Of a stretch of 47,019 nucleotides of DNA, positions 1-47,019 are shown piece after piece; within the stretch, counting starts at the first letter, position 1, and each line of letters begins with the position of its first letter. Under the pieces are notes generated by a model. The model was not told where the DNA came from. It searched no databases and saw nothing but the letters and a program-made list of their open reading frames with translations. Both the position numbers and the translations under genes were made by a program. The DNA comes from Octopus bimaculoides (Eukaryota). Location of the stretch: positions 109,127,894 through 109,174,912 of the forward strand of contig NC_068986.1 in assembly GCF_001194135.2 (NCBI RefSeq). Reading direction: 5' to 3'.

Positions 1-411
1 CTGGTGGCATGTAATAAGCACCATTCAAGCGTGGGTCAATGTCAGTGCCGCCCAATTGGCTCCCCGTGCCGGTGGCACATAAAAAGCACCATCCAAATGT
101 GGTCGATGCCAGTCTTCCCTGCCCCACCCTTCTGCCACTGGCTCCTATGCCGGTGGCTTGTAAAAAGCACCATCTGAACATGGTTGATACCATTGCTGCC
201 TGACTAGCTCTCATGCTGGTGACACATAAAAGGCACCCACTACACTCTCGGAGTGGTTGGCATTAGGAAGGGCATCCAGCTGTAGAAACTCTACCAAATC
301 AGATTGGAGCCTGGTATAGCCATCTGGTTCGCCAGTCCCCAGTCAAACTGTCCAACCCATGCTAGCATGGAAAGCGGACGTTAAATGATGATGATGATGA
401 TGATGATGATA
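1..411 (+). mobile_element. Family A retroelement 3' part: ~60-66 bp tandem subunits followed by an RTE-type tail ending in (GAT)n
   Basis: Repeated GGCAC(A/G)TAAAAAGCACC units, then TTAGGAAGGGCATCCAGCTGTAGAAAC...CATGGAAAGCGGACGTTAAATGATGATG; this tail recurs more than 15 times in the window. Confidence 0.75.
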
Positions 412-418
412 TGTCATC

Positions 419-645
419 CTCATCATCGTTTAACATCCATTAACCATGCTAGCATGGGTTGGACAGTTTGACTGGGCACTGGCGAACCAGATGGCTGCAC
501 CAGGCTCCAATCTGATCTGGCAGAATTTCTACAGCTGGATGCCCTTCCTAACGCCAACCACTCCAAGAGTGTAGTGGGTGCTTTTACGTGCCACCAGCAC
601 GAAGGCCAGTCAGGCGGTACTGGCAACAGCCATGCTCAAATGGTG
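419..645 (-). mobile_element. Family A copy, tail-to-tail with the 1-411 copy
   Basis: CATCATCGTTTAAC...GGATGCCCTTCCTAACGCCAACCAC is the reverse complement of the family A tail. Confidence 0.8.
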
Positions 646-679
646 TTTCTTACGCGATATATACATATATATATCCTCT

Positions 680-748
680 GGTTCACCAGTCCTCAATCAA
701 ATCGTCCAACCCATGCCAGCATGGAAAGTGGACATTAAGTGATGATCA
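680..748 (+). mobile_element. Family A 3' tail fragment
   Basis: CAGTCCTCAATCAAATCGTCCAACCCATGCCAGCATGGAAAGTGGACATTAAGTGATGAT. Confidence 0.65.
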
Positions 749-998
749 TAATGATGATAATATATACATATAAAAAACAAAGAATGAAGATGCATTATCA
801 ATGATTTAGCTAAATAAATTGTTGATAATGTATGTTTCATTCTTAATGTTTCTTTTTACTAGTGTATTCTAGGATTTACACACTAAATACAATTGGTATT
901 CTACCTTGGATTTACAAGAAAAGAATAACATATAAACATTGCCATAGTACAAACTGGACAATTTAGTTAGCCAGGTTTTGTTTCCACAGACTGCGTAA

Positions 999-1220
999 CC
1001 CATTAAGTCCGAGTGTACTTAAATTCCTGACTATTACTTTTAAATTTTCACAGATAATTGAAAGTAGGTTAAAATGGAAATAATCAATTATTAAAACTCC
1101 TTTACTTTGAGTAGAAATGGAAACACACGGTGTCCTATAAATAGGACATTGGGACAATGTGATATAGCTTATTTAACATTTTCATTGTGTCCTATTTATA
1201 GGACAGTGGGACTTAATGGT
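999..1220. mobile_element. piggyBac-like MITE (degenerate)
   Basis: Imperfect TIRs CCCATTAAGTCC.../...GGACTTAATGGT, flanked by GTAA (995-998) and TTAA (1221-1224). Confidence 0.5.
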
Positions 1221-1270
1221 TTAAAAAGCATTTTGCCTGAATTTATTTGATTCCTATTTTCCTTCATGGG

Positions 1271-1274
<4 letters not shown>

Positions 1275-1353
<79 letters not shown>
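1275..1353. repeat. (TG)n microsatellite
   Basis: Uninterrupted TG run. Confidence 0.95.
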
Positions 1354-1355
<2 letters not shown>

Positions 1356-1751
1356 TGCTTAAGATATCACACAAACCTAAATATACATACAGTCAGCAGA
1401 AAGTTAATTTCTATACATTCATTGGCGTCTGGGTAATATAACCAGATGAATATGAATCTTTATACGGTCAGTTGAATCTGTGTATTTATATAGACAGCGC
1501 AATATAAATTTTAAAAAGTCAACTAAGATTATGATAGACACTCAGGTGAATTTGAATTTCTATATCATTAATTGAATATATATTTTCATATTGTCCTTTA
1601 GATTGGAAATTTTATAAATTAAGTTGAATAAAAATTATTGACTCGATTATTAAAGCTGAATATATAAAATGACTTGGGTACAATTTTTATATATTTATTT
1701 GAATGTGAAAGCCAGAAACATGTACTTTCTGACACAGGTAGTTTTACATGA

Positions 1752-2330
1752 ACATCATCATCTTCATTCACCATCTGCTTTCCATAGGTTGGATGGTTTG
1801 ACAGGGGCTGGCAAGCTTGATGTCAAACCATCTACTGTCTGCTTTGGTATGGTTTCTACAGCTTGATGCCCTTCCTAATGCCAACCACTTCACAAAATGT
1901 ACTTGGTGCTTTTTATGTGGCGCCAGCACCAGTGAGGTTACCAAGTAACTTGTTAGACAAGACCTAACTCAGTTGAGGGAAGGAATAGTATTGAGGGAGG
2001 TGGCCTGTGCCAGACGAGAGATTAGAGTATGAATAAAGGGACAGAAGCAGGTGTCTTGGAGTGGAGAAGATACATGGCTACTCCAGCTGGAAAAAAGAGA
2101 GAGGAGAGAGAAAGGGAAAATGGTGAAGATGCGTCAGGCATTGGCACACCCTCAAATTATAGGGAGAAGTATATAAGTAGCAGAGGGGACTACATAGGCT
2201 GAGTGGGCAGGTAAACTCATGAGAGTGTTAAAGAAGAGTAAGAGATGGTGGGGAGGGGAATGCAGTGAGTGAACATGGGTGGAGGGATGAGGGTTAGGAT
2301 GATGAGCTGCAGGGAAAACCTGCTTTGCAA
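1752..2330 (-). mobile_element. RTE LINE 3' UTR plus family A tail
   Basis: Reverse-complement similarity to 16600-17190 (e.g. GGTTACCAAGTAACTT, GAAGCAGGTGTCTTG...GATACATGGCT). Confidence 0.6.
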
Positions 2331-2450
2331 CCACATGGCTTCAGGCTCAGTCCTATTGCATGGCACCTTGGGCAAGTGTCTTCTACTATAGCCCTGGGCC
2401 AACCAATGCTTTGTGAGTGAATTTAGTAGATAGAAACTGTATGAAAGCCC
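2320..2450 (+). mobile_element. SINE family B, 5' half (degraded)
   Basis: CAACCACATGG...GGCACCTTGGGCAAGTGTCTTCTACTATAGCC. Confidence 0.7.
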
Positions 2451-2460
2451 ATTTTATATC

Positions 2461-2670
2461 GTCATCATCATTTAATGTTCATTTTCCATGCTGGCATGGG
2501 TTGGATAGTTTGACAGGAACTGGCAGGGCTGGAGAGCTGCACCATGTTCCAATTGTCTGTCAACACATGGTTTATGAAGTTGGATGCCCTTCCTAATGCC
2601 AACTACTGCTTAGAGTGTACTGGGGGCTTTTTATGTGGAACTGTGACAGGCATTTTTATGCGGTACCAGT
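2461..2670 (-). mobile_element. Family A copy
   Basis: CATCATCATTTAATG...TGGATGCCCTTCCTAATGCCAAC. Confidence 0.7.
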
Positions 2671-2679
2671 ATGGACACT

Positions 2680-2965
2680 TGTGTGTGTGTGTTGTGTGCG
2701 TGTGCGTGTGTGTGCGTGTGTGTGTGTGTGTGCGTGTGCGTGTGTGTGCGTGTGTGTGTGTGTTTTCTATGTTTGTCACCCCATCATTGCTTGACAGCCA
2801 GTGTTGGTTTGTTTACATCTCTGGAATTTAGCGGTTCAGCAAAAATAACTGACAGAATAAATACCAGACTTTAAAAACAAGTACTGGGGTTGATTTGTTC
2901 AATTAAAACCCTTCAAAGCTGTACCCCAGCATGGCCACAGTCTAATTACCGAAGCAAGTAATGGA
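2680..2965 (+). mobile_element. SINE family B, 3' half with its internal (TG)n
   Basis: TTTAGCGGTTCAGCAAAA...GTACTGGGGTTGATTTG...CAGCATGGCCACAGTC. Confidence 0.65.
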
Positions 2966-3056
2966 TAAATGAAAGTCAGCTGCCTATAAAACTTACAGAG
3001 TCAACTAAACATCATGTTTATTAATTTTAATTTTTCTACAGTTAATTGAATATCAG

Positions 3057-3095
<39 letters not shown>

Positions 3096-3114
3096 TACAC
3101 ACACACACGCACAG

Positions 3115-3292
3115 GTAGAGATGTGGCTGTGTGGTAAGAAGCAGTGTTGATTTGTTTATATTCCAATAACTTGGCAGTTCAGCAAAAGAGACTGATAGAA
3201 TAAGTACCTGCCTTTAAGTACCGAGGTCAATTCATTCAACTAAAATTCTTCAAGTTGGTGCCCCAGCATGGCCACAGTCAAATGACTAGAAC
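3115..3292 (+). mobile_element. SINE family B, internally deleted copy
   Basis: Head TGGCTGTGTGGTAAG joined directly to the 3' half (TAACTTGGCAGTTCAGCAAAAGAGAC...GGCCACAGTCAAATGACT). Confidence 0.6.
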
Positions 3293-3323
3293 AATATATA
3301 TATATACACATATATATATATAT

Positions 3324-3325
<2 letters not shown>

Positions 3326-3364
<39 letters not shown>

Positions 3365-3425
3365 TAGACAGATAGACAGACAGACAGACAGATAGACAGA
3401 CAGACAGATAGATAGATAGATAGAC
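3326..3425. repeat. (GACA)n/(GATA)n microsatellite
   Basis: Direct reading. Confidence 0.9.
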
Positions 3426-4056
3426 ACTATATTTATTTAATATAGGCTTTAACATAGATTTTTATCTTCAATTCATTAATAAATTAATCATCTCCAACAG
3501 CTTATGTCAGAAAACAGACAAAAAAACAACAAACATAAACAAGAAATAAATATCTGTGGAGAGTTGATACATAGGTATGGCCTCAACCAAGGGCCCTCAA
3601 CTTTTCCCTTGTGACTTTCGTGGAAACATTCTCAAGCTTACAGTAGTCTAGTAGTAATCAATGACGAGTAAAAATGTAATTAAACAATGCTAATTAGAAA
3701 TACAAACATAAACCCATAGGTCATGCTAAATAGCTATTAGTGAAACTAGCAAAATATCTGGTGGATTGTCACTGCCGAATCTTTTTTCCCATAGCTATAA
3801 ATGGCATATAATTGTCTGTGCTAATGATTATCTGACACTGAAATACATCTAATATCCTCAAATATTTAATATTCCCATGATTACAATTATAATTAAGAGA
3901 GCTCTTGATTCACTGTGTAAACGGCAGAACATTACCAAGAATATTGTTGTTGCTATCAACTTCTCTTAAGTTTTCCCATCGAAATGGGGGATTTTTAATT
4001 TCAGTTTGGGGAAGAGCTAAGCCATGGGAACATATTTGCTATGACATAGCTGAACT

Positions 4057-4087
<31 letters not shown>

Positions 4088-4134
4088 CAGCAACAGCAGT
4101 AGCAATAATAATGATGATAACGACAACAACAACA

Positions 4135-4276
4135 ATAAAAATAAAGGTTTCAAATTTTGGCACTGGGCCAGCAATTTTAGGGGAGGGACAAAGTTGATTA
4201 TATTGACCCCAGTGTTAGACAGACACTTATTTTATCAACTGCAAAAAAGAGGAGAGGGAAAGTCAACCTCCGTAGA

Positions 4277-4278
<2 letters not shown>
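4135..4278 (-). mobile_element. SINE family C 3' part
   Basis: Reverse complement matches the TTGACTTT...CTGGGGTCAAT...AAAATTGCTGGCC...AAATTTGAAACC tail seen at 14880-14950 and resembles 26980-27093. Confidence 0.6.
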
Positions 4279-4320
<42 letters not shown>

Positions 4321-4420
4321 NNNNNNNNNNNNNNNNNNNNNNNNNNNNNNNNNNNNNNNNNNNNNNNNNNNNNNNNNNNNNNNNNNNNNNNNNNNNNNNN
4401 NNNNNNNNNNNNNNNNNNNN
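4321..4420. other. Assembly gap (100 N) inside a (TAA)n run
   Basis: N run. Confidence 1.
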
Positions 4421-4534
4421 ATAATAATAATAATAATGAAAATGACCTATGTTCATTTCGATGCAATATCTAGAATGATTAATACATATTATAAAATATT
4501 ATAAAATAGGGGATACTCCATCTCCTCGGGGTCC

Positions 4535-4566
<32 letters not shown>

Positions 4567-4842
4567 GTAATATGCTGCCAATAAAAACAGAAAACATTCA
4601 AATCCAATTTTCATAGTTGACCCATACCTATATATATATACATATAGGTATGTATATACATACATACCTATATATATATATACATACATACATACACACA
4701 CATATATATATACATATCGACCTATATATATATATATGTATACATACATACACACACACACATATATATATATATACATACATACATACCTACATATATA
4801 TATACTTATAATCAAAATAAGCAACAAGGATATTGAAACGTA

Positions 4843-4930
4843 ATGCAGTACGATCGTTTCATGCAACTCCATTTAATTTAACAATGTAATCATTACATCA
4901 ATTTAAATGCAGAGCAATCCTCAGCTGCAC
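4843..4930 (-). ncRNA. Type I hammerhead ribozyme fold (Penelope-type, palindromic stem III, long stem II)
   Basis: Minus strand: GUGCAG-CUGAGGA-[57-nt imperfect hairpin]-GAAA-CGAUCG-UA^-CUGCAU; 6-bp stem I, intact CUGANGA and GAAA core, GUA cleavage triplet. Confidence 0.7.
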
Positions 4931-5949
4931 AAAGACATAGAATTTAATTAAATTAGAACAGATGGACACATTAGTATAATTATACCTAAAATCTCCAAGA
5001 ACATAAGGAGATCGACAAAGAACATGTTGCCTCTACTTCAACATAGAAGTTAATAAATAAATTGTCAAGAAGACTTTGCCTGTCACTGATTTTATCTGTT
5101 TTTTATGGGTCAGTTTTAATTTATCGACTAGTTTATCAAACCTTGTATATCTAAGACTGAGAGAATAAAGGGCATTATCTGTTAGGGGTGGGGCTGAGAG
5201 AGCAGGCAGAAATCATAGTTGGTATAGTCATAAAAATCATGAGGTTGGGTAAAGGAAAACTTAAAACAAGATGTTGGCTGACAACTAAGGGAGGTTGCCC
5301 ACTAGCAGACCATTGATAATGAAACAGGGGAAGTCTTATCATGTAGTACTATAATTAAACGTTTTAAACAATGTTGCTATATTGTATACAGATAAAGCTT
5401 ATGGCTATTCAGAGGGTTATAAGGAAGAATATATTAACAAAAGGATAGAAATTTATGGATACTTTTGAGTATATACCAAACTATTACGAGAATAGAAGGA
5501 GGAAAAGAAATTATTCAGAAATAGTTTAATATTTATACATATTGTACACTTAATACTAACTCATCAGATGGTATTTGTGAATATTGATTAATAGGTATAT
5601 AATGGTATTAATAAAGGAGTATTGAGGTAAAAGAACATTCTAATTATATATTAATAAAATTATAATCTAAGCAGTTTTTTTATATGTAGTGAATATACCA
5701 GAATAGTTTTACATAAGCTAAATATGAATTTATAGAGATACAAGGATTAGCTTAATTTTTATGAATAAATAAAGGCTAATTACAAATGAATAAAGAAATG
5801 AAATAAAATAATCAATTAGGGCAGAATACCATAGAAATGAAATAGCTTAATTACTAATGATGTGGTAAAGTATATTTAGATTATTAACACCAATAGAGAA
5901 GATTTATAGAAAAAGTATAATAATTCAAAATATATTGGACACATATAAA

Positions 5950-6219
5950 TGTGTCTGTCTATCTGTCTGTCTGTGTAAATCACTAAAACTTGAGAACTAC
6001 ACAACCAATTTCATTCAAATTTTACACATGTCTTACTTAGGGTCTATGTAGTGTCACAGACCAAACAGACTTTTAACTTCTTGCCTAGTGCAAGCGCAGA
6101 GTAATATCATATCTTCTCCACTATTTCAGTATTATGTATCAAAAATGAAACAATAACATCTCTCTATTGTAATGTCAGATAGTTTCACTTTCATAGTTTC
6201 ACTTTAATACTGAAACTAT
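5950..6219 (+). mobile_element. Helitron/Helentron-associated non-autonomous element (DINE-1/HINE-like)
   Basis: (CTGT)n followed by AACTACACAACCAATTTCATTCAAATTTTACAC; 3' hairpin ATAGTTTCA-9nt-TGAAACTAT at 6193-6219. Confidence 0.45.
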
Positions 6220-6310
6220 TATCTCACATATATACAGGCATACGTACATATATACATACATATATAGAATACATATATATATGTGTGTGTGTGTGTATAC
6301 ATCTGCACGA

Positions 6311-6352
<42 letters not shown>

Positions 6353-6359
6353 ATATATA

Positions 6360-6967
6360 NNNNNNNNNNNNNNNNNNNNNNNNNNNNNNNNNNNNNNNNN
6401 NNNNNNNNNNNNNNNNNNNNNNNNNNNNNNNNNNNNNNNNNNNNNNNNNNNNNNNNNNNNNNNNNNNNNNNNNNNNNNNNNNNNNNNNNNNNNNNNNNNN
6501 NNNNNNNNNNNNNNNNNNNNNNNNNNNNNNNNNNNNNNNNNNNNNNNNNNNNNNNNNNNNNNNNNNNNNNNNNNNNNNNNNNNNNNNNNNNNNNNNNNNN
6601 NNNNNNNNNNNNNNNNNNNNNNNNNNNNNNNNNNNNNNNNNNNNNNNNNNNNNNNNNNNNNNNNNNNNNNNNNNNNNNNNNNNNNNNNNNNNNNNNNNNN
6701 NNNNNNNNNNNNNNNNNNNNNNNNNNNNNNNNNNNNNNNNNNNNNNNNNNNNNNNNNNNNNNNNNNNNNNNNNNNNNNNNNNNNNNNNNNNNNNNNNNNN
6801 NNNNNNNNNNNNNNNNNNNNNNNNNNNNNNNNNNNNNNNNNNNNNNNNNNNNNNNNNNNNNNNNNNNNNNNNNNNNNNNNNNNNNNNNNNNNNNNNNNNN
6901 NNNNNNNNNNNNNNNNNNNNNNNNNNNNNNNNNNNNNNNNNNNNNNNNNNNNNNNNNNNNNNNNNNN
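6360..6967. other. Assembly gap within an AT microsatellite
   Basis: N run. Confidence 1.
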
Positions 6968-7099
6968 ATATATATATATATATATATATATATACAGCAT
7001 AGCTGCAGTCAAATGACTGAAACAAGTAAAAGAGTAAGGGAATAGATGTATATGTATAGATGTATATATATATATATATAGATATAGATGTATATGTGT

Positions 7100-7290
7100 T
7101 ATGTTGCATGTCTCGTTTCTCTGTTTTTTTCGTTGTTTGAAAAAAAAGTTCGTTTTCTGTTTTCGCTTCTCATTGTGTTTAACGTTTTTTGTGATGTCCT
7201 GTACCCATATATGCATGTATGTATACATATAGATGTAGGTGTGTACATATATGTATGGATATATGCATATATTTATATTATTTATATTAT
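7100..7290 (+). mobile_element. Interspersed repeat 3' part related to 29330-29460
   Basis: Shared T-rich tract followed by GTCCTGTACCC..ATATGCATGTAT...ATGTAG. Confidence 0.45.
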
Positions 7291-7309
7291 TACATATATA
7301 GATGTACAT

Positions 7310-8082
7310 GTAATACACACACACACACACAAACACAATATGCCCGTTCCCCAGTAAAAAAATCACACACACACACACACACACTCAAAAGAAAAAAACA
7401 CACAATACAGTCCCAACAAACACTCACAAACATACATACACACAAGTATGACACACACCTCCCCGACAAATACAAGACACATAGACACACTCACACAAAC
7501 AGCTCCACACGTACACACACCCACTGCACTAACAATACAAACAAAACAAATCACTCACAAATACAACACACACACATGTGCACACACACACCCCGGGAAA
7601 CTACATAAACAATACCCACATATATATATATTCACACACACACAAACGTATACTCAGTACCAACATGCACACACATGCACACCACCAGGATAAACCCAAC
7701 ACACACGAACACACACAGAACCCCTGATGAATACAACACACTCACACACACATACACACCCACACATACCCCCACACACATAGATCTGCACACTCACACA
7801 CATACGGTTGCTCTCTCTCTCTCATACACACAAGGACAAAACAACACAAACATACTTAGACACACACACTCACGTACACACACATAACATCCCCACCAAC
7901 ACAAAACACACAAACATACACACACAAACATATATATACACATACATATACATACACATACACATATATATATATATACATATATATATACACACACACA
8001 TATATATATACACATACATATATATATATACACACATACATATATATATATATACACACATACATATATATATATATACACA
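7310..8082. repeat. Degenerate (CA)n low-complexity tract grading into (TA)n
   Basis: Almost exclusively C/A on the plus strand. Confidence 0.9.
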
Positions 8083-9026
8083 NNNNNNNNNNNNNNNNNN
8101 NNNNNNNNNNNNNNNNNNNNNNNNNNNNNNNNNNNNNNNNNNNNNNNNNNNNNNNNNNNNNNNNNNNNNNNNNNNNNNNNNNNNNNNNNNNNNNNNNNNN
8201 NNNNNNNNNNNNNNNNNNNNNNNNNNNNNNNNNNNNNNNNNNNNNNNNNNNNNNNNNNNNNNNNNNNNNNNNNNNNNNNNNNNNNNNNNNNNNNNNNNNN
8301 NNNNNNNNNNNNNNNNNNNNNNNNNNNNNNNNNNNNNNNNNNNNNNNNNNNNNNNNNNNNNNNNNNNNNNNNNNNNNNNNNNNNNNNNNNNNNNNNNNNN
8401 NNNNNNNNNNNNNNNNNNNNNNNNNNNNNNNNNNNNNNNNNNNNNNNNNNNNNNNNNNNNNNNNNNNNNNNNNNNNNNNNNNNNNNNNNNNNNNNNNNNN
8501 NNNNNNNNNNNNNNNNNNNNNNNNNNNNNNNNNNNNNNNNNNNNNNNNNNNNNNNNNNNNNNNNNNNNNNNNNNNNNNNNNNNNNNNNNNNNNNNNNNNN
8601 NNNNNNNNNNNNNNNNNNNNNNNNNNNNNNNNNNNNNNNNNNNNNNNNNNNNNNNNNNNNNNNNNNNNNNNNNNNNNNNNNNNNNNNNNNNNNNNNNNNN
8701 NNNNNNNNNNNNNNNNNNNNNNNNNNNNNNNNNNNNNNNNNNNNNNNNNNNNNNNNNNNNNNNNNNNNNNNNNNNNNNNNNNNNNNNNNNNNNNNNNNNN
8801 NNNNNNNNNNNNNNNNNNNNNNNNNNNNNNNNNNNNNNNNNNNNNNNNNNNNNNNNNNNNNNNNNNNNNNNNNNNNNNNNNNNNNNNNNNNNNNNNNNNN
8901 NNNNNNNNNNNNNNNNNNNNNNNNNNNNNNNNNNNNNNNNNNNNNNNNNNNNNNNNNNNNNNNNNNNNNNNNNNNNNNNNNNNNNNNNNNNNNNNNNNNN
9001 NNNNNNNNNNNNNNNNNNNNNNNNNN
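8083..9026. other. Assembly gap
   Basis: N run. Confidence 1.
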
Positions 9027-9231
9027 ATATGCACATACATATATATATACATATATACATATATATATACGCATACATATATATATATACGCATACATAT
9101 ATATATATACACATACATATATATATACACATACATATATACATATATACATATACATATATATATGCACATACATATATATATATATGCACATACATAT
9201 ATACATATATATATACACACATACATATATG

Positions 9232-9295
<64 letters not shown>

Positions 9296-9819
9296 CATAT
9301 ATACATCCATATATATATATGTGTGTGTATATATAATGTCACTAATTTGAAGAACATTTGAGAAAATTGTATTTTAATGTATAAATATTTGATATTATAT
9401 CAACTGCAGACAAAACTTATATTTGATATTTTATTGAGTATATATAAACAAAAACTATTATTCACTGTTTGATTCTATAATCCTAAGAACTATTCTGATG
9501 ATTTAATGGGAAAGCTGATGAAGGAGACTGGGCCAAATGCATCAGTTGCAACAAACTTTTGAGCCACAAGTGTTGAAGCTGAATGCTCAGTAATAACTGG
9601 CTGCTATGAGGTGAACATCTGCAATGAAGCTGGTGTGTCTCGTGACTGTCTTCGATCAAGATAGATATACGAAAATACTGAGAGGAGGGATTAATAGATT
9701 CACTGTATGTTGATGAAGAATACGAAAATGACTACCTCTGACATTTTAATGATGTTCAAAAAAAAAAAAAAAATCTAACATTAGAAATTAATAAAATCAG
9801 ACTTGTGGGGATGTTACAT

Positions 9820-10125
9820 CATCATCACCATCATCATCGTTTAACGTCCGCTTTCCATGCTAGCATGGGTTGGACGATTTGACTGAGGACTAGTGGACCA
9901 GGAGGCTACACCAGGCTCCAATCCGATCTGGCAGAGTTTCTACAGCTGGATGCCCTTCCTAACGCCAACCACTCAGAGTGTAGTGGGTGCTTTTACGTGC
10001 CACCGGCACGAAGGCCAGTCAGGCGGTACTGGCAACAGTCACGCTCAAATGGTGTATTTTATGTGCCACCCGCACAAGAGCCAGTCCAGGGGCACTGGCA
10101 ACGATCTCGCTCGAAAGTCCATTAT
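9820..10125 (-). mobile_element. Family A copy (young, 2 internal subunits)
   Basis: CATCATCGTTTAACGTCCGCTTTCCATGCTAGCATGGG...GGCACTGGCAACGATCTCGCTCG. Confidence 0.85.
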
Positions 10126-11340
10126 ACATGCCCACATGAAAAAAAAAAACACAGTACGGATTCACTGAAAAACTGACATGTCCACATTCATTTTACTCAA
10201 GTATATAAGCACTTGATGGTGTTAGATTAACCAAAACCTTGTCGTAGTCAGATGAGTTGACATTCAATTTGTTTGGCTCTGATCAGAGATTATGTGTCTA
10301 ATATTATACAGGAGAATTTCTCCTGGTGAGTTACTTAATTTAGAGACAAAGTATAATGATAAATAATATGTATTATATTAAAGTGCAAACAATAGACTCC
10401 TGTGGTGTAAAAAATCTGTTATGCTGTGGAAGGGGGATGATTAAAGTGTGTGTATGTGAGAGAGAGAGAGATTTAAATTAACACTACTGATATGTGCACA
10501 TACACACACACACACGCACGCTATTGGCACGCACATGCACAAACAAATAATAATTAGTTGTGTCTGTGTGAGAGAGAAAGTGCACAGTATGCATATATGT
10601 GTGCATCCTGTTAGTGTTTGTATGTGTGTGAATATGTATGTGGAAAGTATCATATGATGAACAAGGAAGCTGAAGCTATTAGGGTTAGAATGAGTACTGT
10701 TAATAAAAAAGAAGATAAAATATGAACGGTGATGACAGGATACAAAAAAAAAAGGCTAGAAGAGAACAGACAAAATTTCCTAGAAATTAATCAAAGAATT
10801 ATAAAGGAAATGATAGGATATTATTAACTGGGAAAACATCTGACTGGCACATGCCACAAAATGGGTTGTGGAATTTCTACAAGTACTGCTAGTTCTAATT
10901 CGTTTCATTTATTTCACCACATCAGCTTCAAACAATATATGATGAAAAGGGGAATTTTGTTACTCTTTTAAAGGTTGTAACTCTCACCATGAAAACTTTA
11001 AACCGACTTAATGCAATTATTGGCAGTATCAATAACACCACAAAAACAAAATGAATATCACTTCTTTTAAGAATATTTAACCATAAGTACAGGCTTATCT
11101 TTAAACCAAGTGTTGCCACTGAACATCCCAAAAACATTAATTAAAAAAAGAACATATATCACAGGATGACAATAATAGCTCTCACACATTATCAAAAATT
11201 AATAAATGAAGCGTTATGGAACATATATATAGAGAGAGAAGGGGGGGAGATCATAAAATATCAGGAGGTATGAGAGGTAAATATATTTAACCACGTGATA
11301 CTCATTGCAAGTGGATTTGGTACACAGAAACTGAAGGAAA

Positions 11341-11405
<65 letters not shown>

Positions 11406-12846
11406 AAAATGGCAAAAAATCATATATTAATTAATATCGATTAATTACCAGGAAGCTAGCACATTTAAAGAATCAAAGAGATTCAGAAACAGTATCTGCA
11501 ATCTCCGGGGATTAAAGTACATTTTTATATATGACGTTGACCACTAACGTGGACATTTAATGTGCTAGAAATAGATCACATCTTGTGTCTAAAAAGACCT
11601 AAATTGTTCTCAACATGAAATATAGTGTGATACCAAAACGTAAGTGGGCAAGACATTTAAAATCACCGAAAAGGAACATTATTAAACAGGTACCGGTTTC
11701 AAATTCAACAATCTTACCGACTGTATTTCTCTTCAGCCTGATAATCATCAGAACCCCATACAAAGTTGCCCACCGCCATAAGTGCGTGTGTATATGGTTC
11801 TGCTAATTACAGTTTAATGGTAAAATTCAAGTCTTCATTTTGGCGTGCTAATTCCAGGAATATGTCTGCAGAGAATATTAACTGCGTCGCATATATCCAG
11901 TATGAGAACTCTCATACCACCTCATACCATGCTTGGAATACTTTTTATCACAGGTCTGCTGGATCAGAGCAGACCTAGGGCTAAACAACAATAGCAACTA
12001 ACAGCAAAATCATACATGTGTTGATACTTCTGTCACCCAACATGCTAAAAATAACAGTTACATTTTTCATCTATACCTACATTTTGTCATGAAATTAATC
12101 CATAGAAATTTTGAAAAACAAACATCATTTTAATTAACATGCAATATATTTGAATATAATACAAATGAAACATATAAATGGGACAGTCATGGGTGGAGCA
12201 CCTTTGATCACAGGTCTACTGCATCAGAACTGACACTGGACATGTCCGCATGTGTCTGTATACACATTTGTGCCTGCTGGCCCTACTTACACACTTATAC
12301 AAATCCACGCATGCACCAAGGAACCCTGCCTATTATTTCCTAGTTTGAAAATCTATTCCAAAGTTGAAAACAGTTTTTAGTATTAGGGTATTTTCACTGC
12401 TATTTTGTTCACTGTTCCATATAACACCGATAGGGTTATATAAACAGCATCCAGGCTGAGTTGAAGGGTTTTCAGGAATATTATTACCCTAATACTTTAT
12501 CTGGGAATTATTTTTATTGGTAACACTACAAGCGAAAGGCAAAGTCATACGTGATGTAAAGTGAGATAGCTTGCTCTTATCTAAATACTGTAACTTAATT
12601 TTGTTTGGCAACCAGTTTTGTTACACCAAATTGATATACACATCTATTCATTCATTCAATCAGTCCTTTTATGTTTGTTTTGCCAAGCTATGAATAGACA
12701 TTGGGGTTTAGTTTTACAGCCAGATACCCTTCTTGTTGTTAACCCTTAGCCGTTTTTCAAGTAATGAATATTTTTTTATTCTACGCATTTTTAAAAGTGC
12801 ACAACTACAAGGGTATTTTCTTAGTAGGGAATGTCAACACATTGTA

Positions 12847-13009
12847 GGTGCAGGAGTGGCTGTGTGGTAAGTAGCTTGCTTACCAACCACATGGTTTCGG
12901 GTTCAGTCCCACTGCATGGCACCTTGGGCAAGTGTCTTCTACTATAGCCTCGGGCCAACTAAAGCCTTGTGAGTGGATCTGGTAGACGGAAACTGAAAGA
13001 AGCCTGTCG

Positions 13010-13094
<85 letters not shown>

Positions 13095-13306
13095 ATGTGC
13101 ATGTATATGTTTGTGTGTCTGTGTTTGTCCCCCCCAACTTCGCTTGACAACCGATGCTGGTGTGTTTACATCCCCGTAACTTAGCGGTTCGGCAAAAGAG
13201 ACCAATAGAATAAGTACTAGGCTTACAAAGAATAAGTCCTGGGGCTGATCTGTTCAACTAAAGGCGGTGTTCCAGCATGGCCACAGTCAAATGACTAAAA
13301 CAAGTA
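12847..13306 (+). mobile_element. SINE family B, full length (tRNA-derived head, CORE-like block, internal (TG)n, 3' half)
   Basis: A-box-like TGGCTGTGTGG, B-box-like GGTTCAGTCCC, CORE-like CCTTGGGCAAGTGTCTT. Confidence 0.85.
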
Positions 13307-13559
13307 GTGTGTGTGTGAGAGATGGGGAGGGAGAGAGGAGAGCCAGAAGAGAGGGAGATAGATAGACAAGTATATAAGCTGGTACATATATGTATCTTTG
13401 CATGTATATCAGTGCATAGCTATACATGCATATATATACACACATACATATAATCATCCACGCTCACACTCATGTATATTATATAAATGAAATAGACAAA
13501 CAACTAAGAAAGTCCGTAAATAGAAATGACCTTTACAATACCTGCAAACAATTATATGT

Positions 13560-13638
<79 letters not shown>

Positions 13639-14222
13639 NNNNNNNNNNNNNNNNNNNNNNNNNNNNNNNNNNNNNNNNNNNNNNNNNNNNNNNNNNNNNN
13701 NNNNNNNNNNNNNNNNNNNNNNNNNNNNNNNNNNNNNNNNNNNNNNNNNNNNNNNNNNNNNNNNNNNNNNNNNNNNNNNNNNNNNNNNNNNNNNNNNNNN
13801 NNNNNNNNNNNNNNNNNNNNNNNNNNNNNNNNNNNNNNNNNNNNNNNNNNNNNNNNNNNNNNNNNNNNNNNNNNNNNNNNNNNNNNNNNNNNNNNNNNNN
13901 NNNNNNNNNNNNNNNNNNNNNNNNNNNNNNNNNNNNNNNNNNNNNNNNNNNNNNNNNNNNNNNNNNNNNNNNNNNNNNNNNNNNNNNNNNNNNNNNNNNN
14001 NNNNNNNNNNNNNNNNNNNNNNNNNNNNNNNNNNNNNNNNNNNNNNNNNNNNNNNNNNNNNNNNNNNNNNNNNNNNNNNNNNNNNNNNNNNNNNNNNNNN
14101 NNNNNNNNNNNNNNNNNNNNNNNNNNNNNNNNNNNNNNNNNNNNNNNNNNNNNNNNNNNNNNNNNNNNNNNNNNNNNNNNNNNNNNNNNNNNNNNNNNNN
14201 NNNNNNNNNNNNNNNNNNNNNN
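13639..14222. other. Assembly gap after a (GA)n run
   Basis: N run. Confidence 1.
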
Positions 14223-14239
14223 TTATTATCAATCAACAC

Positions 14240-14372
14240 AGCTGGCAGAATCGTTAGCATGCTGAGCAAAATGCTTAGCAGTATTTCATCTGTCTTTACG
14301 TCCTGAGTTCAAATTCCACTGATGTCAACTTTGCCTTTCATCCGTTTGGGGTTGATAAAATAAGTACCAGTT
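14240..14372 (+). mobile_element. SINE family C (tRNA-derived head), partial
   Basis: TGGCAGAATCGTTAGC...GAGTTCAAATTCC...TTTGCCTTTCATCC...TAAGTACCAG. Confidence 0.8.
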
Positions 14373-14419
14373 TAGTAGCTGTACATACGTATATACATAC
14401 ATACATGTAATCAACCATC

Positions 14420-14868
14420 TTTCTCTCCTTCTCCTGCACTTCCCTCAGGTTGGGTAACCATGGATCTCCTTTGCAGCAGCACAACTGTTTTGATCTTCAT
14501 TCTTGATCATTCTCTCTTTCTGACCGGATAACCTTCTACTTCCTCTACTGCAAGGCACCTGTTTCTGTCTCTGTCTCACTACAACCTTTCATCGACTGAC
14601 ACAAGATCATCTCCTCTAATGCTCCCTCCTCTCTCAAAAGATTGTTTTATCTTGCAAGGTACTCAGTGACCCTGTCAGTGCAGGTGCCACTCAAAAGCAT
14701 CCAGTCCACACTATAAAGTGGTTGGTGTTAGGAAGGGCATCTGGCTGTAAAAATCCTGCCAAAACAGTTACTGAAGTCTGGTGCAGGTTTCTGCTTGGCC
14801 GGCTCCTGTCAAACAGTCCCATCCATGCCAGCATGGAGGGTAGACGCTAAACGATGATGATGATGTTG
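14420..14868 (+). mobile_element. RTE LINE 3' UTR plus family A tail
   Basis: CAAGGCACCTGTTTCTGTC block, then GGTTGGTGTTAGGAAGGGCATC...AAACGATGATGATG. Confidence 0.65.
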
Positions 14869-15089
14869 AACGATAATGAGTACTGGGGTTGAAATAATCG
14901 ATTTACCCTCTCCCCTGAAACTGCTGGATTTGCGTCAAAATTTGAAATCATTATTAATCAATAAACTTTAGAAAGTAAAATAAGTATTCATACATTCTAT
15001 TGTTTGTATCACCAGACCTATACATATACATCATCATCATCATCATCATCATCGTTTAACAGCCATCTTCCATGCATACATGGGTAGGA

Positions 15090-15744
15090 CGGTTGATAGA
15101 AGCCAGCCAGGAGAGGGGTGTATAAACTGCACACAAGTGCACAAAGGGTTTAGATGTTTCCAAGATGGCCAAAAAAATGTCAATATTGATGGATGTTCTG
15201 GGAGACCCACAACCAGCAGGACTGAGAAAAACATCACAGATGTGCGAGCAGCTCTGAGGGGAAATCATCGAATCACCACCCGTGAGTTATGAGAGGATGT
15301 GTCAGATTAATTACAGTTCAGTCCAGGCCAGTATCGCTGAAGATTTCGGAATGAGATGCGTGTCTGCCAAGATTGTGCCAAAACTGCTTTCATTTAACCA
15401 AAAAGACACTCGGGTTTCAGTTGAATAAAATCTCTTTGATTGTGTCAAGAACGATGAAAACTTTTTGAAAACCTTGCGTAGGCTTCTGAACAGGTAACAC
15501 CAAGCTTTTGGCAAAATTTGATGCAGATTCTGTGCTCAACTTTCTCTGTCATGGTCAATGAGATGAACACACGCTACACAAGTTACTTCCAAGCACTGAT
15601 GGAAACAGGGAAAGTGAGCTAGAATATTAAAACTGTGCATGCACAGCAGAGTTCAAGATCAATCTGTGCCAAACAGCTTCACTCTGCGTGCTATAGTTTC
15701 ATTACTATGGCAACAGTCCAGGCACTTACTGATCAAACCACGTA
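15090..15744 (+). mobile_element. Mariner-family transposon relic (N-terminal HTH region, internal deletion, right TIR-like end)
   Basis: Decayed translation QVHKGFRCFQDGQKNVNIDGCSGRPTTSRTEKN...RITTREL...GMRCVSAKIVPKLLSFNQK (mariner HTH and WVPHEL-equivalent motif); ends GATCAAACCACG-TA. Confidence 0.85.
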
Positions 15745-15766
15745 TAACCCTAACTTACATGAATGT

Positions 15767-17156
15767 ATGTGCACCTAGTGCAAGGGATGGACACATATGA
15801 GGTGCAGTGGAATCATAGGAAGGTTAACAAAGAAAGTAATCTTTGCGTGTGGCAGACATGCAGAAACAATAGACACTAAGAACTCATAGGAAATGGATCT
15901 CCTCAAATGTCCATGAGGATCCTTAGAGGTAGTCTACAGTTTCCATTACTCAAGTGACCAAACTGGCAGTGAAGGAGGATGCTCTAAAAGTGTGGTTGTC
16001 AGAAGAACTGATTGGGCAAAGTTCAACAAGTTGTTACCTTTGTTGGTAAGAAAGAGCCTCTTCCTCAAAGTGAAAGGCAGGTTGTATAAAGCCTATGTGC
16101 AAACAGCTATGCAGCATGGTAGTGAAGCATGGGCTGTGAATGCAGAGGAAATGCAAGGGCTCAAAAGAAATTATGCCAGCATGCTCTGCAAGGTGTGATG
16201 ATGTCACTGTGCATGTATGACAAAATGTGTGCTGAGAGGAAAATTGGATATAAGGGGCCTCAAATGTAGTGTGCAAGAGAGAAAACTGCATTGGTATGGT
16301 CATGTGATGCATACGAAGGTAGTTGCATAAAGAAATGCTGATCCCTAAATATGGAGGAAACTCGCAGAAGAGGAATACGCAGGAAGATGCGAGATTAAGT
16401 GGTAGAAAATGACCATCAGATCTTGAACCTCGCAGGGATGACAAAGAATCAAGATGAGTGGTGATTTGCTGTGCTTGAGGGGACATGCCCAGCTAAGTAA
16501 AACTGAGACCATAAAGGGATAACTTTTATGTCCATGCCCCTGCACACAATTTGTCCCTAACAAACATCTCCCTCACATCCTGTTTTCTTAACACCTCCTC
16601 CTCCATCAACCATGCTCACCACTTCCCCCTCTATCTCCCACTCCTCCTCACAAACCTAACCCTGACCCTAATATATCCCTGTTGAATCTTTTCCCCCCAC
16701 AATATATCCTTCAAAGAACCCTTCCTTCTACCTGTGTCCATTCACTACATTCCCCACTCCCCTCTATCTCCCACTCTCCCTTCACATCCTCGAAAGCTTA
16801 CCCACCCACTCACTCTAGCCAACCCCTGGTCCCCTTTACAGTATACATCTCCCTGGGGCAGCCATGTATCTCCTCTACAACAAGACACCTGTTTCTGTCC
16901 CTCTTTTCATATTCTTAATTTCTCATCTCCTGGCAAAAAGCCACCATCCTCATACTACTCCCCACACGATTAAGGGGTCTTGTCCTGCAAAGTTACTTGG
17001 TAACCTTACTGCTGAGTTGTTGACATTAGGAAGGGTATCCAGCTGTAGAGACCAACCAAAGCAGACGGCAGAGCTTCATGCAGTCTTCTTACTGGTCAGC
17101 TCCTGTCAATTCATCCAACCCATGCCAGCAAGGAAAGAGGACATTAAATGGTGACG

Positions 17157-17187
<31 letters not shown>

Positions 17188-17190
17188 TGG
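15767..17190 (+). mobile_element. RTE-clade LINE, 5'-truncated (ORF2 C-terminus, C/T-rich 3' UTR, family A tail)
   Basis: WAKFNKLLPLL...KVKGRLYKAYVQTAMQHGSEAWAV...QERKLHWYGHVM with stops and frameshifts; ends GGACATTAAATGGTGACGGTGACGACGAC. Confidence 0.85.
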
Positions 17191-17894
17191 TGGTGTTGGT
17201 GGTGGTGGTATATATTTACATATATTTGTTTGCCCTATATCTTTCTCCATTGAATTCTTTGTCTTCTTTGCCTCAATGAAAGAAGATAAGGAACTATTTT
17301 CCAATTCACTTCAACTGTCTGTTTTACATTTGCTCAACCAAATTCTTCCTATGCGTTTATGCTATCTATAATGATACACATACATATGTATGTATGTATA
17401 TATATAGCATTATACACACACACAACAACATGCATATACATACATACATACATACATACACACTCTCATACATATGTAGATATTTTTATGTATTCTTTTG
17501 CATTCTTTAGGAATAGAATTATTTCTAAAGAATTCTTGATATAGTTTTATTTAATTTTCTTTTTTTTTTTTTATTTGTTTGTAGGAATGTATTTATTCGT
17601 GTATCTAATAATAAATAATAATTACCAGCTGTATAAAATGTATGAGTCTGTGTGTGTGTGTGTGTGTGTTTTGAACTTATGATATCTGTAACAGCTTGAT
17701 ATCTTTTGTTTCGCATTAGATTCCACCACCAACACCAACAACACAAAACACTTTTTTTTAAATAAGAACTTCATATATTACATTTTCTTAATATTTTGAA
17801 ATAATATTTATGGCTCCGCAGGTCATTGGTGCATGGGGGGGGGAATGAAGAGACAATGAGGACATCACACACACACACACACAAATTTACTTAT

Positions 17895-18056
17895 GGGCAC
17901 AGGCATGGCTCTGTGGTAAGAAACTTGCTTCCCAACCACAGGATTCCAGGTTCAATCCCACACCATGGCACCTTGGGCAGGTGTCTTCTACTATAGCCTC
18001 AGGCCAACCAAACCCTTGTAAGTGGATTGCGCTAGATGGAAACTGAAAGAAGCCCG

Positions 18057-18092
<36 letters not shown>

Positions 18093-18195
18093 CTCCCACC
18101 ACTGCTCGACAACCAGTGATGGTGTGTTTATGTTCCTGTAACTTAGCAGTTTAGCAAAAGAGATTAATGAATAAGTACCAGACCTAAAAAAAACC
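17895..18195 (+). mobile_element. SINE family B
   Basis: Head, CCTTGGGCAGGTGTCTTCTACTATAGCC, (TG)n, 3' half. Confidence 0.8.
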
Positions 18196-18212
18196 CAAAC
18201 GAATAAAGTACT

Positions 18213-18365
18213 ACGGAGTGGTTGGCGTTAGGAAGGGCATCCAGCTGTAGAAACATTGCTGGATCAGATTGGAGCCTGGTGCAGCCTCCTGGCTTTCCAG
18301 AACTCAGTCAAGCTGTCCAACCCATGCCAGCATGGAAAACAGATGTTAAACGATGACGATGATGA
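18213..18365 (+). mobile_element. Family A tail copy
   Basis: GGAGTGGTTGGCGTTAGGAAGGGCATCC...AAACGATGACGATGATGAT. Confidence 0.8.
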
Positions 18366-18710
18366 TCTATAACATTATGAAGATAGTCATTGTTTCTGAG
18401 AATTCCCAATAAGCCATTACGATTCAATGACTCCAAAGGCTTTAGTGAAGTCAATGCTGCAATGACAGAGGCTGAATATCTGCTGAATGTATTTCTTTTG
18501 TAGTTGACAAACTGAAAATATCAGGTCATTAGTTCCTCAACCAGCACAAAAAAAAATCTGATTGCTACTGGAGAGGAAGTGATTATTCCAAAATTTTCAG
18601 TGGGTTTATCAAGAATTGGTCTGCTCTATATTTTCCCTTCAAAAATGTGAGGGGGAAAAGCCTTGAATATTAGCAGATATGTCTTCATATCAGACTTTAC
18701 TGTGTTGAGT

Positions 18711-19097
18711 GGAGGCGCAATGGCCCAGTGGTTAGGGCAGCGGACTCGCGGTCATAGGATTGCGGTTTCGATTCCCAGACCAGGCGTTGTGAGTGTTGAT
18801 TGAGCGAAAACACCTAAAGCTCCACGAGGCTCCGGCAGGGGATGGTGGCGAACCCTGCTGTACTCTTCCACCACAACTTTCTCTCACTCTTACTTCCTGT
18901 TTCTGTTGTACCTGTAATTCAAAAGGGTCAGCCTTGTCACACTGTGTCACGCTGAATATCCCCGAGAACTACGTTAAAGGTACACGTGTCTGTGGAGTGC
19001 TCAGCCACTTGCACGTTAATTTCACGAGCAGGCTGTTCCGTTAATCGTATCAACTGGAACCCTCGACGTTGTAAGCAATGGAGTGACAACAACAACA
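18711..19097 (+). mobile_element. SINE family D, full length, tRNA(Arg)-like head, (CAA)n tail
   Basis: A box TGGCCCAGTGG, B-box-like GGTTTCGATTCCC; head resembles eukaryotic tRNA-Arg; CpG-rich (young). Confidence 0.8.
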
Positions 19098-19462
19098 GCG
19101 TATGACTAAACAGGTAAGTTGGAATATTTTTCATCATACATCTGCTCAGTGAAGGCTGACCTGGCCGAGAGAGCAGCAAAAATATCAACAACAACTGTGA
19201 TAATTGAAAGAGGAAGCCTCTATATGGTTGCATAGCTCACTAGAAACAACAGGTGAATCTCCCCTATTACATCCTGTCGCCTTAAAAAAGAAACGATAAT
19301 GTAATAATCCTGGATACAATATATTTGGACAAAAACATGGAAAGGTAACACTTGGAAGTTCTTCAATCGTCGGTCAGTCGAATCAGATGCTGACCTGGGG
19401 TTAAGTGATAAGTAGGGATCAATAGGAATGGAAAAATTTACTTTCCAACATCAGTTTCCTCA

Positions 19463-19830
19463 TATCATCATCATCATCATCATCGTTTAACGTCCGCTTT
19501 CCATGCTAGCATGGGTTGGACGATTTGACTGAGGACTGGTGAAACCGGATGGCTACACCAGACTTCAATCCGATCTGGCAGAGTTTCTACAGCTGGATGC
19601 CCTTCCTAACACCAACCGCTCTGAGAGTGTAGTGGGTGCTTTTACGTGCCACTAGCATCAATGCCAGTCAGGCGGTACTGGCAACGGCCATGCTCAAAAT
19701 GGTGTATTTTATGTGCCACCCGCACAAGGGTCAGTCCAGGGGCACTGGCAACGATCTCACTCAAAAGTCCTTACACATGCCACGGGCACAAGTGCCAGAA
19801 AGGCGACACTGGGCACAGGTGCCATGATGA
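19463..19830 (-). mobile_element. Family A copy
   Basis: Near-identical to 9820-10125 and 30362-30725. Confidence 0.85.
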
Positions 19831-20532
19831 TTTCACTTTTGCTTGCCCCAATAGGTCTTCACAAGCTGAGTTTCATGTCCATAAAATTCGAAAACATTTT
19901 GGTATTTAAGGGAGCCACATCATAGTCACCTGGCCTGCTAGAGATAACAGCTAAGACAGGAAACATAGGTAATGTAGACCTTGATGCCTCTGAAAAGACA
20001 AGATGGTCATGGCTGGAATGTCTTTGATCATGGCTTTGCTCAGTCAAGGCTGATATGGATTTAGAAACTTACTCTAATCTACATATAAACTAAAATCGGA
20101 TTGTTACATAACAAATAGTACAATATTATATTTAAATAAAAAAAAACAACACAACAACCTAAAGTACATAGTAATTTAGAGGGGTCAATGTGAAGTGGTG
20201 ACCTTTATTTGAAATAGTCTTGATTAATTAAAAGTTATCATTGCTCACCACATTAAGTATGAGAACACTTCACTTTTTATTTGAATAGTTGTAGAAGCCA
20301 TTCAGGTCAGCTGCAAGTGCTGGTTTGTTTATTTTCACAATAGAACTGATATATTTCTTACAGTTTGGGAACCATCCTCATTCGCTACACATTATTGTTT
20401 GTTTAACGAGCTTCATGTAGGAGGATACTGCGTAAATGTCACTGTGTGTGCAAATGTGCATACATGTACATATGTATATTATGTATGTTTGTATATAATG
20501 AATTTGGATCAGTGCCAGTGTGGTGCGTTTAC

Positions 20533-20571
<39 letters not shown>

Positions 20572-21067
20572 CATACACACATATATACAGATACATAAAT
20601 CCACATACACATGCACCCACAGAAATCCACAAACTTATATAGCTACAAACCCACAACATCCCCCCTCCCCTAGTGGTTGGATTTTGTAGGTTTGTAGCTC
20701 AATCCATGATCTCCTACCTGGCTGGCATTGGACTCGGGAAGGTCATTGGAGCAGAGATTCATAAACTGAAGAAGGAAGCAGAAAATGCTTCATCATGAAT
20801 AAAGCAGGTGGGTGTGAGAGGAAGAGAAAAGCTGAGACCAAAGAATAATCCACTCAGGAATTCTGTTGGAATAATCACAGCTACACTTGGTTTGGTATAA
20901 TGGTGGCATGAATAAATAAAGAAATAAAAGGAAGCCATGTTACAGTGTGGAACAAATGAACCAGAACATTCCCTGGTAGCAGAAGATACCAAAACTATTG
21001 TGACCTTCAGTCAACGGCTGAAGAAGGGTGAAAGCTGTATGTAAAATATATATACATATCAATATTT

Positions 21068-21448
21068 AGAAAATTACTATTTTTAAATCTCACAATGTGA
21101 GATATTCAGTAACTGTACTTTGTAGTAAAGATTGTTTGCCAACATAACATGGTAGTCCTGGTTTAGGACGAATGCTGCTGTAATTTAGCCCCAGGAGACA
21201 TCGTCTCCAGCTGGCTATACGACACGATCTGTGTCCTTGTATTTTCGAACAGTCAGCTCTTCAGACTGAGAGAAGTTCAGAGAACCATTGCTTCTGTTAT
21301 CAGAAGAGGATAGATTCCCTTGTTCGAAAATATAAGGACACAGATCGTGTCGTATAACCAGCTGGAGACGATGTCTCCTGGGGCTAAAATTACAGCAACA
21401 TTAGTCCTAAACCAGGACTGCCATGTTATGTTGGCAAACAATCTTTAC
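21068..21448. mobile_element. Fold-back insertion: ~127-bp inverted arms around a captured 60-bp local sequence
   Basis: Arms 21125-21251 and 21321-21448 (5 substitutions, 1 indel); flanking 14-bp direct repeat ACATATCAATATTT at 21054-21067 and 21449-21462. Confidence 0.75.
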
Positions 21449-21524
21449 ACATATCAATATTTGTTACTTAGCTGTTGTAATGAGCAGAGGAGGTGGGTGT
21501 ACTGTATGCAGAGCAACCAGAGTA

Positions 21525-21960
21525 AGAATGGTTTAGGAAGATGTTGGTCTCTTCTGATAACAGAAGCAATGTCTCCCTGAACTTCTCTCAGGTTGAAGAG
21601 CTGACTGTGTAATGCTGCATGGCAGTGAGGTGGAGGCCTTGAACATGGAACAGTTGTGACAGCTACAAGAAAAACAACATGAAGCAAACATATTCTGTAA
21701 TGTTGGAGGACATGAATAACCTGAGGGAATAATCGGAATAAGACTAAAATATGTAAGAGAGAAGACAGTGTTAATAGTGATATGTGATGCAGATGGAGGG
21801 TGCTCAGTACAGTAGTGTAAACATATAGTGAGCATTCCAAGTGGATGGGACCTGGGTATGAGGTAGATCTAGAAAAACATGGGATGAGATGGAGAAGACT
21901 AATCTCAAGAAACTGTACTTCACAGGAGATGACAAAGAACAACAACAATTGGTGAGATTT
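21525..21960 (+). mobile_element. RTE LINE ORF2 C-terminal relic
   Basis: Decayed LLITEAMS...MLHGSEVEALNMEQL...RKTWDEM pattern, homologous to 16000-16450. Confidence 0.6.
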
Positions 21961-22239
21961 ACAGCAAGAATAGACATGTCTGTCAGTGCAATAATGGCAA
22001 AAACTGTGATTAAAATATTGATGGAAATCATGGAGGTTGGGATATATAAGAATTGGCGAGAGACCCAATAAAGATATGTTTCCATCAACTGACCCCTATG
22101 CTACCATCTGATCTCTCACTCATCCTCTTTCCTATCCACTGTACTATTTCTACCTGTGTAACAAGGGATAGTATTATTCAATCCCTCACATTATCTACCA
22201 TAACTTTCCAGGTTTACTACCATCACCTCTCAAATATTC

Positions 22240-22600
22240 TTTAGTGAAGACTAAAGTTTTAGTAAGTAAGAAAGACAATTTTCTGTAGAAATTCTGTATG
22301 GTGTACTCAGTGTAACATATTGGTGCAGAAGAGGTGTACTGGAATCACAGGTAAGCTAACAAGTTAGAGTTGTGAAGGCTAGAAAGAAATGAAGTGAACA
22401 TGATCAGCTGGATGTATAATGTTGGTGGGAATGAAAGAAGCAGGAACGAAAAGTGGATTTAAGAGGAAACGAAAGAAAAGGCTGGAGACCTTGTAAGACA
22501 AGGAAGAAAGTGATGAAAACCAACTTCAGGACATTGACACCATGGAGATGACAAGGGAGTGCGAAGACTAGTGATATGGACGCTGGAGAGGACAGGTTCA
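22240..22600 (+). mobile_element. RTE LINE ORF2 relic with internal deletions
   Basis: VKTKVLVS...TQCNILVQKRCTGITGKL...RLERNEVNMISWMYNV. Confidence 0.55.
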
Positions 22601-22906
22601 TCTGTCCACGTATGGTGAAGCAAACATCGAAATGATGGTAGTGATTGAGGTGGGGCTCTGCATATGTCTACATAAGGACCTCTTAATTCAACTCTGTTAA
22701 GCTTCCAACTATTTCTCCCAACAAACTCTTTGATGCTCTTTCATCAATCGTTTGTCTATCACACACACAGATCAAACCATATATATATATATATATATAT
22801 ATAGCAAATGAAATATGGAAGATGGAATATATATATATTAGTGAGCCACACTCAAATGGCTCAGCACACATAAGTCACTTCCTCTCTCCCTCTCTCTGAA
22901 TATATA

Positions 22907-23070
22907 TCATCATCATCATCATCATCATCGTTTAACGTCCGCTTTCCATGCTAGCATGGGTTGGACGATTTGACTGAGGACTGGTGAAACCGGATGGCAA
23001 CACCAGGCTCCAGTCTAATTTGGCAGAGTTTCTACAGCTGGATGCCCTTCCTAACGCCAACCACTCAGAT
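22907..23070 (-). mobile_element. Family A tail copy
   Basis: (CAT)n-CGTTTAACGTCCGC...AACGCCAACCACTCAGA. Confidence 0.85.
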
Positions 23071-23450
23071 ATATATATGCGAGTAAAAATAAATACAAAA
23101 AAAGGGGGTTTTGCATGATTGTGTATAGAGGAATATATTATTTTGTTTAAAAGAGTTCCAACACTGTCTGTTTTTTATGTTTTATTTATATTCCTGCAAA
23201 ACCAATGTGGGATATAGAATATGGAATATACAATATATAATATAATATACAATATATAATATAAAATAAAAATGGATGGTACTATGAAATAAAGTATTGA
23301 ATGTCTTTTTGAATATATGGAATATGTCTTATTGAATAGATGAAATATTGAGTGTTCAAAAGGATTAAATATATAAAGGCGAATACGTATTTTCTATACC
23401 TTGTGGTATTTCATCATGGCCGGTATGACACATATATAATATATATATAT

Positions 23451-23814
23451 GGTGCAGGAGTAGCTGTTTGGTAAGAAGCTTGCTTCCCAACCACATGGTT
23501 CCAGGTTCAGTCCCACTGTGTGGCACCTTGGGCAAGTGTCTTCTACTATAGCCTCGGGCTGACCAAAGTCTTGTGAGTGGATTTGGTAGACGGAAACTGA
23601 AAGAAGTCTATCATGTGTGTGTGTGTGTGTGTTTGTCACCCCCCCCCCAACATCGCTTGACAACCGATACTAGTGTGTTTACATCCCTGTAACTTGGCAG
23701 TTTGGCAAAAGAGACTGATAGAATAAGTACTAGGCTTACAGAGAATAAGTCCTGGAGTCAATTTGCTTGGCTAAAGGCCACGGTCAAATGACTGAAACAA
23801 AAGAATAAAAGAAT
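23451..23814 (+). mobile_element. SINE family B, full length
   Basis: Same architecture as 12847-13306; (AAAAGAAT)n tail. Confidence 0.85.
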
Positions 23815-24102
23815 ATATATGTATATGTATGTATGTATGTATGTATAAACACACACACCAAATATCCACCCACCCTGCTGTTTGTTCCTAAATTTAGTAA
23901 TTGAGAAAGAACAAGTTTGTTTTGAGGTGATAACCGATGCTAGATTTCTGCTGTGAAGAGCTGTAAATTTGTTGTAATATTTATACTACTAATTCCATAA
24001 TATTAAGATTATACTATTAAGACAATACTAAGACAATTGATATAATAGGATTAAGTCTGTTCTATTAACTGCTTCACTTGCATCTCTTCCAGGATGCTAG
24101 GC

Positions 24103-24169
<67 letters not shown>

Positions 24170-24185
24170 TATATATATATATACA

Positions 24186-24440
24186 TTCTTTTATTCTTTT
24201 ACTTGTTTCAGTCATTTGACTGCGGCCATGCTGCAGCACTGCCTTTTAGTCGAGCAAGTCGACCCCAGGACTTATTCTTTGTAAGCCTACTACTTATTCT
24301 ATCAGTTTCTTTCACTAAACTGCTAAGTTACAGGGACGTAAACACACCAACATCGGTCGTCAAAAGATGTTGGGGGGGGGACAAACACACATACAGACAC
24401 GCACGCACACACACACACGACAGGCTTCTTTCAGTTTCCA
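24186..24440 (-). mobile_element. SINE family B, 3' half
   Basis: TTTTACTTGTTTCAGTCATTTGACTGCGGCCATGCTG...GACAGGCTTCTTTCAGTTTCC. Confidence 0.8.
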
Positions 24441-24600
24441 AACCTTTTATTTAAATGAGTATTCCCACAGACCCCTTTTAAAATGTTTGTCCTTATGCAT
24501 ATAAATATATATATATATTTCCCTGAAACAGCTGTAAGACCACCTTTCTAATTATAAATGTCCTAGGAATATCAAATTGCCTTGGCCTTATTTTATTTAA

Positions 24601-24668
<68 letters not shown>

Positions 24669-25191
24669 CACACATATATATATATACACACACATATATA
24701 TATACACACACACACACACACATATATATGAAATTTTGAATTTAGTTTATAGACTCCCAGTACTACCTTTGCAGATCACCAGGGGTCTGCGGACCCCACG
24801 TTGGGCACCACTGTTCTAAAGCAATCCAGCAAATTGACTTTCCTGTCTTTTACACTAGATACATATCCAAGGAGTCTGTTTGAGGGAGCTTGGATGCTAT
24901 TTATAACAACAGATCATGGAAACATATATTCATGTTTGTTCCTCCCACCCCACTGCTTGTTGTTTTGGAAATGGTTTGTTTACATCCCCATAGCTTAGAT
25001 GTTTGGCAAAAGAAATCAATAGAATAAACATCAGACTTAAACTGAGACTTAAACTGAGAAAGAGAGTGGCCATTTTGAATAATCAAGAATACCGTGGATA
25101 GCACTCTATGACGCTTTACTGTTTTGGACTATGATTGGAAATCAGTTTCTTTGAACCGGGAATTAATGGTCATACATAACAGCACTACTAT

Positions 25192-25370
25192 CACATCATC
25201 ATCATCATCATCATCGTTTAATGTCCGCTTTCCATGCTAGCATGGGTTGGACGATTTGACTGAGGACTGGTAAACCAGAAGGCTGCACCAGGCTCCAATC
25301 TGGTCTGGCAGAGTTTCTACAGCTGGATGCCCTTCCTAACGCCAACCACTCCGAGAGTGTAGTGGGTGCT
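25192..25370 (-). mobile_element. Family A tail copy
   Basis: (CAT)n-CGTTTAATGTCCGC...GAGAGTGTAGTGGGTGCT. Confidence 0.85.
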
Positions 25371-26888
25371 GATACAATTTCTCATGATCCATTTTCAGCC
25401 AAATGGCCAAGACTGACCCAATGCTGTAGCAGAAAAGACTTGCTGAAGATGCTGCAAAGTGGTAACATGTGGTTGTGAGGTGAATGACTTAAACACACAG
25501 CCCAGCCTGTGTTGATGCTATGTTTGTCATAAGCGTCTGCTGTTTTTGGCCAACATTGAAGCCAATACAGGAACATAAACTGCCTGTATTTTGTGGGTTG
25601 TTTGGGAGTTTGAATGGATGAAATGACTGTATGTGAAATCAGATAATGTTAAATATTCAAAGAGGATAGCAAAAGGAAAAAAAAACCCCAAAAAAACCAA
25701 CAAAAAATGGAAATCTTATATTTAACATTAAAAAATAATTCACCATTACAATATATTGTGTATTCTTAATGTTAAATATTTCAAATGGCAGATGTAAGGA
25801 GTCAATATTAATAATACATAGACAATTAGTTGCTGGTGCTGCTGAAGATGATGATGATGATGGGAGGGGGTACTAGCACTGAGTAGGATGTGGTGGTGGT
25901 GGCAGTATGGCTATTATCATAGCATGAAATCAATAAAGTTCAAATAGATCTCGTTATCATCTCAATTATAATCATCAACCACCTATCTCATTGTCATTTT
26001 CATCATTCCCCCATCATCATTATTATCAATCCATCAACTCCATCACCATCATTAATAAAGTCACCACTACCACCACCACCACCACCACCACCATTACCAT
26101 TCAATTATTTTATGTTCTTTTATAGATTGAAATAAAATAGACAAGACCAAATTCCTCTCCTCCACTTTCAAATAGATTTGATCTACTTTTCTTCCCAAGT
26201 TAGCAGTCAGTAGCTTTGCCATTGCTCTACTACTTATTTGCCATTCACCGGATGTATCCTCTCAGATAAGTTGATCGTTTCTGATTCTTTCTCCTGTTTT
26301 CATTATAATCATTTGAGGATTTCTCTTGATTGCAACTCAGTCATATTTTTTCCTCCTCTTCTTTTCCTGATGATGTCATTTCTCTGTTTGGTATTTTTTT
26401 TCCACCACCCCACCACATCCCAACCCACAAACCCTACATCACAGACATACTGTCTCACCACTCTGCCTATCCTATCACCACCACAATGACCTCTGTTCCT
26501 CTGAAATACATATTTGTACACCACACCAAACCAAAACCCATTTGACACACTTGTCTCTCCACCCCCACCCCCACCCTCCTAGTCACTCCTCCACAGACAG
26601 TTCATTATCTGTTTTACCCAGTCCTTCCTTCCTACAGTGTCAACAGAATATGGTTTCCTTCCCACCTATATTTCTCAGACAGATGTTATTGGCCTACAAA
26701 TTAATTATTCGCAAAGAAAGCAGTATTAATACAAAAAAAAAAAATAATCTTTATATCCTGATTAACATGGATGCCCTGTTAAAACACCAAATACTACTTT
26801 ATTGGCTTTGAAAGATCCCCTCAGATAGGTGCTTGGTGCATAAAGCACACATATAGAGCGTATAGCAGATGAGAATCCTAATAACTAC

Positions 26889-27093
26889 GGTGGTGAGCTG
26901 GCAGAATCATTAGCACACCGGGCAAAATGCTTAGCAGTATTTCGTCTGTCTTTACGTTCTGAGTTCAAATTCCACTAAGGTTGACTTTGCCTTTCATCTT
27001 TTCAGGGTCGATAACTTAAGTACCAATTGCATACTGGGGTCAATCTAATCGACTGCCCCCCACCTCTCCAAAAATCTCAGGCCTTGTGCCTAG
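26889..27093 (+). mobile_element. SINE family C
   Basis: GGTGGTGAGCTGGCAGAATCATTAGC...GAGTTCAAATTCC...GGCCTTGTGCCTAG. Confidence 0.85.
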
Positions 27094-27136
27094 CTATGCA
27101 GTTTTTCGTTATGCAACCATAATATTCTACAAAGCA

Positions 27137-27260
27137 CAGGGTGTCCACAAAGTCTGGGTACATGGAGTAAATAAAATCATAATATAAACAATTAAATATA
27201 AGAAATAACTTCTTAAAGTATGTATTAATCCCCATGTACCCAGACTTTGTGGACACCCTG
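27137..27260. mobile_element. Tc1/mariner-type MITE (124 bp)
   Basis: Perfect 29-bp TIRs CAGGGTGTCCACAAAGTCTGGGTACATGG; flanked by CA and TA (TA TSD, one side mutated). Confidence 0.9.
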
Positions 27261-27441
27261 TATATTAAACCTTTTTATAAGTCAATACCATGTTCTACTG
27301 TGTTAGCAGTGCACTTTTACAAGTCACTAGTATTTAAGTACCAGCTTCCAGGAATGCATTTAATATGTAAATTAGTATATCCAATAACCAAACACCATAG
27401 TCTACAGTGGCTATTTAAGCACTATATTCAAGGATGAATAC

Positions 27442-27497
27442 TGATGGGTGCTGATGAAGGGGCAAAAACCCCCAAAATATGGTATATACACCCATTA
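27442..27497 (+). ncRNA. Decayed type I hammerhead ribozyme (core G12 lost)
   Basis: UGAUGGGUG-CUGAUGA-A-GGGG-CAAAAA-CCCCC-AAAA-UAUGGUAUA-UA^-CACCCAUUA; 9-bp stem I, but GAAA is absent. Confidence 0.55.
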
Positions 27498-28359
27498 CCC
27501 TTTTCTCATCTTTAATCTCCTAGTTTGTTTACATCTGATGTCTTGTATACGAAATGTAGCAAAAACCACTAGTGGCTATAATTTCTATAGAATATCTGTA
27601 GAGATAACCTTAACAGATGAGAACCATCTGTCTGGAATGCTGAAATTGCCATATTACAAGATTTCACTCGCCTACAATTTGTGTGTGTGTGTGCTTTTAT
27701 GCACCAAATACCTACATGAGAAGATCTCTCAAGGCTAATAGTGCAGTATTTGATGTTCTAACAAGGCATCCATATTATTTATTTGTGGGAATGCTATATC
27801 TGGAGCTCCTAATATTAGAGGTACTAATCAATTTCCAAATCTTCCGATTATAACGGGTATAACAAGGAAAAAAATTATTAGGAATGCATGGGCTGTGACA
27901 ATTACATTATATAACTGATTATCATTAAGAAGAGATCCTGGTTTTTTCCTAATTCTGTTCAAATTATTAGACTTAAGGAAGTACCTAGAAGTACCTGATC
28001 AAATTCCAAAAATGAAGTATAATGTGCCAATATCTTTGTGATTTGTTGAGAATATTCATCGCATATAAAGATTGACCATTGTTAAATAACAAAAAGAAAA
28101 TGGTTTATAAAACTGGGATTTTGTGGTTTAAGAAGTATCATCTAATAAACATCATTATTGCTTTAATGTCTACCTTTCCATGTTTGCATGCATTAGACAA
28201 GAGTACTGAGGCAGAGTTTTTCTATTGCCAGATGTCCTACCTGTTGCCAATTCTCACTTGTTTCCAAGCGAGCTTATCACTTTTCCAGTCTGTCAAACTA
28301 CAAACAGCCCAGACAAGTTTTATGCAGAGAACTGGAAACAAATAACACAGTTTAAAGAG

Positions 28360-28543
28360 TCTATCTGTGTGTATTGGCATATCCCAGAGTATGGTTGCTT
28401 TCTCGTTTTCTGTGACCTTTTCTGGCGTGTGTTTATACCATCTTTTTTCTGTTGTTATTCCATAGTGTTGGCATAGCTTCCAGTGTATATAGGTCCCAGC
28501 TCTGTCGTGTCTGGGACCTATATACACTGGAAGCTATGCCAAC

Positions 28544-28544
<1 letters not shown>
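28360..28544 (-). mobile_element. Fragment of an R2-superfamily (R4/Dong/NeSL-like) non-LTR element with a fold-back 5' junction
   Basis: RHDRAGTYIHWKLCQHYGITTEKRWYKHTPEKVTENEKATILWDMPIHTDR: region just upstream of the restriction-like endonuclease; abuts (TAT)n. Confidence 0.8.
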
Positions 28545-28582
<38 letters not shown>

Positions 28583-29059
28583 AACTAAATATTAACAACA
28601 GCAGGCAGTTGAACCAGCAGTTCCTACAGGATGAATGTAGGTGATCCCTCCATGAAAAAGGATTAACTCTTTATTAAGTGATTTACAATAAGTAAGTAAG
28701 TAGAGAGGCAGTTGTATTTATAATAGAACTAGTGTTGAAGTGCGATATGTATTTACAACTATAATACTGGACTGAATGAGGCCTTTTGTAGTTTCCCATT
28801 TAGCTGACACCTGGAACAATAATAATTGTCTTCATTAAGTCTGTTTTCTATTATTTTGCTTTTATTTTGCTTTGCATGCATATTAAATAGATTAATTCTC
28901 TCCTCATTGAAGGATTTTAAGTGACTAGGTCAATTGTAGGTCACAAAGGGTAACAGGCACTTACACACACACACACACACACCTACATCCCTAAATTAAT
29001 CTAGGCATCAAATCACACACACACACACACATACCCCCTTCCACCATCCTCTCTGCTCT

Positions 29060-29460
29060 CGTGTGACCTGTGGTCAACTTTCTTTTCACTCCAGCCGCTG
29101 TGAAGGCAAGACGAACTACTAGCGTTCTACCTCAGATTTGCGTTTGGCCGTACGGCTTTTGAATGTTGTTTTCACTGTCCATTTTTTCCTGTCTTGGTTT
29201 GTGTTTGCCACCTTGGAATCCTCTGTGTAGTGGGTTGATCCACTACTCAGGAAGAGACTATTCTAGAGTACGTTCTGTCTTGTCTTCGAAACGTCTAGAT
29301 AGAATAGAGACAGCTGATGAAGGGATATTCCAAGGGGCTTTCCGTTTTCCTATGTGTTCGTTCCGTTGTCTGTAGTTTATTGTTCTAACGTCCTGTACCC
29401 TGATATGCATGTATATACACATGTAGATGTAAGTATGTACATATATGTGTGTATACATGT
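29060..29460 (+). mobile_element. Interspersed element with degenerate hammerhead-core motifs
   Basis: CpG-rich block; CTCAGGA...GAAACGTC and CTGATGA motifs; 3' part shared with 7100-7290. Confidence 0.4.
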
Positions 29461-29474
29461 ATATATATTCTTTG

Positions 29475-29519
<45 letters not shown>

Positions 29520-30235
29520 ACACACACACAAACACACACACACGGATACATACATATGTATTTGTGTTCATGTGTGTGTGTGTATACACAGACACACACA
29601 CACACACATATATGCAGCAATTATAACCACATGCATTTATGCAGGTCTAATTGCATACACATATATATATGTATGTATGTATATCTATATGTGTCTGTGT
29701 GTGTGTGTGTGTGTGTGTGTATTTATATACACAGTTATATACATACATACAAACACTCACTATTTATATACACACTTCAAACATATACATATATAAACAC
29801 ATATACACACATAATATACACACACAGTATACATACACAGTATACATACACATAAACAAACAAATGGTATTGAAAGATTCAAGTTTTAAGTCTAAGGTTA
29901 CGTTTTTTTTTGTTTTGATAAACCAAGAAGACATTTAGATTAAAATACTGTGTCAGTTTTTATCTTTCATCTGTTTTGTATTATAAATTAAAAATAATGA
30001 ATGAAAAGACTTGCTTGGGATGCTGTTCATATTCTAATTTTGAAGGCTTAGTCAGTGAAGGAAGAGAATCCCCAGTGACTTCCACACGGGGCTCCTCTAA
30101 AGTCAAGGGAGAGGGAAAGGAAACCACTGGTAGCTTATTGTTGCTGTTATACTCTAGACCAGTTCTGATTGAGTAGTTCTATGGCCGAAGACATTCCAGC
30201 CAAGATCTTACAAATTTTCTTTTCATGACTAGTGT

Positions 30236-30850
30236 ACTTCGGCTTGCATTGTCCAATATACTTTTGTACAATTTTAATGGCCTCTGTTCCTCAGAGCTGC
30301 TGTCATACCTGTTCTTCTCCAGTATCCTCATCCCACACATCTGTTCACCTCATATCACCCTTCATCATCGTCGTTTAACGTCTGCTTTCCATGCTGGCAT
30401 GGGTTGGACGATTTGACTGAGGATTGGTGAAACCAGATGGCTACACCAGGCTCCAATCTGATCTAGCAGAGTTTCTACAACTGGATGCCCTTCCTAACGC
30501 CAACCACTCCGAGAGTGTAGTGGGTACTTTTACATACCACCGGCACGAAGGCCAGTCAGGTGGTACTGGCAACGGCTATGCTCAAAATGGTGTATTTTAC
30601 ATGCCACCTGCACAGGAGCCAGTTCAGCAGCACTGGCAACGATCTCACTCGAATGTCTTTACACGTGCCATCCGGCACAAGTGCCAGGAAAGCGATGCTG
30701 AGCCCAGGTGCCATTGACGGCTTCGCTTGTTTCATGCAATCTCAACAACACTGTACTAATCACTATTTACAGTCCTTTTTCCTTGCAATGCCTTCCCTCT
30801 GGAATCTCCTCATTGCACTTCTCTTTCCTGCAGCCATTGATCTGCAACAG
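30236..30850 (+). mobile_element. CR1/L2-group LINE 3' relic split by a family A insertion
   Basis: LSNILLYNFNGLCSSELL (30240-30300) and TNHYLQSFFLAMPSLWNLL...FPAAIDLQ (30750-30850) resemble the SFF..LWN.LP C-terminus of that group. Confidence 0.5.
30362..30725 (-). mobile_element. Family A copy
   Basis: High similarity to 19463-19830. Confidence 0.85.
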
Positions 30851-30854
30851 TAAA

Positions 30855-31075
30855 GGCGCATGGCTTAATGGCCAGGGTATTTGGCTCATGATCAAAAGAT
30901 CGCAAGTTCAGTTCCGACTGATGCACTGTATCCTTGAGCAAGACATTCTACATATTGTTCCAGTCTGCTCAGTAAAAATGAGTGGGCCAGCCTTGTCCCA
31001 TTCTGCGTAAGCTGAATCTCCCCAAGAACTAAATTAAGGGTATTCGTGTCTGTGGAGCATTCAACCACTTTCACA
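30855..31075 (+). mobile_element. Chimeric tRNA-headed SINE (own head, CORE-like block, family D 3' part)
   Basis: TGGCTTAATGG A box; TCCTTGAGCAAGACA; GCCTTGTC...GTGTCTGTGGAG...CCACTT matches 18930-19015. Confidence 0.6.
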
Positions 31076-31229
31076 GATCTTCAGCAGCAGAAACAAAACA
31101 TTAACAGCATCGAGCTCACTGGAGGGTTTGCAACAGTCATGAGTGCTGTCTTCCTCTGCAGACTAAAAAGAAATGGTAGTGTATGCTTTCAGACAAATAT
31201 GGTTATTCTTTCTAGCCATATAACTATAT

Positions 31230-31538
31230 GTGGAGGTGCAAAGCCTAGTGGTTAGAGTAGCGGACTCACAGTTGAGGGATCGTGGATTCGAATCTCAGAC
31301 AGGGCGATGTGTGTGCTTATGAGTGAAACACCTAAGTTCCATGTGGCTCCAGCAGAAGGTAATGGTAAACTTCTGCTGACTCTTTTGCCATAACCTTCTC
31401 TTACTCTTTTCTCCTGCATCTAGCAGTTCACCTGCGACAACTGGCATTTTGTTCAGGTGGGAAACCTATATGCTAATGAAACTGGGAAACCAGCCCTTAT
31501 GAGCCAGGCATGACTCAAGAAGGAACAAACAACAACAA
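31230..31538 (+). mobile_element. SINE related to family D, with 13-bp TSD
   Basis: Head GGAGGTGCAAAGCCTAGTGGTTAGAG...GGATTCGAATCTC; (CAA)n tail; CATATAACTATAT at 31217-31229 and 31539-31551. Confidence 0.8.
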
Positions 31539-31721
31539 CATATAACTATATAAGAACCCACTTGCCAGGTGGGGTTATTCCAGAAGGAAGCAATAAACTG
31601 ACTTATTGACATGTCCTCACAAGTGAAACCTGGTTCAATTTACTGAAAGTTTTGTGGATGTAAAAACATGACCAGCTCCTCAGACATTGGAAGCACATGC
31701 ACACATTCACACATACACATA

Positions 31722-32230
31722 TCATCATCATCATCATCGTTTAGCATCCGTTTTCCATGCTGGCATGAGTTGGATGGTTTGACTGAGAACTGGCAAGCCA
31801 GGAGCCTGTACCAGGCTCCAATCTGATTTGGCAAGGTTTCTACAGCGGAATGTCCTTCTTAACACCAACTGCTCTGAGAGTGTAGTGGATGCTTTTTCAT
31901 GCCACCGGCACAAGAGCCAGTCAGGTGGGCCTGGCATCAATCACATTTGGATAGTGCTTTTTACGTGCCACCGGCACAGGGGCCAGTCAGTGGGTACTGG
32001 CATCAGCCACATTCAGTTGGTGCTTTTTACATGTCACTGGCACGAGAGCCAGTCAGGGGATACTGGCATCGGCCATGTTCAGATGGTGCTTTTTTGTGCC
32101 ACTGGTACGGAAGCCAGTCAGGCAGACCTAGCAATGACTGCATTCGGATGGTGCTTTTTACGTGCCACTGGCACAGGAGCCAGTCAGGGAGCACTGGCCA
32201 TGGCTACAAAATTGGCTTTACTTGACTCAA
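31722..32230 (-). mobile_element. Family A copy with five ~66-bp tandem subunits
   Basis: Units beginning (G)TGCTTTTT near 31890, 31953, 32020, 32086 and 32151. Confidence 0.8.
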
Positions 32231-33466
32231 CAGGTCTTCTCAAGCATATCATATTGCACAACACATCAGGGGTACTCTTAACTGGGCTGGACATGCGTGG
32301 CTACGATCTCTCTTTAGTTTTTGGGTCTTCTCAATCACAGCAGTCCAAAGGTCTCGGTCTCCAATCCAAAGGTCTCGGTCTCCTGTCATTGCCTGTGTGA
32401 GGCCCAATGTAAAATAGTGAATTCTAACACAAGGTCACATAATTGGGTGGTCAGGTTAGAACAGTTGATTCAATCAACCCTAGGATTTAACCGGTACTTA
32501 TTCTACTAATCCAAGAAAGACGAAATGCAAAACTGACCTTGTGGGATTCGATCTCAGACCACAGGGATATCTAAATTCTCTAAAGTAAGAAAAAAAATTT
32601 ATCAACCAAATAAATATTAAAAAAATAAAATGAAAAATTAATTTTTCTCTCAATGCTAATGGACTAATCAAAAAATAAAAAAAAAAAGAATCATCTAATT
32701 AAACTTGCTTTAACTAGAAAGCATTAAGTGGTTAGTGTTTGCTCGTTAACCTTCCTGTTTTTACACCCACGTTTCCCACACTTGCTGAAATACTTAAAAT
32801 AATATTAGTCATTGAATAATATTGTCTTTTCTTCACTGAATAATTATATCTAATTAGATTTTTAATACTTACTGTATTAAATATGTAACACTAAATTGAC
32901 TATTATTTTTCTTGCTGCTGGTGTCCCTGAGTAAGCACTTTCAGTAATTTGTTAAATTCCGCTACTTTTTCACACCTATTCATGTATGAGATTGTATATT
33001 TACTTAATCATTTCTTCTTCAATATTTTAGTGTAAATATTCTGTAGTCTATACTTCGCTGAAGAGCTCTAATAACACTGAAACAGGTCATATACTTGCTA
33101 GAATAATTAAACCATTATTAACCATTAATTGATTTTTTTTTTTCACTACCTAATTAGTTCTACTTAGCTTTTTGGCACCATTTCATCATCATTTTGTGTT
33201 ACCAGTTGTTATCTCCTTCTCCTTGCATTAAATAAATTAATATTCTAATGACTGAGTTAGATTACAAATTTGGTTATAAAGACAGCTCTATATCGATTAA
33301 AGGATCAATGTTTATTAACTAATTATTCTGAAATCATAATTTACATTCTCCTTCCATAATTTTATAAGAAAAACAAAAAAAAATTTTCTTCTAATTAGAA
33401 AGGTTTACACCAAAAAAAGTTTTTGAATCCTTTTAAAATGATATCAAGGATTAGATTTACCCTGGT

Positions 33467-33921
33467 ATACTCTTTTACTCTTTTACTTGTTTCAGTCATT
33501 TGACTGTGGCCATGATGGAGNNNNNNNNNNTTACTCTTTTACTTGTTTCAGTCATTTGACTGTGGCCATGATGGAGTACCGCCTTTAGTCGAGCAAATCA
33601 ACCCCAGAACTTATTCTTTGTAAGCCTAATACTTATTCTATTGGTCTCTTCTCCCAAATCGCTAAGTTACGGGGGCGTTAACACACCAGCATCGGTTGTC
33701 AAGCGTTGGTGGGGGGGACAAACACAGACACACATATACAGATACATATATATATATACGACGGGCTTCTTTCAGTTTCTGTCTACCAAATCCATTCACA
33801 AGGCTTTGGTTGGCCCGAGGCTATAGTAGAAGACACTTGCCCAAGGTGCCACACAGTGGGAATGAACCCAGAACCATGTGGTTGGTAAGCAAGCTACTTA
33901 CCACACAACCACTCCTGCGCC
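33467..33921 (-). mobile_element. SINE family B, full length (interrupted by a 10-N gap)
   Basis: (TACTCTTT)n tail at left, head ACCACTCCTGCGCC at right. Confidence 0.85.
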
Positions 33922-34435
33922 TGTGGCTAAGATTAAAATATGTTTCTGTGTTTCCTACATCATGTTGATTAGAAGATGGTCTGGCTTGGAGTGGGAAGAA
34001 CTTGGCAAAGAAAACATACATTGTACTGATTCCAAAAAGCAATCTGAGGAATATGACTGTATGGTTAAGAAGTTTGCTTTCCATCCACAGAGTCTTGGGT
34101 TCAGTCCCTTCAGCAAGCATGTGTCTTCTACTATAGCTCCAGTCTGATCAAAACCTTGTGAGTGGATTTGGTAGGTGGAAACTGAAAGAAGCCTGTCATG
34201 TGTGTGTGTGTTTCCTTGTTTTGATATCACATGAGTTTTAAACAAATGTCGCTGGAAAGTGGTGTCCTTTGTCTCTGATCCTCCATATAAACATGTCATT
34301 CCCTAGTCATAGGGATATATGACCTTATTTGGAAAGAGGTAATGGTTGGCAACAGGAAGGGAGGGCATCAGGATGACATGCAAATATGTGAAGCATTAAA
34401 AAAAATAAGAAAAAAGATAAAATGAAATAAAGAAA

Positions 34436-34665
34436 GGCGAGCTGGCGGAATCGTTAGCAGGCCGGGCGAAATGCTTAGCGGTATTTCATCTGCCGTTAAG
34501 TTCTGAGTTCAAATTCCGCCGAGGTCGACTTTGCCTTTCATCCTTTCGGGGTCGATTAAATAAGTACCAGTTACGCACTGGGGGTCGATGTAATCGACTT
34601 AATCCGTTTGTCTGTCCTTGTTTGTCCCCTCTGTGTGTAGCCCCTTGTGGGCAGTAAAGAAATAA
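34436..34665 (+). mobile_element. SINE family C, young full-length copy
   Basis: CpG-rich GGCGAGCTGGCGGAATCGTTAGC...GAGTTCAAATTCCGCCGAGGTCGAC...GCAGTAAAGAAATAA. Confidence 0.9.
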
Positions 34666-35169
34666 CAGGAAGGGCATCTGGCCATAGAAAATCTACCTCA
34701 ACAAATTCTGTCCGACCCATAGAAATATGGAAAAGTGGATGTTGAGAAAATAATGATGAAATCTGCAACTTGAAACAAACCAGGAAACTTTATCAATTAT
34801 TATTGGTATTTTTTCTAGAACTTTCCAAAAGTTGTTACCTTTTATCTAAGAAATAAAAATGAAAAGTAAGAACAAATTTTTTGTAAGTGTTTTTAGAAAC
34901 TTTTATAAATTCGTCCAATTATTTTATAGAACTCATCTTTTTGGAATACATAACACTGATGAGGTAACGGAATTTCTGATTACGGAAATGACAAATAGAA
35001 TCCTTTGTAATTATTTTAGGAAGAATTATAGGAAACAATAAAGAATCATTTACAAGGAATACCAATTAGTCAATTCTCTAACTTACACGGAAAATTCTAA
35101 TGAAGAAAAAATCTCTCATTTTGTCTGCTGAAAGACATGAATGTGGGCTCCTGAGAGACAGCAGTCATA

Positions 35170-35409
35170 NNNNNNNNNNNNNNNNNNNNNNNNNNNNNNN
35201 NNNNNNNNNNNNNNNNNNNNNNNNNNNNNNNNNNNNNNNNNNNNNNNNNNNNNNNNNNNNNNNNNNNNNNNNNNNNNNNNNNNNNNNNNNNNNNNNNNNN
35301 NNNNNNNNNNNNNNNNNNNNNNNNNNNNNNNNNNNNNNNNNNNNNNNNNNNNNNNNNNNNNNNNNNNNNNNNNNNNNNNNNNNNNNNNNNNNNNNNNNNN
35401 NNNNNNNNA
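35170..35409. other. Assembly gap next to (AAAG)n
   Basis: N run. Confidence 1.
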
Positions 35410-35475
<66 letters not shown>

Positions 35476-36471
35476 CATGTGTATGGTTTGGGGGAGATGT
35501 GGCTTCTATTTTTAACAGGTTGAGCAATTGTATTAGAGGCTTTGTGGCAGTTGTTAGTTACAGCAATGAGCATTATGTTAGTTATTCTTAAAAGAATCGA
35601 TGGACCAAGATACAACACAATGCTGGAGATTAAAATACGAAGCACTGGTTTCTGCTGTTTGGGACCCATGCTAGATATAACAAAGCAGGCTCAATATTAA
35701 GGCTCATCTCGCTATGGACCTCTTAATGCAGTATTATCTAACACTGCATTATCTAATGTGTTCTAATTTCTTTAAGTCAGTACCATAACAGGTCAAGTGA
35801 TCACTTAGAGGTTTCCTCATTGGTTTTGCTAATACATATTCTTTGTTAGTTGGCTAATAAGCAATCAATATACTTATAGTAAGTATATTTTAATTAGACT
35901 TACAACTCATAGTAATTAATTAGTCTTATTTATCTCAATCCAGTGTTATCAAACATCAAACGTCATTTACTGCTGGACTTTTCATAATCAGTTGCAATCC
36001 ATCAATGGATAATTAGTGTCATCAACCATTTAACGAAGAAGAGTTGTGTGAAATGAGTGGGATTAAAGTCACCAGCTCAGTTCGATGAAGTCATTTTATC
36101 ATTTTATTTTTTATTGTTTAATTACAATCATTCATTAACAACAATCTCATTAGACATGGCTAAAAGATGGGTTCTACGAGAGTTAGTTTGCTGCTCAAGC
36201 CTTGTGGTATTTGGTCTGGATTTTTACGCTCTGAGTTCAGATCCTGCTAAAGTTACTTTTGTCTTTCATTCTTTCAGTTTCATTAACTGAAGTAACAGTC
36301 CAGGACAGAAGAATGGTAAAATTGATGGAGAATTTAACAAGATCTTTTGTGGTAGCTGCTCTACTTCTTTGCATCCTAACTCCAACTTCTTCACCTTGCT
36401 GCAGTCCTATCAATTGTATGGTTATTATAAAACACTGGCACCAACTCCAATATCAAACAGGGGCTATTTAA

Positions 36472-36697
36472 CCTTTTTGATGCCAACCCAGCCGAAACCG
36501 ACTCTGGCTCTGAGTACAAATATCTTGTCTTCATAAGTTTTGAATTAAAATCTTCCACCAAACAAACCTTAGTCACAATTTATGTTCCTAACACTGGCTG
36601 AATGATAACTATGTTATTTTACTAAATTCTTTGTTATATTTAAAATTAAATTGAAAGAAACACAGAGCATCTCAACAGAAATATGGTAACGAAAAGG
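36472..36697. mobile_element. piggyBac-like MITE with TTAA TSD
   Basis: TTAA|CCTTTTTGATGCC...GGTAACGAAAAGG|TTAA (TTAA at 36468-71 and 36698-701). Confidence 0.75.
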
Positions 36698-36728
36698 TTA
36701 AAATATATAATAGAGAAACAATTCTTAA

Positions 36729-36797
36729 CCCTTTCGATACCAACCTGGCTGAAACCAGCTCTGGCTCTGTAGTACAAATGTCTTGTTTTCAAAAGTT
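36729..36797. mobile_element. Second, truncated copy of the same piggyBac-like MITE
   Basis: TTAA|CCCTTTCGATACCAACC...CTCTGGCTCTGTAGTACAAATGTCTTG matches 36472-36540. Confidence 0.7.
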
Positions 36798-37419
36798 CAT
36801 AACAGCCCTCTGCCTCAAGATGGCTGCAAGAAGATTTTATTTTCAGTTTATAATTATTTTTTATTCATCTCATAATTAAACAAAACAGTCAAAGTCTTCT
36901 TTGAAAACTCTTTCAATTCAGTAAATTATTTTTTTTACATAATTTTATTGATGTCTAAGTCAATATGTTAGTAAAATTCATGGTTGTTTAATTTACTAAT
37001 CTTTTGTAATTATTAATTATTATTATTGATTATTTGTATTAATAATATTTATTTTATTAATTCTTATATATTATAATATATAATATATAGAATAATATAT
37101 AGAATAATATTATAATATATAATATATAGAAACTGAAGATGCAATTTGATTTAGGTACTGCTTCTAGCAGGTCAAGCCACCATGTGGCGGTACCCTTGTT
37201 GGTAAGAAAAGTTACAGTAGGAAATGGTAGTTAAAAGTTATAAACGACCAAGCTGTAGATCAGTGGGACCCAACAATTTTTTGCCTATGACCCCGTTTCA
37301 CTCCTGTTTTACTCTACTGGACTCTCATAGCCTTTCAATATCTAAAAATCCCTATTGTATTTTTATAAGTGAGACCATAACCGTGACCTATGCCAGTGCA
37401 GCATAACCAGCCCATTTAA

Positions 37420-37910
37420 GAGTACCCTTTAATCATTGGGCAATAAAATGCGCTTGTGATGACCTGTTGAGGCAAGTGAAATCGTTGTTATGGCTGATGA
37501 CAGTAGCGCTTGATTGGCACCTGTGCCGGTGGCACATAAAAAGCACCATTCGAGCATGGCTGATGCCAGTGCTGGCTGACTGGTCCCATGCCGGTGGCAC
37601 GTAAAAAGCACCATTTGAACGTGGTTGTTACCAGTGCCGCCTGACTGGCTCCTGTGCCAGTGGCACGTAAAAAGCACCATTCGAGCATGATCGATGCCAG
37701 TACCACCTGACTGGCCCTCGTGCCGGTGGCATGTAAAAAGCACCACTACATTCTGCTGAGTGGTTGGCTTAAGAAAGGGCATTCAGCTGTAGAAACTTTG
37801 CCAAATCAGATCAGAGTCTGGTACAGCCTCCTGGCTTGCCAGCCCTCAGTCAAACCATCCAATCCATGCCAGCATGGAAATCAGATGTTAAACGACGATG
37901 ATGATGATGA
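37420..37910 (+). mobile_element. Family A copy with ~4 tandem subunits
   Basis: GGCAC(A/G)TAAAAAGCACCATT units, then tail ...AAACGACGATGATGATG. Confidence 0.8.
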
Positions 37911-39019
37911 TTATTAGGAATTATATTAAAAAATTGTTAAAATATTTTATATATAGTACAATTTATTGCACAAAATTTTATATGGACTCCCAAAGGTCAT
38001 GTAGACCACAGTTAAGAACCACTGCTGTACAAATAAAACCAAAAAGCTCAACACACACACAAGAACAAAAAAGAAAACAGGTCCAGTCCAAGTTTAAATA
38101 TTTAATGGGATTACATTAATCTAATGTCTATCAGCTGCTCATTGATGTGAGTGTGAAACATAACAAACATATTTGCAACAACAACAACAAGAACAAGCAG
38201 CAAGAGAAAAGAGATGGGGAGGGGAAACCAGGATTAAGGGCCGCAAGCATTTATCACAAAATGTGTACGCAGTTATTGATTTGTCCTCGCTTTTGTTCCA
38301 TAAGAACTTAAACATACAAACGCAGCACATTTTAACATGTTTATTTACTTATATGAGAAATTAAATTTTTGAATTATACACATAAAATTTAAACACACCA
38401 TTACATATGCAGGTACACAAACACACACAAACATGATACATGCATGTCCTATTTATACCTATATAATCATACATATATATACCTATATATATATTCATAT
38501 ATGCATATACACATATATACACACCGAGACATACACATCTATATATACACACAAACATACTTTCACATATATACACATTCTCTCTCTCCCTCACCTTCAC
38601 TCTCTCTTTCCCTCTCTGTCTCTCTGGTAGTTGAAATGGCTTTAGCTTCTATTTCTAATTTCAGTACATGGCGAAGCAGTTAGCTGATCCCAGATTATTA
38701 TTATATTTATGTATATAATTATAGAATATTTTGTATAATTCACCTATAAAGGTTATTTTAACATAGTGACTACTTGGTAAAATTATTAATTATCAATCAA
38801 TTAATTAATTGATTAATTAATTAATTAATCTTACCCTATATAATTATATATATATATACACTAGCTCATTGTAATTTTAGTATATGAATACTATGCACCT
38901 AATAAGCTGACCTTCCGAATTTTGTTATTCCAGATTGAAGGAGACAGCTGTAACAGTACTCTGAAAACATCTTACTAAACCCTGCTTTTCATAGCTGACT
39001 CATCCCCTACCACTGCCTT

Positions 39020-39570
39020 CGTACCATCGTCAACATCTGCTGGAGTGACTACATCACCAATGCTGGGGTCCTCAAGTGAGCAAGGGTCACCAGCCTGGAA
39101 GCCATTTTACTTGGGGGACAACTACGTTGGGCAAGATGTGTTGACAGAACGAAAGACGACCACCGACCCAAGATCATTATGTATGGTGAGCTCACCACTG
39201 GCCACCGCAACAGGGGGGGAACCAAAGAAGCTTTACAAGGACTGCCTGAAGCAGTGCCTTAGCATTTGTGACACTGATTATCGTGAGTGGTCCACTCTAA
39301 CAGCTGACCGTGCTGCTTGGCGCCATAGCAACAGCGATACCATCTCCTCGTTTGAGATCTCTCGCAGTGCCGCTCTTGAAGACAAACTTCAGAGGCAAAA
39401 AAATAATGAAGCTGCATCATCAGACCCTGGACAATCATAACTCTGTCATCATTGCAATCAGATATGTTGATCCCGTCATCAGCCTTATCAGCCACGAACA
39501 AGCATACAGATTACATGGACGACAGCCTTCCTAATCTTTGTCAACGAAGCCAAACCAAGAAGAAAGAAGA
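39020..39570 (+). mobile_element. RTE/BovB-like LINE 3' end
   Basis: HCLRTIVNICWSDYITN...QLRW...PKIIMYGELTTGHR...PKKLYKDCLKQCL...DRAAWR...CHHCNQIC..SLISH; (AAG)-rich tail. Confidence 0.9.
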
Positions 39571-39589
39571 GTTTTCAGACTGAAGGGAA

Positions 39590-39940
39590 TATGGAAGCTT
39601 GTTATGCATTAAAGTTGGGGGTTTGATTGAGCAAAAAGTCTATAGACACTAATGAAATGCTTCAGAATGCTTATGGATTACCTTTCTCACCAGCCCAAGA
39701 GGTTCAAAGGTGGTAGAGAGAAGGGGAGAGATGATGAGAAGTGTAGGAGGAAGGTGGGTATCAGAACTTCAGAGCTGGTTGCGAAAATTCACAATTTTCC
39801 AAATGAAGACAATCAAGTGTTTATAAAAATGATAAGCATACAGTTTGGAGTACGTGCAACAACTGAACACAGAATTATTCATGAAGATCTGAACATGCAC
39901 AAAATTTGTGCAAAGTTCGACCCTGGGGTGCTCAGCACAT
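39590..39940 (+). mobile_element. Mariner transposase N-terminal relic
   Basis: EMLQNAYG...KRFKGGREKGRDDEKC...HRIIHEDLNMHKICAKFDPGVLS. Confidence 0.85.
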
Positions 39941-40074
39941 ACAAAACACACACAAACACACACACACATAAATCCATTGCTTTATATTGAATGAATTAGA
40001 AAGGAGTGCTCAATACATACAGGGTATATGACTTTTTTATTGAAACAGAGTTTATCTCACAACTAATTCCATGC

Positions 40075-40233
40075 TACATTATTTACATTATTTACATTAT
40101 TTACATTTGACAGATATTTGTCCTCATCTTGTTTGTTGTTAACACAATGTTTCAGCTGATATACCCTCCAGCCTTCATCAGGTGTCTTGGGGAAATTTCG
40201 AACCTGGGTTCTCATTCTTAAGGTATTTTTCAA

Positions 40234-40270
<37 letters not shown>

Positions 40271-40295
40271 TTCAGGTCACTGCCTGGAATCAAAC
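40075..40295 (-). mobile_element. Inverted, 5'-truncated copy of the family E element
   Basis: Reverse complement of 40352-40540, about 95% identical by eye outside the (TAA)n. Confidence 0.9.
40141..40186 (-). ncRNA. Type I hammerhead fold, stem III mutated (ACGU to ACAU)
   Basis: GACAC-CUGAUGA-A-GGCUG-GAGGGUAUAU-CAGCU-GAAA-CA-UU^-GUGUU. Confidence 0.65.
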
Positions 40296-40299
40296 GCAC

Positions 40300-40564
40300 G
40301 GGCATATGGCATAGTGGTTAAGAGCACAGGCTACTAACCCCAAGATTCCGAGTTCAATTCCAGGCAGTGACCTGAATAATAATAATAATAACATCGAAAA
40401 ATACCTCAGGAATGAGAACCCAGGTTGGAAATTTCCCCAAGACACCTGATGAAGGCTGGAGGGTACATCAGCTGAAACGTTGTGTTAACAACAAACAAGA
40501 TGAGGACAAATATTGTCAAATGTAAATAATGTAAATAATTCCTCAGGTCTAAAATATAGAACTA
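40300..40564 (+). mobile_element. Family E: tRNA-headed SINE-like element carrying a hammerhead ribozyme
   Basis: A box TGGCATAGTGG (40307-17), B box GAGTTCAATTCC (40350-61), anticodon-like loop CT-ACT-AA, (AAT)n spacer, hammerhead, (TGTAAATAA)n tail. Confidence 0.85.
40441..40486 (+). ncRNA. Minimal type I hammerhead ribozyme (Penelope-type)
   Basis: GACAC-CUGAUGA-A-GGCUG-GAGGGUACAU-CAGCU-GAAA-CG-UU^-GUGUU; stems I and II pair, stem III is the ACGU palindrome. Confidence 0.8.
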
Positions 40565-41278
40565 TAGTTGAGATCTTCAGGTAAAGAAAGCAGTGGTGTG
40601 AAACTCGAGTCCCAAGAAGACAAACACCTAATTTCAGTTTGCATACATGCAAGCATATATGTATGTAGGTGTACGTACATGTATGTATGTATGTACGTAT
40701 GTTTAAAGAAAACCGTTGTTCTAGGTCCAGGTTTCGAGATCAAATCCAAAAGCATTGCAAAATAACCTACCTACAACAAGGTGAACTCTTTCTAAATCTA
40801 CCTGTATATCTGTCTACCTTTCATACTGTCTACCTTATTCTTTTGCACACACATACTTATCCTCTATCTCACTTTTACACACACGCCCACACACACACCC
40901 ACACCCACACAATCACACCCACACACAGTTTTTATATTACTACTTCACTCATTGTAAATACACATGTATCCGAGTATGTATGCACGTATGTATATACGCA
41001 TGCAGGCACGTATGTACGCACATCTGTAGATATGTAATGTATTTATAAATACATTTGCTGTACATTTTCGAAGGCTGATTTTGTTAAGTGGAGAAGCATA
41101 AATGTAAACCAATGTAGCTTGGTGGTGCAGCTGTTTCGCACTAAAACCTGAGTTGTTAAACTGTTTTACAAGTCAGTGACTCTTTGTGATCAATGGATCT
41201 TCCTTAGCCTTTGCTACAATCGTTGCAGGTTTTTTCTTTTTTTTTTTTTGTCATTTTGCACACACATACTTATCCTCA

Positions 41279-41666
41279 GGCGCAGGAGTGGCTGTGGTGA
41301 GTAGCTTGCTTACCAACCACATGGTTCCGGGTTCAGTACCACTGCGTAGCACCTTGGGCAAGTGTCTTCTACTATAGCCTCGGGCCGACCAAAGCCTTGT
41401 GAGTGGATTTGGTAGACAGAAACTGAAAGAAGCCTGTCGTATATATGTATATCTATGTGTTTGTTCCCCACCCCCCTCCAACATCGCTTGACAACCAATG
41501 CTGGTGTGTCTACGTCCCCGTAACTTAGCGGTTCAGCAAAAGAGGCCGATAGACTAAGTACTAGGCTTACAAAGAAGAGGTCCTGGGGTCGATTTGCTCA
41601 ACTAAAGGCGGTGCTCCAGCATGGCCACAGTCAAATGACTGAAACCAGTAAAAGGGTACAAGAGTA
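41279..41666 (+). mobile_element. SINE family B, young full-length copy
   Basis: GGCGCAGGAGTGGCTGTGG...GGTTCAGTACC...CCTTGGGCAAG...GTCAAATGACTGAAAC. Confidence 0.9.
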
Positions 41667-41708
41667 TTTCAAAAGTCCGCTGAAATTTCTCCTTGGCTGT
41701 GTGGTAAG

Positions 41709-41871
41709 CACTAGCATAGCTAGGGAAGGGGTGGGATCCACCCCGGGCAGCACTTTTAAAGGGGCAGTACTTTTGGGGACCTGCTATAGGCAATATGAGT
41801 TTTTTCGTGAGGTCCAGGAGTGGCAAACGGAAGGGCCATCCCAAGCGGCACACACACTAGCTGCACTAGTG
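41709..41871. mobile_element. hAT-type MITE inserted in a SINE B head
   Basis: 15-bp imperfect TIRs CACTAGCATAGCTAG / CTAGCTGCACTAGTG; 8-bp TSD GTGGTAAG at 41701-08 and 41872-79. Confidence 0.8.
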
Positions 41872-42080
41872 GTGGTAAGAAGTTTGTTTCCCAACCACAT
41901 GGGTCAGTGTTCAGTCCCACTGCATGGCACCTTGGGCAAGTGTCTTCTACTATAGCTTCGGGTTGACCAAAGCCTTGTGAGTGGAAAGAAGCCTGTTGTG
42001 TGTGTGTGTGTGTATCTTTGAGTTTGTCCCCTACCACCACTTGACAACTGGAGTTGATGTGTTTATATCCCTGTAACTAT
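41872..42080 (+). mobile_element. SINE family B (remainder of the copy interrupted by the MITE)
   Basis: Continues the head begun at 41693-41708. Confidence 0.75.
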
Positions 42081-42254
42081 GTAATGGTTCACTTGTCCGT
42101 AGAGTGCTCCACCTCTCGTGCATTAATTTCACAAACAAGCTGTTCTGTTGATTGGATCAGCTTGAACTCACAACCTTACTGTTGGGAGCTGAATACCTTA
42201 ACCACTTAGCCACATATCTTCACTGATGATGACTACAGAAACATTGGAGATGAA

Positions 42255-42485
42255 GGCGGCAAGCTAGCAGAAACGTTAGCGTGCTGGGCGAAATGCTTAG
42301 CAGTATTTCGTCTGCTGTTACGTTCTGAGTTCAAATTCTGCCAAGGTCAATTTTGCCTTTCTTCCTTTCAGGGTCGATAAATTAAGTACCAGTTATACAC
42401 TGGAGTCGATGTAATCGATTTACTCCCTTTGTCTGTCCTTGTTTGTCCCCTCTGTGTTTAGCCCCTTGTGGGCAATAAAGAAATA
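42255..42485 (+). mobile_element. SINE family C with 15-bp TSD
   Basis: AGAAACATTGGAGAT at 42237-42251 and 42486-42500. Confidence 0.9.
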
Positions 42486-42999
42486 AGAAACATTGGAGAT
42501 ATAGACAAAGTGAAGATGTTGAGTAAATCTAATTAATTGCTAAGTTTAGTAGGAGTGAGAGAAATAGAAAAGTATGAAGTTGTGTAGAAAGGTGCTTTTA
42601 ACGGGGGAATGTAATGATGTAATGGTTGGTGGAAGTGACGAAGAAGTGAATAGGGTAAAAGGTAGAGACATAGAGTATATGTGGGGGGAGGGGGTTGGAA
42701 GGAATAACAGGTGTGGAGAGTGAGATGTGATTTGTGAGAGAGGAGAGCCAGGAGAGTGGTGGTGGTAGCTGGTGTGGGTGTGTAGGAGGCAGTGTGTGTA
42801 TATGAGGCAGTGTGATGTAGGAGTTAACCAGTAACTGGCACACAGTGAGAAGGAAAGCAAATATGATTTTGATATGTATGTGGGTATGTACTGAAAAAAT
42901 ACGTGTGTGTGTGTGTGTGTGTGTGTGCTTCTGGTATTCATTAACATCAGTTTTATTAAATAGTTCAAAAACATTTCATTAAACACAATAACATACATT

Positions 43000-43395
43000 G
43001 TCGTTGTTGTCGTCATCATTTAACATCTGCTTTCCATGCTGGCCTGGGTTGGACCGAGAACTGGCAAGCCAGTAGGCTGCGTCAATCTCCAATCTGACTT
43101 GGCAAGATTTTTACAGCTCAATGTCCTTCCTAATGCCAACCACTCCAAGAATGTAGTGGGTGCCTTTTCTGTGCCACCAGCATGGAAACCAGTCAGGTGA
43201 CACTGACATCAGCCATGCTTGAATGGCGCTTTTTACATACCACCAGCACAGGTGCGTGTCAGGCAGCATTGGCATCAGCTATGCTTGAATGTTTTTTTTT
43301 TTACATGCCAATAAGATGGCACAGGCATCGGCCATGCTAAAATGGTGCTTTTTCTGTGTCACCAGCATGGGTGCCAATCAGGCAGCACTGGTATT
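43000..43395 (-). mobile_element. Family A copy (older, ~4 subunits)
   Basis: CATCATTTAACATCTGCTTTCCATGC...GTCCTTCCTAATGCCAACCAC plus subunits. Confidence 0.7.
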
Positions 43396-43559
43396 ACACA
43401 CACAGAGCTTGTTTCAGCGTCTATCAACCAAATCCACTCACAATGTCTTACTTAGCCCAGATTTATAGTAAAAGACACTTGCCAGTGGAATTGAAACCCA
43501 AACCATGTCGTTAGAGAGCAAACATCTTAACACAGCCACACTTGATCAATGAATTTCAA

Positions 43560-43920
43560 ACATCAAGCAATCATATATTTCAAAATTTGCAAGGTCTTCT
43601 TCAGAGCAGAGACTCTTCAGAGACTCTTCTTCCCTGTGGAGCTGAAACTTGGACTAGAAAGAATGAGCTTCAAGATTACTTTCATGGTACACAGACCAGG
43701 TTTCTCACAAGGGTTCAAAACATCATATGGCATGGTTACAAGAACAAAGAGGAGATTTATGGACCTATCCCACCCATCTCTATTCAGAGTAGGTTTTACT
43801 GGCCATTAATGTCATGCTGAACACCAGGTTATTTCTGATGTTATAGATTGGAGACTTCCACACTTTAATACGGAACAAAGACCATTCATTTATATCAATG
43901 TTATTGGCAGAGACACATAA
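43560..43920 (+). mobile_element. RTE-clade LINE ORF2 C-terminal relic (different subfamily)
   Basis: LLPCGAETWT...FHGTQTRFLTRVQNIIW...NKEEIYGPIPPIS. Confidence 0.7.
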
Positions 43921-44010
43921 GTTGAAAGTAAGGAATAATTGAAACTAAGGAGGGCATGAATTCTTGGAGCTGCATCATGAAACACTTCTTGGTTGTGGCT
44001 ATTTGGAGAA

Positions 44011-44388
44011 TCTTTTCATCTTTTACTTGTTTCAATCATTAGACTGCGGCCATTCTGGGGCACCACCTTGAAAAGTATTTAGTTGAATGAATCGACTCTA
44101 GTTCTTACTTTTTCCTTTTTGAGTCTCCTACTTATTGCTGAGTCACCAATTTACGGGAACATAAACACACCAACACCAGTAGTCAAGCAGTGTTGGGGAG
44201 GGAAACAGAAACACACACACACACACAAATATGTAATAGGCTTCTTTCAGTTTCAATCAACCAAATCCACTCACAAGGCTTTGGTCAGCCTGATACTGTA
44301 GTAGAATTTGCCCTATGTGCCACATAATGGGACCGAACCCAGGACCATGTGGTTGGGAAGCAAGCTTCTTACCACACAGTTATGCCTG
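44011..44388 (-). mobile_element. SINE family B, full length (older)
   Basis: TTTTACTTGTTTCAATCATTAGACTGCGGCC...GGGAAGCAAGCTTCTTACCACACAG. Confidence 0.8.
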
Positions 44389-45784
44389 AATTTTTTTCCT
44401 CACAACTTCTACACTCAAGTCAAATATGATTGTATCATTGCAATCACAAAGGAATCCAAATCGCATCCATATCTGTGACAGCAACTTCATGTACTAAAAA
44501 TGGTACACCTATTATTATACAGACGGGATTTAATGGAGCAGAGCCTATAATTATATCTGAAGGCATCTCTGGATAATTGAGATATGAAAAGCAAATTGAT
44601 CAATAAAATAAATGTTAACCTGTCTTGGAAAGATAAATAGATTAACTGATTATCCCTTAAGACTCAGTCTAAAACCCAACATCTATGCTACTAGTAGAAC
44701 CCTCTACACCACAATACCACCACCACCACCACCACCAGTCTGAGACAGAAATAGGAAAAAAGAGAAAGAATAAAGCAAAGGGAGTATTTAGAATAGAGAA
44801 GTTTAGAAAGGAGAGCAGAGAGGGGGGAGAGAGAAAGAGAAAAGCTTGGGATGAGATGAGGTTGTTGAGAAAAAGGGTGAGTTCAGTGCAATGAAGAGAG
44901 GAGGAGGGTGAGAGAATGAGCAATGAGGAGAGAGAGAGAGAGAGAGAGATTGTGAGAGGACGTGAATCTGTTTATTAATTGCAAATAAAATAACAAAAAA
45001 CAAAAAACAAAGGGAGGCTCTATGCTAGAAATGGAAACTAAATCCCTCCTCACTGTCTTAAGAAAACACAAAACATAGTCCTAGAATACAAGAGACGGAA
45101 TGGTCTCGTCTGGAACGTCTTTGATCGATTATCATGTAGAGCAGGGGGTAAATAAGTGAGAGAGAAATATCATCTTCAGAGTGAGTGTGTGTATGAGAGA
45201 GAAACCACCTCCCCTCTCCCGCCAAAATGCAATAATGCAAAATAAAATGATAAAGTTTACTTAAAAATCGATAAAAATTGATAATAAATTGATTTGTGAG
45301 ACAAGCAGAAAAATTTAGTTCATACCTTTCTCACAAAAATTAAAGAAAAAACGAAATGACCGAGTAGACTCTATGATTAAAGGCGTCCCAGCCATGACCA
45401 TCCTATCTGTTGTCTAATGTTTTTAAAGACGGCGGGGATATGATGAAGGAGATTTAACTGCTATTTCTAAAAGTTCGACCGATGTCCCATCGTTGACATA
45501 ACTTTCTGGTCGTGAAGAATTGTCTTTCAAGACGATCAAACGTGTATCTTCTTCAAAATTAATTTGCTTTCCACCACGTCTCTCTATATCTTAGCGTCGT
45601 AAAATATTCACTATCATCTTATTTATTTTTTCTTTTCTCACACTCAAAACTTCGACATCTTTTCCATGTATGAAAACAGCAACAATACAAACTCGCCTAA
45701 TATTAGTTTTTAATATATTCTATTATACAATTACGAAAAAACACTCGTTGCATTTCTTAATATAGTCCTGTTTTGTTATATATG

Positions 45785-45822
<38 letters not shown>

Positions 45823-47019
45823 TATATCTTCAGTAAATTATAAATCTGAAAGAGAAGCTTACTCAAGTTATAGAGCAGTAGAGTATATAAAAAAAGATAG
45901 ATATGGCCGGTATATATAAACATATATATATATATATATATCGGAAAACAACAAGATACCTCTCCTTATATCCCTTTTATTCCACATCCAGTAAAAATTT
46001 TAATTACATGTATACTCCATGACCCCCACCACCCAAACATTTAACGACGCTAAAGTACATGGTCACCACCTATATTCCGACGCTCTTCATAGAAAATGAC
46101 CGGATTTCTTAATTATAAAGCAATAAAAGTCTGTAAAGTAAAATATCGGATCTTTTGTGATTTGTAAGCCTCAGACATTTCTTCCAATATATTGATGTTA
46201 CAAAGATCAGATTTACTCAATCACTTCGTACAAACAGCCATTTCTTTCGTCACATTTCATCAACGACTCACCAACATGATTATATTATTTTATTTTTAAT
46301 TTAATTTAATTAATTAATTAATTACATTCTGATGGCGTGGTGGGAGCAATTAATGGCAATAAATGCTGTGGTATATTAAAAATAATTCCTGCTTAATATT
46401 TAATCTCGTCGTCCGTGAGTTCAAATCCCGCCAACGTTGACATCGCTGTCCGTCATGTCGTCCCCAAGCAGACGATACAAATAACGGACACAGAATCGGC
46501 GAAGCATCGCATCAAACGACACACAATATCTAAACAACGAACCTTTATGTCCCGAGTTCAAATCTTGCTCAGGTGTTTTACCATCATATTTTATAATTAC
46601 AGAGTTTGATTAAAATAAAATTTAACCCGTCAAGCCATGTCGTCGTCTTATAATCGACCAAAACCTTTCCTGTCTAATCTCATGCTTTAATAAAGGCAGA
46701 ACCATTATTATAAGAGATTGGCATCAATGAATTATTGGTCGTTAACCATTCTCTTCATGTTCAGCTATTTATTCATTTAACATTTTAATAGAAAATTCTT
46801 AAATAAAACATCAAATCGTGGCAGGATTTATGGAAATTATGGGGAAATTTTTATTTAGAATTATCGATAAAAATATTATTATTTTATACAAAGTGAAATA
46901 ATAAAAGTCTAAATGGGAAAGATTCTTTGAAATTAAAGTAATTCCGACTCAGAATGGTCGTCCCCACACCCCCACCAATTATATATATAAACATTTTATT
47001 CATACACACTATGCATATG

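What the first reader, a model, noticed from the sequence alone, without database searches (positions are those of the whole stretch)
40300..40564. tRNA-headed SINE carrying a Penelope-type hammerhead ribozyme
Seen: a Pol III-type tRNA head (A box 40307-17, B box 40350-61) is followed by an (AAT)n spacer and a complete minimal type I hammerhead. It reads stem I GACAC/GUGUU, core CUGAUGA, one extra A, stem II GGCUG/CAGCU, GAAA, the palindromic stem III ACGU and a GUU cleavage triplet, with a predicted cut after 40481. Established: minimal type I hammerheads with palindromic stem III occur in Penelope-like element (PLE) terminal repeats and are proposed to cleave as dimers. A tRNA-like head plus hammerhead has precedent in schistosome SM-alpha repeats. 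Inference: this is a non-autonomous, Pol III-transcribed, self-cleaving retroelement that may parasitise PLE rather than LINE machinery. It lacks the (GAT)n, (CAA)n or A-rich tails of the other SINEs here. I do not know of it being described as a ribozyme element in cephalopods but cannot check the literature.
Basis: partly seen in the sequence, partly recalled or inferred. Interest (0 to 1): 0.9.

Follow-up and report, generated by a model that had tools for sequence, protein, structure and literature searches.

The report
tRNA-headed SINE with minimal hammerhead
A short mobile element with a tRNA-type promoter head carries a real Penelope-class minimal hammerhead ribozyme motif. It sits as a head-to-head pair of copies, the arrangement that Penelope-like retrotransposons leave, so it may be a SINE that borrows Penelope rather than LINE machinery.

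Summary
An exact Pol III A box (40307-17) and B box (40350-61) precede an (AAT)n spacer and a complete minimal type I hammerhead (40441-40486, predicted cut after U40481). A literature-style descriptor hit this motif but only once in 1500 shuffled windows.

Animal contigs found by pattern, and Penelope-like element (PLE) loci found independently through their GIY-YIG endonuclease, carry hammerheads of the same design. Helices I and II covary across them.

- The element ends at 40539 in an (AATGTAAAT)n tail. It is not tail-less.
- A second copy lies inverted at 40075-40295, truncated at the B box, 4 nt from the full copy's 5' end.
- Rfam hammerhead and tRNA models and ARAGORN find nothing.

This head-to-head layout, tails outward with a hammerhead in each arm, is the published PLE insertion signature. 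I saw it in 3 of 5 PLE loci fetched here.

Best reading: a composite Pol III SINE whose 3' module is a PLE-type 3' end, mobilised by PLE machinery. The ribozyme is probably inert as a monomer.

Not shown: other genomic copies, the partner PLE, transcription, cleavage and the host species. The repeat tail and a hairpin before it keep a LINE partner possible.

The parts
40064..40070 (.). Possible left target-site duplication, TAATTCC
   Evidence: The same 7-mer recurs at 40536-40542. The right copy overlaps the tail repeat, so the duplication is uncertain.
40075..40295 (-). Inverted, 5'-truncated sister copy of the element, running from the B box to the tail
   Evidence: Inverted-repeat arms are 92-100% complementary. 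Identity to the + copy is 95.7% over 188 nt.
40075..40107 (-). Tail of the - copy, (AATGTAAAT)3.7, read on the + strand as TACATTATT
   Evidence: Tandem Repeats Finder: period 9, 3.7 copies, 100% matches.
40141..40186 (-). Hammerhead motif of the - copy. Helix III has decayed from ACGU to ACAU, and loop 2 has a C>U change.
   Evidence: Hit of the relaxed descriptor, with C3 at 40181. See also the alignment.
40236..40270 (-). (AAT)11.7 spacer of the - copy
40296..40299 (.). 4-nt junction, GCAC, between the truncated 5' end of the - copy and position 1 of the + copy
40300..40539 (+). Full-length copy: head, spacer, 3' module and tail
   Evidence: It starts 7 nt before the A box, at tRNA position +1. 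It ends where similarity to the - copy and the tail repeat both end.
40307..40317 (+). Pol III A box, TGGCATAGTGG
   Evidence: Exact match to TRGCNNAGTGG. The window has 3 such matches against 0.40 expected.
40350..40361 (+). Pol III B box, GAGTTCAATTCC
   Evidence: Exact match to GTTCRANNCC. The two copies read TTCAA and TTTGA, both CpG-decay products of TTCGA.
40375..40391 (+). (AAT)5.7 spacer
40441..40486 (+). Minimal type I hammerhead. Helix I 40441-45/40482-86; core 40446-52; extra A 40453; helix II 40454-59/40468-73; GAA 40474-76; helix III ACGU 40477-80; U17 40481.
   Evidence: Descriptor hit. One hit in 1500 shuffles. Covariation with relatives.
40481..40482 (+). Predicted cleavage site, between U17 and G1.1
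   Evidence: Follows from hammerhead numbering. Cleavage itself was not tested.
40505..40517 (+). Small hairpin, GACAA-ATA-TTGTC, just before the tail
   Evidence: Read directly from the sequence. From my own knowledge, this resembles the 3' ends of stringent-type LINE/SINE pairs.
40519..40539 (+). Tail of the + copy, (AATGTAAAT)2.3
   Evidence: Tandem Repeats Finder: period 9, 2.3 copies, 100% matches.
40536..40542 (.). Possible right target-site duplication, TAATTCC
   Evidence: Uncertain, as for the left copy.

Best explanation
This is a composite non-autonomous retroposon. It has three parts:
- a tRNA-type internal Pol III promoter head (A and B boxes);
- an (AAT)n linker;
- a roughly 150-nt 3' module laid out like the 3' UTR of a Penelope-like element (PLE), with a minimal type I hammerhead about 55 nt from the 3' end.

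Inferred life cycle:
1. Pol III transcribes a master copy from position 40300 onward.
2. A PLE RT/GIY-YIG enzyme recognises the 3' module in trans.
3. Both DNA ends of the cut target prime reverse transcription on separate RNA copies.
4. The result is a full-length copy and a 5'-truncated copy placed head to head with their tails outward.

The hammerhead has no helix III of its own. It is therefore expected to be inactive in a monomeric SINE RNA and able to cut (after U40481) only when two copies pair.

In this element it is more likely a passenger or part of the recognition module than a processing device. Cleavage would separate the promoter head from the 3' end.

Shown here: the motifs and their significance, hammerhead class membership by covariation, the two-copy topology and its match to real PLE loci.
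Inferred: transcription, the PLE partner, and the ribozyme's activity.
For: - The motif is significant: 1 descriptor hit in 1500 shuffles.
- The A and B boxes are exact and correctly spaced.
- Both copies share the head/spacer/3'-module junctions, so the composite moved as one unit.
- Both palindrome arms end exactly at the element's own tail, and the tail copy numbers differ (3.7 against 2.3). This points to two retro-copies, not a DNA fold-back duplication.
- The arms differ by 8 substitutions, 7 of them transitions and about 4 of CpG type. The pair is therefore real and aged, not an assembly artefact.
- Six animal-host metagenome contigs carry hammerheads with the same core and helix II but different loops, helix III and helix I.
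- PLE loci fetched independently through their endonuclease show the same design: an extra nt after A9, a 6-bp helix II, ACGU helix III and U17. The motif lies 60-90 nt after the ORF stop and about 70-80 nt before the PLE 3' end.
- On the joint alignment, 89.6% of cells pair against 65% when shuffled. 8 of 11 pairs carry compensatory changes. The covariation score is 0.723 against 0.243, reached by 0 of 500 shuffles.
- Three of the five PLE loci are head-to-head inverted pairs with a hammerhead in each arm. This is the window's topology.
- PMC4209133 reports paired minimal hammerheads 100-700 bp apart on opposite strands.
Against: - Only one locus is available, and its two copies are adjacent. 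No other copy lies in the 47 kb window, and none could be retrieved elsewhere.
- The window holds no PLE coding sequence, and no partner PLE is known.
- The 9-nt tandem-repeat tail and the hairpin before it are typical of LINE-dependent SINEs. The five PLE 3' ends I examined lack them.
- The head does not fold as a tRNA.
- The 10.1-11.1 pair is G.U.
- The predicted active dimer (-17.1 kcal/mol) is much less stable than alternative dimers (-28.4), and the monomer MFE partly sequesters the core.
- The covariation alignment was hand-fitted to the hammerhead model.
Confidence: 0.55

Rival explanations
1. The element is a LINE-dependent tRNA SINE. A stringent-type LINE (L2/CR1-like) recognises the last ~50 nt, meaning the hairpin and the (AATGTAAAT)n tail. 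The hammerhead is only a body domain captured from a PLE fragment, and the inverted pair arose from an unusual double insertion.
For: - The tandem 9-mer tail has a variable copy number, 2.3 against 3.7.
- A 5-bp hairpin at 40505-40517 lies immediately before the tail.
- From my own knowledge, eel UnaL2/UnaSINE1-type 3' ends combine a stem-loop with short terminal repeats.
- The PLE 3' ends I examined have no repeat tail.
- The head/body/tail layout is the classic SINE layout.
Against: - PMC8557442 reports that head-to-head pairs of two tail-bearing copies are not seen in non-LTR TPRT.
- Twin priming would invert a non-overlapping 5' segment. It would not produce a second copy with its own tail.
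- No LINE tail resembling this one lies in the window.
- The position of the hammerhead relative to the 3' end matches PLE 3' UTRs.
Confidence: 0.25
2. It is not a SINE. It is a short non-autonomous PLE derivative, or a pair of 5'-truncated PLE 3' ends, whose upstream part merely resembles A and B boxes. Transcription would be by read-through or Pol II.
For: - The head is not recognised as a tRNA by Rfam or ARAGORN.
- Short non-autonomous Penelope elements are known (PMC6685494; MRC1 in PMC8557442).
- The hammerhead-bearing relatives in metagenome contigs have no tRNA head.
Against: - The A and B boxes are exact, on one strand, at tRNA spacing. My estimate of the joint chance is about 2e-4 per window.
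- The full-length copy starts at the position expected for a Pol III start.
- The sense strand has no T4 run.
Confidence: 0.1
3. The palindrome was made at the DNA level: a fold-back duplication, a foldback or MITE-type DNA transposon, or an assembly artefact.
For: The region is a 465-bp near-perfect palindrome. The scaffold is a draft with 2485 N.
Against: - The arms stop exactly at the element's own tails and do not run into flanking DNA.
- Tail and spacer repeat numbers differ between the arms.
- The 4.3% divergence is mostly transitions and CpG decay.
- The missing head segment is not found beyond the + copy, which rules out a nested insertion.
Confidence: 0.06
4. The hammerhead-like motif is a chance match.
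For: No Rfam hammerhead hit.
Against: One descriptor hit in 1500 shuffles. Relatives with covarying helices, including PLE-linked ones.
Confidence: 0.02

Closest known systems
Minimal type I hammerheads of Penelope-like elements (Cervera & de la Pena 2014, PMC4209133; Lunse, Weinberg & Breaker 2017)
   Same: - Helix I of 4-5 bp.
- One unpaired nt between A9 and 10.1.
- A long helix II.
- No helix III loop, with palindromic 15.2-16.2 (ACGU).
- A position near the element's 3' end.
- Paired motifs on opposite strands.
- The same design in PLE loci L008, L009, L011 and L012.
   Different: - Here the motif sits behind a Pol III tRNA-type head, not behind an RT/EN ORF.
- The 10.1-11.1 pair is G.U (also seen in L009).
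- The element ends in a 9-mer repeat tail.
Sm-alpha / Sj-alpha SINE-like elements of schistosomes (Ferbeyre et al. 1998; Laha et al. 2000; summarised in PMC6765202)
   Same: A short non-coding retroposon that appears to be Pol III-transcribed and carries a type I hammerhead.
   Different: - Sm-alpha has a full hammerhead with loop-loop tertiary contacts and fast monomer or tandem cleavage, and is often in tandem arrays.
- Here the hammerhead is the minimal PLE type with no helix III.
- The copies are inverted, not tandem.
Metazoan non-LTR retrozymes (PMC7761336; bioRxiv 10.64898/2026.07.22.740005)
   Same: Non-autonomous elements with a type I hammerhead, argued to derive from PLE pLTRs and to use PLE machinery.
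   Different: - Retrozymes are tandem repeats processed into circular RNAs and have no Pol III head.
- Here there is no tandem arrangement.
- A Pol III promoter lies upstream of the ribozyme.
Non-autonomous PLE derivatives (MRC1 and others in Chlamydomonas, PMC8557442; short non-autonomous Penelope in Heliconius, PMC6685494)
   Same: Short non-coding elements that share PLE 3' ends and form PLE-type complex insertions.
   Different: None is described with a tRNA-type Pol III head.
LINE-dependent tRNA SINEs with stringent 3' tails (for example UnaSINE1/UnaL2; from my own knowledge)
   Same: tRNA-type head, body, 3' hairpin and short tandem terminal repeats.
   Different: They carry no hammerhead. 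Head-to-head double copies are not their usual insertion product.

Membership tests
Hammerhead ribozyme, minimal type I (PLE class) | Conserved core: C3-U-G-A-N-G-A9, G12-A-A14, A15.1/U16.1, and H17 other than G | tested here: met
   CUGAUGA at 40446-52, GAA at 40474-76, A40477/U40480, U40481.
Hammerhead ribozyme, minimal type I (PLE class) | Helices I and II are supported by pairing and by compensatory change among relatives | tested here: met
   89.6% of cells pair, 8 of 11 pairs carry compensatory changes, score 0.723 against 0.243 shuffled (0/500). One search tests helix I alone. The alignment was hand-fitted.
Hammerhead ribozyme, minimal type I (PLE class) | An unpaired nucleotide between A9 and 10.1 | tested here: met
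   A40453. The feature is listed in PMC4209133.
Hammerhead ribozyme, minimal type I (PLE class) | Palindromic 15.2-16.2 with no helix III loop, so that two copies can form helix III as a dimer | tested here: met
   ACGU at 40477-80. The - copy has decayed to ACAU.
Hammerhead ribozyme, minimal type I (PLE class) | A highly conserved G10.1-C11.1 pair | tested here: not met
   The pair is G40454.U40473. The same G.U occurs in the PLE-linked L009 motif.
Hammerhead ribozyme, minimal type I (PLE class) | Self-cleavage as a dimer | not testable with these tools
   Only energies are available. The double-hammerhead fold is -17.1 kcal/mol against a dimer MFE of -28.4.
Rfam Hammerhead_1 and other Rfam hammerhead models | A match to the covariance model | tested here: not met
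   No match at the gathering score or at E<=10, even on an 81-nt slice. This is expected for motifs that lack helix III.
tRNA-derived SINE | Internal Pol III A and B boxes at tRNA spacing | tested here: met
   A-box start to B-box start is 43 nt.
tRNA-derived SINE | Recognisable tRNA similarity or a cloverleaf | tested here: not met
   No Rfam tRNA hit on a 96-nt slice. ARAGORN finds nothing down to -ps60.
tRNA-derived SINE | A dispersed multi-copy family | tested here: inconclusive
   Only the two adjacent copies are seen. No eukaryotic genome search is available, and the indirect searches were empty.
tRNA-derived SINE | Target-site duplication | tested here: inconclusive
   TAATTCC lies at 40064-70 and 40536-42, but the right copy overlaps the tail repeat.
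PLE-dependent non-autonomous element | An inverted 5'-truncated copy directly next to the 5' end of the longer copy | tested here: met
   The same topology occurs in PLE loci L008, L009 and L011. The feature is described in PMC8557442.
PLE-dependent non-autonomous element | A 3' end laid out like a PLE 3' UTR, with the hammerhead tens of nt from the end | tested here: met
   The window's cut site is 58 nt from the 3' end. In the PLE loci the hammerhead ends about 70-80 nt before the 3' end.
PLE-dependent non-autonomous element | Sequence identity of the 3' end with an autonomous PLE of the same genome | not testable with these tools
   The window holds no PLE coding sequence, and the host genome cannot be searched.
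Non-LTR retrozyme | Tandem head-to-tail units, each with a hammerhead | tested here: not met
   No tandem copy is present. The two copies are inverted.

The most novel reading that the evidence does not exclude
This would be a Pol III-driven, tRNA-headed SINE family that is mobilised by Penelope-like element RT/GIY-YIG machinery instead of a LINE. Its PLE-type 3' UTR, including the minimal hammerhead, would serve as the recognition module. That would be a SINE-partner relationship not described in the literature I could search.
Probability: 0.4. Interest if true: 0.75.

Novelty: new variant of a known kind. Interest (0 to 1): 0.6.

Why it matters
SINEs are defined by their dependence on LINEs. 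A tRNA-promoter SINE that rides on Penelope-like elements would add a third partner class for Pol III retroposons.

It would give PLE biology a short, abundant reporter substrate for its poorly understood two-ended integration.

It would also help explain why thousands of 'orphan' minimal hammerheads are scattered through animal genomes.

Finally, it bears on what PLE hammerheads are for. Here self-cleavage would uncouple the promoter from the 3' end. That argues for a structural or recognition role, or for strict dimer-only activity.

Tried and rejected
1. **Rfam and ARAGORN.** Rfam at the gathering score and at E<=10, on the whole window and on short slices, found no hammerhead or tRNA. The only local 'hits' are miRNA models matching a (TATG/TACG)n microsatellite at 40640-40707. 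ARAGORN, default and relaxed, also on a CpG-restored B box, found nothing.

2. **Other copies through spurious ORFs.** Six-frame translations of the element had no relatives in the protein collection. Ten window ORFs are not in the collection.

3. **Exact DNA scans.** Element-specific 20-24-mers found nothing in the metagenome, viral or prokaryote-genome collections.

4. **A coding remnant in the 3' module.** I thought it might still encode the C-terminus of a PLE endonuclease ('IEKYLRNENPGWKFP'). I rejected this. An HMM built from 120 PLE endonuclease hits gives no signal anywhere in the window, and motif scans find no GIY-YIG or RT motif.

5. **Literature string searches.** Element sequences and sequences of another SINE in the window found no paper. 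The host species therefore stays unverified.

6. **Nested insertion.** I rejected the idea that the + copy landed inside an older full-length - copy. The missing head segment is not found beyond 40539.

7. **Neighbouring ORFs.** I guessed that the ORFs at 39045-39990 were LINE or mariner remnants. Pfam gives no hit, so I make no claim.

8. **Thermodynamic folding.** It does not favour the active fold. This is uninformative, not refuting, because PMC4209133 reports low in vitro activity for this class.

Full report
**What is in the sequence**

- A box TGGCATAGTGG at 40307-17.
- B box GAGTTCAATTCC at 40350-61.
- (AAT)5.7 spacer at 40375-91.
- A 46-nt minimal type I hammerhead at 40441-86.

The hammerhead reads as follows. 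Helix I is GACAC/GUGUU, the core is CUGAUGA, and one extra A follows. Helix II is GGCUGG/UCAGCU, 6 bp including two G.U pairs. Then come GAA, helix III ACGU with no loop, and U17 at 40481. The predicted cut lies between 40481 and 40482.

**Is it more than chance?**

I wrote a descriptor from the published traits of minimal hammerheads. It requires helix I of at least 4 bp, CUGANGA, 0-1 extra nt, helix II of at least 4 bp, GAAA, a palindromic helix III of 4-8 nt, and H17 other than G.
- It finds this motif.
- It gave one hit in total across 1500 dinucleotide-preserving shuffles of the window.
- With helix III left free it also finds the sister copy, against 5 hits in 1500 shuffles.

The exact A-box consensus occurs 3 times in the window against 0.40 expected. 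The exact B-box consensus occurs 4 times against 1.53 expected. Only here do the two boxes lie on one strand at tRNA spacing. My estimate of that joint chance is about 2e-4.

The curated models say nothing.
- No Rfam hammerhead or tRNA model matches, at the gathering score or at E<=10, even on 81-96 nt slices.
- ARAGORN finds no cloverleaf at relaxed thresholds.

The head is therefore a Pol III promoter-like module, not a recognisable tRNA. The hammerhead belongs to the class that lacks helix III, which standard models miss.

The region 40075-40539 is a 465-bp palindrome. A second copy lies inverted at 40075-40295.
- It begins at the B box, so it is 5'-truncated.
- It has its own (AAT)11.7 spacer, its own hammerhead (40141-40186, minus strand) and its own tail.
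- Its truncated end lies 4 nt from position 1 of the full-length copy.

Both copies end in a 9-nt tandem repeat, (AATGTAAAT)n, with 3.7 and 2.3 units. The element therefore does have a tail and ends at 40539, not 40564. A 5-bp hairpin at 40505-17 precedes the tail.

Over 188 aligned nt the copies are 95.7% identical. There are 8 substitutions, 7 of them transitions and about 4 at CpG sites.
- The two B boxes read TTCAA and TTTGA, both decay products of TTCGA.
- Helix III reads ACGU in one copy and ACAU in the other.

Four conclusions follow.
1. The pair is real and aged, not an assembly artefact.
2. Head, spacer and 3' module were already joined when the copies were made, so this is one transposable unit.
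3. The arms stop at the element's own tails and do not run into flanking DNA. They are therefore two retro-copies, not a fold-back duplication.
4. The missing head segment is not found beyond 40539, so this is not a nested insertion.

A possible 7-bp target-site duplication (TAATTCC, 40064-70 and 40536-42) overlaps the tail repeat and is uncertain. No further copy lies in the window.

**Relatives from elsewhere**

No tool here searches eukaryotic genomes by DNA. Searches for spurious ORFs spanning the element, and exact k-mer scans, found nothing.

A looser pattern, CCTGATGAAGGCTG-N6-14-CAGCTGAAAC, found 7 metagenome contigs. Six are animal-host DNA carrying hammerheads with the same core and helix II. 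They differ in loops, in helix III (ACAUGU, or AC-AA-GU) and in helix I sequence, which still pairs.
- Helix I was not part of the pattern. Three of its pairs show compensatory changes.
- None of these relatives has a tRNA-type head upstream.

I then looked for genuine PLEs independently of the ribozyme. A GIY-YIG endonuclease sequence written from memory retrieved 1309 PLE endonuclease proteins. The closest named one is from the termite Zootermopsis nevadensis.

Five of their loci were fetched.
- In L008, L009 and L010 a minimal hammerhead follows the endonuclease ORF: 60-90 nt after the stop in L008 and L009, and ending roughly 70-80 nt before the PLE 3' end.
- L011 and L012 carry close variants beginning CUGAUGA-A-GGC.
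- L008 reads AACC-CUGAGGA-C-GAGGAC...GUCUUC-GAAA-CGU-U-GGUU. This has the window's design: an extra nt, a 6-bp helix II, ACGU helix III and U17.

I built a hand-padded alignment of the two window motifs, three metagenome motifs and two PLE-linked motifs.
- 89.6% of cells pair, against 65% when shuffled.
- 8 of 11 pairs carry compensatory changes.
- The covariation score is 0.723 against 0.243, reached by 0 of 500 shuffles.
- Slid controls score at most 0.15.

The alignment was fitted to the model, which inflates these numbers somewhat. Even so, the motif clearly belongs to the PLE minimal hammerhead class described in PMC4209133. The one departure is G.U instead of G-C at 10.1-11.1, which L009 shares.

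**The insertion topology**

[quoted passage not shown] PMC4209133 noted paired minimal hammerheads 100-700 bp apart on opposite strands.

Three of my five PLE loci have this form.

| Locus | Left arm | Right arm |
|---|---|---|
| L008 | 3712-3992 | 4292-4569 |
| L009 | 2800-3388 | 4372-5034 |
| L011 | 936-1207 | 2177-2458 |

In each, the heads face inward, the 3' ends face outward, and each arm carries a hammerhead. The L008 minus arm even shows the same ACGU-to-ACAU decay as the window. The window pair has this topology, with its two hammerheads 265 bp apart.

A different SINE family in the same window forms an inverted pair at 229-400/414-585. From the (ATG)n repeat at 385-410 I read this pair as tail to tail. 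The head-to-head form is therefore not simply how SINEs pair in this genome.

**Most likely mechanism**

The element is a composite SINE. Pol III would start near 40300, driven by the A and B boxes. From my own reading, the sense strand has no T4 terminator.

The roughly 150-nt 3' module resembles a PLE 3' UTR. It would recruit a PLE RT/endonuclease in trans. Both ends of the cut target would prime on separate RNAs, producing the head-to-head pair.

The hammerhead cannot form helix III alone. Predicted energies are:
- -10.1 kcal/mol for the hammerhead-like monomer, against a monomer MFE of -12.7;
- -17.1 for the double hammerhead, against a dimer MFE of -28.4.

This fits the weak in vitro activity reported for the class. 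Cleavage would detach the promoter head from the last 58 nt. I therefore think the motif is retained here as part of the recognition module, or is active only as a dimer. Transcription, partner and cleavage are all inferred.

**Rivals**

The main rival is a LINE partner. The variable 9-mer tail and the hairpin before it look like a stringent LINE/SINE 3' end, and the PLE 3' ends I examined have no such tail. I give this 0.25.

I give lower weight to three others:
- a non-SINE PLE derivative whose A and B boxes are fortuitous;
- a DNA-level palindrome;
- a chance motif.

**Known or new?**

Several related things are known.
- Minimal hammerheads in PLEs (PMC4209133).
- Sm-alpha-type SINE-like elements with full hammerheads (PMC6765202).
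- Non-LTR retrozymes, argued to be PLE derivatives (PMC7761336; bioRxiv 10.64898/2026.07.22.740005).
- Non-autonomous PLE derivatives.

I found no description of a tRNA-headed SINE with a PLE-type 3' end, and none of hammerhead-bearing SINEs in cephalopods. The giant squid genome paper only counts 235 Hammerhead_1 hits. The library searched is incomplete, and Repbase could not be consulted.

The host species of the window could not be determined.

**Verdict**

This is a new variant of a known kind, resting on a single locus. Interest 0.6.

Noticed in passing
window 11687-11740 (minus strand): A second strict descriptor hit: CAGG-CUGAAGA-G-AAAU...AUUU-GAAA-CCGGU-A-CCUG. Helix III is the 6-nt palindrome ACCGGU. 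Helix II is long and two-part (AAAU/AUUU plus ACAGUC/GAUUGU). It is unrelated in sequence to the SINE and has no A or B boxes upstream. It is probably another orphan PLE-type minimal hammerhead.
   Followed up: partly
window 229-400 and 414-585: Another SINE family has at least 8 copies in the window, sharing the motif ...CAGCTGGATGCCCTTCCTAACGCCAACCAC... and an (ATG)n tail. Here it forms an inverted pair, 91% complementary with 13 nt between the arms. From the (ATG)n repeat at 385-410 I read this pair as tail to tail, the opposite of the head-to-head hammerhead pair.
   Followed up: partly
window 31890-32198 and 37490-37745: Two arrays of a 66-bp tandem repeat (4.7 and 3.9 units), in opposite orientation about 5 kb apart. 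They appear to be built from the 3' part of that other SINE family.
   Followed up: no
window 40640-40707: The Rfam 'evalue' hits to mir-297, mir-3149 and similar models (best 40 bits against a gathering score of 90) fall on a (TATG/TACG)n microsatellite palindrome. They are false positives.
   Followed up: yes
L001, L004, L006 (JGI metagenome contigs): These contigs share one short element, about 35-45 nt upstream and about 110 nt downstream of a minimal hammerhead with the window's core and helix II. In L001 the upstream part, including the 5' strand of helix I, is amplified as a roughly 42-bp tandem array.
   Followed up: partly
L008 3712-3992 / 4292-4569: In this PLE head-to-head pair the minus arm's hammerhead has helix III ACGU decayed to ACAU. 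This is the same CpG decay as in the window's minus copy, so the dimerisation palindrome is an intrinsically fragile CpG.
   Followed up: yes
window, whole: The scaffold is a draft with 2485 N in several gaps and a very high microsatellite load (129 Tandem Repeats Finder rows). ORFs near the element (39045-39440 and 39652-39990) looked to me like LINE or mariner remnants, but Pfam gives no hit.
   Followed up: partly
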